This document shows positions 1-64,000 of a stretch of DNA of 64,000 nt, piece by piece (the first letter of the stretch is position 1; the number at the start of each line of letters is the position of its first letter). Origin of the DNA: Candidatus Defluviicoccus seviourii. Lineage in GTDB: Bacteria; Pseudomonadota; Alphaproteobacteria; Rhodospirillales; Defluviicoccaceae. The translations under genes were made by a program, and so were the position numbers. The stretch spans positions 77,278-141,277 of the forward strand of contig UXAT02000012.1 in assembly GCA_900609035.2 (NCBI GenBank), in the 5' to 3' direction. A model generated the notes under the pieces. The model saw only the letters and a program-made list of their open reading frames with translations, searched no databases and had not been told where the DNA came from.

Positions 1-1
1 C

Positions 2-1006
2 CTTGACGAGCTTCTTTGCCAGCTTCTCGGCGTCTTCGCGCTCGATCACTTCCGCCGCGCGCTCGACCAGGCCGACGACATCGCCCATGCCAAGGATGCG
101 GCCGGCGATCCTATCCGGCTGGAAGGTTTCCAGCGCATCGAGCTTCTCGCCGACGCCAACCAGGCGGATCGGGCAGCCGGTAACCGCACGCATGGAAAGC
201 GCGGCGCCGCCACGGGCATCGCCGTCGACACGGGTCAGGATGATGCCCGTCACGCCGACCTGTTCGTTAAATGCGCGCGCAACCGTGACCGCGTCCTGAC
301 CGGTCAGCGCGTCGGCAACGAGGACGGTCTCGACCGGACGCACGGTCGCCTTGACGGCGGCGGCTTCCGCCATCATCGCCTCGTCGACCGCGAGCCGGCC
401 GGCGGTATCGAAGATCACGACATCGAAGCCCTGGCGCCGCGCCGCATCCAGCGCACGCTCGGCGATCGCTACCGGCGCCTGGCCGGCCACCACCGGCAGC
501 ACGGGAATATCGGTTTGTTCGCCCAGCACGGCGAGCTGGTGCTGAGCCGCCGGCCGGTAAACGTCCAGCGATGCCATCAGGACGCGCTTGCGCTCGCGCT
601 TCTTCAGACGCAGCGCAAGTTTGGCCGCGGTCGTCGTCTTGCCTGAGCCTTGCAGGCCGACCAGCAGCACAGCCACCGGCGGTGCGCCCGCGGTGTTAAT
701 ACCGGCGCCTTCGCCGATGCGCAGCTTTTCGTCCTCGGCCGAGCCGCGCAGCATGTCGATCAAGCCGTCGTGGACGATCTTCACCACCATTTGCGCCGGC
801 GTGACGCTGCGCAGGACCTCCTGGCCGACGGCACGGCCGCGAATGCTGGCAATGAAGTCCTTGACGACCGGCAGCGCCGCGTCCGCCTCAAGAAGGGCGA
901 TGCGTACTTCCCGCAGCGCGTCGGTGACATCCGACTCCGAGAGCGCGCCGCGCTTGCGCAGGCGATCGAAAATTCCGCCCAGTCGTTCGCTCAACCCCTC
1001 GAACAC
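2..1006 (-). CDS. ffh: Signal recognition particle protein Ffh (partial; C-terminus runs off the window start)
   Basis: Hand translation from GTG at 1006 gives MFEGLSERLGGIFDRLRKRGALSESDV; SRP GTPase motifs GLQGSGKTTT, DTAGR, TRVDGDARGGAALS. Absent from the ORF track because no stop lies in the window. Confidence 0.95.
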   Translation of the reverse strand, partial: MFEGLSERLGGIFDRLRKRGALSESDVTDALREVRIALLEADAALPVVKDFIASIRGRAVGQEVLRSVTPAQMVVKIVHDGLIDMLRGSAEDEKLRIGEGAGINTAGAPPVAVLLVGLQGSGKTTTAAKLALRLKKRERKRVLMASLDVYRPAAQHQLAVLGEQTDIPVLPVVAGQAPVAIAERALDAARRQGFDVVIFDTAGRLAVDEAMMAEAAAVKATVRPVETVLVADALTGQDAVTVARAFNEQVGVTGIILTRVDGDARGGAALSMRAVTGCPIRLVGVGEKLDALETFQPDRIAGRILGMGDVVGLVERAAEVIEREDAEKLAKKLVK

Positions 1007-1201
1007 GCGCTCACCCACTCCGCACGTCGATAAACAAAAAGCCGGGCGCGCAGCAGCACCCGATCTGCCACGCCGCTGCACCCGGTCGGAAAGGCAGAGG
1101 ACAATATGGAGCGCGCCTACGCAAGTCAAGGACGCGAGCATCGGCGGCGGCACGGCGAAGCGCCGTGGACTTCACGTCGGCCGATGCCTATTAGAGGGGG
1201 C

Positions 1202-2050
1202 ATGGATTCGCTCGCATTTACCAAGATGCATGGACTCGGCAACGATTTCGTCGTCATCGACGCCCGCCGGCGCCCGATTGCGATGGCACCGGACCTTGCG
1301 CGGGCGATTGCCGACCGGCGCCAAGGGGTCGGCTGCGATCAGTTGATCGTGATCGAGCGGCCGACCATGGCGGACGCGGACGCCTTCATGCGCATCTTCA
1401 ATGCCGACGGCGGCGAGGTCGGCGCCTGCGGCAATGCCGCCCGCTGCATCGCCGCGCTGTTGATGCAAGAGACAGGTGCCGGCCGCATCGGCCTTGAGAC
1501 GGCGGCCGGACTCATTCACGCGCAAGCGGCGGCTGGCGGCAGCGTCAGCGTCAACTTGGGCACGGTCAGGACCGACTGGCAGGCGATCCCGTTGGCGGAA
1601 GCCCGCGATACGCTGCACCTCGACGTTACCGCAGGCGCGCTCGGCGACGGCGTGGCGGTCTCTGTTGGCAACCCGCATATCGTATTCTTCGTTGCCGAAG
1701 CAGACGCGGTGCCGCTGGCCGAGCTCGGGCCGCAGATTGAGCATCACCCGCTGTTCCCTGAGCGCACCAACGTCGAAGTCGTGCAGGTGCTGGGGCCTAG
1801 CACCTTGCGTGTGCGTGTCTGGGAGCGCGGCGCCGGCATCACGCGCGCGTGCGGCACCGGCGCCTGTGCCGCCGCGGTCGCCGCCGCGCGGCGTCGCTTA
1901 AGCGAGCGCCGGGTCGAGGTCTTGATGGATGGCGGTCCGCTGCAGGTCGATTGGCGGGCGGACGGCACCGTCTGCCTGACCGGCCCGGTGGCAACCAGCT
2001 TCACCGGCAGCCTCGCGCCGGCGTGGCTCTCAGCAGCGGAGCGGCCGTGA
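1202..2050 (+). CDS. dapF: Diaminopimelate epimerase
   Basis: FTKMHGLGNDFVV, ACGNAARC and ERGAGITRACGTGAC motifs; start set to ATG 1202 behind a GAGGGG RBS. Confidence 0.96.
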   Translation: MDSLAFTKMHGLGNDFVVIDARRRPIAMAPDLARAIADRRQGVGCDQLIVIERPTMADADAFMRIFNADGGEVGACGNAARCIAALLMQETGAGRIGLETAAGLIHAQAAAGGSVSVNLGTVRTDWQAIPLAEARDTLHLDVTAGALGDGVAVSVGNPHIVFFVAEADAVPLAELGPQIEHHPLFPERTNVEVVQVLGPSTLRVRVWERGAGITRACGTGACAAAVAAARRRLSERRVEVLMDGGPLQVDWRADGTVCLTGPVATSFTGSLAPAWLSAAERP

Positions 2051-3303
2051 CGACAAGCCAGCCGCCGGAAATCATCACCTTCGGCTGCCGGCTCAACGCG
2101 CTGGAGTCGGAAGTGATCCGCGCCACCGGCACTGCCGCCGGATTGGGCGACGCGCTCGTGGTTAACACCTGCGCCGTGACGGCAGAGGCAGTCCGTCAGG
2201 CGCGCCAGGCGATCCGCAAACTGCGCCGGCAGCATCCAGCACGGCCAATCATCGTCACCGGCTGCGCGGCACAGCTCGACCCGAACACATTTTCCCGCAT
2301 GCCCGAGGTCGATCGCGTCATTGGCAACCGGGAGAAGTTGGACGCGGCAATTCTGGCGCGCCGCGATCAGGCGCTGGCGGTGGGCGACGTGAGCGCGCAG
2401 CCAGCGATGGATCAGCCGCTGGTCGATGGCCTCGACGGCCGCGCCCGCGCCTTCGCCCAGGTGCAGACCGGCTGCGACCATCGCTGCACGTTTTGCATCG
2501 TGCCGACGACGCGCGGACCCAGCCGCAGCGTCGCTCCCGACCGGATCGTGCACCAGGTGCGCCTGCTGGTCGAGCGCGGCTACCGCGAGGTCGTACTGAC
2601 CGGGATCGACCTCTGCTCCTACGGCGCCGATCTCAACGGCGAGCGGCTGACGGCGGGGCAGTTGGTGCGCCAGATCCTGCGCGCAGTGCCTGAGCTGCCG
2701 CGCTTGCGGCTCTCCACCCTTGATCCGGCGGCGATCGATGCAGATCTGTTTGCAGCTCTTGCCGAGGAGCCGCGGCTACTGCCCTACTGGCACCTGAGCC
2801 TGCAAGCGATGGATGACCTGGTGCTGAAGCGGATGCGGCGCCGGCACAGCCGCGCCGACGTCTTCGCGCTCATCGAGCGGGCGCGTCGCCTGCGGCCGGA
2901 GATCGCCTTCGGTGCCGACCTGATCGCGGGCTTCCCAACCGAGACGGAGGCGATGTTCGCCGAGACGCTTGCGGGTGTCACCGCGCTCGGCCTCGCGCGC
3001 CTGCATGTGTTTCCTTATTCGCCGCGCGAAGGCACGCCGGCGGCGCGCATGCCCCAGATCCCGCGTGCGGTGCGCGAGGAGCGGGCCAGGCGGCTGCGCA
3101 CCCGTGGCCTGGAGCTTTCGCGGGCGTTTCTCATGAGCCGGGTCGGCGCCGTCGCCCAAGTCCTGGTCGAGACCGAAGGCCGCGGCCGCTGCCCGCAGTT
3201 TGCGCCCGTGCGCCTGCGCTTCGAAGCCGCGCCCGGCAGCATCGTCGCCGCGCGAATGGTCGGCACCGAGGATGACCACCTGATTGGCGAGCGCGCGGCA
3301 TGA
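2047..3303 (+). CDS. mtaB: tRNA t6A37 methylthiotransferase (MiaB-like radical SAM)
   Basis: TFGCRLN, VNTCAVT, VTGCAAQ N-terminal motifs; CDHRCTFC radical SAM motif; GTG start overlaps the dapF stop; dapF-mtaB-ftsY order is typical of alphaproteobacteria. Confidence 0.9.
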   Translation: MTTSQPPEIITFGCRLNALESEVIRATGTAAGLGDALVVNTCAVTAEAVRQARQAIRKLRRQHPARPIIVTGCAAQLDPNTFSRMPEVDRVIGNREKLDAAILARRDQALAVGDVSAQPAMDQPLVDGLDGRARAFAQVQTGCDHRCTFCIVPTTRGPSRSVAPDRIVHQVRLLVERGYREVVLTGIDLCSYGADLNGERLTAGQLVRQILRAVPELPRLRLSTLDPAAIDADLFAALAEEPRLLPYWHLSLQAMDDLVLKRMRRRHSRADVFALIERARRLRPEIAFGADLIAGFPTETEAMFAETLAGVTALGLARLHVFPYSPREGTPAARMPQIPRAVREERARRLRTRGLELSRAFLMSRVGAVAQVLVETEGRGRCPQFAPVRLRFEAAPGSIVAARMVGTEDDHLIGERAA

Positions 3304-4250
3304 CCGGATCGCAGGCTTCCGAAACGGAGAGGGCCGGCTGGACTATCCGGCTGCGGCACGGCCTGTCGCGATCGTCGGCCAAGCTCACGACCGGCATCGG
3401 CGAGTTGTTCGGCAAGCGCCGCCTCGATGACGAGGCGCTGGAGGAACTGGAAGAGCTCCTGATCGGCGCCGATCTCGGCGTCAAGACCGCCGCCGCGGTC
3501 ACGCAGCGGCTCGCCAAGGCGCGCTTCAACCAGGAAGTCGGCGCTGACGAGGTCCGCACTGTCTTGGCTGATACGATCGCCGAGATCCTCGTGCCAGTCG
3601 CACAAACGATTGCGCTCAGCGATGCGCATAAGCCGCACGTGATCCTGGTCTGCGGCGTCAACGGCTCCGGCAAGACGACGACGATCGCCAAGTTCGGTCG
3701 CCTGTTTCATGGCCTTGGGCTGAAGGTCATCTTTGCCGCCTGCGATACCTTTCGTGCCGCCGCCATCGAGCAGTTGCAGATCTGGGGCGACCGCATCGGC
3801 TGTCCGGTGCTGACCCGGCCGCCCGGCGCCGACTCCGCCAGCCTTGCCTTCGATGCGATGCTGCTGGCGCAGGCAGAGCGCGCCGATGTGCTGCTGATCG
3901 ACACCGCCGGCCGGCTGCAAAACAAGGCGCACCTGATGGCGGAGCTGCAAAAGATCGTCCGCGTCCTGCAAAAGCATGATCCGAAGGCGCCGCACGACTG
4001 TATCCTCGTCATCGACTCAACGGTCGGCCAGAACGCGCACAACCAGGTCGAGGTTTTTCGCGACATGGTGAACGTGACCGGCCTCGTGGTCACCAAGCTC
4101 GACGGCTCGGCGAAGGGCGGTGTGGTCGTGGCGTTGGCTGAGCGGTTCGGTCTGCCGGTCTATGCCGTCGGTGCGGGCGAAGGCATGGACGACATGCAAG
4201 CGTTTGATCCGCAGGCATTCGCGCGCGGGTTGCTCGGGCTTGGGGCTTGA
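3300..4250 (+). CDS. ftsY: SRP receptor FtsY
   Basis: GVNGSGKTTT, DTFRAAA, DTAGRLQN, TKLDGSAKGG. Confidence 0.97.
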   Translation: MTGSQASETERAGWTIRLRHGLSRSSAKLTTGIGELFGKRRLDDEALEELEELLIGADLGVKTAAAVTQRLAKARFNQEVGADEVRTVLADTIAEILVPVAQTIALSDAHKPHVILVCGVNGSGKTTTIAKFGRLFHGLGLKVIFAACDTFRAAAIEQLQIWGDRIGCPVLTRPPGADSASLAFDAMLLAQAERADVLLIDTAGRLQNKAHLMAELQKIVRVLQKHDPKAPHDCILVIDSTVGQNAHNQVEVFRDMVNVTGLVVTKLDGSAKGGVVVALAERFGLPVYAVGAGEGMDDMQAFDPQAFARGLLGLGA

Positions 4251-4350
4251 CGAGCGGTCTGGCGCCGGCTCCGTTGTCCGATCCGCTCAGGGACCGGCCG
4301 GGTTCGGAGCAAGGATCCGATCTGAGGCACGCGCGGGGAGGCGTAAGCTC

Positions 4351-5688
4351 GTGACCGTGAACGTCGTCCGCCGCCTTCTCGGCAGGCCTGGTGGACGCCA
4401 GCTACCGGCGCGCATCCGGGCCGCGATTGCCGAGCAGGAGCGCCAGGCGGAAATCCTGATCGGCTGGCTGCAGCTGGGCCTGGTGGCGTTTGTCCTAGCG
4501 CTTTACACGCTGTCGCCGAAAACCTCGCTCGGTACGCCCTTCCGGCCCGTCCCGTACGTCCTCGGCGCCTTTCTGCTCGTTGGAATCGTGCGGGTGATGC
4601 TCTCGCATCGCCGCCTGATGCCAGGCTGGTTCCTCATTGTCGGCGTCATGATCGATATGGCGCTCCTGATGGGGCTGATCTGGAGCTTCCACATTCAGTA
4701 CATGCAGCCGGCGCCCTTCTATTTGAAGGCACCGACGCTGCTCTACGCATTCATCCTGATCGCGCTGAGAGCGCTGCGCTTCGATCCAATCTACGTGGTC
4801 GCTGCCGGCCTGTCGGCCGCCACGGGTTGGACGGTGCTGGTCGGCTACGCGCTCATGAGCGCAGAGCCACCGCCGGTCACCCGCGATTACGTCGCCTACA
4901 TGACCCACAACCTGGTCCTGATCGGCGCCGAGGTCGACAAGATCATCGTCATTCTGCTGGTGACCTGCGTGCTTGCGGTGGCGCTGGTGCGGGCGCGCCG
5001 CATGCTGCGCCAGGCGGTTGCCGATGCGACGGTGGCGCGTGACTTAACGCGCTTCGTCGCCCCGGAGGTGGCAGACCGCGTCGCCACATCCGATGCCGCC
5101 ATCCGCCCGGGCGACGGCGAGGTAAAGACGGCGAGCGTGCTGTTCTGCGACATTGAGGGCTTCTCCACGATCTCCGAGCGACTCGCGCCCGATGTTCTGA
5201 TGGCGACGCTGAACGCCTATTTCGCCAAGGTGGCAGAAGTGATTGAGCAAAACGGCGGCGTCATCAATCAGTTCCTGGGCGATGCGATGATGATCACCTT
5301 CAACACCGCCAGGCCCTTGGCCGGTCATGCGGCGGCGGCGGTGAAGACCGCGCTCGCAATCCAGGATCTGGTCGCTGCCGAGCGGTTCGGCCCCGACCTG
5401 CAGCTCAAAACCCGCTGCGGAATCAACACCGGCAAGCTCGTCTCCGGCGCCGTCGGCACCGATGTGCGGCTGATCTTCACGGTCTACGGTGACGAGGTGA
5501 ATATCGCCGCCAGGCTAGAACAGTTGAACAAGACCTACGGCACCTACGTGCTGGCGACCGAGCAGACGCTCGCCGCCGCCGGCATGGAGGTGCGCGGCCG
5601 GCCGATCGGCGAAGTGACGGTGCGCGGCCGGCAGACACCGGTGAACGTATTTGCGTTGGACGCGGAGATCAGTTCGCAGGCAGGTTAG
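4351..5688 (+). CDS. Membrane-anchored class III nucleotide (adenylate/guanylate) cyclase
   Basis: About six hydrophobic segments, then LFCDIEGFS, QFLGDAM, GINTG, TVYGDEVNIAARLE. The GTG 4351 start is approximate. Confidence 0.88.
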   Translation: MTVNVVRRLLGRPGGRQLPARIRAAIAEQERQAEILIGWLQLGLVAFVLALYTLSPKTSLGTPFRPVPYVLGAFLLVGIVRVMLSHRRLMPGWFLIVGVMIDMALLMGLIWSFHIQYMQPAPFYLKAPTLLYAFILIALRALRFDPIYVVAAGLSAATGWTVLVGYALMSAEPPPVTRDYVAYMTHNLVLIGAEVDKIIVILLVTCVLAVALVRARRMLRQAVADATVARDLTRFVAPEVADRVATSDAAIRPGDGEVKTASVLFCDIEGFSTISERLAPDVLMATLNAYFAKVAEVIEQNGGVINQFLGDAMMITFNTARPLAGHAAAAVKTALAIQDLVAAERFGPDLQLKTRCGINTGKLVSGAVGTDVRLIFTVYGDEVNIAARLEQLNKTYGTYVLATEQTLAAAGMEVRGRPIGEVTVRGRQTPVNVFALDAEISSQAG

Positions 5689-5802
5689 AATTCGCGTTCG
5701 CTCGGCCTAGGTCCGGCCCGCAAAAAAGGCATCCGATCAGCAAACGCCATGGGCGACGCCGGCGCACGCCACCCCTTCTATCCGCCATCACTTTCTCGCA
5801 AT

Positions 5803-5828
5803 TTGCATTCAATGTGTGATCAATGCAA
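5803..5828. promoter_or_regulatory. Inverted repeat TTGCATT-N12-AATGCAA, candidate operator upstream of acuI
   Basis: 7-bp perfect inverted repeat in an AT-rich patch about 100 bp upstream of the acuI start, immediately followed by TTGACG. Confidence 0.35.
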
Positions 5829-5931
5829 TTGACGCGCGTAGCGGCTATGCGCGAGAATGCAGGCCACAACAACAACACGCAGGCGCGGTTTCGGGGGCGA
5901 GCCGGCGCATTGCGGCATCGGGTGGAGTGGC

Positions 5932-6936
5932 ATGGCCGAACAAGAAAGTTTCCGCGCGCTCGTCATCGCGCAACAGGAAGGGAAAGTCGTCGCCAACGTC
6001 GAGACCTTGCGCGCCGATGCGCTGCCGGCAGGCGATGTGCTGGTGCAGGTGCAGTTCTCTGACCTTAATTACAAGGACGGCTTGGTGCTGAAAGGCCTCG
6101 GCAAACTCGTGCGCAGCTATCCGCACGTGCCAGGCATTGATTTCGTCGGCACCGTGCGGGCGTCCCAATCGGAACGCTTCAAGCCAGGCGATGCGGTGAT
6201 CCTGACCGGCTGGCGCGTCGGCGAGATCCACTGGGGCGGCTATGCGACGCTGGCGCGAGTCAAGGCCGATTGGCTGGTGCCCCTGCCGCAGGGCCTTTCG
6301 CCACGCCAGGCGATGGCAATCGGCACCGCGGGTTTCACCGCCATGCTGGCGGTCATGGCGCTCGAAGAACACGGTCTCAAGCCTGAGAACAAGGGCGAAG
6401 TGCTGATCACCGGTGCCGCTGGCGGCGTCGGCAGCATCGCGACCGCGATCCTTGCCCAGCTCGGTTACCGCGTTGCCGCCGCGACCGGGCGCGCCGAGAC
6501 GCATGGGTATTTGCGCGATCTCGGCGCTACCACGATCGTCGACCGCGCGGAAGTCGAAGCTCCGCCCAAGGGGCCGCTGGGGCCCGAGCGCTGGTCCGGT
6601 GCGATCGACAACGTCGGCGGCCAGACGCTGGGCAGCCTGCTTGCGAGCCTTGCCTACTGGGGAAGCTGCGCTTCGGTCGGCAATGCCGGCGGCATCACGT
6701 TCAGCAGCACCGTCATCCCGTTCCTCCTGCGCGGCATCAACCTCTTGGGCATCGACTCTGCCACCTGCCCGTTGGAGCGGCGCCTGACCGCGTGGTCCCG
6801 GCTTGCGACCGACCTGCCGCTCGACAAGCTCGAAACGATGGTCAAGGTCGTGGGTTTGGGCGAGGTGCCGGCAATGGCGGACCAGATCCTCAAAGGCCAG
6901 GTGCGCGGCCGCGTCGTCGTCGACGTCAGCCAGTGA
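5932..6936 (+). CDS. acuI: Acryloyl-CoA reductase AcuI / YhdH-type MDR oxidoreductase
   Basis: SDLNYKDGL, PGIDFVG, GEIHWGGYA, AMAIGTAGFTAMLAV, ITGAAGGVGS, LLRGINLLGIDS, GQVRGRVVVDV; GGAG RBS before ATG 5932. Confidence 0.88.
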   Translation: MAEQESFRALVIAQQEGKVVANVETLRADALPAGDVLVQVQFSDLNYKDGLVLKGLGKLVRSYPHVPGIDFVGTVRASQSERFKPGDAVILTGWRVGEIHWGGYATLARVKADWLVPLPQGLSPRQAMAIGTAGFTAMLAVMALEEHGLKPENKGEVLITGAAGGVGSIATAILAQLGYRVAAATGRAETHGYLRDLGATTIVDRAEVEAPPKGPLGPERWSGAIDNVGGQTLGSLLASLAYWGSCASVGNAGGITFSSTVIPFLLRGINLLGIDSATCPLERRLTAWSRLATDLPLDKLETMVKVVGLGEVPAMADQILKGQVRGRVVVDVSQ

Positions 6937-7289
6937 ACGCAACCACATTGTTGCGTCGCCAGAGAGGACGGGCGCCGCGGCTCTGCAAAGGCGCCCTCCT
7001 GACGGCGTTGGTCTTGGCCCTCAGCGCGTGCGCCAACGACGAGACGGCGTACGAACGTGGGGTTGCCGACTACGAGCCGGTTTACTGCTATGCCTCGCTT
7101 GGCGATGCCGACTGCTACCGGCGGCCTTATTTTCGTGACGATCGCCGGCTGATCAACCACTACGGCCCGACGCCGCGTAGCTACGATCGACCGAAGCCGC
7201 CGAAGCCGGCCCGGCTCGATCCACCGCCACCGGAGCGCAAGGCCTCCCGCACGAGCGACGTGAAGGATCCGCCCGCACCCGCCATCTGA
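6933..7289 (+). CDS. Small hypothetical lipoprotein with Pro-rich tail
   Basis: Basic N-terminus, hydrophobic stretch, lipobox LSAC, then a YCY...DCY Cys pair; GTG start overlaps the acuI stop. Confidence 0.65.
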   Translation: MNATTLLRRQRGRAPRLCKGALLTALVLALSACANDETAYERGVADYEPVYCYASLGDADCYRRPYFRDDRRLINHYGPTPRSYDRPKPPKPARLDPPPPERKASRTSDVKDPPAPAI

Positions 7290-7303
7290 GATCCACCCCG
7301 CAC

Positions 7304-9124
7304 TCAGGCTGCTCGTGTAGCGCGCTTGCGTTCGAGCTCTTTGAGGAACTTCTTGCGGATGCGGACCGACTTCGGCGTCACCTCGACGAGTTCGTCGGCG
7401 TTGATGAACTCAAGCGCGAACTCGAGCGTGGTTTCGATTTTCGGCACTAAGATGATGTTCTCGTCGCTGCCGGCGGCGCGAATGTTGGTGAGCTGCTTCG
7501 CCTTCAACGGATTGACGCAGAGGTCGTTGCCGCGGGTGTGGATGCCGACCAGCATCCCCTCATAAACCTCGGCGCCATGGCCGATGAACAGCCGGCCGCG
7601 CTCCTGCAGGTTGAACAGCGCGTAGGCGAGCGCCTTGCCGGTCGCCATCGAGACGAGCGCCCCGTTGGTCCGCTTGCCGAGCTCGCCCGCGACCTGCGGA
7701 CCATAGCTCTCGAACGCATGATCCATGACGCCGGTGCCCGACGTCAGCGTGAGAAAGTCGGAGCGGAAGCCGATCAGGCCGCGCGTCGGGATCAGGTAGT
7801 CGAGGCGGACGCGGCCCTTGCCGTCAGGCACCATGTCCTTGAGCTCCGCGCGCCGTTCGCCCAGCGCCTGCATCACCGCCCCCTGATGCGCCTCCTCGAC
7901 GTCGACGGTGAGCGTTTCCCACGGCTCGCTCGTCACGCCGTCGATGGTCTTGAGGATGACTTCGGGGCGCGAGATGGCGAGCTCATAGCCCTCGCGCCGC
8001 ATCGTTTCGATGAGAATGGCAAGGTGCAACTCGCCGCGGCCAGAGACCTTGAACTTATCCGCACTCTCGGTCTGCTCGACGCGGAGTGCGACGTTGTGCA
8101 GCAGCTCCTCGTCCAGCCGCTCGCGCAACGTCCGGCTGGTGACGTACTTGCCTTCGCGGCCAGAGAAGGGCGAGTCGTTGACCTGAAACGTCATGCTGAG
8201 CGTCGGCTCATCGATGGTAAGCGGCGGCAGCTGATCAACCGCGTCCGGATCACAGACGGTCTCGGAGATCTTCAAGCCCTCGATACCGGTGAAGGCAATG
8301 ATATCGCCGGCCGCAGCCTCTGCCAGCTCAACCCGCTCCAGGCCATGGAAACCCAGGACCTGCAGCAGCCGGGCCCGGCGCGGGCCTTCTGCACCCGACA
8401 CCACGACGGCGGAGTTGCGGCGCACGCGGCCGCGACGGATGCGGCCGATGCCGATGACGCCGACGTAACTCGAATAGTCGAGCGCGCTTACCTGCAACTG
8501 CAGCGGTCCTGCCGCGTCCACAGGCGGCGGCGGCACCTTCTCGACGATGATCTGGAACAGAGGCGTCATGTCGGTGCCGCGCTCGCTCGGGCGCAGACTC
8601 GCCCAGCCCTCCAGCGCAGAGGCGTAGATGACCGGAAAATCGAGCTGTTCGTCGCTGGCGCCCAAGCGGTCAAACAGCTCGAAGGTCTGCTCGACCACCC
8701 AGTCGGCGCGCGCGCTCGGCCGGTCGACCTTGTTGACGACGACAATAGGCTTGAGGTTGCGAGCCAAGGCCTTGCGGGTGACGAAGGTCGTCTGCGGCAT
8801 CGGTCCGTCGACCGCATCGACCAGCAGCAGCACGGAGTCGACCATGGAGAGCGCGCGCTCGACCTCGCCGCCGAAATCGGCGTGGCCCGGCGTATCGACG
8901 ATATTGATGCGAAAGCCCTGCCAGGTGACGGCCGTGTTCTTCGAGAGGATGGTGATGCCACGCTCGCGTTCGAGGTCGTTCGAGTCCATCACCCGGTCCG
9001 GCTCGGCGGCGCGGGCCGAGAGCGTGCCCGACTGCTTCAACAGCTGGTCGACGAGCGTCGTCTTGCCGTGATCGACGTGGGCGATGATGGCGATGTTGCG
9101 GAGAGCGCTGATCGCTGCGGTCAT
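7304..9124 (-). CDS. typA: Translational GTPase TypA/BipA
   Basis: [47 protein letters not shown]-terminal [14 protein letters not shown]. Confidence 0.98.
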
Positions 9125-9212
9125 GATCCTGTTCGAGCCATGGAAGAAGGGAAGCGTCGTGCCGCGCGGCTGGGCCTGGCAGGCCCGTGGTTTCCGTCAG
9201 CCAGTGGTTCCG

Positions 9213-10043
9213 TCACCGAGATGGGCTTGTTTGAAGCCCGCCGCCATCCCCTTTGCGGTGTGCTGAAGGCTGCGCCGGCCCCGGAAACCATTCCGCTGAC
9301 CGGCCGGACACGCGGTAGGCAATGAGGCCAACATACTCCTTCACCGCCAAGTCGACGAGGGTGAGGTTTACGAACACGCTATAAAAATCCAGCGGTGTGC
9401 GGAAATCGACCGGGTAGGGCGCCACCTCCCAATCGAGGGCACGGAAGACACCGATTGCCCGCGGCATGTGAAAGGCCGAGGTCACCAGCAGCCACGTTTC
9501 GCCCGCTTTCGGCTGCGCGAGGCGGGCGCTGAACAGTGCATTCTCGTAAGTGGTTGCCGAGTCGCGCTCGAACAGGAACCGGTCGGCAGCAAGGCCGAGG
9601 CCTTCGAGCCAGGCGCTGACCCGATCGGCCTCGCGCACCGGCGGCAGATCCACGGCAGCAGCGCCGCCGCTGAAAATAACCCGCGCATCCGGATAACGCT
9701 GCGCGAGCGCCACCATTGTCGTCAGCCTTTCGGCGGAGTCGTTCAGCGTGACTTGGCCGCGCGCCTCGGTGATGGTGGCATCGATGCTGCCGCCGAGGAC
9801 GACGATGCCGTCGACCCGCGCCGGCAGGACGGCCGGGAAGCGCTCTTCGAGCGGTTGCATCAGCCAGGTGCCGAGCGGAAGAATGCCGGCGCTCACCAGT
9901 ACGGCCGTGGTTCCCACCAGCAGCCGGCCACCGAAGCGGCGGCGGCCCAGGGCCAAGGCGAGGAGCGCGATCGCGAGCAGTAGCACGAGGAGATTGCCAG
10001 GCCGGGCGATCAGCCAGAGGGCCTTGCCGACAATCATGAACAC
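9213..10043 (-). CDS. YdcF/ElyC-family (DUF218) membrane protein
   Basis: N-terminal TM segments, IVVLGG, IFSGG, SATTYENA, LVTSAFHMPRA, PYPVDF, KEYVG. Confidence 0.9.
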   Translation of the reverse strand: MFMIVGKALWLIARPGNLLVLLLAIALLALALGRRRFGGRLLVGTTAVLVSAGILPLGTWLMQPLEERFPAVLPARVDGIVVLGGSIDATITEARGQVTLNDSAERLTTMVALAQRYPDARVIFSGGAAAVDLPPVREADRVSAWLEGLGLAADRFLFERDSATTYENALFSARLAQPKAGETWLLVTSAFHMPRAIGVFRALDWEVAPYPVDFRTPLDFYSVFVNLTLVDLAVKEYVGLIAYRVSGRSAEWFPGPAQPSAHRKGDGGGLQTSPSR

Positions 10044-10088
10044 GCAAGACCCTCCCCTGGCACTCGCGCCGTCAGCTCAGATGGGAGT

Positions 10089-10173
10089 GCCGGCCGCTCA
10101 CGGACGGCATTGGCCGTGGCCGCGGACGATGTACTTGAAGCTGGTGAGCTGCTCGACGCCGACAGGGCCGCGC
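10089..10173 (-). repeat. Displaced copy of the proA 3' end (attR-like), 85 bp
   Basis: Matches 12350-12434 except one base (10164 a versus 12425 g, synonymous in a Pro codon); encodes [24 protein letters not shown]-stop with no upstream proA. Confidence 0.93.
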
Positions 10174-10268
10174 CATCGGTCCAGCGCTGCATCTTGTTGA
10201 ATAGTAAGCTGAAGGTATTGGTCATAAACGGGAGATCAGGCAGTCGCTTCCTTCAAAGGTTCTTTCCT

Positions 10269-11438
10269 TCATCTGCTTCCATCGCTGATCAGCGACGTTA
10301 CGACTGTATTGGGCGCCGGCTTCTTTTGGCGCGGTGTGAGATCGAACGTCACCCATTTGGCTTCGCGCGCCTCAAGGAGCAGTGTCCTTGCGTCGGCAGG
10401 GAATACGAGGGGTTGCTCAAGCATGCATCCGAACGCTTCGAACGCTCCGAATTCCTTCTTCTTCGCCGACAGCTCCCGCAGCCGCTTGCGGGCCGCATCG
10501 AGGCTTCGCTTGCGGCGGTCATGTAAGTCCGGTGTCCACCCTGGCGGCGTCTCGTCGGGGAATAGATCGCGCATCCGCGAACGTTCTTCTCGGGCGTCGA
10601 GCTTCGCGTCGACGCGGACGCTCTCTTGCGCCTCCACGGCCTTTTCCTCGACGGATCGAAATTCCTCGACACCCTTCCAATGCCGCGTTGCGTACACGAG
10701 GTAGAAATAGGTCCTTTCCACCAGCGGCTGCATGACCCTCGTTGACGTGACATACTCGAAGCTGCCCGCCGCTCGAAGGCGATTGCAGAAAACACCAAGG
10801 ATCGCGGCCTCCCGGTCCTCGCCACCCGCGATCCGTTGCTCGATTTCGCTGCGCCAGGACAAACCGCCAAAGATCGGATCGAAGGAAGCCCGGACACTCG
10901 CCTGTGGGTTCTCCAACAAATGGCGATTGATGTCGTTGTACATGAAGTTGATGATGACCTCGCCCCGCAACCGCAGCAGCGGCTGCAGAGCGTTAAGGTC
11001 TACGCTCCAGCCGGTTGGATCGACAAAGATCAGCGAGAATGCATTGTTGATGAACCGGCGCGCCTCCTTGATATGATCCTGAAACTCGCCGCAAATCGTT
11101 ATCGCTCCGGAGTTCGGAAACCGGGCAACGAGACGCCGAAGGTACTGAAAGGCGGATTGATCCCGCTCGACGAATAGGGCGCGAAAAGTTACGTCACGTC
11201 CGGCCTTCTGAAGGCCCTGCCGGACTGCCTCCAGCTTCGTCAATGCAATGAAGACAGAGGTGTCCCGGAAGTTCTCGTCGCCCGAGCGCCATGGGCCTGA
11301 GAAAGCATCGACGTACGCAAACTCCGACCAAGCGCCACCGGCCAGCGTGACGTAGGCAACCCGCTCAAGGTAGCGCTCAAGAAAGAAGTGCTTGACGAAC
11401 GTCTGTTCCCGCCCTTGGTACCACGATGGATCAAGCAT
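10269..11438 (-). CDS. tcmP: Three-Cys-motif partner protein TcmP (SAM-methyltransferase-like fold)
   Basis: KHFFLERYL, YVDAFSGPW (motif I-like), FVERD, IFVDPTGW, EVIINFMY, YFYLVYATRH; adjacent to DUF5131; GAGGA RBS before ATG 11438. Confidence 0.8.
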   Translation of the reverse strand: MLDPSWYQGREQTFVKHFFLERYLERVAYVTLAGGAWSEFAYVDAFSGPWRSGDENFRDTSVFIALTKLEAVRQGLQKAGRDVTFRALFVERDQSAFQYLRRLVARFPNSGAITICGEFQDHIKEARRFINNAFSLIFVDPTGWSVDLNALQPLLRLRGEVIINFMYNDINRHLLENPQASVRASFDPIFGGLSWRSEIEQRIAGGEDREAAILGVFCNRLRAAGSFEYVTSTRVMQPLVERTYFYLVYATRHWKGVEEFRSVEEKAVEAQESVRVDAKLDAREERSRMRDLFPDETPPGWTPDLHDRRKRSLDAARKRLRELSAKKKEFGAFEAFGCMLEQPLVFPADARTLLLEAREAKWVTFDLTPRQKKPAPNTVVTSLISDGSR

Positions 11439-11481
11439 GATTGACCAATCCTCGTCTGCGTGGCAGTATGACGACCGCCTT

Positions 11482-12252
11482 CTATTCAGCGGCGAGACCG
11501 GACATTTGCCGTAATGCTGAACTTCTGCTTGCAGCATACGGGACTTGATTCCACTCCCGCGAATCAAGCGTTCTGCCGCCCGCCTTTGGCGTGAGCCCTC
11601 CCCACTGCTTGAAGAAGAAGGGCACTCCTTCCGAACGACATTGATCGCGGATGGCGCGGACCCATTCGATGTTCATCGGCCGTGCGCGCGGCCCGCTCTC
11701 GCCGCCAACAATGACCCAGTGGATCCCGCCCAAATCCAACCGTCCGACGGGGCCAATGAGCGGTTCTAGCGACAGGAAGCGGATGGCCGCCGGGGTCCCC
11801 TGCAGGTGGGCAACACGGGACAGAAATCGGCCATTTTCGACCGACACGCCCAGCCAGATGTGCGCCGGCGCCGCCCCGCCGGCGTACCGAAGGTTCACAT
11901 ACCTTCGCATGCGCGAGCTGCGCTTGGTGAGCACCTGGTATGTGTGCCAGGCCGCTTGCTCCATCGTGTCGAAAACCAGGTCCACATACGAACACGGAAT
12001 CTTCTTGTGGAACAGATCACTCATTGAATTGACGAAGATCATTCGCGGCTGACGCCACTTTTTCGGCTGCTCAAGCCGCGCCGGTCGCAACGACAGGTCG
12101 AATCCAGTTTCGAATGGATGTCCAGCGACGCCCCTGAACCGCTCGGCAAACCGCTCAGCGTAGCAGTTGTCGCAGCCCAGGCTGACCTTCGTGCACCCCG
12201 TAACGGGGTTCCAAGTCGCGTCCGTCCACTCTATGGCGGTGCGGTCACCCAT
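11482..12252 (-). CDS. DUF5131 family protein (phage Gp37/Gp68-like; Cx6Cx2C radical-SAM-like)
   Basis: IEWTDATWNPVTGCTKVSLGCDNCYA, IFVNSMSDLFH, QVLTKR, WLGVSVEN, SLEPLIG, WVIVGGESG, FFFKQWGG. Confidence 0.92.
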   Translation of the reverse strand: MGDRTAIEWTDATWNPVTGCTKVSLGCDNCYAERFAERFRGVAGHPFETGFDLSLRPARLEQPKKWRQPRMIFVNSMSDLFHKKIPCSYVDLVFDTMEQAAWHTYQVLTKRSSRMRRYVNLRYAGGAAPAHIWLGVSVENGRFLSRVAHLQGTPAAIRFLSLEPLIGPVGRLDLGGIHWVIVGGESGPRARPMNIEWVRAIRDQCRSEGVPFFFKQWGGLTPKAGGRTLDSREWNQVPYAASRSSALRQMSGLAAE

Positions 12253-12264
12253 TCCTCCCTCCGC

Positions 12265-12290
12265 GAACGTTTACGGAACATAACAAGAAA
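12265..12290 (-). promoter_or_regulatory. Alphaproteobacterial LexA (SOS) box, exact plus an overlapping degenerate copy
   Basis: GAAC-gtttacg-GAAC at 12265-12279, continuing GAAC-ataacaa-GAAA to 12290; lies 13-38 bp upstream of the DUF5131 ATG, next to the GGAGGGAGGA RBS. Confidence 0.75.
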
Positions 12291-12358
12291 ATCAAGCCGG
12301 GTAAAGTGTTGCCGCGCAAACAGACGCAGTGTCCTGGTCAGACGTGAGCGCCGGCCGC

Positions 12359-13662
12359 TCACGGACGGCATTGGCCGTGGCCGCGGACGATGTACTTGAA
12401 GCTGGTGAGCTGCTCGACGCCGACGGGGCCGCGCGCGTGCAGCTTGCCAGTCGCAATGCCGATTTCCGCCCCCATGCCGAACTCGCCGCCGTCGGCAAAC
12501 TGGGTCGAGGCGTTGACGAGCAGGATGGCGCTGTCGATCCGGTTGACGAACGCTTCCGCCGCGGCTGCATCCTCGGTGATGATCGCTTCGGTGTGCTGTG
12601 AGGAATGGCGCTGAATGTGGGCGATCGCTTCCTCCAGGCCGTCGACGATGCGCACCGAAAGGATGGCGTCGAGATACTCCGTGTCCCAGTCGGCCTCGCT
12701 TACGGGAAGCACGCGGGCGTCGAGGGCTTGGGTTGCCGCATCGCCGCGGATCTCGCAGCCGGCATTGATCAGATCGTCCAGGATCGGCGGCAGCATCCGC
12801 GCGGCAACGGCGCGGTCGATGAGAAGCGTTTCGGTCGCCCCGCAGATGCCGGGCCGGCGCATCTTGGCGTTAAAGGTGACGCGCCGTGCCATCTCGGCAT
12901 CGGCCTTGGCGTGAATGTAGGTATGGCAGATGCCTTCCAAGTGCTTGAACAAGGGCACCCGGCTCTCCGCCGTCACCCGCTCGATCAAGGACTTGCCGCC
13001 GCGCGGGACGATGACATCGATCCATTCGGTCATCCGCAGCATGGCGCCGACGGCAGCGCGATCGGCGGTCGGCACCAGTTGGATTGCGGCTTCCGGCAAG
13101 CCCGCCGTGGCCAAGCCTTCGCTCAAGCACGCCATGATCGCGAGCGATGACTGCAGGCTTTCGGAGCCGCAGCGCAGGATCGCCGCATTGCCGGCCTTGA
13201 GGCAGAGCGCGCCCGCGTCCGCGGTGACGTTGGGGCGCGATTCATAGATGACGCCGATGACGCCCAAGGGCGTGCGCACGCGCTCAATCGCAAGGCCGTT
13301 CGGCCGCTCCCAGGCGGCGATTACCTGGCCGACCGGGTCCGGCAACAGCGCGATCTCCTCCAGGCCCTTGGCCATCGCCTCGATGCGCGCCTCGTTCAGC
13401 ACCAGCCGCTCGATCAGCGCCGCGTTCAAACCGCGCGCCCGTGCAGCCTCAACATCGCGCGCATTTGCGGCAAGGATGGCTGGCGCGTGCGTGCGGATCG
13501 AGCGCGCGGACGCGTTCAGCGCCTCGTTCTTGGCTGCCGTCGTTGCCGTCGCCAGCACGCTCGCGGCGGCACGCGCCTTGCGGCCGAGGCTTTCCATCAT
13601 GGCGGCGATATCAGCCTCCGGCTGCCCAGCCGTCGGCGCTGGTGCCAGCGCAGCCTGTCCGC

Positions 13663-13666
<4 letters not shown>
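12359..13666 (-). CDS. proA: Gamma-glutamyl phosphate reductase
   Basis: [69 protein letters not shown]. Confidence 0.98.
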
Positions 13667-15875
<2,209 letters not shown>

Positions 15876-15923
15876 TCATTCGCGCACGCCTTGGCCGCCG
15901 GCTGCAGGCGCCCGCGCCTGAGC

Positions 15924-16181
15924 TTACGCCAGCGGTTCGATCGCGACGTAAGTCCGCTGCAGGGCTTTGCGATGAAACACGACGCGGCCCTCGACGAGGG
16001 CGAACAGCGTGTGGTCCTTGCCGATGCCAACACCAGCACCGGGGTGAAACTTGGTCCCGCGCTGGCGGATGATGATGTTGCCCGGAATGACCTTCTGGCC
16101 GCCGAACTTCTTCACGCCGAGACGGCGGCCGGCGCTGTCGCGCCCGTTGCGCGAGCTACCGCCTGCTTTCTTGTGCGCCAT
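15924..16181 (-). CDS. rpmA: 50S ribosomal protein L27
   Basis: [28 protein letters not shown]. Confidence 0.99.
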
Positions 16182-16194
16182 CGCTTCGTTCTCC

Positions 16195-16596
16195 TCAGAC
16201 TTCGTCGGCTGTCGCCGCAGCGGCCGGGGCTTCGCTTTCCACTGCCGCCGGTGCTTGCGCGCGCGGCTCGGGTGCGGTGCCGTCGGCGCTGATCGCGGTG
16301 ATGCGCACGACCGTCTGTTCCTGGCGGTGACCGCGCAGCCGGCGGTAGTTCTGCCGGCGCTTCTTCTTGAACACCAGAATCTTGGCGCCGCGCTGCTGTG
16401 CCAGCACTTCTCCGAACACGCGCGCCTCGTCGGGCACTTGGGCGCCGATCAGGGGCGGCACGGCCGCTCCGGCAAGCATAAGGACATCGTCGAAAGCAAC
16501 GACATCGCCGGGCGCACCGGCCAGCCGCTCGATGACGATGCGGTCGTTCTCGGCAACGCGATGCTGCTTGCCGCCGGTGCGTATGATTGCGTACAT
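16195..16596 (-). CDS. rplU: 50S ribosomal protein L21 with Ala/Pro-rich tail
   Basis: [14 protein letters not shown] ... [17 protein letters not shown]; start set to ATG 16596. Confidence 0.98.
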
Positions 16597-16662
16597 GCCC
16601 GTGACCACGAAAACAAATTTACCCGTCCGCGCCTTATCGCGAGGCGCGGCCATGAGCGCGGG

Positions 16663-16690
16663 ACTATACGGGCTCGCGCACGCTTGTCAA
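16663..16690 (-). promoter_or_regulatory. Sigma70-type promoter of rplU-rpmA
   Basis: Minus strand TTGACA-N16-TATAGT about 70 bp upstream of rplU. Confidence 0.6.
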
Positions 16691-16728
16691 CCACCGCCGC
16701 CGGGCGAAACCTCAGCCCCGCCGCCCCA

Positions 16729-18255
<1,527 letters not shown>

Positions 18256-18542
18256 GGCCGCCCCTTGCGAAGATTAATTCCCTGACCTGCGGCCGACGAT
18301 ACACCAGCCCGGCCAGCCTTGACAAACCAGCACCAGCGCAGGCGCGTTCTGCGCATCAACACTGACAGGGCTGTCCCGATCCATGAATGGCCGGCCGCCG
18401 CCGGCCATAACGATGAAGAGGGGTGGGTGGGCGTCTCCCTCCCCGCCATCATGTGCGCTCTCGAACGCGCCGCCTGAGCTGCGCTGCTGGTGCGGTAGCG
18501 GTCACCGGAATCCGCCGGGCGGCGGGTCCGGCCGCCATCGGC

Positions 18543-22221
<3,679 letters not shown>

Positions 22222-22234
22222 CCTTGTCCATCGA

Positions 22235-23353
22235 TCAGACGCGCATCGGCATCAGGACGTACAGCGCACTGGCATCGCCGAGTTCCTGAATGATCGTCGG
22301 CGCACCGGAATCGGCCATCAGGAGACGCACACTCTCGCCGCGGACCTGCTGCGCGATATCGAGGAGATAGCGTGAATTGAAGCCGATCTCCATCCCCTCG
22401 CCGGCGTATTGGACCTCGATCTCCTCAGTCGCGCTGCCGTGATCCTGGCTGGTCGCCGTGAGGACGAGGACACCGTCCGCCACCTTCAGCTTCACCGCAC
22501 GGGTTCGGTCGCTGGAGATGGCTGACACGCGATCTACTGCGGCCGCAAACGGCTTGCATTCGACATCCAGCTGCTTGTCGTTGTGCAGGGGGATCACCCG
22601 CCCGTAGTCGGGGAAGGTGCCGTCGATCAGCTTCGAGGTCAGCACCGCCCGGCCGGCGGCAAACCGCACCTTCGAGTCGGAGAGCGCGATTTCGACCTCG
22701 GCGTCGGCATCCTCCAAAATCGCCCGCACCTCCGCCACCGTCTTGCGCGGCACGATGATGCCCGGCATGCCGGCGGCACCGGTCGGCTGTGGAACATCGA
22801 CGCTGGCGAGCCGGTGGCCGTCGGTGGCAACCGCGCGCAAGACGTCGACACCATCGCGCGTGCACGTGTGCAAATAGATGCCGTTCAGGTAATAGCGCGT
22901 TTCCTCGGTCGAAATGGCGAACCGGGTCCGATCGATCAGACCGCGCAGCGCATCGGCTTGGAGGCGGAAACGATAGGGCAGTTCGCCGCCCGACATCAGC
23001 GGAAAATCCTCGACCGGCAGGCAGGCCAGTGTGAACCGCGAGCGATCACAGCGGAGCGCCAGCCGCTCGCCGCCGTCAACGCTCTCCAGATCGACGGACG
23101 CCCCGTCGGGGAGCCTGCGAACGATGTCGTGCAGGGTGTGGGCGGGCGCGGTCACGGCGCCATCGCCCTGCACCTCGGCAGCGACCCCGTCCATCACCTC
23201 CAGGTCCATGTCGGTGGCCTTTAGGCGCAATTCGCCGGAATCGGCCTCGAGCTTGACATTCGAGAGGATCGGAATCGTCGTTCGACGCTCGACCACGCTC
23301 TGCACGTGACCAAGGGCTTTCAACAGTGCGGAGCGGTCGATGGTAAGTTTCAT
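22235..23353 (-). CDS. dnaN: DNA polymerase III beta clamp
   Basis: VERRTTIPILSN, STEETRYYLNG, VATDGHRL, SKLIDGTFPDY, GFNSRY, YVLMPMRV. Confidence 0.98.
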   Translation of the reverse strand: MKLTIDRSALLKALGHVQSVVERRTTIPILSNVKLEADSGELRLKATDMDLEVMDGVAAEVQGDGAVTAPAHTLHDIVRRLPDGASVDLESVDGGERLALRCDRSRFTLACLPVEDFPLMSGGELPYRFRLQADALRGLIDRTRFAISTEETRYYLNGIYLHTCTRDGVDVLRAVATDGHRLASVDVPQPTGAAGMPGIIVPRKTVAEVRAILEDADAEVEIALSDSKVRFAAGRAVLTSKLIDGTFPDYGRVIPLHNDKQLDVECKPFAAAVDRVSAISSDRTRAVKLKVADGVLVLTATSQDHGSATEEIEVQYAGEGMEIGFNSRYLLDIAQQVRGESVRLLMADSGAPTIIQELGDASALYVLMPMRV

Positions 23354-23550
23354 CGTCTTGGAATTCCGAGGCAATCCCATCCCGCGGCGGCCAACGAGAT
23401 GCCCTCAGGCGGGCCGTCTTGTGGCAATCGAGATCCCGTGCCGCCGCGATGACGGATATCAAGTCTTCTCATTATCCATGCACTATAGCAGAGCGCGCGC
23501 GCACCTGCAGCGTGTTCGTGCGCGGATCGAAGCAATTGCGCCGCCGAACG

Positions 23551-25041
23551 CTACCCTTGCAGGATCCGGCGCAGGAGTTCCAGGTCCTCGGCGAAGGCAG
23601 CGTCCTGGGTCTTGATCTCCTCCACCTTGCGCACGGCATGCATGACCGTTGTGTGGTCGCGACCACCGAACTTGCGACCGATTTCAGGCAGCGAACGCGA
23701 CGTGAGCTGCTTGGCGAGGTACATGGCGACTTGGCGCGGCCGCGCCACCGAGCGCGCCCGACGCGCGGAGTGCATGTCGGCAATGCGGACGTTATAGTGC
23801 GAGGCCACCTGCTTTTGGATCTCGTCGATCGTGACGCGGCGGTCGTTGGCCCGCAGCAGGTCGTGGAGGACCTCCTGGGTCGTCTCGATGGTGACGTCGC
23901 GACCCATCAGTTGCGAATGCGCAACGACACGGTTGAGCGCCCCTTCGAGCTCGCGGACGTTGGACGTGATCCGGTGTGCGAGGAACTCCTTGACCTTGCG
24001 CGGAACGACGACGCCGAACTGCTCCGCCTTGGATTCAAGAATGCCCAGGCGCAGCTCGTACGTCGTGGCGTGAATATCGGCGACCAGCCCACAGCTCAGC
24101 CGCGACTTGAGGCGCTCCTGCATACCCTCCAGATCGCTCGGCGACTTGTCGGCAGAGAGCACGATCTGCCGGCCCTGATCGACCAAAGTGTTGAAGGTAT
24201 GGAAGAATTCCTCTTGCGTCGAATCCTTGCCGGCGATGAACTGGACGTCATCGATCATCAACACGTCGACCGAACGGAACTGTTCCTTGAAATCCACCGT
24301 GCTCTGCTCACGCAAGGCACGGATAAAGCGATACATGAACTTTTCCGCCGACAGGTAGATCACCGAGCGCCCCGGTTGACGGGTATGGATGTGCCAGGCG
24401 ACCGCGTGCATAAGATGCGTCTTGCCGAGGCCAACGCCGCCATAGAGGAACAGCGGGTTGAAGGGAACATTCGTCGCCTCTGCCACCCGGCGCGCGGCGG
24501 CATAGGCGAACTCGTTCGGTTTGCCGACGACGAAGCGATCGAATGTGCAGCGGGGATCGAGCGGCGCGGCGATATCGATGACGCCCGTCTCGCGCCCGCC
24601 GTTGGCGCGGTCCTGAGCATTCTCTGCGCGCACAGGCTGGGCGCTTGACCGCACGGACTTGGCGATCGCGGCTTCGGCCGCGCCCTGCCCGCGCTCGTCC
24701 ACCCTGCACCTGCCCGGTGCCGGAGTGGTCGGCTGCCCACACACCCGCGACGGCTGTACGACGAACTCGATACTCTTGACGGCCGGATTCTGGTCCAACC
24801 ACAGGCTGCGCAAGCGGTCGGCGTAGTGGGCAATCACCCAGTCACGCATGAACCGTGTCGGCACGGCGATCATGACCGTCCCGTCGTCAGTCTCGCGGAC
24901 AGCCATCGGCTTCAGCCAGCTACGATAGGCGGCCTCGCCGATCTCGGACCGCAGCAGCTTGCTAACTTTCGCCCACTGCGTCTCAAGATCCGAAGACCAC
25001 GTGTTGTTATCACTCGAATGAACTGTTTCACTATGAGTCAT
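23551..25041 (-). CDS. dnaA: Chromosomal replication initiator DnaA
   Basis: [60 protein letters not shown]; start codon uncertain. Confidence 0.98.
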
Positions 25042-25548
25042 ATTTCCGTCGCCTCGTCGACAAAATACGGTTCAGTGCAACGGGGATGTCTTGTCTCTTG
25101 CAAAGAGAAAGGGTCGGCCGCAAAAGCTTGCGATCGTGGCTACCGGTAATGTCGATGACCCCAGCCGCAAGATCCGAAGGTGCTGTTAAGTCGCCACCAT
25201 TCGGACAGTCCCCTCGCCTCGCTCCCTGTTCCTTAAGTGCCTCACAACAGCGCAAAAACAGTCACGCAAAGATGGCCCGATCAGCAGACCAATGGGTTCG
25301 CAAGGCACTCAAAATCCAAGAACATCCCGATAACACGCCTTACAGTCCGGCGGGAAGCCCCGCCCATTCTTATATTTTCTCCCCCACAAGAGAGTGCATT
25401 TTATTTTATTGACATAGGAGGCAGTCAAAACTTCCGCGTAGCGCAGAACTGCCCCCTCACACTCAATCATTATTTTCCCAGCGAGCGTTTAGAACGGAAG
25501 GATACGGATCAGGCCGCCGCCACGCAATGAGGCCGAATGGCGAACGAC

Positions 25549-25593
25549 AAAAAAAAATCGCTTGACAGGCTAATTGTGACACCTGTCAAGCGA
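25549..25593 (-). terminator. Probable intrinsic terminator downstream of rpsT
   Basis: Perfect 12-bp stem TCGCTTGACAGG/CCTGTCAAGCGA (25558-25593) followed on the minus strand by 9 T (25549-25557). Confidence 0.6.
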
Positions 25594-25663
25594 CCACTCT
25601 CACGTGTAGACGCCAGAATAGAGCTCGGCTTTATTGCTTATTCTTGCGTATCAAACGGTCTGG

Positions 25664-25930
25664 TCAAGCCGACATACTCTTTATGCGCGCAGACAGACGC
25701 GAGAGCCGGCGTGCAACCGTATTCCGGTGGACGAATCCCCTGGCCGCTCCGCGCATGAGTTCCGGCTGCAGGGAACGAAAAGCGTCCGTCGCCTCCGCCT
25801 TGTTGCCGCCGGCGATTGCCGTTTCGACCTTCTTCAGCGAAGTCCGGATACGCGACGTGCGCGTCCGGTTAATGCGCGTCCGCTTTTTCGTCTGCCTGAT
25901 GCGCTTTTTGGCAGAAGGGTGATGGGCCAT
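25664..25930 (-). CDS. rpsT: 30S ribosomal protein S20
   Basis: [13 protein letters not shown] ... [12 protein letters not shown]. Confidence 0.97.
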
Positions 25931-26036
25931 CGCTCAAACGCTCCGTGATTTCCAAGGCTTTGGGGGCAAAAGCCGGCGCCTTCCTTACCTGCGGTGACGC
26001 GGGCCGTCAACCGGGCGCGTGACCGCAGCGACTGCC

Positions 26037-26813
26037 TTAGCGGTTCTGGAAGGCCGGCTTGCGCTTTTCGGCGAACGCATTCATGCCTTCCTTCTGGTCG
26101 GCGGTGGCGAAGATCGAATGGAACAGCCGCCGTTCGAAGCGCATTCCCTCGGAGAGTGGCAGTTCGAACGACCGGTTTACGGACTCCTTGATCATCAGCA
26201 CCATCGGCCGCGACATTTTGCCGATCGTCTCCGCCATCGCGATGGCCTGCTGCACGAGTTCAGCCGCTGGCACAACGCGGCAGACAAGCCCGGCGCGCTC
26301 CGCCTCGTCAGCCTTCATCCGCCGGCCGGTCAGGCACAAATCCATCGCCTTCGCTTTGCCGACTGCGCGGGTGAGGCGCTGCGTGCCGCCGAGGCCGGGA
26401 ATGGCCGCGATCATGATCTCGGGCTGGCCGAATTCGGCTGTATCAGAGGCGATGATCATGTCGCACATCATCGCGAGCTCGCAGCCGCCGCCAAGCGCCA
26501 GACCGGACACGGCCGCAATCACCGGCTTGCGGCACAGCGAGGCCTTTTCCCACTTCACGGTGAGGAAGTCCTCCAGGTAGCAATCCATGAAGGACTTGTC
26601 CTTCATCTCCTTGATATCGGCACCAGCGGCGAAGGCGCGTTCGCTCCCGGTGATGACGATGGCACCGATGGCATCGTCGCCGTCGAACGCATCGAGCGCT
26701 TCGCCCAGCTCCTTCATCAATTGTTGATTCAGCGCGTTCAGTGCCTTGGGTCGATTGAGCGTGATCAGCCCGGCCGTACCGCTGGTCGAAACGGTGATGC
26801 ATTCGTACGTCAT
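26037..26813 (-). CDS. Enoyl-CoA hydratase
   Basis: [41 protein letters not shown]; mutM-ech-rpsT-dnaA order. Confidence 0.93.
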
Positions 26814-26952
26814 ACTTCCCTCCGGTCCCTCTTTGCCGATGTCTTGCGATGGCGGGCCGATCGGCGCCGCGCTTGTAGGCGGCAATTATGGCAAGGGGCC
26901 GCGCCCGCGTACAGCGGCGCGGTGCCGCAGCGCAGCGTAAACTTGCGTCTCT

Positions 26953-27789
26953 CTAAAGCTGCCGACGCGGGCAATAGTAAGTTGCCCGGCCACCCTGCAC
27001 GATGCGCTGTATACCGCCGGCTGCATCCGCATCGCAGGAGCAACCAGGACACGGCCGGCCGGCCCGGTCATAAACGGCGAAGCTGTGCTGGAAGCAGCCC
27101 AACTCGCCCGACGGCTGAACATGATCCTTGAGCGAGGAGCCACCGGCCGCAATCGCCTCAGCAAACACGGCACCGATGGCAGCAGTCAGCCGCGCCAGCC
27201 CACGCGCCGGCACGCTGCCCGCCTCCCGCGCCGGCGACAGCCCGGCTCGGAACAGGCTCTCCGACGCATAGATGTTGCCCATGCCAGCGACCACCGCCTG
27301 ATCCATCAGCGCCATCTTGAGGGCCGAACGCCGGCCGGCAAGGCGGGACCGCAGGTAGGCTGCGGTGAAACCCGCGCTCAACGGATCGACCCCAAGACCG
27401 ACCAGGCGCGGATGCCGATCGATCGCGTCTGCCGCTGCGAGGTCCATGAAGCCGAACCGGCGCGGATCGTGAAACGCGATCTCCATTCCGGCATCGGTGC
27501 CGATGACGAGATGGTCATGGGTCAGGCGGCCGGCGTCCGCCCCGAAGCGAAAGCTGCCCGACATGCCGAGATGGACCAGCCACACCCAGTCGCCCGTCAA
27601 GTTGATGAGCAGGTACTTGCCGCGCCGGTCGATGTCGAGAACGCGCTGCCCCTCGATCCGGCGGCCGAAATCGCGTGGCAGCGGAAACCGCAGGTCTGCC
27701 CGGCGGACGACGACGCGGCTCAGCGACCGGCCAAGGAGGGCAGGCATCAAACCGCGGCGGACGGTCTCGACTTCGGGCAGTTCCGGCAT
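26953..27789 (-). CDS. mutM: Formamidopyrimidine-DNA glycosylase
   Basis: [37 protein letters not shown]-terminal Cys zinc finger. Confidence 0.97.
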
Positions 27790-27836
27790 CGGCGCAAGGT
27801 AGCGCCGCCGCGCGCCTTCCGCTATGGTCCGCTGCC

Positions 27837-28622
27837 ATGTCCCGCACCGACAATCCTAACACCCCGCAGCCAACGGCTACGCCCGCGGAGGAAACCACGC
27901 ATTTTGGGTTTCGTACCGTCGGCGTGACCGAAAAGCCGTCGCTCGTGCGCGATGTCTTTGATAGCGTCGCCACCCGCTACGATCTCATGAACGACCTGAT
28001 GAGCGGCGGCATTCACCGCTTCTGGAAGGCGGCGATGATCGACTGGCTCAACCCACGTCCCGGCATGACGCTCCTGGACGTCGGCGGCGGCACCGGCGAC
28101 ATCGCCTTCCGCTTCCGCGAACGCGGCGGCGGCCCGGTCATCGTGTGCGATGTCAATGCGCCGATGCTGGCCCAGGGCCGCGACCGTGCCATCGACCGCG
28201 GCTTCGTGCGCGAAATTGCCTGGGTCTGCGGCGATGCCGAACGGCTGCCGATCGCCGACGGTGCCGTCGACGCCTATGCGACCGCCTTCTGCCTGCGCAA
28301 TGTCACGCACGTCGATCGGGCGCTTCGAGAGGCGCACCGCGTGCTGAAACCGGGCGGGCGGTTCCTCTGCCTCGAGTTCAGCCGCGTCGCCATGCCGGTA
28401 CTCGACCGCCTCTATGACGCCTACTCCTTCAACGTCCTGCCGCTCTTGGGCCGCTTTGTTGCCGGCAACGCCGAGGCCTATCGCTACTTGGCGGAGAGCA
28501 TTCGCCGGTTCCCGTCGCAGGAGCGGTTCACCGGCATGATCTCGGACGCCGGCCTCGATCTGGTCAAGTACCGCAACCTTTCGGGTGGCATCGTCGCCAT
28601 GCATTCCGCATGGCGGACGTGA
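27837..28622 (+). CDS. ubiE: Ubiquinone/menaquinone C-methyltransferase
   Basis: [46 protein letters not shown]. Confidence 0.96.
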
Positions 28623-28644
28623 TCGCCGCACCGGCGCCGCTGCC

Positions 28645-30177
28645 ATGATCCATCCGCTGCGCAACATGGTACGGCTGGTCGTGCTGGCGCGCACGCTCGC
28701 GCGGCACGATGCCCTGTTCGTGTTCGAGGGCTTGGGATTTGCGCAGCCGCTCGCTGCCGCGGCGCGGCTCGTGTTCTGGAGCCGCGCACCGGGCCGGCCT
28801 GGGCAGCGCCTGGCGCGGGCGCTCAACGAGGCCGGGCCATCGTTCATCAAGCTCGGCCAAGCCCTGTCGACCCGCGCCGACCTGCTGGGCGAGGCGCTGG
28901 CGGCCGACCTCTCCGAACTGCAGGACCGCCTGCCGCCCTTTCCGGGCAGCGTTGCGCGGCAGACCATCGAGACCGAGCTGGGCCAGCCTGTGGAAAGCCT
29001 GTTCCGCTCCTTCGACGATACCCCCATCGCCGCCGCATCGATCGCGCAGGTCCACTTCGCCGTCGACAGCGACGGCCGAGAGGTTGCGGTAAAGGTCTTG
29101 CGGCCGGGGATCGAGCAGGCCCTCAAGCGCGACCTCGACTTGTTCTACTGGGTCGCCGGCCTGATCGAAGCCGCCGTGCCGGCGTGGCGTCGCCTGCGAC
29201 CACGCGAGTCCATCGCTACCTTCGCCGCCACGGTCGAGATGGAGATGGACCTACGGTTCGAAGCGGCGGCCGCCTGCGAACTGGCGGAGAACTTTGCCGG
29301 CAACACGAGCTTCAAGGTGCCGGCCATCGATTGGCGCCGCACCGCCCGCCGCGTGCTGACGAGCGAGCGGATCGCCGGCATCCCGATTGACGAGCGCGAC
29401 GCCTTGATCGCCGCCGGGCACGATCCGGAAGCATTGCTGACGCGCGCGGCGACGATGTTCTTTCTCCAAGTCTTCCGCGATGGCTTCTTTCATGCCGACC
29501 TGCATCCCGGCAACCTGTTCGTCCGCCCCGATGGTTCGATCGCAGCCGTCGACTTCGGCATCATGGGCAGGCTCGACCGCAAGGCGCGCCGGCACCTGGG
29601 CGAGCTCCTGCTGGCCTTCCTCACCCGCAATTATCAGCGCGCGGCCGAGGTCCACTTCGAGGCCGGCTGGATCCCGCAGGATCTCTCGGTTGCCACCTTT
29701 GCCCAGGCTTGCCGCTCGATCGCCGAGCCGATCATGGACAAGCCGCAGAATGAGATCTCGATGGCGCGGCTGCTGGGCCATCTGTTTCAGGTCACTGAGC
29801 AGTTCGCCATGACCACGCAGCCGGAACTCCTGCTGCTGCAGAAGACGATGCTGCTGGCGGAAGGAACCGGGCGCAAGCTGTGCCCGGAAGCGAACATGTG
29901 GTACCTGGCGCGGCCCTTGATCCAGGACTGGGTGGCAGCGAGCTTCGGGCCGGAGCAGCAGCTCCGCCAAGCGGTTGATGACGTCCGCGCCGGCATGGCA
30001 CGCCTGCCGGAGGCGGTCCGACAGGCAGAGCGCGGGTTGAGCGCCCTTGCCGAGGGGACGCTGCGACTGCATCCGGATTCCCTGGCCCGGCTTGGCGGCA
30101 GCCCACGCTGGCAGCCGCCGGCGTGGCTCGCCTGGGCGCTTCTCACGGTGGCTGTCCTCGCGCTGTTGTTCCGCTAA
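28645..30177 (+). CDS. ubiB: Ubiquinone biosynthesis protein kinase-like UbiB
   Basis: FIKLGQALSTR, AAASIAQVH, VAVKVLRP, FFHADLHPGN, DFGIMG. Confidence 0.96.
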   Translation: MIHPLRNMVRLVVLARTLARHDALFVFEGLGFAQPLAAAARLVFWSRAPGRPGQRLARALNEAGPSFIKLGQALSTRADLLGEALAADLSELQDRLPPFPGSVARQTIETELGQPVESLFRSFDDTPIAAASIAQVHFAVDSDGREVAVKVLRPGIEQALKRDLDLFYWVAGLIEAAVPAWRRLRPRESIATFAATVEMEMDLRFEAAAACELAENFAGNTSFKVPAIDWRRTARRVLTSERIAGIPIDERDALIAAGHDPEALLTRAATMFFLQVFRDGFFHADLHPGNLFVRPDGSIAAVDFGIMGRLDRKARRHLGELLLAFLTRNYQRAAEVHFEAGWIPQDLSVATFAQACRSIAEPIMDKPQNEISMARLLGHLFQVTEQFAMTTQPELLLLQKTMLLAEGTGRKLCPEANMWYLARPLIQDWVAASFGPEQQLRQAVDDVRAGMARLPEAVRQAERGLSALAEGTLRLHPDSLARLGGSPRWQPPAWLAWALLTVAVLALLFR

Positions 30178-30322
30178 AGGGACCGGGCCACCGCCCGCAG
30201 CGGTACCCGTGTGCCGCCATGCCGATATGTGCTTTTCGGTTCGCGCCTCCGGTCTGTTCTTGCCTCTGGGCGGGATCGCTCTACAATCAACAACACAGGA
30301 AAAAAGTGAAAACTGGCTGCGT

Positions 30323-31537
30323 ATGTCGCCGCTCGTGGGAAAAAGAATTCTGCTGGTCATTTCCGGTGGGATTGCCGCCTACAAGTGCCTCGAGCTAATC
30401 CGGTCCCTGCGTGCGGCCGGCGCCTCCGTGCGGGCCGTGCTGACGCCGGCGGCAACTCAGTTCGTCACCCCGCTCTCTGTTGCCGCAATTACCGAAGACA
30501 AGGTGTTCAGCGATCTGTTTTCGTTGACTGACGAGAGCGAGATGGGCCACATCCGGCTGTCGCGCGAGGCGGATCTCGTGGTCGTTGCGCCGGCGACCGC
30601 GGACCTGCTGGCTCGTATGGCGGCCGGCATGGCCAACGATCTCGCACTCACCGCTCTCCTTGCTACCGACAAGCCGATCTTGTGCGCGCCGGCCATGAAC
30701 GTGCGCATGTGGGAACATGCGGCAACGCAGGCCAACGTCGTGACGCTGGCCGGCCGCGGCGTCCGCTTCGTCGGGCCGGACGTGGGCGATATGGCCTGCG
30801 GCGAATACGGGCCGGGCCGGATGGCGGAGCCAGACGAGATCCTTGCCGCGATCGCCCAGCATTTCGCCTGCGGCCAGCGCCTTGCCAACCGAAGGGCCCT
30901 GGTCACCAGCGGGCCGACGCGCGAACCGCTCGATCCCGTCCGCTTCTTGAGCAATCGCTCGTCCGGGCGGCAGGGTCATGCCATCGCCGCGGCGCTCGCC
31001 CGCTTCGGGGCTCGGACACAGCTGGTCTCCGGCCCGACAGCACTGCCCGATCCGCCGGCCGTCCAGGTTGTCCACGTGGAAACGGCCCAGCAGATGCTGG
31101 CGGCGTGCGAACAAGCGCTCCCCGTCGATATCGCCGTCTGCGCGGCGGCCGTGAGCGACTGGCGGGCGGCCGAACCGCAGCCGGATAAGATCAAGAAGGA
31201 AGCGGGCGCCGCACCGGAGCCGCTCCGGCTGGTCGAAAACCCGGACATCCTCGCCACCTTGAGCCGCGCCGCAACCCGCCGGCCGACGCTTGTCATCGGC
31301 TTTGCCGCGGAAACCAGCCGCCTTCTCGACAACGCTGTTGAAAAGCGCCGGCGCAAAGGCTGCGACTGGATCCTCGCCAACGACGTATCCGCCGCGACCG
31401 GCACCTTCGGCGGCGAGACCAACGAGGTTCACCTGATCAGCGCCGACGGGACCGAGCTCTGGCCCCGCATGAGCAAGGAAGCGGTCGCCGAGCGTCTCGC
31501 GTTCGCGATCGCCGAAGCCCTGGAGGCTCACCCATGA
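30323..31537 (+). CDS. coaBC: Bifunctional phosphopantothenoylcysteine decarboxylase/synthase
   Basis: [47 protein letters not shown]. Confidence 0.97.
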
Positions 31538-32022
31538 GACCACTGCTCGGTCCCGCGGCTGTCCTCGTCCGCCAGCTGCCACACGGAGCCGGGCTGCCGC
31601 TGCCCTCGTACGCGACGGCGGGCAGCGCCGGCCTTGACTTGGCTGCCGCCGTCGAGGCGCCGATCGAGCTCGCTCCGGGGAGCCGTGCGCTGGTGCCAAC
31701 CGGCATCGCGATCGCCCTGCCGCCGGGCTACGAGGGCCAGGTGCGGCCGCGATCCGGGCTTGCCGCGCGGCACGGCTTAACCGTTCTCAACAGCCCCGGC
31801 ACCATCGACAGCGATTATCGCGGCGAGGTGGCGGTCATCCTGATCAACCTCGGCCAGGCTCCCTTCCGCGTGGAGCGCGGAATGCGGATCGCCCAGCTGG
31901 TGATCGCACCGGTGACAATGGCCCGGCTCTATGCCGTTGCCGAGTTGCCCGGCAGCAGCCGTGGCGAGGGCGGCTTCGGCTCGACCGGGAGCGATGTCAC
32001 CAATGCCGGCGAACCGGCGTAG
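31534..32022 (+). CDS. dut: dUTP pyrophosphatase
   Basis: [42 protein letters not shown]. Confidence 0.98.
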
Positions 32023-32026
32023 CACC

Positions 32027-32482
32027 ATGCTTGGGATGTCACGCAAGGTCCTGTTTGCGATCGAGGCAGTGCTCGATATCGCCTACCATGCCGGCTCGGA
32101 GCCGGTGCAGAGCCGCGAGATCACCCGCCGGCAGGGCATTCCCCGGCGCTACTTGGAACAGGCCCTGCAGAGTCTGGTGCGCGACGGCATCTTAGTCGGC
32201 GTGCGCGGACCGCGCGGCGGCTACCGGCTCGCGCGCGAGCGCCGGCGCATCACCGTGGGCGAGATCGTGCGCGTCGTGCGCCCGGCCGAGAACGAGGATG
32301 ATCCGCTGCAGGACGGCCCGACGTCACCACTTGGCTGCCAGGTGGTGCGACCGTTGTGGCTCGATCTGCAGGGCGAGGTGATGCTGCAACTGAACCGGAT
32401 CACGCTTGACGACTTGTGCGGGCGGGCCAACGCGGCCGGGATCGTCAGCGAAGGCAGACAGGCGATCGACTTCGTCATCTAG
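32027..32482 (+). CDS. Rrf2 family transcriptional regulator, CymR-like
   Basis: Rrf2 wHTH ([30 protein letters not shown]); no IscR three-Cys cluster motif; ends AIDFVI; upstream of cysK. Confidence 0.88.
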
Positions 32483-32577
32483 CTGCAGAGCGTGGTCAAC
32501 GAGGCACGGCGGATGCCCCCAGGCAGCACCGTCACTGGGGGCAGCGGACAACGGAAGTGGAAAGGGAGCGTTGCGAC

Positions 32578-33567
32578 ATGGACGAGACAGCGCAGCAGGC
32601 GCCGGCAGCCGATACCATCGGCCGCGGCCGGATTTTCGACAGCATTCTCGACACGATCGGCAACACGCCGCTGGTGCGGCTGAAAAAGCTCGCCGCCGAT
32701 GCCGGCTGCGTGGCGCAGCTCACGGCCAAGTGCGAATTCTTCAATCCCCTGAGTTCGGTCAAGGACCGCATCGGCTTGTCGATGATCCGCGATGCCGAGG
32801 CAGCCGGTCGGATCAAGCCCGGCACCGTCCTGGTTGAACCGACTTCGGGCAACACTGGCATCGCGCTTGCTTTCGTCTGTGCGGCGCGCGGCTACCGGCT
32901 GATCCTCACGATGCCGGAAAGCATGTCGATCGAGCGGCGCAAGATGCTGGCGCTCCTGGGCGCCGAGATCGTCCTGACGCCGGCCGCCAAGGGCATGTCC
33001 GGTGCCATCGCCCGTGCCGAGGAGATCGTCAAGTCTACGCCAGGCGCCATGATGCCGCAGCAGTTCGCCAACCCGGCCAATCCGGAGATCCATCGCCTCA
33101 CCACGGCGGAGGAAATCTGGCGCGATACCGCCGGCCAAGTCGACGTCATGATTTCCGGCGTCGGCACCGGCGGCACGCTTACGGGGTGCGCCGAGGTGAT
33201 CAAGGCGCGGCGGCCCGGATTCCGCATGGTGGCGGTGGAACCCGAAGACAGCCCCGTGCTTTCGGGCGGTGTACCGGGTCCACACAAGATCCAAGGCATC
33301 GGCGCCGGTTTCATTCCTGCCATTCTCAACACGTCGCTGATCGACGAAATCATCAAGGTCGGCAACGAGACCGCTTTCGCGATGGCGCGCCGGGTGGCGA
33401 AGCTCGAAGGGCTGCCGGTCGGGATCTCGTCTGGCGCTGCGCTCGCAGCCGCGATCGAGGTCGGCCGCCGGCCGGAGATGGCGGGCAAATTGATCGTCGT
33501 CCTCCTGGCATCGTGCGCGGAGCGCTATCTCTCGACGGCCCTGTTTGATGGCATCAGCGTCGAGTAG
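32578..33567 (+). CDS. cysK: Cysteine synthase A (O-acetylserine sulfhydrylase)
   Basis: [17 protein letters not shown] (PLP lysine), [37 protein letters not shown]. Confidence 0.97.
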
Positions 33568-33603
33568 CGGCACCGGCCGATCGGGGCGGAGACCGGGCCG
33601 CTG

Positions 33604-34443
33604 ATGGGCTTGACCGAAGCGCAGATCCAACGCTACGCCCGGCACATCCTCCTGGATGAAATCGGCGGCCACGGCCAGGCCCGCTTGCTCGCATCGCGGG
33701 TCCTGGTCGTCGGTGCCGGCGGCCTGGGCTCACCGTTGCTGATGTATCTTGCTGCCGCCGGCGTCGGCACGATCGGCATCGTCGATAGCGACCAAGTCGA
33801 CTTGAGCAACCTGCAGCGGCAGATCGTCCATCCGACGGCGCGCATCGGCCAAGCCAAGGTCGCAAGCGCGCACGCCACCCTCGCCGCCATCAATCCAGAG
33901 ATCCACATCATCGAGCACGCCCTCCGGCTTGATGCCACCAATGCCGGCAGCATGATCGCCGACTACGACATTGTTGCCGACGGTTCGGATAACTTCCCGA
34001 CCCGCTTCCTCGTCAACGATGCCTGCTTTTTCGGCCGCAAGCCCCTCGTCTCCGGCGCCATTCTGCGTTTCGACGGCCAAGTGGCCACGTTCAAGCCCTA
34101 TGCCGGCGACCCGGATGGTGGCCATCTGCCGTGCTACCGCTGCCTTTACGGCGAACCGCCACCGGCCGGAGAAGTGCCGTCGTGTGCCGAGGCGGGCGTT
34201 CTGGGCTCATTCTGCGGCGTCGTCGGCTCGCTCCAGGCAACGGAGGTGATCAAGGAACTGCTGGGCATCGGCGACAGTCTCGCCGGCTGGCTCGTCATCC
34301 TTGATGCCCTCGGCAGCCGGTTCCGAAAAGTGCGGGTGAAAGCCGATCCGGGCTGCCCCCTGTGCGGCGAGGCGCCAACGATTCGCGGGCTTGAGGCCGA
34401 AGCGGGCGCGGCGGCGGCGGATGCCGCGATCTGCCATGGGTGA
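33604..34443 (+). CDS. moeB: MoeB/ThiF-family sulfur-carrier adenylyltransferase
   Basis: RYARHI, VGAGGLGS, SNLQRQ, DGSDNFPTRF, CYRCL, CAEAGVLG, CPLC. Confidence 0.88.
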   Translation: MGLTEAQIQRYARHILLDEIGGHGQARLLASRVLVVGAGGLGSPLLMYLAAAGVGTIGIVDSDQVDLSNLQRQIVHPTARIGQAKVASAHATLAAINPEIHIIEHALRLDATNAGSMIADYDIVADGSDNFPTRFLVNDACFFGRKPLVSGAILRFDGQVATFKPYAGDPDGGHLPCYRCLYGEPPPAGEVPSCAEAGVLGSFCGVVGSLQATEVIKELLGIGDSLAGWLVILDALGSRFRKVRVKADPGCPLCGEAPTIRGLEAEAGAAAADAAICHG

Positions 34444-34873
34444 CGCCAGCCTGCCGGGGCTGTCGCTCATCGTCTTCTCGGGTCAGTATGAGCGGGTTCA
34501 CTACGCCCTCGTGCTGGCGGCGGCGGCAGCCGCAATCGATCGGCCGGTAACTTTGTTCTTCACCGGCGAGGCGCTTAACGCCTTGCGACCGACCGCAGCA
34601 ACCGGCGCACCCGGCTGGCATGCGCTCGCCGGCAGTGGCGAGCAATCGGCAGCCGCCCTTGACGCCCGTAATGCGTCTCTCGGCGTCGCTACCTTACAGG
34701 ACCTGCTCACCGCGTGCGGCCAGATCGGTGTGCGCTTTCTTGTCTGCGAGATGGGGTTGCGCGCTGCCGAACTGACGACGGCTGACCTCAGGACTGACCT
34801 TGCGCCCGAGTGCGCGGGCGTGGTGACGCTCCTCGCCGAAGCCGGCAGCGACCGCTCGCTGCTGTTCCTCTGA
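34436..34873 (+). CDS. DsrE/DsrF-like protein
   Basis: ALVLAAAAAAIDRPVTLFFTGEAL and VRFLVCEMG patterns; overlaps the moeB end. Confidence 0.7.
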   Translation: MGDASLPGLSLIVFSGQYERVHYALVLAAAAAAIDRPVTLFFTGEALNALRPTAATGAPGWHALAGSGEQSAAALDARNASLGVATLQDLLTACGQIGVRFLVCEMGLRAAELTTADLRTDLAPECAGVVTLLAEAGSDRSLLFL

Positions 34874-34879
34874 TCGAAC

Positions 34880-34998
34880 GTTGGCACGCGGTGCCTGGTG
34901 TCGTGCCGCCTGCGGGAAAGCTCGGAACGGAGGGGAATGAGCCTTCCCGCGTTAAGGGGTCGGGGAGGAAATGGCGAACACACGAAGGGCGTTCGTAA
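34880..34998 (-). ncRNA. Candidate small RNA with C-rich anti-SD motifs
   Basis: Sigma70 promoter points into an ORF-less region; three hairpins; single-stranded UUUCCUCCCC and loop AUUCCCCUCCGUUCC. Boundaries approximate. Confidence 0.45.
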
Positions 34999-35003
34999 GC
35001 GGG

Positions 35004-35032
35004 GCTATATAGGACTATATTCACGTCGTCAA
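35004..35032 (-). promoter_or_regulatory. Sigma70-type promoter (minus strand)
   Basis: TTGACG-N17-TATAGC (with overlapping CTATAT); no credible minus-strand CDS downstream. Confidence 0.6.
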
Positions 35033-35131
35033 CCCTTTTTCCTATACCGACGCGGTTTCTTGACTCGACGGGCGCGCCGGTTTGAGGGTAGCTGTTGCCC
35101 GCCGCAGTGAGGCGCAGGAGGAGATCGCGAC

Positions 35132-35500
35132 GTGTCGAACGTTCAGAGCACGACGGGGGCCGACAAGCTCATCGCTTATCTTGACCGCATGGAGAAGCTG
35201 CTCGACGAGATTGACGGGCTCAAGGACGACCTGAAGGACATGAAGGCGCAGGCCCGCGACGATGGGTTCAACGTCGCCGCCATGCTGCGCCTGGTCGCCA
35301 TCCGCCGCAGCAAGCAGCGCGCCGATCGCGAGAGTGAATTCCTGAACGATCTTGTCCTCTACGCGCATGCCACCGGTACGCCGCTGGACTTCAGTTTCGT
35401 CGAGGAGGACTGGTCACCGCCCGCAAGCCCTAAGCGCACGCCTCCAACGGACAGTGCATCCCCTGAGGAAACGCCGGACCCAGAGCCGGACCGCGATTGA
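35132..35500 (+). CDS. DUF2312/GapR-like nucleoid-associated protein, divergent, acidic Pro-rich tail
   Basis: ADKLIAYLDRMEKLLDEIDGLKDDLKDMKAQARDDGFNVAAMLRLVAIRR follows the GapR pattern; AGGAGGAG RBS before GTG. Confidence 0.72.
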   Translation: MSNVQSTTGADKLIAYLDRMEKLLDEIDGLKDDLKDMKAQARDDGFNVAAMLRLVAIRRSKQRADRESEFLNDLVLYAHATGTPLDFSFVEEDWSPPASPKRTPPTDSASPEETPDPEPDRD

Positions 35501-35638
35501 TACGACCGCAGGCGGCGTTGCCGGTCTAGGGGGTCATGCCGTAGTCTTGGCTGCCGAGCGATCGCGTCAACGGGCGATCGCAGCGATGCGCGCGAATGCC
35601 TGGAGATGCCCAGAAAGGCAGGGGAGACCACCGAGACC

Positions 35639-36811
35639 ATGATCCCGATGCGGACCCTATTGGCCATTGCAGCCCTGTACGGCCTCGCGGTTGCCACCAC
35701 CCCCCTCGCTGCCGCATCGATCAAGATCGGCATGATCACGACGCTCTCTGGCGCTGGCGCCGGCATGGGCGTCGACATCCGTGACGGCTTCAAGCTCGCG
35801 ATCGACCAGCGCGGCGGCAATCTCGGCGGCGTTCCAGTCGAGCTGATCGTCGTCGACGACAGCCAGGACGTCGAGAACGCAAAGGAAATTGCCAACCGGA
35901 TGCTGAAAAGAGACGAGGTTGACATCGTGACCGGCATTATCTGGTCAAACCTCGTGCTTGCCGTCGTCCCCACCGTCACCCGCGCCGGCAAGTTCTACAT
36001 CAGCCCGAATGCCGGCCCGTCGGCGCTCGCCGGCAAGAACTGCCAGCCGAATTTCTTCAATGTCGCGTGGCAGAACGACAATCTGCACGAAGGGATGGGG
36101 CAGTACGTCACAGACAAGGGCTTCAAGAAGCTCTACATCCTGGCGCCCAACTATCCAGGCGGGAAGGATGCGCTCACCGGCTTCAAGCGGTTCTACAAGG
36201 GTGAGATTATAGGCGAGGTCTACACGACCTTGGGTCAGGTCGACTACGCCGCCGAGATCGCCAACCTGCGCGCCGCGAAGCCGGATGCCGCGTATTTTTT
36301 CCTCCCTGGCGGCATGGGCGTGAACTTCGTCAAACAGTACGCGCAGGCCGGCCTGATGCAGGAGATCCCGCTGTTCGGCACCGCCTTTTCCTTCGACGAG
36401 GACATCCTGCGCGCCGTGGGCGAGGCCGCACTCGGTGTCGTCAACACCGGTCAATGGGCGTGGGACTTGGATAATCCCGCCAACAAGGCGTTCGTCGAGG
36501 CGTACCGCAAGGCACACGGCCGCACACCGTCACTCTACGTGAGCCAAGGCTACGAGGCGGCGCTGCTGCTGGACAGCGCGATCACCGCCGTCAAGGGTGA
36601 TCTCTCCAACAGCGATGCCTTCCGTGCCGCGCTCGAGCGGGCCGACTTCCAGTCGGTTCGCGGCGCCTTCCGCTTCAACCACAACCACTTTCCTATTCAG
36701 AACATCTACGCCCGCGAGGTCGTCAAGATCGGCGATGTGGTGACCAACCGCTTGATCGGCACCGTTTTCACCGACCACCAGGACGCCTACGCCGCCCAGT
36801 GCGCGATGTAA
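35639..36811 (+). CDS. ABC transporter substrate-binding protein (LivK/HAAT family)
   Basis: Signal peptide, IKIGMITTLSG, VDDSQ, NAGPSALAG, APNYPGG, FRFNHNHFP. Confidence 0.92.
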   Translation: MIPMRTLLAIAALYGLAVATTPLAAASIKIGMITTLSGAGAGMGVDIRDGFKLAIDQRGGNLGGVPVELIVVDDSQDVENAKEIANRMLKRDEVDIVTGIIWSNLVLAVVPTVTRAGKFYISPNAGPSALAGKNCQPNFFNVAWQNDNLHEGMGQYVTDKGFKKLYILAPNYPGGKDALTGFKRFYKGEIIGEVYTTLGQVDYAAEIANLRAAKPDAAYFFLPGGMGVNFVKQYAQAGLMQEIPLFGTAFSFDEDILRAVGEAALGVVNTGQWAWDLDNPANKAFVEAYRKAHGRTPSLYVSQGYEAALLLDSAITAVKGDLSNSDAFRAALERADFQSVRGAFRFNHNHFPIQNIYAREVVKIGDVVTNRLIGTVFTDHQDAYAAQCAM

Positions 36812-36860
36812 CGCCAGCCCGCAGCCGGTTCCCACGGCGCGCCGGGACCAGATCAGGCCA

Positions 36861-37784
36861 ATGACCGCACAGCTTTTCCTGGAGCAAACGCTGAACGGCC
36901 TGCAGCAGGGCGTGACGCTGTTTCTGCTGGCTGCCGGCCTGACGCTCGTATTCGGCGTTATGCACCTGATCAACCTTGCGCATGGCACGCTCTACATGGT
37001 CGGCGCGTACGTCGCCGCGACGGTAACGCAAGTCTCCGGCAACTTCCTGTGGGGCGTACTGGCCGCCGTCGCCGCCGCTGGCCTCACCGGGACCGCGATC
37101 GAAGTCATCGCGCTGCGCCGGCTGTACGATCGCGGCCATCTCGATCAGGTGCTGGCGACCTTCGGCGTCATCTTGTTTTTCAACGAGCTGGTCAAGATCC
37201 TGTGGGGACCGCAGGCATTGTTTCTGTCGCCGCCCGCGATCCTGTCGGGAACGGTTGAGGTCATCCCCGGGGTTCCCTACCCCGCCTATCGGCTGTTGAT
37301 CATCGCCGTCGGCCTCGCGGTCGCTCTCGCCGTGCGCCAGCTCATCACCAGCACCCGGACCGGGATGCTGATCCGGGCCGGGGCGACCGACCGGGAGATG
37401 GTTGGCGCCTTGGGCGTGGCGGTCAATCGGCTGTTCACCCGCGTGTTTGCCATCGGTGCGATGCTCGCCGGCCTCGCCGGCGCCATGGCCGGCCCCTTGC
37501 TCGCGATCGAGGTCGGGATGGGCGAGCATATCCTGATCCTTACCTTCGTCGTCGTCATCATCGGCGGTATCGGCTCCGTGCGCGGCGCGCTGGTGGGTGC
37601 GCTGCTCGTAGGCCTGGTCGATACCTACGGCCGCGCCTTCCTGCCGGTCGTGCTGCGGGGTGTCCTGTCGCCGACGGCCGCCGATGGCATCGGCGGCTCG
37701 CTGTCCAGCATCGCCATCTACGTTCTCATGGCTGCGGTCCTGATCTGGCGGCCGCGCGGCTTGTTCCAGGCCTACGGCGGATGA
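36861..37784 (+). CDS. ABC transporter permease (LivH-like)
   Basis: AAGLTLVFGVMHLINLAHG, VVVIIGGIGS, WRPRGL. Confidence 0.93.
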   Translation: MTAQLFLEQTLNGLQQGVTLFLLAAGLTLVFGVMHLINLAHGTLYMVGAYVAATVTQVSGNFLWGVLAAVAAAGLTGTAIEVIALRRLYDRGHLDQVLATFGVILFFNELVKILWGPQALFLSPPAILSGTVEVIPGVPYPAYRLLIIAVGLAVALAVRQLITSTRTGMLIRAGATDREMVGALGVAVNRLFTRVFAIGAMLAGLAGAMAGPLLAIEVGMGEHILILTFVVVIIGGIGSVRGALVGALLVGLVDTYGRAFLPVVLRGVLSPTAADGIGGSLSSIAIYVLMAAVLIWRPRGLFQAYGG

Positions 37785-38776
37785 GCGCGCCCCCTCGCCG
37801 CAAGCAGGTCGTCAACATCACCGGCCTCCTGGTGTTGCTCGCGTTGCCGGCCGTGGCGCTCGCGGTGGGCGAGCCGTTCCTGATCGGCGTCGCGACACGG
37901 ATCGTCATCGCCGCGCTTGCCGCGCTCAGCCTCGATCTCATCCTCGGCTACGGCGGCATGGTCAGCTTCGGCCACGCCGCCTTCCTCGGCATCGGCGCCT
38001 ACGTGGTCGGGATCCTGGCGCACCACGACATCGAGAACACCCTCATCCCCTTCCTGCCCGGCACCTGGCACGGCACGACGGCAGCGCTGGTGCAATGGCC
38101 GCTGGCGGTGCTCGCTTCGGCGCTGTTCGCGCTTGTCACGGGTGCCTTGTGCCTGCGCACCTCCGGTGTCTACTTCATCATGGTGACGCTGGCGTTCGCC
38201 CAGATGCTCTATCACTTCTTCGTCTCGCTGCCGGCCTATGGCGGCCACGACGGCATCAACCTGTGGCAACGCAGCGCGGTTCCGGGCGCGGATCTGAGCG
38301 ATGACTGGATCTTCTACTACGTGTGCCTGTTCATTCTGCTGGCCGTGCTCGCCGTTTTGAGCCGCATCGTCAACAGCCGCTTTGGCATGGTCCTGCAAGG
38401 GTGCAAGCAGAACGAGGCGCGCCTCGCGGCACTCGGCATCGCCACCGGACGCTACAAGCTCGCAGCCTACACACTGGCCGGCGCGATCGCCGGGCTCGCG
38501 GGGGCGCTGACCGCCAACCAGACCGAGTTCGTCGGCCCCAGCCTGATGCACTGGAGCCGCTCAGGTGAGATCCTGGTCATGCTCATCCTGGGCGGCATCG
38601 GCACGCTTTACGGTGCCGTCGCCGGCGCGGCCACCTTCCTCGCCCTCGAAGAGATCCTGACCAGCCTTACCGAGCACTGGATGCTTTTCCTCGGTCCGAT
38701 CCTCGTGTTCGTCGTTCTGTTCGCGCGCCGGGGCATCTACGGCTGGCTGGTCGGGCCTGAGTCCGGCGATGACTGA
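37781..38776 (+). CDS. ABC transporter permease (LivM-like)
   Basis: GYGGMVSFGHAAF, YFIMVTLAFAQ, SRFGMVL, ILGGIGTLYG. Confidence 0.93.
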   Translation: MSAPPRRKQVVNITGLLVLLALPAVALAVGEPFLIGVATRIVIAALAALSLDLILGYGGMVSFGHAAFLGIGAYVVGILAHHDIENTLIPFLPGTWHGTTAALVQWPLAVLASALFALVTGALCLRTSGVYFIMVTLAFAQMLYHFFVSLPAYGGHDGINLWQRSAVPGADLSDDWIFYYVCLFILLAVLAVLSRIVNSRFGMVLQGCKQNEARLAALGIATGRYKLAAYTLAGAIAGLAGALTANQTEFVGPSLMHWSRSGEILVMLILGGIGTLYGAVAGAATFLALEEILTSLTEHWMLFLGPILVFVVLFARRGIYGWLVGPESGDD

Positions 38777-39515
38777 GCCGATCCTCGAAGTCAGCGGGCT
38801 GACCAAGTTTTTCGGCGCGGTTGCCGCCAGCGATGCGCTCACGTTTGCGGTCGAACGCGGCAGCATTCATGGCCTGATCGGTCCCAACGGCGCCGGCAAG
38901 TCAACGACGATCGCTCAGCTTTCGGGCGAATTGCGGCCCGACGCCGGCCGCATCCGCTTTGCCGGCGCGGACATCACGGCTTGGCCTGTGCATCGCCGCG
39001 CACATGCAGGTCTGCAGCGCTCCTACCAGATCACCAGCCTGTTCCCGGATTTTACCGCCGCTGAGAACGTGGCGCTCGCCGTCCAGGCGCGCCAAGGCCA
39101 TTCCTTTCGCTTCCTCGCACCGGCGCGCCGGACCCCCTCGCTGAGAGAGCCGGCGCTCGCGGTTCTCGGCCGCTTAGGCCTGGCCGCCAAGGCGGATGAG
39201 CCGGCGAGCCGGCTCGGGCACGGCGAACAGCGCCAGCTCGAGCTTGCCATGGTGCTAGCGACCCGGCCGACGATGCTGCTGCTCGATGAACCGACCGCCG
39301 GCATGAGCCGGACCGAGAGCCGGCGCATGATGGGCATCTTGCGGCCACTCAAGGGCAAGGTGACCATTCTGCTGGTCGAGCACGACATGGACGTCGTCTT
39401 CGCGCTCGCCGATGCCATAACCGTCCTGGTCAAGGGCAAGGCGATTGTCACCGGCCCGCCGGCCGAGGTCCGCGCCAACGAGGACGTCCGCCGCGCCTAC
39501 CTCGGGAACTACTGA
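38769..39515 (+). CDS. ABC transporter ATP-binding protein (LivG-like)
   Basis: GPNGAGKST, LGHGEQRQLE, LLLDEPTAG, VEHDMD. Confidence 0.94.
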   Translation: MTEPILEVSGLTKFFGAVAASDALTFAVERGSIHGLIGPNGAGKSTTIAQLSGELRPDAGRIRFAGADITAWPVHRRAHAGLQRSYQITSLFPDFTAAENVALAVQARQGHSFRFLAPARRTPSLREPALAVLGRLGLAAKADEPASRLGHGEQRQLELAMVLATRPTMLLLDEPTAGMSRTESRRMMGILRPLKGKVTILLVEHDMDVVFALADAITVLVKGKAIVTGPPAEVRANEDVRRAYLGNY

Positions 39516-40225
39516 TGGCGATGCTGGAGCTGCACCAGGTCGAGACCTTTTACGGCTTGAGCCAGGCGCTGTTCGGCGTCGAGCTCACGATCGAAGGCGG
39601 CGAGGTGGTCACGCTGATGGGCCGCAACGGCATGGGCAAGACGACGACCCTGCGCACCATCATGGGCCTGCAGCCGCCGCGCCACGGCACCGTGCGTTTC
39701 CGCGATCGGGACGTCACCGGCTGGCCAAGCCACCGCATCGCGCGGCTTGGCATCGGCTACGTGCCGGAAGGCCGGCACGTGTTCGCCAACCTCACGGTGC
39801 GCGAGAACCTGCTCGCGACTGCCGCCAACCACGCCGGCACCCTTGAGCCATGGACCGTCGAGCGCGTCATGAGTTTGTTTCCGCGCTTGGCCGAGCGCCA
39901 CCAGCAATTTGCACGCACGCTCTCCGGCGGCGAGCAGCAGATGCTGGCAATCGGTCGCGCGCTGATGACCAATCCCGTTTTCATGATCTTCGACGAGGCC
40001 ACCGAGGGCTTGGCGCCGCTCATCCGGGAAGAGATCTGGACGGTTCTGGAGACGAACCTGCGCGAGGCCGGACAGGCGATCCTGGTCATCGACAAGCACC
40101 CTGAGGCAATGGCCCGGATCGCGGATCGTCACTACGTGATGGAGAAAGGCCGCATCGTCTGGTCGGGGAACTCAGCCGCGCTGCTGGCCGACCAGGCGAT
40201 GCAGGAACGCTTTCTCGGCGTCTGA
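39515..40225 (+). CDS. ABC transporter ATP-binding protein (LivF-like)
   Basis: GRNGMGKTT, YVPEGR, LSGGEQQMLAI, DEATEGLAP. Confidence 0.94.
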   Translation: MAMLELHQVETFYGLSQALFGVELTIEGGEVVTLMGRNGMGKTTTLRTIMGLQPPRHGTVRFRDRDVTGWPSHRIARLGIGYVPEGRHVFANLTVRENLLATAANHAGTLEPWTVERVMSLFPRLAERHQQFARTLSGGEQQMLAIGRALMTNPVFMIFDEATEGLAPLIREEIWTVLETNLREAGQAILVIDKHPEAMARIADRHYVMEKGRIVWSGNSAALLADQAMQERFLGV

Positions 40226-40229
40226 ACCC

Positions 40230-40775
40230 TCACGCGGCCGCCGCCGCGTGCGTGCCCTTTTCCATATCGAGCACGACCGCGAGCGCGTTGACCACCGCTG
40301 CGATGCGCACCGCCGCCTGCACCGCCTCGGCGCCGATGCCGTGGCCGCGCAAGGTCCGCTCGTGGGAGTCCATGCACATACCGCAGCCGTTGATCGCCGA
40401 GACCGCCGTTGACCACAGCTCGAAATCGGCTTTCTCCGCGCCCGGCTTGGCAATCGCGTTCATGCGCAGCCGCGCCGGCATGCTTTGGTAATCCTTCGCC
40501 GACACGAGGTGGGTGAAGCGATAGTAGATGTTGTTCATCCCCATCAGCGCGGCGGCCGTCTTGGCGGCGGTGAGTTCAGCCTCGCTCAGCGCCGGGCCAA
40601 AGATGGCCATGACCAGTTCACGCAAGCGTGGCTGCCGGGTTGCGCAGGCCGACGCAATGAAGGTGCCGGCCCGCTGGCGCTCGGTAAGCGCCGGCTCGGT
40701 TGCGAGCGTGTCGAGATTGAGCCGCAGGTCGCGGGCGTAATCCGGCACCGCCGCTTTCAAGGTTTCGAGGGTCAT
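40230..40775 (-). CDS. ahpD: Alkyl hydroperoxide reductase AhpD
   Basis: [35 protein letters not shown] (CxxC). Confidence 0.95.
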
Positions 40776-40847
40776 CGGTCGTCGATCTCCTTGTCGTTAA
40801 AGGGGGCGCGCCCCGCACGGGACGGGGCGTCTGCCATATCGCCTGCG

Positions 40848-41387
40848 TCAGGCCACCTTGAGGACTGCCTCGCCCTTCTGCCAATTGCACGGGCACAGCT
40901 CGTCGGTCTGCAGGGCATCGAGCACGCGCAAGACTTCGTTCGGATTGCGGCCGACGCTCAAGTCGTTGACCGAGACGAAGCGGATCACGCCCTCGGGATC
41001 GACGATGAAGGTCGCCCGCAGCGCCACGCCTTCGCTCTTGTCGAGGACGCCGAGAGCCTGGCTCAGCTCGCGCTTGATATCGGCCAGCATCGCAAACGGC
41101 AGCTCCTTGAGGTCGGCGTGGTTCTGCCGCCAGGCCAGATGCACGAACTCGGAGTCGGTCGAAACGCCGTAGACCACCGCATCGCGGTCGGCAAAGGCGC
41201 CGTTGAGGGCACCGAAGGCGGCGATCTCGGTCGGGCAGACGAAGGTGAAGTCCTTCGGCCAGAAGAACACCACCTTCCATTTGCCGGGCTCGCTCGCATC
41301 GCTCACGTCCGCGAATGCGGTCTTCGGATCGCTCGAAACGACAGCCTTCAGGTTAAAGCTCGGGAACTTGTCGCCAATCGTCAGCAT
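40848..41387 (-). CDS. ahpC: Peroxiredoxin AhpC
   Basis: FFWPKDFTFVCPTEI, GRNPNEVLR, DELCPCNW. Confidence 0.96.
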   Translation of the reverse strand: MLTIGDKFPSFNLKAVVSSDPKTAFADVSDASEPGKWKVVFFWPKDFTFVCPTEIAAFGALNGAFADRDAVVYGVSTDSEFVHLAWRQNHADLKELPFAMLADIKRELSQALGVLDKSEGVALRATFIVDPEGVIRFVSVNDLSVGRNPNEVLRVLDALQTDELCPCNWQKGEAVLKVA

Positions 41388-41446
41388 CGGACCTCCTCGG
41401 GTCATCGGGAATTGCGTTAAACCCGAGGTAGGCCCTTGCGGACGTT

Positions 41447-41491
41447 CGATCCAATGAATAGAATTGAAAAAACTGATCGAAGAAGATGATC
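41447..41491. promoter_or_regulatory. Probable OxyR-binding region between divergent ahpC and oxyR
   Basis: AT-rich ATAG-aattgaaaaaa-CTGATCG with spaced GAT/ATC units, in the usual position for OxyR control. Confidence 0.4.
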
Positions 41492-42394
41492 ATGCGCCTC
41501 CCAACCTTGCGCCAGCTGCGCCACCTTGTCGCCCTCGCCGAACATTGCCATTTCGGCCGTGCCGCTGCCGCCGTCCACGTGACGCAGTCGACCTTGTCCG
41601 CCAGCCTGCGCGAGCTGGAGGAGACGCTCGGCGCAGCACTGGTCGACCGCACCCAGCGGCGGGTCGTGGTGACCCCGCTCGGCAACGAGGTCGTCCACCG
41701 GGCGCAGGCACTGCTGCAGGGTGCGGAGGAACTGGTTCGGCTTGCCAATGCCGCAGCCGAACCGCTCACTGGTCCCCTCTATCTCGGCGCGATCCCGACC
41801 GTGAGCCCGTTCCTGCTGCCGCGCGTCCTGCCGGGCCTGCGCCAGGCCTACCCGAACCTCAAGCTTTACCTGGTCGAGGACCTGACGGACCGGTTGGTGG
41901 AACGGCTGCACGCCGGCACGCTCGATGTCGTCATTCTTGCGCTGCCCTATGATTACGGTTCTGGCGATGTGTTTCCCATCGGCCTTGATCCGTTCCGCCT
42001 GGTCATGCCCGCGGATCATGCGCTGGCCCGGCTGCCAAGCGTGCCGACGGAAAGCATCCGCTCCGAACCGCTGCTGCTGCTGACCGACGGCCACTGCCTG
42101 CGTCAGCACGCGCTCGCCGCTTGCGATCTGGCGGCTGCCCGCGCCGGCGAGGTCTTTGCCGCCACCTCCCTGCCCACGCTGGTGCAGATGGTCGATAATG
42201 GCTTAGGGCTGACGCTGGTGCCGCAGCTGGCGCTCGACGCCGGCATCCTCAACGGCACCCGGCTGGTGGCACGGCCCGTAATGGGCGAGGCCGCACAGCG
42301 CGAGATCGGGCTCGTCTGGCGCAAAGGCACCGCCCGCGCCGAGGAATTCCAGCTTCTCGGCCGCGAGCTGCAGCGCCGTTTCGAGCCCGCCTAG
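41486..42394 (+). CDS. oxyR: Hydrogen peroxide-inducible LysR regulator OxyR
   Basis: LysR HTH (LRQLRHLVALAEHCHFGRAA, TQSTLS), DGHCLRQHALAAC Cys pair, ATSLPTLVQMV; divergent from ahpCD. Confidence 0.92.
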   Translation: MIMRLPTLRQLRHLVALAEHCHFGRAAAAVHVTQSTLSASLRELEETLGAALVDRTQRRVVVTPLGNEVVHRAQALLQGAEELVRLANAAAEPLTGPLYLGAIPTVSPFLLPRVLPGLRQAYPNLKLYLVEDLTDRLVERLHAGTLDVVILALPYDYGSGDVFPIGLDPFRLVMPADHALARLPSVPTESIRSEPLLLLTDGHCLRQHALAACDLAAARAGEVFAATSLPTLVQMVDNGLGLTLVPQLALDAGILNGTRLVARPVMGEAAQREIGLVWRKGTARAEEFQLLGRELQRRFEPA

Positions 42395-42399
42395 CAAGT

Positions 42400-42652
42400 G
42401 TAGCCTGCATGCAGCGTAAGCGGAATGCGGGAAGGTTGGCGATTGCGCAGTACAAGGATGGAGCTCTTGCGCAATTCGGGATGGCGTGCCGCGGGCGGAT
42501 TCCCCGCATTCCGCTACGCTCCATGACGGGCTACTCGCCAAAATCATTCGTCGGATTACGCTACGCTCATCTGACCCACGCGGGTTGGTGTAGATGGCGT
42601 GAAAGATTTGAAGGCGGGCGAACCCCGCGCCCAAAATCATCCGTCGGATTAC
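42400..42652. repeat. Cluster of GTAG-type REP-like palindromes (REPIN/BIME-like)
   Basis: GTAG plus imperfect palindrome at 42400-42431 (+) and 42503-42534 (-); degenerate units at 42450-42480 and 42549-42579; 22-bp direct repeat at 42538-42559 and 42631-42652 (1 mismatch). Confidence 0.7.
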
Positions 42653-42750
42653 TACTCGGGCTGGTCTTGAATCGGGCGCCGGCGGTGAACACCCTGGGAA
42701 TTCAGGGGACATGATACGTAGTTTCCAGATCGATGGCCGCCTTTACAGGG

Positions 42751-42996
42751 TCAACATGGCGAGGCTGGCGCGTGTTGCTGGACGACTGCATCCATCTCAT
42801 CAAGGGTGAGTGCCCGTGGTGGTGCCGGGATGGACGCCTTGAGTTCGGCCAGCGACAGCGTCGCCGGAACCATCAGCGCCGTGCCATCGTCCTGAAGGAT
42901 GAACTCGACCCGGTCACCAGGGCCGAGGCGCAGCCGTTCGCGAACGCTCTTGGGGATCGTCGTCTGCCCTTTCGCGGTGATCGTCGCCGTTGCCAT
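42751..42996 (-). CDS. AbrB/MazE/SpoVT-family antitoxin (orphan)
   Basis: MATATITAKGQTTIPKSVRERLRLGPGDRVEF; start set to ATG 42996. Confidence 0.85.
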   Translation of the reverse strand: MATATITAKGQTTIPKSVRERLRLGPGDRVEFILQDDGTALMVPATLSLAELKASIPAPPRALTLDEMDAVVQQHAPASPC

Positions 42997-43021
42997 CGCT
43001 GCCACCTTTCTCTGGTCGCCT

Positions 43022-43043
43022 TTCCTTACCTTATGGAAAGGAA
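43022..43043. promoter_or_regulatory. Inverted repeat TTCCTT-N10-AAGGAA, candidate antitoxin operator
   Basis: 26-47 bp upstream of the antitoxin ATG; type II TA operons usually autoregulate through such repeats. Confidence 0.4.
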
Positions 43044-43165
43044 CGGTGAACGTCACGCGGCATCAGGCGGCGCCTGCGCTGCCTCCCGACCGCGCTTACG
43101 TTTCACTCGCAACGATGCTAGTGTGCCGCCCGCTCGGCGCAAGAAGCAGGGAGGACAGGCAAACC

Positions 43166-44275
43166 ATGGATGTGCGCGCTGCGGTCGCTTATGAGGCCGG
43201 CAAGCCTTTGACGCTGGAAACCGTGCAGCTCGAAGGGCCCAAGGCCGGTGAGGTGCTGGTCGAGATCAAGGCCACCGGCGTCTGCCACACCGACGAATAC
43301 ACGCTCTCCGGCGCCGATCCGGAAGGTCTGTTCCCCGCCATCTTAGGCCACGAGGGGGCGGGTGTGGTGGTCGAGGTCGGCCCCGGCGTGACCTCCTTGC
43401 AGCCGGGCGATCACGTCATCCCGCTCTATGTCCCCGAATGCCGGCAGTGCGAATACTGCCTCAACCCGAAGACCAACCTGTGCCAGTCGATCCGCGTCAC
43501 CCAAGGCAAAGGCCTGATGCCGGACGGATCCTCGCGCTTTTCAATCGGCGGCAAACCGCTGTTCCACTACATGGGCACCTCGACCTTCGCCAACTACACG
43601 GTCGTGCCGGAGATCGCGCTCGCCAAGGTGCGCAAGGACGCGCCGTTCGAGAAGATCTGCTACATCGGCTGCGGCGTCACCACCGGCTTGGGCGCCGTCA
43701 TCTTCACCGCCAAGGTCGAGCCGGGCGCGAAGGTCGTCGTGTTTGGGCTGGGCGGCATCGGGCTTAACGTCATCCAGGGCGCGCGCTTGGTCGGCGCCGA
43801 CATGATCGTGGGCGTCGACACCAATCCGGCCAAGCGGGCGATCGCCGAGAAGTTCGGCATGACGCATTTCGTCAACCCGAAGGACGTTGCGGGCGATCTC
43901 GTCGGAGCACTCGTCGATCTCACCGGCGGCGGCGCCGATTACGCGTTCGAGTGCGTCGGCAACGTCAAGCTGATGCGCCAGGCGCTCGAATGCTGCCACA
44001 AGGGCTGGGGCGAGTGCATCATCATCGGCGTCGCCGGTGCCGGCGAGGAGATCAGCACGCGGCCGTTCCAGCTGGTGACGGGCCGGGTCTGGCGCGGCAC
44101 CGCGTTCGGCGGCGCCCGCGGCCGGCGCGACGTGCCGAAGATCGTCGACTGGTACATGGAGGGCAAGATCAACATCGATGATCTGATCACCCACGTGGTG
44201 CCGCTCAACCGCATCAACGAGGCGTTCGATCTGATGCATGCCGGCCAGTCGATCCGCACCGTCGTGACGTACTGA
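43166..44275 (+). CDS. frmA: S-(hydroxymethyl)glutathione dehydrogenase / class III alcohol dehydrogenase
   Basis: GVCHTD, LGHEGAG, CRQCEYC, GCGVTTG, FGLGGIG, TRPFQLVTGRVWRG. Confidence 0.96.
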   Translation: MDVRAAVAYEAGKPLTLETVQLEGPKAGEVLVEIKATGVCHTDEYTLSGADPEGLFPAILGHEGAGVVVEVGPGVTSLQPGDHVIPLYVPECRQCEYCLNPKTNLCQSIRVTQGKGLMPDGSSRFSIGGKPLFHYMGTSTFANYTVVPEIALAKVRKDAPFEKICYIGCGVTTGLGAVIFTAKVEPGAKVVVFGLGGIGLNVIQGARLVGADMIVGVDTNPAKRAIAEKFGMTHFVNPKDVAGDLVGALVDLTGGGADYAFECVGNVKLMRQALECCHKGWGECIIIGVAGAGEEISTRPFQLVTGRVWRGTAFGGARGRRDVPKIVDWYMEGKINIDDLITHVVPLNRINEAFDLMHAGQSIRTVVTY

Positions 44276-44283
44276 GGCCGGAC

Positions 44284-45168
44284 GTGCTGCGCGCCTTCTT
44301 CCCCACACCGCCGCCGAAGCCCAAAGCACCCGAACTCGTGCGCCAATATCGCTCGTTCGGCGGCATTCAGGCCGTCTACCGGCACGCCTCGCGCATTACC
44401 GGCACGGACATGGAGTTTGCACTGTTCCTGCCGCCGGAAACTCGCCCGCGGCCGTGCCCGGTCGTGTTCTGGCTCTCAGGCCTCACCTGCACCTGGGCCA
44501 ACTTCACCGAGAAGGCGGGCGCGCAGCGGGCAGCGGCGGAGCTGGGGCTGATCCTCGTCTGTCCCGATACCAGCCCGCGCGGGCTCGATCTGCCGGGCGA
44601 GCATGCGAGCTACGACTTCGGCTCAGGCGCCGGGTTCTACCTCGATGCCACCGTAGCACCGTGGAAGCGGCACTACCGGATGGAGACCTATCTGATCGAA
44701 GAGCTGTCGGAATTGGTGTTCGCCCATTTCCCGGCCGATCCCAAGCGGCAGGGTATCTGCGGCCACTCGATGGGCGGCCACGGCGCGCTGACGCTGGCAT
44801 TCCGCCATCCGGGCCGCTTCCACTCGCTTTCGGCGCTGGCGCCGATCGTGGCACCCTCGGAAGTGCCGTGGGGGCAGAAGGCGTTCAAGGGCTATCTCGG
44901 CACGGATCGGGCGGATTGGCGGGCGCACGATGCCTGCCGCCTGGTGGCGAAGTCGCACTGGCGGAGCGAAATCCTCATCGATCAGGGGCTGGATGACGAG
45001 TTCCTGACCACGCAGCTAAGGCCGGAACTGTTCGAGGCCGCCTGCACGCGAGCCGAAGTGCCGCTGACGCTGCGCCGGCAGAACGGCTACGATCACAGCT
45101 ACTATTTCATCGCTACCTTTATCGAAGATCATCTCCGGCATCACGCCCGCCTGCTGGGCGGTGCATGA
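44284..45168 (+). CDS. fghA: S-formylglutathione hydrolase
   Basis: WLSGLTC, GSGAGFYLDA, GHSMGGHG, GYDHSYYFI; follows frmA. Confidence 0.94.
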   Translation: MLRAFFPTPPPKPKAPELVRQYRSFGGIQAVYRHASRITGTDMEFALFLPPETRPRPCPVVFWLSGLTCTWANFTEKAGAQRAAAELGLILVCPDTSPRGLDLPGEHASYDFGSGAGFYLDATVAPWKRHYRMETYLIEELSELVFAHFPADPKRQGICGHSMGGHGALTLAFRHPGRFHSLSALAPIVAPSEVPWGQKAFKGYLGTDRADWRAHDACRLVAKSHWRSEILIDQGLDDEFLTTQLRPELFEAACTRAEVPLTLRRQNGYDHSYYFIATFIEDHLRHHARLLGGA

Positions 45169-45204
45169 GCTTGAGCCGTCCGCACGCGTGAGGGGGCCGT
45201 TCGA

Positions 45205-46164
45205 TTGGCGCACTATCTCGTGACCGGCGGCTTGGGTTTCATCGGCTCGCATCTCGTCGACGCCCTGCAGGCCGAGGGCCACGGCGTGCGGGTGCTCGAC
45301 AATCTCTCCACCGGCAAGGAGGAGAACGTCGCGCCCTCGACCGAAATCATCAAAGGCGATGTCGCCGATGGCGCAGCCGTGGCAGCGGCGATGGCCGGCA
45401 TGGACGGCTGTTTCCACTTGGCTGCCGTCGCTTCCGTCGCCGCCTCAATTGAGGACTGGGTCGGCACGCATCGCACCAACCTGACCGGCACGATCACGGT
45501 CTTTGATGCCGCCAGGCGCGTGCGCGCGGTCGGACGGCCGATCCCGGTCGTCTATGCCTCCTCGGCCGCGGTCTATGGCGACAACCCGGCCCTGCCGCTC
45601 AGCGAACAGGCCGCGACCCGGCCGCTCACCGCGTATGGCGCCGACAAACTGGGGTGCGAACAGCATGCGCGGGTCGCACTGCACGTGCATGGCATCCCCA
45701 CCGTCGGCTTGCGCTTTTTCAACGTCTATGGGCCGCGCCAGGATCCGTCCTCGCCCTATTCCGGCGTCATCTCCATCTTCGCCGATCGCCTCGGCCAACG
45801 GCTGCCGATCGAAGTTTTCGGCGATGGCGCACAGACGCGCGATTTCGTCTATGTCGGCGATGTCGTCGCCTTTCTGCTGCGGGCGATGATGCAGGAGAGC
45901 GCGGCCGGCGCAGTCGTAAATGTCTGCACGGGGCGCGCCACCAGCATCAACGAACTCGCGCGAACGATCGCGCGCGTGCTCGGCAGCGAACCGGAGATCA
46001 TCCATCGTCCCGCCCGCACGGGCGACATCCGCGCCTCGCTGGGCGATCCGGCGCAAGCACTGCGGCTGTTGGGCCACGCGGCGAGCACATCATTGGCGGA
46101 CGGTCTGGCGCAGACAATGGCGGCCACGCAAACCAGGAGAGCAGGACCCCTTCGCCATGGATGA
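45205..46164 (+). CDS. NAD-dependent epimerase/dehydratase
   Basis: VTGGLGFIGSH, ASSAAVYG, YGADK, LRFFNVYGPRQ, TRDFVYVGD; TTG start. Confidence 0.9.
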   Translation: MAHYLVTGGLGFIGSHLVDALQAEGHGVRVLDNLSTGKEENVAPSTEIIKGDVADGAAVAAAMAGMDGCFHLAAVASVAASIEDWVGTHRTNLTGTITVFDAARRVRAVGRPIPVVYASSAAVYGDNPALPLSEQAATRPLTAYGADKLGCEQHARVALHVHGIPTVGLRFFNVYGPRQDPSSPYSGVISIFADRLGQRLPIEVFGDGAQTRDFVYVGDVVAFLLRAMMQESAAGAVVNVCTGRATSINELARTIARVLGSEPEIIHRPARTGDIRASLGDPAQALRLLGHAASTSLADGLAQTMAATQTRRAGPLRHG

Positions 46165-46630
46165 CCTCACAATCGCGCGCGCCTTGCATGTCATCGCCGT
46201 CGTCCACTGGATCGGCGGCGTTGCCATGGTCACCGCCGTCATCCTGCCGGCAATCGCCCGCAACGAGCAGCCAGCGCGTCGGCTGGCGCTGTTCGAGGCG
46301 ATCGAGGGGCGCTTCTCGGCGCAAGCCAAGGTGTCGGTGACGCTCGCCGGCTTGAGCGGCTTCTATATGACGCACCGCTTGGCCGCCTGGGATCGCTTCC
46401 TCGATCCGGGTTTCTGGTGGATGCATGCGATGGTGCTGGTATGGGCGGTGTTCACGGTTGTGTTGTTCGTGGCCGAGCCGCTCTTTCTCGACGCCTGGTT
46501 CCATCGCCAAGCCACCCGCGATCCGGAAGGCACGTTCACGATCGTGCGACGCGGCCACTGGATCTTGTTGACGCTGAGCACCGTGACCATTGGCGCCGCC
46601 GTCCTGGGGGCGCACGGCGTCTTGTTCTGA
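46157..46630 (+). CDS. Hypothetical His-rich membrane protein (CopD/HemJ-like topology)
   Basis: About four hydrophobic helices, ALHVIAVVHWIGG, WWMHAM; ATG 46157 overlaps the epimerase end. Confidence 0.7.
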   Translation: MDDLTIARALHVIAVVHWIGGVAMVTAVILPAIARNEQPARRLALFEAIEGRFSAQAKVSVTLAGLSGFYMTHRLAAWDRFLDPGFWWMHAMVLVWAVFTVVLFVAEPLFLDAWFHRQATRDPEGTFTIVRRGHWILLTLSTVTIGAAVLGAHGVLF

Positions 46631-46685
46631 TGCGACTGCTGCGGGGAAATGATCGCCGGACCTGCAGCGGGATGTTGAGTGCTGC

Positions 46686-47585
46686 TTAGCGGTGGGTGAC
46701 GAGAAACACGCCGACGGCAGCAGCGATCATGCCCACGATTGCCAACAGGCCTAGCGTCTCGTCAAACACGATGTAGGCAATCAGCGCGGTCGAAGCCGGT
46801 ACCAGGTAGAACAGGCTTGCGACATTGGCTGCAGCCCCATGGCGTATCATCCAATAGAAGAGCGTGACGGCACCGATCGACAAAACGAGCGTCAACCAGG
46901 CGAGCGCGAAGGTGAACTCCGGCACCCAGTCGACCTGCATGGTTTCGAATAGCGGGGCAAGGACGAGAAAAATCAGCAGGACGGTGCCGAACTGGATGGC
47001 CGAACCGGTGACGAGGCTGGTCCCACCGAGGTGGCGCTTCTGATAGAGCGTACCTGCGGTGATCCCTGCCACCGCGATCAACGCCGAGAACACGCCCCAG
47101 GCATCGGCGCCGCGAAAATGCAGCTTGTCGCTCACGACCAGCACCACGCCGATAAGACCGCAGACAATTCCGAACCACTGCTTGGGCTTGACGCTTTCGC
47201 CCAGATACCAGCCGGACACGGCAGCAGTCAGGAGCGGCTGCAGGCTGCCGATCAGCGCGGCGACGCCGGCCGGAACCCCCAGTGAAATCGCAACGAAGAT
47301 ACCACCGAGATAGCACCCCTGGATCAATGTGCCGGCGACGGCGAGACGGCCGACGACCGACCAGGAGTTCGGCCACGGCGAGCGCAGCAGGAGTGCAGCG
47401 GCAGTGAGTATCGAGGTTGTACAGATGAAGCGCAGCAGCAGAAACGTCAGGGGGCCAGAGTGCGGCAAGCCGAACTTGGCACCGATGAAGCCGGTGCTCC
47501 ACAACAGCACAAAGACTGCCGGAACGACCTTGACGAGGGCCCCAGACGGCTGGGCTAGGGCTGATGTGTTCGGGGCTCCGGTCAT
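46686..47585 (-). CDS. DMT/EamA family transporter
   Basis: LWSTGFIGAK, GSLQPLLTA, LFYLVPASTA; ten-TM pattern. Confidence 0.92.
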   Translation of the reverse strand: MTGAPNTSALAQPSGALVKVVPAVFVLLWSTGFIGAKFGLPHSGPLTFLLLRFICTTSILTAAALLLRSPWPNSWSVVGRLAVAGTLIQGCYLGGIFVAISLGVPAGVAALIGSLQPLLTAAVSGWYLGESVKPKQWFGIVCGLIGVVLVVSDKLHFRGADAWGVFSALIAVAGITAGTLYQKRHLGGTSLVTGSAIQFGTVLLIFLVLAPLFETMQVDWVPEFTFALAWLTLVLSIGAVTLFYWMIRHGAAANVASLFYLVPASTALIAYIVFDETLGLLAIVGMIAAAVGVFLVTHR

Positions 47586-47607
47586 TCGCGCGTCCAGGTC
47601 CAGCCGG

Positions 47608-49449
47608 TTATTCCGTTCGCACAGTGAATTCCACCTTCCAGCGCTTCTCGGAATTGGTGTGCTTCATCCATAACTCGAGCGTACCGAGCTCCGTCATCAC
47701 GGCGTTGATCTGCACCGGCACCGGCTGGCCGGCCGGGAACTCGGCCGCAGCGGGGAGGTTGACCTCAATCAGACTGGTCTCCTCCAGCTCGTGCTCGGCA
47801 TCAGCCAGGATCTCGCCCGGCTTGTCGCCGCTGCGCACCTCGGAGGAGAAGAAGCGGAACTCCGCCGGCTGGCCGGTGACGAGGCCGAACTTCTGCCCTT
47901 CGATCAGCAGTTCGGAACCCTCCTCCAACCCTTGCGGGACGACACACAGCGCCTTGATCGGCGGCTTGAAGCCGGGAATGGCGGGCATCGAGGTTTCAAG
48001 ACCAATGTAATAGGAGCGCGCGGCGCCGGCCTTGATGCGGATGCCCTTGCCGGTCGCGCGCGTGCGACCGTAGATGGCAGCCCCCTTGGCAACCGCCAGA
48101 TCCGGCTGGAAGCCCTCCAGCTCCTTGAGCGGCTGGGCATCGTTCCAGCCGGTGAGCAGTTCCAGAACGCGGCTGCGGATCGCTTGTGCCTTGAACACGC
48201 CGCCGTTGAAGAGCACCGCCGTCGGCGCGAGAAAATCCTTCTGCAGCGCCTTCTCGCCGACGAGCGCGCTCAACGTCGTGCTCGCCTTCACGTTGGCAAG
48301 GCTGCGGGTGAGAAAGCGAGCCAAATGCTTGCTGACCACAGGATCGGCGGCGTAGGGCAGGCCGAACTCCTGCAGACCGGTGCGCCGACCTTCCTGCGGC
48401 AGATCCGAGATCGCGGTCATGGCGAAGAAGCCGTCGAGCACGACTTGGTCCAGCGTTGCCCGGTCAAGCCGGGTCGAGAGCGTTCCGGCGAACAGGCTGG
48501 AACCGCGCGAAGGAACCGCGATCGGCGCTTCTACGAGGCTCTCGTCCTCAAACAGCGCTACCTTGGCCTTGGCGGCGGCGTGGATCAGCGCCAGGAACTG
48601 CCAAGCGTCGATCGTCTTGCCGTCTGCCGCCAGCTTCGCCTGAAGCGTGTAGGCGAGCGCCAAGTCCATGTTGTCGCCGCCCAAAAGGATGTGCTCGCCG
48701 ACACTGATGCGCTCCAGCGCCAGCTCGCCGCCCTGCTCGGTTACGGCGATCAGGCTGAAATCCGCCGTGCCGCCGCCGACATCGCAGACCAGCACGATGT
48801 CGCCGGGGCCGACCTGGGAGCGCCATTCCTTGCCGGCCTGCGCCGTCCAGGCATAGAACGCCGCCTGCGGCTCCTCGAGCAGCGTGACCTTGCCGAGGCC
48901 TGCTGCCTCGGCGGCCTCCGCGGTCAGGTTGCGGGCCACGTCATCAAACGACGCCGGCACGGTCAGCACGATCTGGCCTTCGCTCAAGTCCCAGTCGCGG
49001 CCCTGCCGGCGCTCTGCATGGAGGAAGCCTTGGCACAGGTGCTCAAGGTAGCGGCGCGAACACTCAAACGCGGAGAGCTTCTGCTCCTCGATTTCCGACT
49101 TCCACGGCAGCGCCGCGACACGGGGATCGATGTGCGGATTGGAGAGCCACGACTTCGCCGAGGTGACCAGCCGATCAGGGACCAGCGCGCCGTGGTCGCG
49201 GGCGAAATGGCCGATGATGGTGCGCTCGCCCGCCCCTTGCGGCCACGGCAGCGGAAAAGCTTCCGCCGTAAACTCCTCCGCGTGTGGAATGTAGAGCGCC
49301 GACGGCAGGGTCGGCTTTTCGCCCACCGTGTTCGGACCCAGCACCTGGCTGATGTCGACGATCTCGGTCTGGTCAGTCGCGAAATCGGTGACAGCGATCG
49401 CGCTGTTGCTGGTTCCGAGATCGATCCCGAGGCTGAAGCGTGCGGTCAT
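47608..49449 (-). CDS. Atypical Hsp70-family protein
   Basis: GIDLGTSNS, TVPASFD, LEEPQAA, DVGGGTADFS, LGGDNMD, AVAKGAA; C-terminus is not DnaK-like; start set to ATG 49449. Confidence 0.9.
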   Translation of the reverse strand: MTARFSLGIDLGTSNSAIAVTDFATDQTEIVDISQVLGPNTVGEKPTLPSALYIPHAEEFTAEAFPLPWPQGAGERTIIGHFARDHGALVPDRLVTSAKSWLSNPHIDPRVAALPWKSEIEEQKLSAFECSRRYLEHLCQGFLHAERRQGRDWDLSEGQIVLTVPASFDDVARNLTAEAAEAAGLGKVTLLEEPQAAFYAWTAQAGKEWRSQVGPGDIVLVCDVGGGTADFSLIAVTEQGGELALERISVGEHILLGGDNMDLALAYTLQAKLAADGKTIDAWQFLALIHAAAKAKVALFEDESLVEAPIAVPSRGSSLFAGTLSTRLDRATLDQVVLDGFFAMTAISDLPQEGRRTGLQEFGLPYAADPVVSKHLARFLTRSLANVKASTTLSALVGEKALQKDFLAPTAVLFNGGVFKAQAIRSRVLELLTGWNDAQPLKELEGFQPDLAVAKGAAIYGRTRATGKGIRIKAGAARSYYIGLETSMPAIPGFKPPIKALCVVPQGLEEGSELLIEGQKFGLVTGQPAEFRFFSSEVRSGDKPGEILADAEHELEETSLIEVNLPAAAEFPAGQPVPVQINAVMTELGTLELWMKHTNSEKRWKVEFTVRTE

Positions 49450-49540
49450 GGTTTCGCTGTATTCCGTTGTCGTAGAAGCGGGCTTGGGCGCCTCGCGCAC
49501 ACACGCCGCACGCTTGGGCTCGCACGGCCGTCAGAAGGTC

Positions 49541-50155
49541 CTATTTCAGCTCGACCTCGGCCGGCGCGATGGCGGGCAGACGGTCGCCGGAAACCGCAAC
49601 CACGCGCGGCAGTTTGACCTTGTCGGTCTGCCAGCCACGGTGGACGAGGGTGCCAGAAAACGGCGGCTCACCGCTGATCCTGCCGACCAGACGGTAGGCA
49701 TCGGCCGGGTAGCCCGTCGGTACGCTGATCTTCGCCCCTTCGTTCTCAGTGCGTACGGGTGTGATGCGGAAGTGCTCGGCGAGGACCGCCTTGCAGCCGG
49801 CTTGCACGACCCGCGCAGCCGCGCCGACCTGGGCATCCGGATAGGCGGTGATGTCATCCATCACGAAATCGACGAGCCGGCCTTTTTCCTGCAGGAGGGC
49901 CAGAAAACTCACGATCTCAGCCTCGGCCTGCAGCGCCGGTTCGGGAGGCGGAGGCGCGGCGGCAGCGACCGGGGCCGAGGCGACCACAGGTTTGCCTGCA
50001 CCGCTTGGCGCAAAGAGGGCGGTAAGCAAGATGATGCCGCCAATCGCCAGCGCGCCGATCGTCAGATAGAACTGATGCGGCGCAGCCTCCGGCACAAGCG
50101 TCAGGCCGACCAAGGCAAGCAAGGCTAGCGCCAGAACGATCAACAATGCTCTCAT
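49541..50155 (-). CDS. DUF2760 domain membrane protein
   Basis: Two N-terminal TM helices, LALLQEKGRLVDF, DAQVGAAARVV, GEPPFSGTLVHRGW; start set to ATG 50155. Confidence 0.8.
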   Translation of the reverse strand: MRALLIVLALALLALVGLTLVPEAAPHQFYLTIGALAIGGIILLTALFAPSGAGKPVVASAPVAAAAPPPPEPALQAEAEIVSFLALLQEKGRLVDFVMDDITAYPDAQVGAAARVVQAGCKAVLAEHFRITPVRTENEGAKISVPTGYPADAYRLVGRISGEPPFSGTLVHRGWQTDKVKLPRVVAVSGDRLPAIAPAEVELK

Positions 50156-50218
50156 GTTCTTTTGATCTCTTGGTCCCACGGGTCGTCCGCCAACGGGCGT
50201 GCCGTCGTGCGAGGGCAG

Positions 50219-50246
50219 AATCGGGGCAGGTCTGCCGGTCGTCAAG
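50219..50246 (-). promoter_or_regulatory. Candidate RpoH (sigma32)-type promoter for DUF2760-Hsp70
   Basis: Minus strand CTTGAC-N14-CCCCGATT about 65 bp upstream of the DUF2760 ATG. Confidence 0.35.
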
Positions 50247-50519
50247 GGTCCTTTGCGTGTCGTGGCGTGCACGACCGGTGGCGGCAAACAAGAATCCGGT
50301 GGCCCTGCCGGCCCGATCCGGTGCGGTGCAAGCGCACTCCACTTGACCCTGTTCCGGCCGAAACTCACTTTGTTTTCATAGTGTTACGATTGCGGACGGA
50401 GAAACGATTAGTGGTTGGCGACAGTGCAAGCTATAGTTCAACATGAGGGTGTATGCAGCCGTAGAAGGCCTGCATTCGCCCATGCCGGCGCACTCGCAAG
50501 AAGTGGAATTGCCCCGACG

Positions 50520-51833
50520 ATGGCATTCTTGGATCAGATCGCGATGGCGCTGGCACTGGCGCTGGGATCGGGCGTGCTGCACGCACTCGGCGCGATTGCC
50601 CTCTCCGAAGCGGCGGTAGAATCGTTGCAAACGGCGTTTACCGCTCTGTGGGTGGCGCTCTACATCTGGGCGGGCGGCAAGCTCATGCTGGGGCATGGCT
50701 TGGACTGGATGCGGTGGCTGGTCGCCCAGCGGCTGGCGCTGTTGGTGGTGCTCGTCATCGCCGCATGTTCGGTCCTGTGGTCGGTACAGCCTGTGCTGAC
50801 GGCCCAGCGATCGATCCATCTTGTCGGCACGACGCTGTTGGCCGTCTACATCGGCTATCATCTGCCAACAAAGGCGGTCATCGATGTCTTAGGCATCGTG
50901 CTGGCCGGTCTTGTTGTCGGCGGCGTTGTTGTCGCGCTTGTGTTTCCCGAGGTTGGACTGCACGACTACGAAGGAAAGCTTGTCTGGCGCGGCCTGCAGC
51001 AGGAAAAGAATACGTTTGGACTGACATCGACGACGGCGTTTCTTTTCTTTTTTGTTCGCTCCGTTTCCGTCAACCGCGCGCGTCCCTGGCTTGATTGGGC
51101 GCTCTGCGCGGTTTCCCTCGTGACTCTCATCATGAGCGACAGTGCGACCTCGATGGGAGCGCTTCTGGCCGGGCTTACGATTGCGCTGTGCTTCCTAATC
51201 GCTGCCGGCGGGCGGATAACGACTTTGGTGCCGTTGTTGAGCGTCGGCGGCGGCCTGTGTGTCGCGTTGCTGGTGCTCCTCCTTACCACCGGCACTGGCG
51301 AACTCTTCGAACTGTTCGGCCGCTCGTCCGATATCACCGGGCGCACGGTGATCTGGAACGGCGTCTTGAACCTGATCGACAAGCACGTCCTGTTCGGCCT
51401 GGGCTATGGCAGCATTTGGTTCCCCCGACCACAGGAAGGCTGGCTGCAGATGAGCCTCCTGGGCACCCATTGGGTCGCCTTTCACGCCCACAACGCGCTG
51501 TTGCAGGTCGCCTCCGAACTCGGGCTCATCGCCGCCATCGCCGCGGTCGTCTTGCTGGCGCAAACGTTTTACGAGGCAATTCGGATGTTCTTGCGCACAC
51601 ATCAACCGTTTGCGCTGTTCCTGATTGCATTCAACGCTGCTTTCATCGTCGTCAATGTGTTTGAGGCGCTCTTGTTCTCCGACCGGAGCCCGGCGTGGCT
51701 GCTGTTCATCGCCTTGCCGATCGCGCTTCTCAAGTCTTCGCCTGTCGCTTCCGGAAGTCCGGACCCTGCTGGTCCCCGCTGGCATCACACCAAGCCGCTT
51801 GGCAGCGATGATGCAGGGGTAGTGCAGACATAA
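50520..51833 (+). CDS. O-antigen ligase / Wzy polymerase family (ExoQ-like)
   Basis: Multi-TM; WRGLQQEKN, SDSATS, ITGRTVIW, FGLGYG, HAHNALLQ; start approximate. Confidence 0.88.
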   Translation: MAFLDQIAMALALALGSGVLHALGAIALSEAAVESLQTAFTALWVALYIWAGGKLMLGHGLDWMRWLVAQRLALLVVLVIAACSVLWSVQPVLTAQRSIHLVGTTLLAVYIGYHLPTKAVIDVLGIVLAGLVVGGVVVALVFPEVGLHDYEGKLVWRGLQQEKNTFGLTSTTAFLFFFVRSVSVNRARPWLDWALCAVSLVTLIMSDSATSMGALLAGLTIALCFLIAAGGRITTLVPLLSVGGGLCVALLVLLLTTGTGELFELFGRSSDITGRTVIWNGVLNLIDKHVLFGLGYGSIWFPRPQEGWLQMSLLGTHWVAFHAHNALLQVASELGLIAAIAAVVLLAQTFYEAIRMFLRTHQPFALFLIAFNAAFIVVNVFEALLFSDRSPAWLLFIALPIALLKSSPVASGSPDPAGPRWHHTKPLGSDDAGVVQT

Positions 51834-51875
51834 AAAAGCCGCTGCGACCCGTAATCGTGGCGGAAACCTGAAAAA

Positions 51876-53141
51876 ATGAGCAACTATCTATTTCGCACAA
51901 GAAAAATCGGCCCGCCAAAGTTCTCAAGTCTGTGCTTCGACTTTTTGACGCGGTTGGTTCCGCCACGCGTTATTGTCGAATGCCTGCTCAAAGCGCGCCG
52001 CCGCATCCTCACCGCGCTCGCGCAAGTGTACCTGCCAATCGTGACACGCGAGCGCCTGCGCGACGGCCGCGGGCCCTGGCGAACCGAGCCCTTCGGCGCC
52101 GAGGACGCGATCGCGCAGCCAACCTTAAGCGTTGTCGGCGCAGAACCTGCGGAGCTGGTGCGGGTTCCGCGCAAGTTCAGCTTGCGCAAGCCATTCGTCA
52201 GCGTCATTCCCGATGCGACACTGATCGGCCCGAGCGCCTTCGCCCTCGACTCGCAAGGAAGAGTCCTGATGGACTCGGTCGGTCCCGATTTTGATGACGG
52301 GACGCCCGGGTTCTTTGCCCTGCCGATGGACGTTCTTGTCAAGCGCCTGACGGCGCGTCCCCAGATCGTCATCGAGGAGCCCGTCTGTTCTCTGGTAACA
52401 ACGTTCAGTTGGATCTACGGCCATTGGTTGATCGAGGGTCTGCCACGGCTCGAGGGCTATGAGCTTTACCGGCAGCACAGCGCGGATAAGCCGCTCCTGC
52501 TGATCAACGAGCATCCGCAGTCCTGGAAGATGCAATCGCTGGAATTGATGGGCTATGGCCCGGCCGACGTCATGCTGTGGTCGCATCCGGCCGCACGCGT
52601 CAAGACCCTGGTCCTGCCCTCGATCCGTCGCCAGTCCGGCTGGCCCGAGCCCCGCGCCTGCGCCTGGCTGCGCGAGCGGCTGATCGGTGGTCTGCCGCCG
52701 CCGGCGCCGTCATCGCCGCGTTATGCGTCGCGTGTTCTCGTTTCACGCGGGAGTGCACCCGGTCGCCGTATCCTCAACGAGGATGCGTTGCTGGAGGCGT
52801 TGGCACCACTCGGTTTCGCTCGCTATCAGACCGATTCCATGCATTTTGCTGAAGAGGTGCGCTTATTTTCCGGCGCCGAGATCATCATTGCGCTGCATGG
52901 CTCTGGCCTGATGAACGCGGTCATGTCACCGAACCGGCCGCTGGTGATCGACCTCTTCGATGGCTTCTGGAGCGCCGATTTCATCAAGTTGGCAGCCGCG
53001 ATCGGCGCCCGCTACGCATGCGTGCGCGGCCAGCCGGTACCGGCCAAAGCACACGGCCGATGGGTCGACAACGATTGCCTGGTTGACGTCGACGCCATCG
53101 TCCGGCTGATTCAGGCGACCGAGGCCGAACGGGGACGCTAG
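51876..53141 (+). CDS. Glycosyltransferase family 61 (DUF563)
   Basis: YGHWLIEGLPRL, VSRG...RRILNE, IALHGSGLMN. Confidence 0.82.
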   Translation: MSNYLFRTRKIGPPKFSSLCFDFLTRLVPPRVIVECLLKARRRILTALAQVYLPIVTRERLRDGRGPWRTEPFGAEDAIAQPTLSVVGAEPAELVRVPRKFSLRKPFVSVIPDATLIGPSAFALDSQGRVLMDSVGPDFDDGTPGFFALPMDVLVKRLTARPQIVIEEPVCSLVTTFSWIYGHWLIEGLPRLEGYELYRQHSADKPLLLINEHPQSWKMQSLELMGYGPADVMLWSHPAARVKTLVLPSIRRQSGWPEPRACAWLRERLIGGLPPPAPSSPRYASRVLVSRGSAPGRRILNEDALLEALAPLGFARYQTDSMHFAEEVRLFSGAEIIIALHGSGLMNAVMSPNRPLVIDLFDGFWSADFIKLAAAIGARYACVRGQPVPAKAHGRWVDNDCLVDVDAIVRLIQATEAERGR

Positions 53142-53212
53142 CGCCAGCTCGCGGCAACGGGCGATCCGGTCCCTCCAGGGGCGAATTTCCGACAACCGCA
53201 GGGAGACGGCGG

Positions 53213-54535
53213 GTGCCGAACAACGCCGGCGGCGAACAGCCAGCCAGTCAGCAGCGCGTCTGGGCGCGTCTCGCCCGCCACCGTGCGCTGATCGTCTCCT
53301 ACCTGCAGGCGTTCTCCGGCCAGCTCGGCCTCAGCCTGTTCAACTTCTGCCTCAACATCTTCCTGGTTCGGACGCTGCCGCCCCAGGAGTACGGCATCTT
53401 CGCGTTTGCGCTCGTCGCCGGCCAAGTGGCGATGTACGTCAACGGCGCCCTGGTTGCAGCGCCATTGATGGTGCACGCGCCGGCATGCGAGCCGCCGGCA
53501 GCACGCCGTGAGCTTGAGGCGCGCCTCTATGCGCTGAATACGTTGATTGCAGTTGCAATGTTCGGGTTCGCGTTCGCCTATGCAATCGCCCAGTACGGTG
53601 AAAGGGAAGCCGGCGGCGGCTGGGTCGTTATTGCTTTCGCTCTCTATGTACTCACCTTCATGCAACGGCACTTGACCCGCTGCGCCGCCTACGCGCGCCA
53701 GCTGCCCGGAATTGCCTGCGCAGGCGATCTTGGCGTCGTCGCACTTGCCTGTCTCGTCCTGCTCGCCGGCTGGGCGGTAACCGGTGGCTTCGGCGTCGCC
53801 TTCGTGCTCGCGGTGCTCGCGGCCGCCAACGCGTGCATGTCGGCCGTGGAAATGCACCGCCTCGGAGTGCGGCCGATGGCACCCTCTCGTGCGCGCATCC
53901 GCGGATACGGCCACCTGTGGCTGGAGACGCGATGGGCACTCCTGGGCTCAACGACGACGTTCGCGCAGTCGCAGGCGCACAGCGTCATCGTCTCGACCGC
54001 CGCCGGACCGACCGCGTTTGCACCGCTCGCGGCCGGTCAGGTCGTCATCGCTCCAGTCGGGATCGCGATGTTTGCGCTCCAGAACGCAATGGTCTCGCGG
54101 TTGTCGATCGCGGTCAGCCGCTCCGACCGGGCCGCCATCCGGCTGATCGTTGTCTTCATGACGCTGACGCTGCTGGCGATGGTAGCAGGCATCGGCGTGC
54201 TCACCTTCGCACTTTGGGATTTCATTTGGGATGCACTTTTCCAGGCCAAGTACAGCACCTACCCGATGGGTTGGCTGGTCTTCGGCTTCTGGTGCGTCGG
54301 CCTTGTACGTGCACTCTACACGGCACCAAGCTGCCTTCTCGTTGCGCTGCGCGAGTTCAGAAGTCTGGCCTTGGCGAGCCTTTTCGGCGGCGGCGTCAGC
54401 CTTCTCTGCGTGGGAGTGATCTTGCAGGTGGCGCCCTTCTATTGGACCGCAGCAGGCGTTCTTCTCGGCGAATTGAGCTTCCTCGTCGCTCTGATGGTTC
54501 TTGTCGCGCGCAAGCTCGACACCGTGAAAAAATAG
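53213..54535 (+). CDS. Wzx-like flippase / polysaccharide export protein
   Basis: About 12 hydrophobic segments, RTLPPQEYGIFA; in a polysaccharide gene context. Confidence 0.72.
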   Translation: MPNNAGGEQPASQQRVWARLARHRALIVSYLQAFSGQLGLSLFNFCLNIFLVRTLPPQEYGIFAFALVAGQVAMYVNGALVAAPLMVHAPACEPPAARRELEARLYALNTLIAVAMFGFAFAYAIAQYGEREAGGGWVVIAFALYVLTFMQRHLTRCAAYARQLPGIACAGDLGVVALACLVLLAGWAVTGGFGVAFVLAVLAAANACMSAVEMHRLGVRPMAPSRARIRGYGHLWLETRWALLGSTTTFAQSQAHSVIVSTAAGPTAFAPLAAGQVVIAPVGIAMFALQNAMVSRLSIAVSRSDRAAIRLIVVFMTLTLLAMVAGIGVLTFALWDFIWDALFQAKYSTYPMGWLVFGFWCVGLVRALYTAPSCLLVALREFRSLALASLFGGGVSLLCVGVILQVAPFYWTAAGVLLGELSFLVALMVLVARKLDTVKK

Positions 54536-54589
54536 GCAGCGGCGGTACGGCTTCCCAAGCCGTCCGCCTCGAACCGGAAAGTTGAACGC

Positions 54590-55561
54590 ATGTCCGTCCT
54601 CGTTTCCGTCGTCATCCCGACCTACAACCGCGCCCACGTGATCGGCCGGGCGCTGCGCTCCTGCTGCGAACAGAGCCTGCGCGACTTCGAGGTTGTCATC
54701 GCCGATGACGAGAAGTCGACCGATAACATCGCCGAAGCGATTGCGGCTTTCCCTGAGCTTTCGATCCGGCTGTTGTCCGGTGTGCGTGGCAAGGCGGCCG
54801 CTGCGCGCAATGCGGGCGTGCGCGCCGCTTCCGGTACCTACGTCGCCTTCCTCGATTCCGACGACGAATTCCTGCCGCCCAAGTTGGAAGCATGCGTGGC
54901 CGTGCTCGAACGAGGCGAGGCGGACGCGGTCTACAGCCAGACGTATGTCGAGTGCGGCGTCGACCGGCTGTGGGTGAAGCCGCCGCGCGGCATCGCCGCC
55001 AGCGAGGACATCTCCGAATATCTGTTTGTCGACCAGGGCTGGGTACATCCCAGCACCCTGGTGCTGCCGCGGACATGGGCGCTCAAGTCGCCCTTCGCCG
55101 AGGGCTTGGGCTACGGCGACGATGCCCAGTTCGCGATCGATCTGGTGCACGCCGGCGCCCGGCTCAAGATGATCGAGGAGCCGCTGGCGATCTACCATGA
55201 TACCGGCGGCGCCGACCATTTGTCGCTTTCGCTCTATTATGAAGACTTTGAGTCCTCGAACAACAAGGCGTTCGTGGGCTGGATGGAAGGCAAGCGGCCG
55301 CTGATCCCGGAGCGCGCCTACCTGGCGTTCAACGTGCGCGTTCGCGCCCGCATGATCGCGCGCAGCCGCCCAGCCGAGGCCTGTGCGCACCTGTGGCGGG
55401 CCCACCGTGGCGGCGTATTCGGTCTAGCCAAGTCGCTGTACTACACGGCGCAGGTGTTCTGTCCGCGCCTGTTCCGAATGGCGCGCGATCTGGTCGTGCG
55501 CTGGCGGGGCCGGCCGCAGCCCGTTCGCCGCCTGCCGCTGCTCGAACGCAAGCAGAACTGA
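54590..55561 (+). CDS. Glycosyltransferase family 2
   Basis: VSVVIPTYNR, ARNAGV, VAFLDSDD. Confidence 0.93.
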   Translation: MSVLVSVVIPTYNRAHVIGRALRSCCEQSLRDFEVVIADDEKSTDNIAEAIAAFPELSIRLLSGVRGKAAAARNAGVRAASGTYVAFLDSDDEFLPPKLEACVAVLERGEADAVYSQTYVECGVDRLWVKPPRGIAASEDISEYLFVDQGWVHPSTLVLPRTWALKSPFAEGLGYGDDAQFAIDLVHAGARLKMIEEPLAIYHDTGGADHLSLSLYYEDFESSNNKAFVGWMEGKRPLIPERAYLAFNVRVRARMIARSRPAEACAHLWRAHRGGVFGLAKSLYYTAQVFCPRLFRMARDLVVRWRGRPQPVRRLPLLERKQN

Positions 55562-55591
55562 GGAGCAGCGGCGAGGCGCATAACCAGCGGA

Positions 55592-57250
55592 TCAGAACAG
55601 ACCGTCGTCGATCGTGGTGAAGTCGAGCGCCGTCACTTGCGCCGGCACGACGCCTTTGAGGCCCAACAGCTTGGTGCCGAGAGGATCGTGAAGCCACGTG
55701 TAGTTCCACGTGGGATCGTGGCTTAAGCGAAGGTCCGCAAAGCGCAAGCCACCGGTCAAGCCGACCTTGTCGATGCCATCCTGGAAATCGTAGAACTTGT
55801 CCGTCCCCTGACCACGTTCGATCACGAAAACGTCGGCACCCGCTTGGCCGAAAAAGAAGTCATCGCCGGAACCACCGGAGACCGTGTCATTACCGCTGCT
55901 GCCGTAGATGGTATCGTTGCCGCCCAGGCCTTGGAGCAGGTCGTTTCCGCCGGTACCCTTCAGGACCTCGGCCGTGCCGGTGCCATCGACGCGGACAAAA
56001 CTCGTGGAGGCCGATGTCGTCCCGCCACTGCTACTGCCGGCAGCCGTGCTGGTGGTGCTGGTGGTCGCGCTGCCGCTGCTGCTACCGGCTGTAACGAAGT
56101 CGCTCGCATCCAGCTTCGTCGGCAGGATGTACTTGAGGCCCATAAGGGCGTTGCCGGCCTTGTCCGTCACCCAAGTATATTGCCAAGTCGAGTCGTAGCG
56201 GAAGCGCAAGTCCTCGAAGCGCAATCCTGCACTGAGGCCAATCTTGTCGGTGCCGTCAATGTAATCGAGCACCTTGTCCGGTCCCTGGCCGGGCTCGATC
56301 ATGAAGAGGTCGGCACCGGCGCCACCGAATATGAAGTCGTTGCCCGGACCTGCAAAGATCGTGTCGTTGCCGCCGCCGGCTTCGATCGTATCGTCGCCAC
56401 CGAGGCCCGAGATCTGCTCGGATACGGCGGTGCCCTTGACCGCATCGCGGCCGGCGGTGCCGACGATGCTACTGGTGCCACTGCTGCCGGTGCTGCCGGT
56501 GCTGCCGGTGCTACCCTGATTTTCCTGGTAGACACGCACCCAATCGACCAACAGCTCCGCACCATCGACTGCGGATGTCGGCTCCCCCGCCCAGGCGCCA
56601 CCCACGGTCAGGTTGAGGATCGGGTAGAAGAACTGATCAAAGGGACTCCCCTGCCCACCACCGACGGCACGAGCGTACTCGGTGTCGGTGATCGTCCCGA
56701 ACGCTTTACCGTCGACATAGAACGTCAGCTCAACATGCCCGTCGCTGCCCTGGTCCCACTCCATACCCCAAGTGTGCCAACCCTGCGACCAGTCGGTGCC
56801 ATTGGCAGCAACGTACTTCTGGGCGTGATTGCCGTTGGCTGCGTAGTGCACGGTTGAATAACCGTGCGTCAGCTCTCTGGAGGTGCCGAGATACTCCAGG
56901 ATATCGATCTCACCCGACTTCGGCCAATACCCATAGACATTGTCGCGCGGCATCATCCAGAGTGCGGACCACAGTCCCTGGCCGGCGGGTAGTTCAGCGC
57001 GGACTTCAATGTAGCCGTACTTCCAAGCTTCCAGATTGCGGCCATGGACCAGGCCGCCATACCAGCCGTCAGAGCGCTGATCGACCGCTAAGTGCAGATA
57101 TCCATTCCCAACGCTAACAAGACTCGGATCCCATGCCTTGATGGTTCCGTACCGGTCCGGCCAAGTTTGGGAACTGCCCTTAATCCATTTGCTGGAGTCG
57201 AAGTAATTGAACTCGTCGGACCAAATCAGCTTGTACTGGCTCAGATCCAT
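55592..57250 (-). CDS. GH16 beta-glucanase with RTX Ca-binding repeats (ExsH-like architecture)
   Basis: WSDEFN, GLWSALWM, catalytic SGEIDILE, WHTWGMEW, LNLTVGG; S/T/G linkers; GGxGxD repeats; duplicated C-terminal module; no Sec signal. Confidence 0.88.
   Translation of the reverse strand: MDLSQYKLIWSDEFNYFDSSKWIKGSSQTWPDRYGTIKAWDPSLVSVGNGYLHLAVDQRSDGWYGGLVHGRNLEAWKYGYIEVRAELPAGQGLWSALWMMPRDNVYGYWPKSGEIDILEYLGTSRELTHGYSTVHYAANGNHAQKYVAANGTDWSQGWHTWGMEWDQGSDGHVELTFYVDGKAFGTITDTEYARAVGGGQGSPFDQFFYPILNLTVGGAWAGEPTSAVDGAELLVDWVRVYQENQGSTGSTGSTGSSGTSSIVGTAGRDAVKGTAVSEQISGLGGDDTIEAGGGNDTIFAGPGNDFIFGGAGADLFMIEPGQGPDKVLDYIDGTDKIGLSAGLRFEDLRFRYDSTWQYTWVTDKAGNALMGLKYILPTKLDASDFVTAGSSSGSATTSTTSTAAGSSSGGTTSASTSFVRVDGTGTAEVLKGTGGNDLLQGLGGNDTIYGSSGNDTVSGGSGDDFFFGQAGADVFVIERGQGTDKFYDFQDGIDKVGLTGGLRFADLRLSHDPTWNYTWLHDPLGTKLLGLKGVVPAQVTALDFTTIDDGLF
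56482..56508. repeat. 9-bp tandem repeat (TGCTGCCGG x3) encoding a Ser-Thr-Gly linker
   Basis: Three perfect copies inside the GH16 gene. Confidence 0.9.
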
Positions 57251-57635
57251 CGTGCTGGCTCCCTCCTGTCGGGTGGAGGCGGTCGATATGACCAATCGTC
57301 ACGACGCTGGCTGAAGCTCCGAGCACGCCGCACGAGGTCGAAGAACTGGAGGCGCCAGCCGCTCGCGCATGACGACCGCCGATCATTCGCTTGCATCGCA
57401 CGCGATGCTGGGCTTTCCCGGAGGTTGATGCGGCTGCCGGAGCGAAAGCCGCGCCGAAGATCCCTTTTTTGGCATGTACTTGACACCCGCCCAATTGGGT
57501 GAGTTGACGCTTAAAGGGTGTAAAAACCCGCATTTGGGTCTTTTTATGGCCAACGACCGTTGTCGGGTCGTCCGCCTTTTTTGGGATCGGTTGGAGGAAG
57601 GAGGGCCAGCCCCCGTGGTGGCAATCAAAGCCACG

Positions 57636-57659
57636 CGCCGGTCGGCATGCCGACCGGCG
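57636..57659. repeat. Perfect 24-bp palindrome CGCCGGTCGGCATGCCGACCGGCG
   Basis: Read directly; about 105 bp downstream of the molbindin stop codon. Confidence 0.85.
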
Positions 57660-57764
57660 AACAACAGCGCTCCGCGGCCGCCGCTCAGCGCGCGGGCCGG
57701 TGCACGACTATAATGCGGGCAAGTAGCGCTGCACGGTGGCGGTGCTGCGCCTCGTGCGAGTTTC

Positions 57765-58190
57765 CTAGTCGACGGCGAGGATGATGTGCGAAGCCTTGAT
57801 CAGCGCGGAGGCCCGTTCGCCTGGCTTGAGACCGAGGGCTTGGACGCTACCACCAGTGATGACCGCCGTCAGTTCCAGCCCGCCACCCAGATCGAGCGTC
57901 AACTCGCTGTTGATAGGCCCATCCATGACGTTGGTGACCACGCCGGCGAGACAGTTGCGCGCCGATACCTTGCCCGCATCGACGTCGCGGGCAAGCAGGA
58001 CGAAGTTCGATTTGATCAGGGCGGTTGCCTTGCGACCTGGCTTCAGATCAAGCGCGGCAACGCTCCGCTTGGTGACGATGGCGCAAATCGTCATCCCTGG
58101 TGCGATCTCCAGGTCCACCTCGGCGGAAATCGGCCCCTGATTGATCGCCTTGACGATGCCGGGCAAGGCATTCCGTGCGCTTGTTCTCAT
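57765..58190 (-). CDS. Molybdate-binding protein with two TOBE domains (Mop/ModG-like molbindin)
   Basis: Two repeats of SARN...G.V...GPI..E..L....AVIT..SV..L.LKPG..A.ALIK(A)S. Confidence 0.9.
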
Positions 58191-58349
58191 TTCCGACCTC
58201 TCTGTTCACCACTGATGAACCACCGCTCGCTGACTGCTGTCGAAACGAGCGCGCGCTGCCCGCATTTGCATCAAGCGAACGCAACCACCCGCGCGAGCCG
58301 GCCCTCCGCTCGCGTCCGCCGCCCGCTCATGTCGCGACACGCAATAGCA

Positions 58350-58365
58350 CGCAAGATCCGCGCCA
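58350..58365 (-). promoter_or_regulatory. Sigma54 -24/-12 promoter for the molbindin gene
   Basis: Minus strand CTGGCGC-GGATC-TTGCG with exact GG-N10-GC spacing. Confidence 0.6.
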
Positions 58366-58630
58366 GCCCCGCGGGCACATGCGGCAGACGCGGATACGGG
58401 GCGTTTGGGCACGAAACGGCCGTCGGACGCGATGGTCGGTTGCCATTCTCGGCTGCAGAAGAGAGCAAAGCTGCTTCCACTCGCGAGCATGGAGCCATGG
58501 TCCCAACTTTGCTTGGTGTCGTGCGAACAACGAGTGCACCGTAATGAATGCGACCGGCCGCCCTTGTGGCGGCGATGGCAGTTGTGACCGCCACCCGAAG
58601 ACCGCGAACCGGGAAGCAGGAACCCCTCCG

Positions 58631-60259
<1,629 letters not shown>

Positions 60260-60292
60260 AGCGGGTCTGACGGGCCTCACGGTCGCTGCGGC

Positions 60293-60328
60293 TGTCGCAT
60301 CTCCGACACCGATGTCGCGTCCACAACA
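60293..60328. promoter_or_regulatory. Two tandem NifA upstream activator sites
   Basis: TGT-N10-ACA at 60293-60308 and 60313-60328, upstream of the nifB sigma54 site. Confidence 0.85.
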
Positions 60329-60384
60329 CGCGACAAACACCTCGCCAAAGCAATAAAAACAATAAAAACAACGAAGTAGAGAGA

Positions 60385-60400
60385 TGGCCCCAGCCTTGCA
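60385..60400 (+). promoter_or_regulatory. Sigma54 -24/-12 promoter of nifB
   Basis: TGGCCCCAGCCTTGCA; an A-tract repeat (CAATAAAAA x2) lies between it and the UAS pair. Confidence 0.85.
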
Positions 60401-60448
60401 TTCCCTGTCTCCGGTAAGGATCAGCCGAGACAGGGAAGGGCCAAAGCG

Positions 60449-61945
60449 GTGGCAGACACGATCGTTCCACTCGCAGAGTTGGCAAGGCGCCGGTCGCTTG
60501 GCGAGGCTCCCGCGGCAGGCGGATGCCGGGCTCCCGCTGGTGGTCGTGCCGGCGGCTGCGGCTCGACGGCAGCGCCGGCCGATATGCCTCCGGCGGTGTG
60601 GGAGAAGGTAAAGCGCCACCCCTGCTACAGCGTCGAGGCGCACCATTTCTTCGCCCGCATGCATGTAGCCGTCGCGCCGCGCTGCAACATCCAGTGCAAC
60701 TACTGCAATCGCAAGTACGACTGCGCGAACGAAAGCCGCCCCGGTGTCGTCAGCGAGCGGATGACGCCTGAACAGGCCGAGCGCAAGGTTCTGGCTGTCG
60801 CGGCCCGGATGCCGCAGCTCTCCGTCGTCGGCATCGCCGGACCGGGCGATGCGCTGGCAAACGCGGCCGCAACCTTCGAAACGTGCGACCGCATCGCCCA
60901 GCAGCTGCCGGACGTAGCCTTATGCCTCTCGACCAACGGCCTCGCCTTGAGTGAGCATGTCGACGCGATCAAGGCGCGCAACATTAGCCACGTCACGATC
61001 ACGATGAACGCAATCGATCCGGAGATTGCGGCCAAAATCTACGCTTGGGTCGTGATCGATCGCAAACGCTACGACGGTGTTGACGCCGCGCGGCTCCTGA
61101 TCGAACGCCAGCTTGATGGGCTCAAGCGAGCGGTCGCGGCCGGCCTGCTGGTCAAAGTCAATTCGGTAATGATCCCCGGCATCAACGACCAGCACCTGCG
61201 TGAGGTCAACGCCGAGGTGCGGCGTCACGGCGCGTTCCTGCACAACATCATGCCGCTCATCTCCGATCCCGCGCACGGCACGCGCTTCGGCCTCGACGGC
61301 CAGCGCGGCCCGAATGCGGCCGAACTGAAGACGTTGCAGGACTCGTTGTCCGGCGGTGCCAAGCTGATGAAGCACTGCCGGCAGTGCCGTGCTGATGCCA
61401 TCGGCTTGCTTGGCAACGACTGCGGCCAGGAATTCAACATGGCCAAGATCGAACCGGCAGCCGTCGCCGACGATCCAGGCACGCGGCAGGCCTATCGCGC
61501 CTTCGTCGACGAGGAACAGGTACAGCGAAACGAAGCATCGGCGCGGGCCGCGCGCACGCTTCGCACCGCGACCGGCGCTGCACCGATGTTGGTTGCCGTC
61601 TGCACAAAGGGCGGCGGTCGCATCAACCAGCACTTCGGCCACGCGCGCGAATTCCAGATTTTCGAGGCTGACCGGGATGGCGTGCGGCTGGTCGGACATC
61701 GGCGCACGCAGCACTACTGCCAGGGCGGTGACGGCAATGACGACGTCCTGGATCGAACCATCGAGGCGCTCGACGGCGTTTCGGCCGTGCTGTGTGCCAG
61801 AATCGGGTCCTGCCCAAAGGACCAGCTGACCGCCGCCGGCATTCGTGCCGTCGATGACTATGCGTTCGAATACATCGAAACCGCCGTCGCGGCATTGTTC
61901 CGGGAAGAGGCGGCGCGAGATGTCGCGCCGGCCCGGACGGCGTGA
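60449..61945 (+). CDS. nifB: FeMo-cofactor biosynthesis radical SAM protein NifB (with NifX-like domain)
   Basis: HPCYS, ARMHVAVAPRCNIQCNYCNRKYDCANESRPG, GIAGPGD, STNGL, CRQCRADA, INQHFGHA. Confidence 0.98.
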   Translation: MADTIVPLAELARRRSLGEAPAAGGCRAPAGGRAGGCGSTAAPADMPPAVWEKVKRHPCYSVEAHHFFARMHVAVAPRCNIQCNYCNRKYDCANESRPGVVSERMTPEQAERKVLAVAARMPQLSVVGIAGPGDALANAAATFETCDRIAQQLPDVALCLSTNGLALSEHVDAIKARNISHVTITMNAIDPEIAAKIYAWVVIDRKRYDGVDAARLLIERQLDGLKRAVAAGLLVKVNSVMIPGINDQHLREVNAEVRRHGAFLHNIMPLISDPAHGTRFGLDGQRGPNAAELKTLQDSLSGGAKLMKHCRQCRADAIGLLGNDCGQEFNMAKIEPAAVADDPGTRQAYRAFVDEEQVQRNEASARAARTLRTATGAAPMLVAVCTKGGGRINQHFGHAREFQIFEADRDGVRLVGHRRTQHYCQGGDGNDDVLDRTIEALDGVSAVLCARIGSCPKDQLTAAGIRAVDDYAFEYIETAVAALFREEAARDVAPARTA

Positions 61946-62014
61946 CGGCGGATGCCAGCAGCGGTCGCGCTACGCCCGACCCATGACACCACACTGCAAG
62001 GAGGACACAGAGCA

Positions 62015-62206
62015 ATGGCCTACCAAATCAATGCCGAGGAATGCGCCGGTTGCGGCGCCTGTGAGAGTGAGTGCCCCAACAAGGCGATCCGCATGAAGGG
62101 CGATGTTTACGCCATCGATCCCGCCAAGTGCACGGAATGCAAGGGCTTCTTCAAAACTCCGCAGTGCGTCCAGGCCTGCATTTCGGACGCCATCAGTCTC
62201 GCCTGA
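62015..62206 (+). CDS. fdxN: Nif-associated 2[4Fe-4S] ferredoxin
   Basis: CAGCGACESECP and CTECKGFFKTPQCVQAC; follows nifB; GGAGG RBS. Confidence 0.88.
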   Translation: MAYQINAEECAGCGACESECPNKAIRMKGDVYAIDPAKCTECKGFFKTPQCVQACISDAISLA

Positions 62207-62218
62207 CACTCAAGAGCA

Positions 62219-62248
62219 CCGGCGTCCGCGCCCGTCTGCGGACGCCGG
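62219..62248. other. 11-bp GC-rich hairpin between fdxN and nifT
   Basis: CCGGCGTCCGC / GCGGACGCCGG with an 8-nt loop and no U-tract. Confidence 0.7.
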
Positions 62249-62264
62249 CCACCCGGAGCGGCGA

Positions 62265-62477
62265 ATGAAGGTTACGATCAGCAAAGACGGCGCGGGTTTC
62301 CGCGTCTACGTTCCGAAGAAGGATCTCGAAGAGCGCGTTACCGGCACCGAACATGCTGAACTGTGGGGCGGTTGGATCGATCTCGCCAATGGCTGGCGCC
62401 TCGATCTGCCGCCGATGGCTGCTGCCGTTCGGCTGCCGATTACCATCGAGGCACGCAAACACCCCGACGCGGATTAG
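62265..62477 (+). CDS. nifT: NifT/FixU protein
   Basis: MKVTI...YVPKKDLEE...WGGWIDLANGW.LDLP...LPITIEAR. Confidence 0.92.
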   Translation: MKVTISKDGAGFRVYVPKKDLEERVTGTEHAELWGGWIDLANGWRLDLPPMAAAVRLPITIEARKHPDAD

Positions 62478-63376
62478 GGCGCGGTCCCAGCGCGTAGGCG
62501 CTCCGCCAAGCGCAATAGGCTTGCGACCTGGCCGTGAATCTCTTTGACCACCCCCTTGTCCAGCCGGTCCAGCCAGGCCTTCGGGATTTCTGCAGCGCCA
62601 TAGGTGGCGCCGGCTAGCATCCCAGCAAGTGCGCCGGCAGTGTCTGCATCGCCGCCGTTGTTGACCGTCGTAATGATGCAACTGCGAATGCTGTCGCTGC
62701 GGAAGTAGAAGTGCAGCACAGTCTGCAATGTGTCGACAATGAATGCTGAGCAGACGCCGTTGTAGCGATCGAAGCGGAACTGGGGATGCTGGGCGATAAG
62801 CGCCTTCGCTTCGGCGCGACACTCCGGGATGCCGCCTCCCATCAGTAGCCGCCGCACCATCCGGCCCAGTGCCAGCGTTGCCGCATCCGACAATGGGTGA
62901 TTGTGGGTGACATGGCACTGCTCGCGTGTCCACCGTTCGAACAGAGCCGGCGCATGGATGGTCGCGAGCGCCACGGGCAAATTACGCATGCATGCACCGT
63001 TGCCGGCATCGCCCTCGTTCAGTGGACCGGTGACGGATCCATCCGCCATATAGCGGCGGATCCCACGCCGACAGGTGTTGCCAACGTCGATCGGCACCTT
63101 GCGCATCCAGGCGACGAATTCGTCGCACACAGCCCGCACATCCCAGCCGTCTGCAGCGATCATCGCCCGACCGACGGCGAGCGTCATTTCCGTATCATCG
63201 GTAATCTGTCCCGGCTTCAAATTGAGCCAGCCGCCGCCGATCATGCGGACGTGCACGCCGTATTGGACGGCGATTTCGCCCTTGGTCATGAATTCGACCG
63301 TGGCGCCAAGCGCGTCGCCGACGGCGAAGCCAAGGTAGGCGCCAAGCGCGCGGTCCATCAGCATGGCATCAGACAT
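62474..63376 (-). CDS. draG: ADP-ribosyl-[dinitrogenase reductase] glycohydrolase
   Basis: GFAVGDALGATVEF, GGGWL, TDDTEM, GNGACMR, THNHPLSD, GGDADT. Confidence 0.96.
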   Translation of the reverse strand: MSDAMLMDRALGAYLGFAVGDALGATVEFMTKGEIAVQYGVHVRMIGGGWLNLKPGQITDDTEMTLAVGRAMIAADGWDVRAVCDEFVAWMRKVPIDVGNTCRRGIRRYMADGSVTGPLNEGDAGNGACMRNLPVALATIHAPALFERWTREQCHVTHNHPLSDAATLALGRMVRRLLMGGGIPECRAEAKALIAQHPQFRFDRYNGVCSAFIVDTLQTVLHFYFRSDSIRSCIITTVNNGGDADTAGALAGMLAGATYGAAEIPKAWLDRLDKGVVKEIHGQVASLLRLAERLRAGTAP

Positions 63377-63427
63377 CGAAACTCTTATTCTCCTTCTTCC
63401 CGCGCGCGATGGCGCCCGTCGCCGGCT

Positions 63428-64000
63428 TCAGTCGTAACGGGCACGGACCCGGTAGTCGCCGCCGATGGCCAACACCTCACCCTCGCCCTTCAGCGCATGG
63501 CGCGGCAGCAGTTCATTGAAAAAGAGCACTTTCGAGAGCGGCACGGCGGCTTCCAGGATCGTATCGCCGAACCAGGTCGCCATGTCGCGATGGGCGGTAA
63601 AGGAAATGAGGTTGTTGAGCCGCACCACCATCCGCCGCCGGTCCAGGCGTTCGACAACCTGATGCTCTGAGAAATCCACCACGCCGCGAAACAAAAGCCA
63701 GTGCCGGCAGTCCGGCGAAATGCGGCCAAGCGTCCACTGGCAAAACTCATAAAGCAGGTCGATTTGACTGTAGATCGCGTTGTTGTGAAAGCGGCTGCCC
63801 ATTTTCGCCTCGACGTAACCAACCCAGGCCGCATCGCCGAAGGTGTCGATCCTCCCCTTGTGGAACGTCGGAAACAGGCCGAACCGGCTCTCGACCCAGC
63901 CCTTCAGGACCGCGCCTTCGGGAGAGTTGCTGTCATAGGCCCAACCACGCAGGAGCCGGCTGTAGCTGGATCGGTAGCGGCGCCGATGGACGCTGTCCGG
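63428..64000 (-). CDS. draT: NAD+-dinitrogenase reductase ADP-ribosyltransferase (partial; N-terminus beyond the window)
   Basis: Hand translation SYSRLLRGWAYDSNSPEGAVLKGWVESRFGLFPTFHK runs into the tracked ORF (NAIYSQIDLLYEFCQW, RLNNLISFT, LKGEGEVLAIGG). Confidence 0.95.
   Translation of the reverse strand, partial: PDSVHRRRYRSSYSRLLRGWAYDSNSPEGAVLKGWVESRFGLFPTFHKGRIDTFGDAAWVGYVEAKMGSRFHNNAIYSQIDLLYEFCQWTLGRISPDCRHWLLFRGVVDFSEHQVVERLDRRRMVVRLNNLISFTAHRDMATWFGDTILEAAVPLSKVLFFNELLPRHALKGEGEVLAIGGDYRVRARYD

Follow-up and report, generated by a model that had tools for sequence, protein, structure and literature searches.

How can a two-gene cassette with no recombinase gene in or next to it come to lie between two copies of the end of proA? 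This question is raised by a locus in the window (the whole 64,000-nt stretch of Candidatus Defluviicoccus seviourii DNA analyzed here), where 2164 nt of inserted DNA separate proA from its native downstream neighbor, a DUF218 gene (Table 1). A repeat search identified a direct repeat in two copies of 97 nt (R1 and R2; 96% identity, start-to-start distance 2261 nt), whose 85-nt core (10089-10173 and 12350-12434) contains a single mismatch (A at 10164, G at 12425), a change from CCC to CCT in proA that is synonymous, both codons specifying proline. The core comprises 73 coding nucleotides of proA (24.3 codons), the stop codon (TCA, 12359-12361) and 9 nt past the stop, and homology runs a further 12 nt with three mismatches; in the related metagenome lineage L038 the repeat is 102 nt long. 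An earlier note on this DNA had described the 85-nt gene-end duplication, here extended to 97 nt, and had taken the copy beside the ydcF-like gene for an orphan fragment, which it is: a second proA end next to the DUF218 gene. The copy joined to proA looks like the replacement end that the note had described for site-specific elements: the post-stop tail of R1 (12338-12358) has diverged from the native tail, with a 5-nt deletion relative to L038, and the orphan R2 retains the native one (TCAGATGGG), matching the empty site of the same-genus genome G007. The repeat occurs exactly twice in the genome; a genome-wide search for a third copy returned only matches of ≤24 nt, at chance level, and none of 600 random 2-kb spans from the same genome had flanking repeats at E<1e-6. 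No inverted repeats pairing the islet ends were found, and z-scores for hairpins or terminators at the junctions, and for RNA structure in the 95-nt islet tail, were not significant.

Table 1. Features of the proA locus and its islet (positions in the window; E-values follow the model names).
Feature	Position	Strand	Remarks
DUF218 (ElyC/YdcF-like) gene	9213..10043	-	Pfam PF02698, 2e-27; native downstream neighbor of proA
R2, orphan proA 3′ end	10077..10173	.	73 coding nt + stop + 21 nt beyond; native tail
Islet-specific 3′ non-coding tail, 95 nt, downstream of TcmP	10174..10268	-	
TcmP	10269..11438	-	TIGR04474, 4e-42
DUF5131	11482..12252	-	PF07505, 4e-97
Module promoter and RBS region	12253..12310	-	GTTC-N7-GTTC motif
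Islet-specific 27 nt, between module promoter and repeat	12311..12337	-	
R1, functional proA 3′ end	12338..12434	.	second repeat copy, joined to proA
proA, glutamate-5-semialdehyde dehydrogenase, 435 aa, intact	12359..13666	-	NF001221, 1e-178

The islet did arise by insertion at the proA 3′ end. Two genomes of the same genus (G007 and G008) have an empty junction, at which the DUF218 gene (probable start near 9992) directly adjoins proA, the repeat is present in a single copy, and the flanks align on both sides (93-94% identity between G007 and the window); an ancestral locus is ruled out by these empty sites. The islet is foreign DNA, because its GC content is 0.59, compared with 0.66-0.72 in the flanks. 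The earlier note had proposed an insertion here and had pointed to relatives with an empty proA-ydcF junction, and to base composition across the junctions, as the places to look; both bear it out. An assembly artefact is likewise rejected, since independent assemblies show this structure: three independent metagenome lineages (L038-L040, L043 and L062) carry the islet between identical junctions. Islet-related contigs derive from sewage and activated-sludge samples. The 2281-nt L043 contig was considered as a possible excised circle and discarded, its terminal 20-nt overlap being accounted for by a 40-nt shared k-mer block, as de Bruijn graphs behave.

The cargo consists only of a DUF5131 gene and a TcmP gene with their own SOS-box-like promoter. 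The 256-aa DUF5131 protein (phage Gp37/Gp68 family) contains the motif Cys-x6-Cys-x2-Cys and matches PADLOC PDC-M41B/M30B at about 1e-100, as well as phrog_2045; a match to TIGR04471 (rSAM_mob_pairA) at 8e-21 falls under the cut-off of that model, and the protein is radical-SAM-like. TcmP, a three-Cys-motif partner protein of 389 aa read from the ATG at 11438, weakly matches PADLOC PDC-M30A/M41A (4e-11 to 5e-6). Its AlphaFold2 model (pLDDT 89.6) predicts the fold of a class-I SAM methyltransferase, helical toward the C-terminus, rather than that of a recombinase, the best PDB matches (Trm1 and DUF519) being weak at E of about 2e-4; a PDB sequence search with the two proteins gave no match. The genes are adjacent on the same strand, 43 nt apart, and so constitute a PADLOC PDC-M30/M41 pair, a candidate phage-defense or DNA-modification system known from catalogue entries only, for which a literature search found no described function or mobility mode. 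Upstream, GTTC-N7-GTTC (12265-12279, minus-strand reading) lies 27 nt before the ATG and is kept at -27/-28 in L038, L043, L062, L048, L051 and L057; no sigma-70 promoter match was found for the module, and the cargo is probably SOS-regulated. The 95-nt tail behind TcmP is kept in L038 and absent from modules at other sites.

The islet is old and polymorphic, with mosaic alleles. When the window is compared with L038, five flanking genes have dS values of 0.12-0.25, against 0.51 for DUF5131 and 0.44 for TcmP, and the DUF5131 gene of L062 is a mosaic of adjoining blocks of 77-99% identity. The pattern of substitutions demonstrates that the two repeats evolve in concert by gene conversion: all five differences between the window and L038 in the repeat are common to both copies, and R1 and R2 differ at 2 of 138 coding sites versus 8 of 53 sites in the stop codon and post-stop region (p=6e-4). 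Between the window and G007, 4 of 29 sites differ in the orthologous tails, versus 2 of 69 in the coding part. Because both copies carry all five lineage-specific substitutions, the conversion is later than the insertion and erases the original crossover point. The earlier note had limited strand exchange to 12426-12434, a placement at odds both with these shared substitutions and with the mismatches at both ends of the repeat; given the latter, one would expect a Campbell-type crossover within 12350-12424, where the two copies are identical.

The same layout is found at other DUF5131-TcmP loci. At 7 of 59 sampled loci the pair forms a minimal islet that has no integrase and lies between direct repeats of 39-88 nt present in two copies, against 0 of 676 control spans (0/76 shifted, 0/600 random; Fisher p=1.5e-8), although the random-span control leaves the base rate of other horizontally acquired islets outside its reach. 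The repeat is a protein-gene end in three of the seven and a tRNA 3′ end in two. A second, phylum-level sample yielded 0 of 20 such islets, and an eighth case (G199, with a 27-nt repeat) comes from an earlier order-level search. Three of the eight occupy tRNA genes, with repeats that start at the T-loop (Leu, Gln) or run from the anticodon loop to the 3′ end (Pro), both classical crossover sublocations of tyrosine integrases. These inserts contain the pair only and their repeats are two-copy in their genomes; the 88-nt gene-end repeat of G773 is present in a single copy at the empty site in at least eight congeners. None of these islets has a tyrosine recombinase gene within 95 kb. Both verified protein-gene cases have related alleles at the same site only, and no close relatives were found at two different duplicated targets, those of G773 being at the same site and G579 having none. 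Flanking repeats at two further loci (137 nt at L032, 35 nt at L127) belong to dispersed families, of 4 and at least 20 copies respectively, and were discarded.

The earlier note had taken proA for a site-specific attB, and the islet for either a satellite mobilized in trans or a reduced remnant. A minimal att-bearing satellite or CIME-like element, with the proA 3′ end as attB and the tyrosine integrase of a prophage or island acting in trans, would agree with a repeat that is a gene 3′ end, with the non-native tail of R1, as for an element-borne replacement end, with the three analogous islets at canonical tRNA sublocations, and with an islet lineage found nowhere but at proA in this genus; moreover, a genome-wide PF00589 search found five genes, some of phage-integrase size. 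We nevertheless consider this explanation unlikely. All five genes are more than 100 kb from the islet and no tyrosine or serine recombinase lies in or beside the islet genes, so that the lack of an integrase reported in the earlier note extends, for PF00589 genes, to 100 kb. Since the genome has neither a third copy of the repeat nor a related att site (matches to a short core or third copy near the resident integrases were at chance level, ≤24 nt), no resident element shares this att. Duplicated proA ends, which the earlier note had thought might turn up in other genomes, occur in no other of 42 family genomes, which argues against proA as a common attB, and the nearest relatives of the module (72-84% aa identity) are at unrelated sites without flanking repeats; proA as a site-specific attB accordingly lacks support. 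In G016, proA is present as two complete genes, each on its own contig. Host-lineage alleles rather than element alleles are seen in the coding part of the orphan, the repeat at L130/L131 duplicates a gene 5′ end, the whole G577 genome, which bears one of the islets, has just two tyrosine recombinases, and the modules between direct repeats are distantly related to each other and have no conserved ends. A cassette derived from a transposon or IS is rejected on this lack of common ends, together with the lack of an inverted repeat at the islet ends. Among known elements, phage 21 and e14 integrate at the icd 3′ end with a replacement end, and the islet is like them in its gene-end duplication, displaced orphan end and foreign distal part on the gene-joined copy; unlike them, it has no integrase or excisionase, measures 2.2 kb, and has an orphan whose coding part is host-like, not a diverged mimic. 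CIMEs (of streptococcal ICEs) and IMEX elements (Xer) have no integrase; they lie between direct repeats and depend for their movement on recombinases from other loci. The islet is likewise integrase-free DNA between direct repeats, but, unlike a CIME, it has no resident ICE or prophage with the same att repeat, and, unlike IMEX, its repeat has no dif-like AT-rich core, as judged by eye.

Decay of a larger integrative island or prophage, which would have lost its integrase and all other genes but the cargo between attL and attR, is a very improbable origin for the islet, even though prophages do carry the module elsewhere (its neighbors in L048 are a GTA-like tail gene and a gene for a phage lysozyme, and TcmP is listed among prophage genes; PMC12429752). 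Apart from the module, the 2.16-kb insert has just 120 nt or so and no gene fragments, its minimal structure is identical in four lineages, and seven other independent islets are equally tight. A single RecA crossover of the Campbell type would produce the duplication directly, if a circle with the cassette and about 100 nt of the proA end of a relative had entered by transformation, gene-transfer agent or transduction; we find this distinctly unlikely. Recombination between the repeats is demonstrated by their concerted evolution, the R1 tail resembles a diverged orthologue of the native tail (the contrast is that seen between the tails of the window and G007), and the related contigs come from sewage and activated sludge, all of which speak for such a route. 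It requires, however, a donor with the cassette behind proA and no duplication, and none was found; it leaves the first arrival at new targets (tRNA and methylmalonyl-CoA-mutase sites) unexplained; and, with about 100 nt of homology, RecA exchange would be close to the shortest length at which it is efficient.

We therefore favor, with a probability of about 0.5, an "insertion with long target duplication" that later spread and was lost via host homologous recombination. Such insertions have been described for restriction-modification (R-M) systems (Nobusato et al. 2000; Furuta, Abe and Kobayashi 2010, PMC2853133), where they were recognized by an empty related genome with the repeat present once, a duplication of >30 bp, an insert of <20 kb and the absence of a mobility gene, and where a cycle of invasion, repeat-repeat recombination and release was proposed. 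The islet has its empty site with a single repeat, a duplication and an insert within these sizes, and no mobility gene; in place of the restriction and modification genes also specified in PMC2853133 it carries DUF5131 and TcmP, and therefore works like the class without being an R-M case. Both are small defense-type units of atypical GC, without a mobility gene and with a repeat over the 3′ end of the neighboring gene. The islet differs in that its cargo is an uncharacterized pair, in that it is old and polymorphic across species-level lineages, with repeats homogenized by gene conversion, and in that some sister islets are at tRNA 3′ ends, where R-M inserts were set aside as possibly site-specific (PMC2853133).

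Under long target duplication, a self-contained DUF5131-TcmP cassette (SOS-box-like promoter, two genes and short tail) would have inserted once, in an ancestor within the genus, into the roughly 55-nt spacer behind proA, duplicating a target of about 102 nt (the last 24 proA codons, the stop codon and about 26 nt beyond) with no need for an element-encoded recombinase. Selection would retain only insertions whose duplication spares the adjacent gene, and the repeat would therefore be a gene end. The islet behaves as a presence/absence polymorphism whose alleles related lineages would have swapped by homologous recombination through the flanks, and we infer that RecA-dependent recombination between the repeats would delete the islet precisely, restoring the empty site and releasing a 2261-bp circle. 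A bolder proposal, which we regard as quite improbable, is that DUF5131-TcmP is a selfish, R-M-like unit promoting its own chromosomal capture, and hence a new class of integrase-less mobile element. On entry, an SOS-coupled action of its radical-SAM and methyltransferase-fold proteins on DNA would provoke staggered breaks or repair synthesis; repair would paste the cassette in with a 30-100-nt target duplication, and the repeats would let host RecA excise and reintegrate the cassette in a recombinase-free cycle. If this were true, the class would occupy protein-gene and tRNA ends across Alphaproteobacteria.

A gene-end duplication by itself is no proof of an integrase att site. The islet adds a non-R-M cargo to the phenomenon of insertion with long target duplication, and it is unusually clean material: there are empty sites, a single site has several diverged alleles, and the repeats evolve in concert. 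Roughly an eighth of the sampled DUF5131-TcmP loci have this layout, which makes the pair a tractable system for the integrase-less entry of defense cassettes into chromosomes.

The locus behind proA is an insertion. In two genomes of the same genus (G007, at 93–94% identity, and G008) proA is followed directly by the DUF218 (ElyC/YdcF-like) gene with a single repeat copy between them, the empty proA–ydcF junction that the earlier note had proposed to seek in relatives. The source genome carries two copies of the repeat and no third (97 nt, 4 mismatches, 2261 nt spacing), and no flanking repeat with E<1e-6 surrounds any of 600 random 2-kb spans of that genome. An 85-nt core differs by one base (10164 A vs 12425 G), synonymous in proA because CCC becomes CCT, both Pro; from the position of proA, the core therefore spans 73 coding nt, the stop codon and 9 nt past it, in agreement with the single silent mismatch and the ~24 duplicated codons plus a few bases described earlier. 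Homology between the copies runs 12 nt past the core, with 3 mismatches there; the orphan copy retains the native post-stop tail, and the tail of the proA-joined copy has diverged. Duplicated proA ends, also to be sought elsewhere, occur in one of the 43 genomes of the family, the source genome alone. Same-genus G016 has two full-length proA genes on separate contigs (C38 and C170; 75% and 79% identical to the window gene), which may reflect a paralogue or a two-strain mixture.

The insert between the repeats (2164 nt) has a GC content of 0.59 vs 0.66–0.72 in the flanks, which covers the GC part of the proposed comparison across the junctions. Outside the DUF5131–TcmP module, only ~27 nt on its upstream side and ~95 nt on its downstream side are islet-specific. 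DUF5131 contains a Cys-x6-Cys-x2-Cys motif, distantly matches "radical SAM mobile pair protein A", and matches PADLOC PDC-M41B/M30B at ~1e-100, making the cargo a catalogued defence candidate; an AlphaFold2 model of TcmP (pLDDT 89.6) predicts a class-I SAM-methyltransferase fold, its top PDB matches being Trm1 and DUF519, all weak. Our literature search found no paper on mobility of the pair. The earlier reading of the islet as integrase-free holds: the genome encodes five PF00589 genes, each >100 kb from the islet; neither protein resembles a recombinase, and the islet ends lack inverted repeats. A GTTC-N7-GTTC element, which we take to be the alphaproteobacterial LexA-box form, lies 27 nt upstream of the DUF5131 start and is kept at −27/−28 in L038, L043, L062, L048, L051 and L057, module relatives at differing genomic sites. 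One-mismatch versions occur in L044 and L049, and a CTTTAC-like motif lies ~50 nt upstream.

Features of the window (window positions), and comparison loci with their flanking repeats and targets
Feature	Position	Strand	Repeat (nt)	Match, target or context
proA	12359..13666	minus		NF001221, 1e-178
DUF5131	11482..12252	minus		PF07505, 4e-97
TcmP	10269..11438	minus		TIGR04474, 4e-42
GTTC-N7-GTTC	12265-12279	minus
Repeat, orphan / proA-joined	10077-10173 / 12338-12434		97
Repeat core	10089-10173 / 12350-12434		85
L129 (G773)			88	3' end of methylmalonyl-CoA-mutase-type gene
L132 (G411)	C1:62151-64037		68	gene 3' end
L130 / L131 (G745 / G523)			83 / 76	gene 5' end
L115 (G577)	C1:1698127-1700563		73	coding-looking stretch, 82% repeat identity
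L136 (G579)			45	tRNA-Pro, anticodon loop to 3' end
L119 (G583)			39	tRNA-Gln, from T-loop
G199 (L026/L077)			27	tRNA-Leu, from T-loop
L048	5188-7164			prophage- or GTA-like region, adjoins phage lysozyme
L054	599-3699			immediately upstream of vsr + C5-methylase pair
L032 (G015)	409-543 / 2803-2937		~137	dispersed family, 4 copies
L127 (G454)	2937-2971 / 6317-6351		35	dispersed family, >=20 copies

Islets with identical junctions were found in three further sources: Copenhagen sewage contigs (L038–L040, where the repeat is 102 nt), a Logan contig (L043) and an activated-sludge contig (L062). Compared with L038, the window shows a dS of 0.12–0.25 in the flanks (typA, DUF218, proA, proB, obg), vs 0.51 for DUF5131 and 0.44 for TcmP, and L062 and L043 are mosaics of blocks at 77–99% identity; the islet alleles therefore predate the host split or cross it by exchange. 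L062 falls sharply to 75–83% where it matches window 13030-13179 and 11680-11979, within proA and DUF5131 genes otherwise 93–99% identical, stretches that seem to have been brought in by recombination with less closely related alleles. Each of the five substitutions that distinguish the window and L038 at the proA end is shared by the two repeat copies within a genome, and the proA-joined and orphan copies differ at 2/138 coding sites vs 8/53 stop-plus-post-stop sites (p=6e-4); the repeats therefore convert one another. Such conversion erases any original crossover point, and it implies that host recombination could precisely delete the islet.

Among TcmP loci sampled across class and phylum (n=59; repeats sought <=700 nt from the pair), significant direct repeats flank seven, vs 0/76 shifted spans from the same loci and 0/600 random spans (Fisher p=1.5e-8), the latter being no base rate for other acquired islets. 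These represent six independent events, because L130 and L131 are one insertion in one genus; an eighth case (G199) came from an order-level search outside the sample, and a second, phylum-level sample gave 0/20. Repeats flanking L032 and L127 were discarded as dispersed. The bounded inserts (1.8–3.0 kb) contain the pair only, their repeats have two copies per genome, and the surrounding 95 kb contain no tyrosine recombinase gene. At least 8 congeners of G773 have the empty site with one copy of its repeat, and related contigs carry same-site alleles 88% identical to G773's. DUF5131 proteins of these modules are merely 33–70% identical, both gene orders occur, and the modules share no common ends. 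In L115 the two genes are fused into one 645-aa ORF, its genome having only two tyrosine recombinase genes; in L132 part of the repeat occurs a third time (58 nt, 85% identity), 64 nt ahead of the downstream copy, which suggests further local duplication. The closest relatives of the window module (72–84% aa) lie at unrelated sites, including a prophage-like region and beside vsr/dcm, with no flanking repeats; those in L048 and L054 are 75–81% identical (aa).

The islet has every defining feature of an insertion with long target duplication (PMC2853133) except that its cargo is not a restriction-modification pair, and we favour this description, at a probability of about 0.5. A single integrase-independent insertion would have duplicated ~102 nt of target, and the islet would thereafter have been kept as a polymorphism, with RecA homogenising the repeats and probably deleting the islet, and relatives exchanging it through its flanks. 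Movement by an integrase acting in trans is unlikely, even with the canonical tRNA sublocations of bounded islets and the non-native tail of the proA-joined copy in its favour. Somewhat more doubtful still is a Campbell-type event, in which a circle bearing the proA end of a relative integrated by homologous recombination; it accounts for the repeat tail pattern but leaves the first arrival at new targets unexplained. Because mismatches sit at both repeat ends, a Campbell-type exchange would fall in 12350-12424, and the earlier note's inference that strand exchange was confined to about 12426-12434 does not hold. That the islet is the reduced remnant of a larger island, as also entertained there, is highly improbable because all islets are equally minimal.

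On this favoured description the islet would belong to a class already described but mechanistically unexplained; what merits follow-up is the pair's recurrent, recombinase-free layout that duplicates gene ends.

Follow-up and report, generated by a model that had tools for sequence, protein, structure and literature searches.

The question raised by this locus is whether a direct repeat of the alphaproteobacterial LexA type, lying in front of a horizontally acquired gene pair, is an operator that places the two genes under the SOS control of their present host, Candidatus Defluviicoccus seviourii. The pair consists of a DUF5131 gene and tcmP. It is a large gene pair that extends across many phyla and does not occur in the model organisms used to define SOS regulons; a control search of E. 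coli, B. subtilis, Caulobacter, and C. glutamicum found the DUF5131 family in none of them. A literature link of DUF5131, Gp37/Gp68, or TcmP to LexA was not found in the searchable library. The locus was analyzed in a window of 64,000 nucleotides, by which we mean the whole stretch of DNA under analysis, on contig C12 of the host genome (3.29 Mb, 64.7% G+C). Based on the sequence evidence described below, positions 12265–12290 are probably a functional LexA operator in this host. The novelty would be a standard LexA operator on an SOS target that has not been described before, as the type of operator is itself known.

The gene pair and its insertion at the proA 3' end

Both genes are encoded on the minus strand. 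The DUF5131 gene (phage Gp37/Gp68 family) occupies positions 11482–12252 and encodes a protein of 256 amino acids, which matches PF07505 with 325 bits (E 3.7e-97) against a cut-off of 28.9; its score with TIGR04471 is 74.5 bits, far under the cut-off of 355. Three cysteines, C20, C27, and C30, form a CX6CX2C motif that is invariant in a protein alignment. In the RadicalSAM.org resource, DUF5131 constitutes Megacluster-5-2, which is characterized by CX6CX2C and lies beside spore photoproduct lyase (SPL), 5-3 (PMC9477430). A structural model of the protein (pLDDT 78.8) has no match among PDB folds at E≤0.001, and the weak best matches are radical SAM enzymes, for example SuiB (TM 0.46) and SPL (TM 0.43). 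A sequence profile of DUF5131 matched nothing in the PDB, and an exact-sequence look-up of the host protein found no record. The motif and the family placement suggest that DUF5131 is an SPL-related CX6CX2C iron-sulfur/radical-SAM-type enzyme.

The second gene, tcmP (three-Cys-motif partner protein), spans positions 10269–11438 and encodes about 389 amino acids. It is recognized by TIGR04474 with 144.9 bits (E 4e-42) against a cut-off of 53. The likeliest start is the ATG at 11438, 43 nt past the DUF5131 stop; a longer reading frame from 11567 overlaps DUF5131. TcmP is far more divergent than DUF5131, and as a result tblastn with the host protein misses most of the partners, which were resolved with the NCBIfam profile instead. 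By this profile, the reading frame downstream of DUF5131 is TcmP in all ten of the other loci tested. A structural model of TcmP (pLDDT 70.5) has 119 Foldseek matches in the PDB at E≤0.001, and all 50 of the matches listed are class I SAM methyltransferases, among them Trm1 and RlmJ. The methyltransferase fold came from this fold search; the best match of a TcmP profile to PDB sequences is only RlmJ, at E 0.14. The model thus predicts a class I methyltransferase fold for TcmP. The host protein reads VDAFSGPW at residues ~44–50 (window 11290–11310, where model confidence is low), in place of VDxFxGxG in nine relatives. With a tryptophan for the last glycine of this putative SAM-binding loop, the host TcmP may not bind SAM.

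The pair is inserted at the 3' end of proA (12359–13666, minus strand), a gamma-glutamyl phosphate reductase-like gene with an Aldedh family match, and proB (AA_kinase and PUA) lies upstream of proA. A repeat search, together with alignment of the junctions to the empty sites, identifies two direct repeats of 97 nt. The right repeat (12338–12434) is made up of 76 nt from the end of the intact proA and 21 nt downstream of it, and the left repeat (10077–10173) duplicates the proA 3' end as an orphan copy between tcmP and a DUF218 gene. The two are 96% identical at a spacing of 2261, and between them lies an insert of 2.26 kb (10174–12337) that contains tcmP and DUF5131 as its only genes. Two genomes of the same genus, G091 and G291, have an empty site without DUF5131, and the joined flanks (700 nt) align end to end in them with 94% and 87% identity, respectively. 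GC3 of the cassette genes is 0.70–0.72 vs 0.78–0.86 in the neighboring genes. Horizontal acquisition, which the first-pass annotation had proposed, is borne out by the repeats, the empty sites, and the lower GC3. The high identity that the repeats still share indicates that the insertion is recent.

This arrangement is similar to that of integrative islands at gene 3' ends in its target-duplicating repeat, intact target gene, orphan copy, and empty site in relatives. It differs from them in that the insert is small and carries no integrase or other recombinase gene; a regulator gene is also lacking. No flanking direct repeats were found in the flanking DNA examined at 12 other DUF5131-tcmP loci, thus the gene pair is not generally accompanied by such a 97-nt duplication.

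The LexA-type boxes lie 50–70 nt inside the insert, away from its junctions. Because the operator is within the inserted DNA, the SOS wiring would have arrived with the cassette. The earlier proposal that the cassette was wired into the SOS response of the host thus holds for the link to the LexA motif, to which the boxes at lexA, imuA, and the orthologues point (see below), and does not hold for wiring on the host side.

Half-sites at the putative DUF5131 promoter and the LexA motif of the host

On the plus strand, the region reads cat(12250–12252)-TCCTCCCTCC-gc-GAAC(12265–12268)-gtttacg-GAAC(12276–12279)-ataacaa-GAAA(12287–12290)-atcaag. In the direction of the genes, the DUF5131 leader is CTTGATT-TTC-TTGTTAT-GTTC-CGTAAAC-GTTC-GCGGAGGGAGGA-ATG. 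Two registers of a direct repeat overlap here on the minus strand and have the central GTTC (12276–12279) in common. The exact GTTC-N7-GTTC register, GTTCCGTAAACGTTC, occupies 12265–12279, and the upstream register, TTTCTTGTTATGTTC, occupies 12276–12290 and has one core mismatch (G1->T). Written as extended half-sites, 12265–12290 is TtTTC-N6-TGTTC-N6-cGTTC, that is, a perfect central half-site with a 4/5 half-site on each side, at a spacing of one helical turn. The site as a whole is 13–38 nt 5' of the DUF5131 ATG, with TTGATT just upstream. The first-pass annotation had placed GAAC-N7-GAAC at 12265–12279 and its extension, GAAC-N7-GAAA, up to 12290, together with TTGATT and a ribosome binding site (RBS), and all of these placements are correct.

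Several promoter elements can be read from the sequence around the half-sites. A putative −35 hexamer, TTGATT (12290–12295, minus strand; AATCAA on the plus strand), overlaps the first base of the upstream register, and the RBS, GGAGGGAGGA (12254–12263, minus strand), is directly 5' of the ATG at 12252. A weak −10 candidate, TAAACG or AAACGT, would lie on the minus strand in the spacer of the exact box. A consensus scan of 9950–12450 found no sigma-70 promoter, an Rfam scan of 9900–12500 at E≤1 matched no family, and the fold of the leader RNA is unremarkable (z −1.3). In the orthologues L011, L013, L014, L017, L019, and L036, TTGAYA-type hexamers are found 0–4 nt 5' of the box, and in other orthologues a TATAAT-like hexamer abuts the box on its 5' side. 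These hexamers suggest that the box is located at the transcription start or in the interval that separates −35 from −10. At the host locus as well, we infer that promoter elements coincide with the DUF5131 box.

The GTTC-N7-GTTC direct repeat is the published LexA operator of Alphaproteobacteria (PMC8565304, PMC9578287). Its occurrence in Rhodobacter, Rhizobium, and Caulobacter is attributed to da Rocha et al. 2008, as cited in PMC9578287. The host has a single, intact LexA in which the Ala-Gly cleavage site is present, as are the Ser and Lys residues. Its own lexA promoter carries the box GAACCAAACTAGAAC and a second, one-mismatch box, GTTTTTCTTTTGTTC, and in the imuA-imuB operon GAACATATCATGAAC lies across the imuA start codon. 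The host genome also contains a permuted tmRNA with the tag ANDNEAYALAA; permuted tmRNA is typical of Alphaproteobacteria. An alphaproteobacterial host with an intact LexA and the same motif at lexA and imuA agrees with the first identification of the repeat as a LexA operator of the alphaproteobacterial type.

Two other SOS loci were considered as reference sites and dropped, and lexA and imuA were used instead. No GTTC-N7-GTTC was recognizable upstream of recA (C6:1–400, a region that ends at the contig end, ~350 nt), and none in the divergent region of uvrA/ssb (C53:109353–109515). The lack of a box at both loci suggests that the LexA regulon of this host is atypical, and that it may be unusually small.

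The bare pattern is not significant beyond chance in the window. Four exact GTTC-N7-GTTC matches are found where 1.6 are expected, and 10 of 100 shuffles reach four; genome-wide there are 100 exact matches, of which 69 are inside gene calls (crude calling). The other matches in the window (29278, 52164, 55544) are within called genes and have G+C-rich spacers, in line with the earlier remark that the other intergenic regions hold no comparable box. The significance of the box comes from its position and conservation, not from the bare pattern.

[quoted passage not shown] A second PWM was built from 24 orthologous boxes, and the cassette locus was left out of both. With the own-genome PWM, the upstream register at 12276–12290 scores 22.1 bits, which is rank 4 genome-wide and the best match outside the training sites. 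The exact box scores 10.2 bits and is below the 11-bit threshold, which 536 genome sites pass.

Two more high-scoring LexA-type boxes of the host genome, at C25:11769 and C3:88346, are in apparent mobile or defence contexts. As assigned by eye, one of them is flanked by SNF2/PLD-like helicase and RAMP-like genes, and the other, GAACCAGACTAGAAC, is near-identical to the lexA box and adjoins a phage terminase-small-subunit-like gene. A further exact box, GTTCTTTGTATGTTC followed by ttGTTC, is found at C23:145386, where it lies 319 nt 5' of mraZ in ~830 nt of intergenic DNA. This box could mark an unannotated small SOS gene, for example a division inhibitor.

Choice of register and conservation among orthologues

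The 24 orthologous boxes define a motif that is longer than the two cores. Their spacer has the consensus [T/C]-T-G-T-T-[T/A]-T, with T at position 7 in 23 and at position 5 in 22 of them, and a T precedes each GTTC, so that the half-site is effectively TGTTC. With the PWM of these boxes, the upstream register scores 21.6 bits vs 7.7 bits for the exact register. The spacer of the latter, CGTAAAC, is off-consensus (spacer score −7.9 bits) and fails at most of the constrained positions. The upstream register thus combines a perfect spacer with one core mismatch, and the exact register combines perfect cores with a poor spacer. MAFFT aligns the upstream register with the conserved TGTTCtTGTTtTGTTC of the orthologues. 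The same register is identical at 14 of 15 positions to GTTCttgttatGTTC, the LexA box of Caulobacter ccna_01391 and ccna_02355, and the T-rich spacers of the two are identical.

The first-pass annotation had put the emphasis on the exact box. Its match to the repeat is indeed exact, but by both PWMs it is the extension at 12276–12290 that is more like other LexA boxes. This register is probably the primary operator, homologous to the boxes of the orthologues, and all three half-sites probably belong to a single operator in which two registers overlap. It counts against a functional operator that neither register fully matches the extended motif, given the G->T change in the first half-site of the upstream register and the poor spacer of the exact one.

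It is possible, though unlikely, that the exact box at 12265–12279 is the sole operator and that the GAAA extension is irrelevant. Neither of its GTTC cores has a mismatch, and the published consensus consists of the cores and the 7-nt spacing (PMC8565304, PMC9578287). It also starts at −27, which is the modal position of the orthologous boxes (they start at −24 to −34 from the start codon) and is seen, for example, in L005; the upstream register starts at −38. Against this reading stand the spacer, with its failure at most of the constrained positions, and the own-genome score under the threshold. An operator made up of both registers is therefore preferred, with 12276–12290 as its probable primary register.

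Conservation was examined upstream of orthologous genes. DUF5131 is patchy in the order of the host (76 of 301 genomes) and in its genus (2 of 13 other genomes). Among 20 same-order orthologues that share at least 59% protein identity, 16 have an exact GTTC-N7-GTTC, in all cases at −24 to −34, compared with an expectation of 0.0036 per 125-nt window (binomial p 5e-36). A same-order DUF5131 subfamily of at most 54% identity has the exact box in none of nine members. In a separate scan of named alphaproteobacterial loci, the exact box is present in 7 of 18. Enrichment of the box upstream of orthologous cassettes, a check proposed in the first-pass annotation, is thus strongly positive, as about 0.004 boxes are expected per locus in either set. 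Alphaproteobacterial copies in which the exact box is absent include those of Sphingobium, Sphingomonas, and plasmids of Acetobacter pasteurianus and Sulfitobacter pontiacus. Outside the Alphaproteobacteria, the exact alpha-type box is found in 2 of 62 loci, one of them a 'Gemmatimonas' MAG.

In an alignment of 30 upstream regions, the block TGTTCtTGTTtTGTTC and the gene start are the only conserved elements; the flanking non-coding DNA is unalignable across orthologues, and the box is retained. The loci with a box group together on the protein tree, in a single well-supported and mostly alphaproteobacterial clade of 46 rows, and the state of the box changes 10 times vs 23.5 times with shuffled labels. 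Since the box-bearing loci cluster in one clade, much of the conservation reflects descent within the cassette lineage.

Copies in other lineages carry other LexA motifs. Lineage-matched motifs, with identities taken from PMC8565304 and PMC9578287, were searched for within 60 nt of the start, where 0.001–0.002 are expected per window. A Steroidobacteraceae (gammaproteobacterial) copy, which falls inside the alphaproteobacterial clade of the protein tree, has CTGT-N8-ACAG (TACTGTATACAAGTACAGT). GAAC-N4-GTTC is found in two actinobacterial copies, both from Solirubrobacteraceae (CGAACATATGTTCG), and in one Dehalococcoidia copy (AGAACGTATGTTCT). Unless there is selection for LexA control, it is hard to explain why the operators should follow the lineage of the host rather than that of the cassette.

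A few individual loci were also noted in these scans. The Gemmatimonas sp. MAG (L046) has a perfect alpha-type box, GTTCCTGTTTTGTTC, 28 nt before the DUF5131 start; a recent alphaproteobacterial transfer, a mis-binned contig, and a similar LexA motif in that phylum are alternative explanations. A Planctomycetia MAG (L065) has a palindrome, TGTACATAGGTACA, 32 nt before the DUF5131 start, at the position of the LexA boxes of other lineages, which makes it a candidate planctomycete LexA site. On the Sulfitobacter pontiacus plasmid NZ_CP139705.1 (L124), DUF5131-tcmP lies after ssb and before a DUF932 gene, adjoins an H-NS gene, and is without an alpha-type box.

The site in the host may also be viewed as a decaying relic, functional in the donor, in which the first half-site was mutated from GTTC to TTTC and SOS control is now weak or absent; expression would then depend mainly on proBA read-through or on a leaky promoter. 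The core mismatch is in the register that aligns with the orthologues, and the box has been lost in the related copies L004, L007, L033, L035, and L037. A scan of 9950–12450 found no terminator-like site after proA, that is, between proA and the cassette; proA is encoded upstream in the same direction, so that transcripts from proBA may run into the cassette, which could give LexA-independent expression. The tryptophan of the host TcmP at the second glycine of the FxGxG loop, which is glycine in the nine relatives, hints at relaxed constraint. However, the upstream register outscores some of the high-scoring sites of the same genome, lexA as a bona fide SOS promoter also has a one-mismatch box, and a register with exact cores is restored by a third half-site, an exact GTTC that lies one helical turn downstream. 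Neither gene is disrupted, and the insertion is a recent one. On balance, the relic is improbable, more so than the exact box as sole operator. Least of all do we expect a chance match, or a repeat that serves a cassette-specific regulator or a mobile-element recombinase: the bare pattern is common in genome and window alike and the mobile element has no integrase of its own, but the same motif is at the host lexA and imuA, the distance to the start is fixed in 16 of 20 orthologues, other hosts have the LexA motifs of their own lineages, and the repeat is located well inside an insert without a regulator gene and not at its junctions.

Proposed SOS control and possible roles of the gene pair

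In the mechanism that we propose, the LexA operator (12265–12290, minus strand) would overlie the core promoter of the DUF5131-tcmP operon. In an undamaged cell, a LexA dimer would occupy one of the two overlapping registers, either 12276–12290, between the putative −35 and −10, or 12265–12279, which would cover the transcription start and the putative −10. LexA bound in either register would block RNA polymerase. Upon DNA damage, RecA-stimulated self-cleavage of LexA would free the promoter, and both genes would be expressed within the SOS response. The operator would have come inside the integrase-free insert at the proA 3' end and, as Alphaproteobacteria have the LexA motif in common, would be functional in this host. 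LexA binding, the position of the transcription start, and induction by damage at DUF5131-tcmP are what we infer from sequence.

The operator resembles the known alphaproteobacterial LexA box in its direct-repeat cores, in the 7-nt spacing, and in its location near the core promoter and start codon, as at the host lexA and imuA. It differs in having three in-phase half-sites and hence two registers, in both of which one extended half-site is imperfect; in Caulobacter, a single box is found at about 97% of the SOS promoters. If the mechanism is correct, the three half-sites would provide two alternative LexA registers, one covering the −35/−10 spacer and the other the −10. It would also mean that a small cassette without an integrase can carry ready-made SOS control between alphaproteobacteria.

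DUF5131-tcmP is not among the described SOS genes. SOS-regulated radical SAM genes are known in several phyla, namely SplB (COG1533) and the UDG-COG4277 pair (PMC8565304). DUF5131 would be similar to these in that an iron-sulfur/radical-SAM-type enzyme has a LexA operator in several phyla, with operators specific to each lineage. It differs from SplB in its family (PF07505/COG4422), in its motif (CX6CX2C vs CX3CX2C), and in that it is always paired with the methyltransferase-fold TcmP.

The pair is also similar to the candidate defence systems PDC-M41 and PDC-M30 of PADLOC, as both components are matched in adjacent genes and the pair is mobile and patchy. DUF5131 matches PDC-M41B and PDC-M30B with E 6.5e-102 and 8.7e-100, and the match of TcmP to the A component is weak (E 4e-11 to 5e-06). 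SOS control, however, points to DNA repair or modification at least as much as to candidate defence of the PADLOC type. A conserved LexA operator that is matched to the host tells when the genes are made, which narrows their function to the processing of DNA damage or to damage-triggered defence. Most likely, the products of DUF5131 and tcmP would act on DNA after damage.

A wider reading, which we put forward tentatively and hold to be somewhat less likely than its opposite, is that DUF5131-TcmP is a portable SOS-induced DNA-processing module that crosses phyla, with an operator re-tuned to the LexA of each host. It would combine an SPL-related radical-SAM-type enzyme with a methyltransferase-fold partner for handling of the nucleic-acid substrate. 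If this is true, the gene pair would represent a widespread, unrecognized branch of the DNA damage response, with a role either in the direct repair or modification of damaged DNA or in a damage-triggered anti-phage function.

The order of the two genes is not the same in all loci. A tcmP-like gene is upstream of DUF5131 in L061, L068, L073, L074, L080, L084, L090, L098, and L104. This tcmP-first order is seen in many loci of Acidobacteriota, Verrucomicrobiota, and Omnitrophota, where the relevant promoter is the one in front of tcmP.

Follow-up and report, generated by a model that had tools for sequence, protein, structure and literature searches.

Why does an Rrf2-family regulator, encoded directly upstream of cysK in an alphaproteobacterium, end in a peptide of the kind that the active site of CysK binds? 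The locus lies in a window of 64,000 nucleotides (the whole stretch of DNA that was analysed) from a genome of Defluviicoccus (Rhodospirillales; G+C 65%); the closest public match of the window is a Defluviicoccus MAG with 99% protein identity. The initial annotation had proposed that the terminus of the regulator is a CysK-docking peptide, implying a CymR-like sensor. The reading that we prefer, with a probability of about 0.72 on the basis of sequence comparison and analogy, is that the D-F-x-I regulator would dock in CysK and take part in CymR-like sensing, the inferred steps being worded conditionally below. Docking of the tail in CysK is highly probable from the sequence evidence, and for the full CymR-like circuit, which leans on analogy, we judge the odds slightly favorable.

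The regulation of cysteine and sulfur assimilation is poorly defined in the Alphaproteobacteria, which include rhizobia, Brucella relatives, magnetotactic bacteria, and wastewater organisms such as Defluviicoccus. A full-text literature search found no paper linking an alphaproteobacterial Rrf2 family to CysK; an Azospirillum paper mentions merely an 'Rfr2 family regulator' beside cysK-A (PMC12811640), and a Brucella study treats CysK1 and CysK2 without any regulator. The present reading provides a concrete, testable mechanism for a regulator that is otherwise named just Rrf2 family and is found in roughly half of the class.

The rrf2-cysK locus and the family of its regulator

The genes of the locus are listed in Table 1. 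The start of rrf2 agrees with the N-terminus MLxxS[RK]K of homologues, and its product ends in ...AIDFVI, which confirms the D-F-V-I terminus described earlier. As only 4 bp separate the end of dut from the start of rrf2, the two genes are probably co-transcribed. The distance to cysK, previously given as about 95 bp, is exactly 95 bp. A sigma-70-like promoter, a terminator, and an AT-rich palindrome were all looked for in this spacer and none was detected; a promoter and terminator scan of positions 31300-33800 also found none, and the GC hairpin in the spacer was no more stable than shuffled sequences (z = 0.32). Given the 4-bp junction with dut and the lack of a detectable promoter or terminator around the spacer, the rrf2-cysK cluster may form one transcription unit here. 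Further upstream, coaBC encodes a cysteine-consuming enzyme and is a conserved member of the cluster.

Table 1. Features of the rrf2-cysK locus, in window coordinates.
Feature	Position	Strand	Basis and remarks
coaBC (phosphopantothenoylcysteine synthetase/decarboxylase)	30323..31537	+	ORF; tblastn synteny; Pfam Flavoprotein and DFP on the counterpart in locus L097
dut (dUTPase)	31534..32022	+	ORF; Pfam dUTPase on the counterpart in locus L099
rrf2, Rrf2-family regulator, 151 aa	32027..32482	+	ORF, profile matches, AF2; ATG at 32027, TAG at 32480-32482
Regulator residues 1-136: winged helix-turn-helix and dimerisation helix			AF2, Rrf2 profiles
Flexible linker, residues 137-147	32435..32467	+	AF2 coil; high column entropy in orthologues
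C-terminal docking motif (predicted), D148-F149-V150-I151	32468..32479	+	Family motif D-[FYW]-x-I-COOH
rrf2-cysK spacer, 95 bp	32483..32577	+	9-bp GC hairpin 32514-32543; GGAAAGGGAG Shine-Dalgarno-like run
cysK, O-acetylserine sulfhydrylase A, 329 aa	32578..33567	+	TIGR01139, 448.6 bits
moeB/thiF-like sulfur-carrier adenylyltransferase	33604..34443	+	Conserved downstream neighbour; Pfam ThiF on the L099 counterpart

The enzyme encoded downstream is well above the equivalog cut-off of TIGR01139 (350.95 bits), carries the TSGNT loop, and is the sole TIGR01139-type CysK of the genome; a further OASS-like gene, which lies on contig C34, belongs to the PRK10717 type. Across 80 Rhodospirillales loci, including those of Magnetospirillum, Terasakiella, Magnetovibrio, Caenispirillum, and Telmatospirillum, the genes keep the order dut-rrf2-cysK-moeB; dut directly precedes rrf2 in 76 of the 80, and cysK directly follows it in each of the 79 for which downstream DNA is available. 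Using tblastn, we observed coaBC-dut-rrf2-cysK-moeB synteny across the class, and in one compact genome a member with 40% identity is found within the arrangement ubiE-ubiB-dut-rrf2-cysK-thiF.

Membership of the regulator in the Rrf2 superfamily was established with two models above their curated cut-offs, Pfam PF02082 (94.9 bits against 30, residues 4-131) and TIGR00738 (92.3 bits against 73.3). It fell below the cut-off of every equivalog model to which it was compared, namely IscR (75.5 bits with TIGR02010, cut-off 207.55; 69.8 with NF008110, cut-off 275), CymR (57.6 with NF047409, cut-off 195), the SUF regulator (36.4, cut-off 110.65), RirA (33, cut-off 193), and NsrR (29.3, cut-off 182). 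The IscR models were its best equivalog-level matches; in a phmmer search of the PDB, it matched 4CIC with E = 9e-20 and E. coli IscR with E = 4e-18, and the two CymR structures more weakly than these IscR chains (E = 2.5e-11 and 1.7e-6). The protein has two cysteines, C104 and C131, of which only C131 is conserved (60 of 72 class-wide orthologues), and the IscR-type three-Cys ligand set is absent, as the initial annotation had stated. IscR, NsrR, RirA, and SUF-regulator identities were rejected on the HMM scores together with the missing Cys ligands, and CymR orthology was rejected on the shortfall against the CymR model and the weaker matches to CymR chains. Judged from these comparisons, the regulator represents an Rrf2 subfamily of its own in the Alphaproteobacteria, for which IscR is a nearer relative than CymR. 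It should not be filed as CymR, since it fails the CymR equivalog and lies nearer to IscR-type proteins. Databases name its homologues 'Rrf2 family transcriptional regulator', some adding 'iron-sulfur cluster assembly', and the JGI label on many of them is 'iron-sulfur cluster assembly transcription factor'. Across the homologues, recognition helix and wing hardly vary, a pattern that indicates a conserved DNA target.

The C-terminal tail, its conservation and its tie to CysK

Whether the terminal Ile is conserved in orthologues had been named as a check on the docking proposal, and the tail passed it. Among close homologues (at least 71% identity), [LI]-D-F-x-I, with x in [STVIAN], stands at the end of 121 of 121 proteins; the best 120 matches in a search of 5.8 billion proteins span 71-97% identity, and 86 among these end in LDFSI; DFSI is the family consensus tail. 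Among representatives of 50%-identity clusters, D-[FYW]-x-I is kept by essentially all full-length relatives to about 40% identity, the exceptions being mostly fragments or N-terminal-only alignments. When 72 class-wide orthologues were anchored at the C-terminus, position -1 was Ile in all 72 (entropy 0 bits), position -3 was F in 60, Y in 11, and W in 1 (0.72 bits), and position -4 was Asp in 65 (0.65 bits), with entropies of 3.1-3.75 bits at positions -5 to -9. On these alignments, the conservation of the tail is far beyond chance. In the source genome itself, six of 2,755 high-GC3 ORFs end in [FYW]-x-I; two of the six look spurious, and two are the regulator of the window and the sulfate-transporter ATPase CysA.

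An AlphaFold2 (AF2) model of the regulator, built on a 64-sequence alignment, gave an Rrf2 core with a mean pLDDT of 86.5 and a last helix at residues 127-136, followed by coil over residues 137-151, of which 145-151 fell below pLDDT 50. Alignment and model together mark the tail as a flexibly tethered short linear motif for docking and no structural element. The CymR-type feature of an exposed, Ile-ending tail with a hydrophobic or aromatic residue at -3 was found here in the form of DFVI, conserved and disordered in AF2. We also modelled a read-through protein from a 95%-identical Defluviicoccus locus (L018), in which rrf2 and cysK are in frame and the stops were read as Gly, on an alignment (A4) of 73 rows drawn from 15 in-frame loci and single-domain rows. 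Tail and linker of this Rrf2-linker-CysK chain were below pLDDT 50, and because the Ile carboxylate is not free within the chain, this model neither supports nor refutes docking.

The best PDB match of the window CysK is M. tuberculosis CysK1 (2Q3B/2Q3C/2Q3D; E = 2.3e-126), with 64.7% identity over 306 residues and identical active-site segments TSGNT, PQQF, GVGTGGT, and GIGAGF. In PDB entry 2Q3C, the active site of CysK1 is occupied by DFSI, a native tetrapeptide derived from CysE (reviewed in PMC9547175). The family consensus DFSI equals this tetrapeptide exactly, and the DFVI of the window differs from it solely at the variable position -2. The earlier claim that the CysK active site accepts the Ile-ending CymR tail likewise finds direct backing: the S. 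aureus CymR C-terminal decapeptide EDLDGYMFYI enters the CysK active site with a Kd of 25 nM, and in the crystal structures of its F8-Y9-I10 end, the Ile carboxylate sits at the Thr/Asn loop and a hydrophobic channel takes up the aromatic residue (bioRxiv 10.1101/2024.09.19.614015). Ile-ending peptides are competitive CysK inhibitors (bioRxiv 10.1101/2024.09.19.614015; PMC9547175).

In this genome, CysE (contig C6) is a short, EpsC-like protein that carries a coiled-coil extension and ends in ...GDKARA; its gene adjoins an IscR-like gene, and the genome also has a SUF regulator gene. Since this CysE lacks an Ile tail, the CysK site is free of its classical partner. In a sample of 30 CysE proteins from Alphaproteobacteria, about 7 had a terminal Ile and about 23 did not.

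The relation between regulator and enzyme was followed in 301 evenly drawn alphaproteobacterial genomes, with E <= 1e-22 defining an orthologue and E <= 1e-105 a TIGR01139-grade CysK. Both proteins occurred in 135 genomes, the regulator only in 6, CysK only in 31, and neither in 129, counts in which kinship is ignored. The regulator is not obligatory for CysK, because 31 of the 166 CysK-containing genomes are without it. From this sample, 78 orthologue loci were fetched, one of them cut off by a contig end. The gene cysK lay directly downstream in 60 of 71 class-wide loci; the genomes of the other 11 orthologues encode CysK elsewhere, and the tail is kept in them. The tail [FYW]-x-I was kept in all 71 orthologues of CysK-positive genomes and in 0 of 5 orthologues of genomes without a TIGR01139-type CysK (Fisher p = 5e-8, the tree being ignored), so the proposal that the F-x-I terminus is a CysK-docking peptide is supported at the sequence level both by this co-loss and by the identity of DFSI with the 2Q3C ligand.

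The tail-less orthologues end in PRVVA (an Enhydrobacter), SDLAS, SGYAL, SGGQA (Aquibaculum), and ENENE. As they belong to five different GTDB families (f67, f139, f6, f34, and f127), in each of which another sampled genome has both CysK and the tail, the losses are, as judged from these genomes, five independent co-losses of tail and CysK; the evolutionary dependence of the tail on CysK, a CymR-type feature, is therefore found here in five families. In one CysK-less genome, cysK is cleanly missing and moeB follows immediately after the regulator gene. In the tail-less proteins, the ARERRRI wing motif, elsewhere invariant, is lost as well, and this joint loss suggests that the whole mode of action of the regulator changes once CysK is gone. 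Five natural co-losses are evidence of the kind that usually precedes a successful biochemical test.

Proposed mechanism and competing explanations

In the mechanism that we propose, a dimeric Rrf2-type regulator would bind DNA while its disordered linker of ~12 residues presents D-F-x-I-COOH. The terminal Ile, through its carboxylate and side chain, would insert together with the Phe at -3 into the cleft of the neighbouring CysK, as does the CysE tail in the cysteine synthase complex and the CymR tail in Firmicutes, and the two tails of the regulator dimer would tether it to CysK. OAS would compete for the CysK active site, such that the complex forms at low OAS and dissociates when OAS accumulates; since OAS and the tail would share one site, formation of the complex would reflect the OAS/sulfide, or cysteine-sufficiency, state. 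CysK would then be the sensor subunit (a 'trigger enzyme') that modulates DNA binding by the regulator, whose tail would in turn block CysK activity. Physical binding in this organism, the response to OAS, the sign of the transcriptional effect, and the target genes are what we infer, with the steps from docking to transcriptional output modelled on CymR. The regulatory logic of CymR is not simply transferable, since the regulator is closer to IscR than to CymR. Of the earlier description as CymR-like, the way of working (the tail and the dependence on CysK) is upheld by analogy, whereas membership of the CymR family is not; the subfamily seems to operate in the manner of CymR, with a tail of the CysE kind. 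Counting against the docking reading are the CysK-containing genomes that lack the regulator (31 of 166), the orthologues not adjacent to cysK (11 of 71), and the failure to find an operator.

A 22-bp palindrome, TGTAGTTA-N6-TAACTACA, occurs in loci of the Magnetospirillum group about 20-55 bp upstream of cysK, just upstream of its ribosome-binding site, and a related palindrome, TGTAGAAC-N6-GTTCCACA, was found in one distant family. Enrichment of the former was not observed in six Magnetospirillum-group genomes, with 0-2 copies per genome, below the reversed-pattern control; the extra copies adjoin unrelated or loosely sulfur-linked genes, one lying between sulfite-reductase-like and rhodanese genes and one before fpr. 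The Defluviicoccus genome gave no convincing copy (10 weak matches against 113 for the control), positions 26000-36000 of the window gave none, and neither the 95-bp spacer nor the sequence within +/-5 kb yielded a candidate operator or promoter. With no counterpart in the Defluviicoccus genome and no regulon recovered in the six genomes, derivation of an operator for the window from the Magnetospirillum palindrome was dropped.

The best-surviving alternative, which we nevertheless regard as unlikely, also places the tail in CysK but mainly for enzymatic control: the regulator would inhibit CysK stoichiometrically or sequester it, standing in for the tail that CysE lacks in this lineage, and its DNA binding would be constitutive or otherwise controlled, for instance by Cys131. 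Competitive inhibition of CysK by Ile-ending peptides, the lack of a terminal Ile in this and most sampled CysE proteins, the conservation of Cys131, and the lack of an operator in window or genome all fit this view. However, a transcription factor of low abundance is ill suited to inhibit an abundant enzyme stoichiometrically, and the nearly invariant recognition helix and wing, as well as the palindrome before the cysK ribosome-binding site in the Magnetospirillum group, speak for a DNA target; degeneration of the ARERRRI wing along with the tail in CysK-less genomes ties the DNA-binding features themselves to CysK.

A hydrophobic-x-hydrophobic-COOH end is a generic C-terminal recognition motif, and the tail is disordered and exposed in the AF2 model, so something other than CysK (a PDZ-type domain, a C-terminal protease, or a degron system, for example) might read the aromatic-x-Ile terminus, with the association with CysK reflecting shared operon history. 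This is very improbable: the tail was lost five times independently, exactly with CysK and with the regulator gene retained, it persists in the 11 orthologues away from cysK whose genomes encode CysK elsewhere, its consensus is identical to a proven CysK ligand, and the Asp at -4 is conserved, as in MtbCysE DFSI. Least credible of all is an ordinary IscR-like or thiol-based Rrf2 sensor with a structural tail packed on its own dimer and no partner protein, for although the best equivalog and PDB matches and many JGI names point to IscR, the scores lie far under the IscR cut-offs, the three-Cys ligand set is missing, an IscR-like gene beside cysE and a SUF regulator are already present in the genome, AF2 leaves the tail unpacked, the linker is hypervariable, and the co-loss with CysK is left unexplained.

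Docking of the regulator in CysK may have wider company in this genome. A second Rrf2 paralogue (C5:52567-53016), tail-to-tail with a sulfate transporter operon, has four Cys and the terminus LLYDI; its best specific match is CymR (84.8 bits, below the cut-off), and L-x-Y-[DE]-I ends 117 of 120 of its homologues. CysA of that operon ends in ...PMWHI. This tail was rejected as a family feature, as MWHI is confined to Defluviicoccus (12 of 120 homologues). A broader reading, which we offer as tentative, is that alphaproteobacterial CysK could be a regulatory hub read by a shared C-terminal 'aromatic-x-Ile' code: two unrelated Rrf2 families would dock in it, one with D-F-x-I, without Fe-S ligands and beside cysK, the other with L-x-Y-D-I, four Cys and beside the sulfate ABC transporter, while CysE would be gone from the complex in most lineages and the Defluviicoccus CysA tail would be an acquisition. 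If this were true, OAS occupancy of the active site of one enzyme would coordinate transcription and sulfate uptake.

Collectively, the tail docking in CysK remains our preferred reading, and about half of the Alphaproteobacteria probably sense cysteine or sulfur status as Bacillus does.

Relation to known systems

The code of a C-terminal Ile inserted into CysK is reportedly shared by the CdiA-CT toxin domain of uropathogenic E. coli, which ends in ...GYGI and is said to place this Ile in the CysK active site; the protein is unrelated, and the purpose there is toxin activation, as opposed to regulation. By sequence, the closest characterised relative of the regulator is IscR (TIGR02010; PDB 4HF1, 4CIC), with which it shares the architecture of winged helix-turn-helix and dimerisation helix. 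Unlike IscR, it is without Cys92/98/104-type ligands, scores below the cut-offs, lies in another genomic context, and has the docking motif, and the Defluviicoccus genome carries a separate IscR-like gene.

With the M. tuberculosis CysE-CysK1 complex (2Q3C), the likeness lies in the interface: the tail DFSI is letter-for-letter the consensus of the regulator family, and the CysK loops are identical. There the tail belongs to a serine acetyltransferase, whereas in Defluviicoccus it belongs to a transcription factor, and the Defluviicoccus CysE (...GDKARA) cannot use such docking. The identity of the regulator tail with a CysE peptide is a clear case of a short docking motif on unrelated proteins.

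The CymR-CysK system of B. subtilis and S. aureus (NF047409; PDB 2Y75, 3T8R) likewise employs an Rrf2 fold without the Fe-S ligand set; both tails are of the form aromatic-x-Ile (F-Y-I in CymR, F-V-I in the Defluviicoccus regulator), and both regulators are genetically tied to cysteine synthesis. By contrast, the Defluviicoccus regulator is no orthologue of CymR, its tail is of the CysE-like form D-F-S/T/V-I as opposed to the Y-M-F-Y-I of CymR, and it is found instead in the coaBC-dut-rrf2-cysK-moeB cluster of Alphaproteobacteria. By this analogy, the 'enzyme as sensor subunit' solution of Firmicute CymR-CysK would here be employed by an Rrf2 lineage that lies nearer to IscR.

A second Rrf2 paralogue and the C-termini of CysA and CysE

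Outside the window, the same genome encodes a second Rrf2 paralogue, whose best specific model was CymR (84.8 bits, under the cut-off) and whose gene is arranged tail-to-tail with cysPTWA, the operon for the sulfate ABC transporter. The paralogue terminates in ...LLYDI, and an L-x-Y-[DE]-I terminus was observed in 117/120 of its homologues, making it a second candidate family of CysK-docking regulators in the organism that carries the window's Rrf2 regulator. The transporter ATPase CysA has a C-terminal extension closing with ...PPAPMWHI; the MWHI tail was retained in only 12 of 120 homologues, all from Defluviicoccus, indicating that it is genus-specific. CysE, whose gene adjoins an IscR-like gene, carries a long helical C-terminal extension ending in ...GIGDKARA without the docking Ile, and the terminal Ile was likewise missing from approximately 23 of the 30 alphaproteobacterial CysE proteins sampled.

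Features in the window and on contigs C5 and C6 of the same genome
Feature	Location	Strand	Description
Second Rrf2 paralogue	C5:52567-53016	-	149 aa, four Cys
CysA	C5:51383-52528	+	sulfate-transporter ATPase
CysE	C6:53267-54055	-	short EpsC-like type
coaBC-dut-rrf2-cysK-moeB	window 30323-34443		conserved cluster
GC-rich hairpin	window 32514-32543		rrf2-cysK spacer; 9-bp stem, 12-nt loop; arms TGCCCCCAG...CTGGGGGCA

Gene cluster and wing motif of the window's regulator

In the conserved cluster, the regulator gene is surrounded by those for CoaBC (a cysteine-consuming enzyme), for cysteine synthase and for an enzyme that activates a sulfur carrier; some lineages lack dut, with rrf2 directly following coaBC. 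The wing motif ARERRRI is otherwise invariant among the orthologues. In five genomes without CysK (loci L146, L149, L171, L172 and L173), the regulator has lost both the C-terminal tail and this motif, the latter being replaced by, for example, GRDKAYI, ADAREGV or ARASESI, which hints that the motif is linked to the CysK-dependent function of the regulator.

The rrf2-cysK spacer

The hairpin in the spacer recurs, with partial conservation, in two further Defluviicoccus MAGs. No T-run accompanies it, and the spacer fold was no more stable than those of shuffled sequences. In the Magnetospirillum group (L072-L093), the spacers contain a 22-bp palindrome, TGTAGTTA-N6-TAACTACA, immediately 5' of the cysK ribosome-binding site. 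This palindrome is absent from the Defluviicoccus genome, and no genome-wide enrichment of it was detected. One genome harbors an additional copy (L215:1501-1522), flanked by a sulfite-reductase-like gene on one side and a rhodanese gene on the other.
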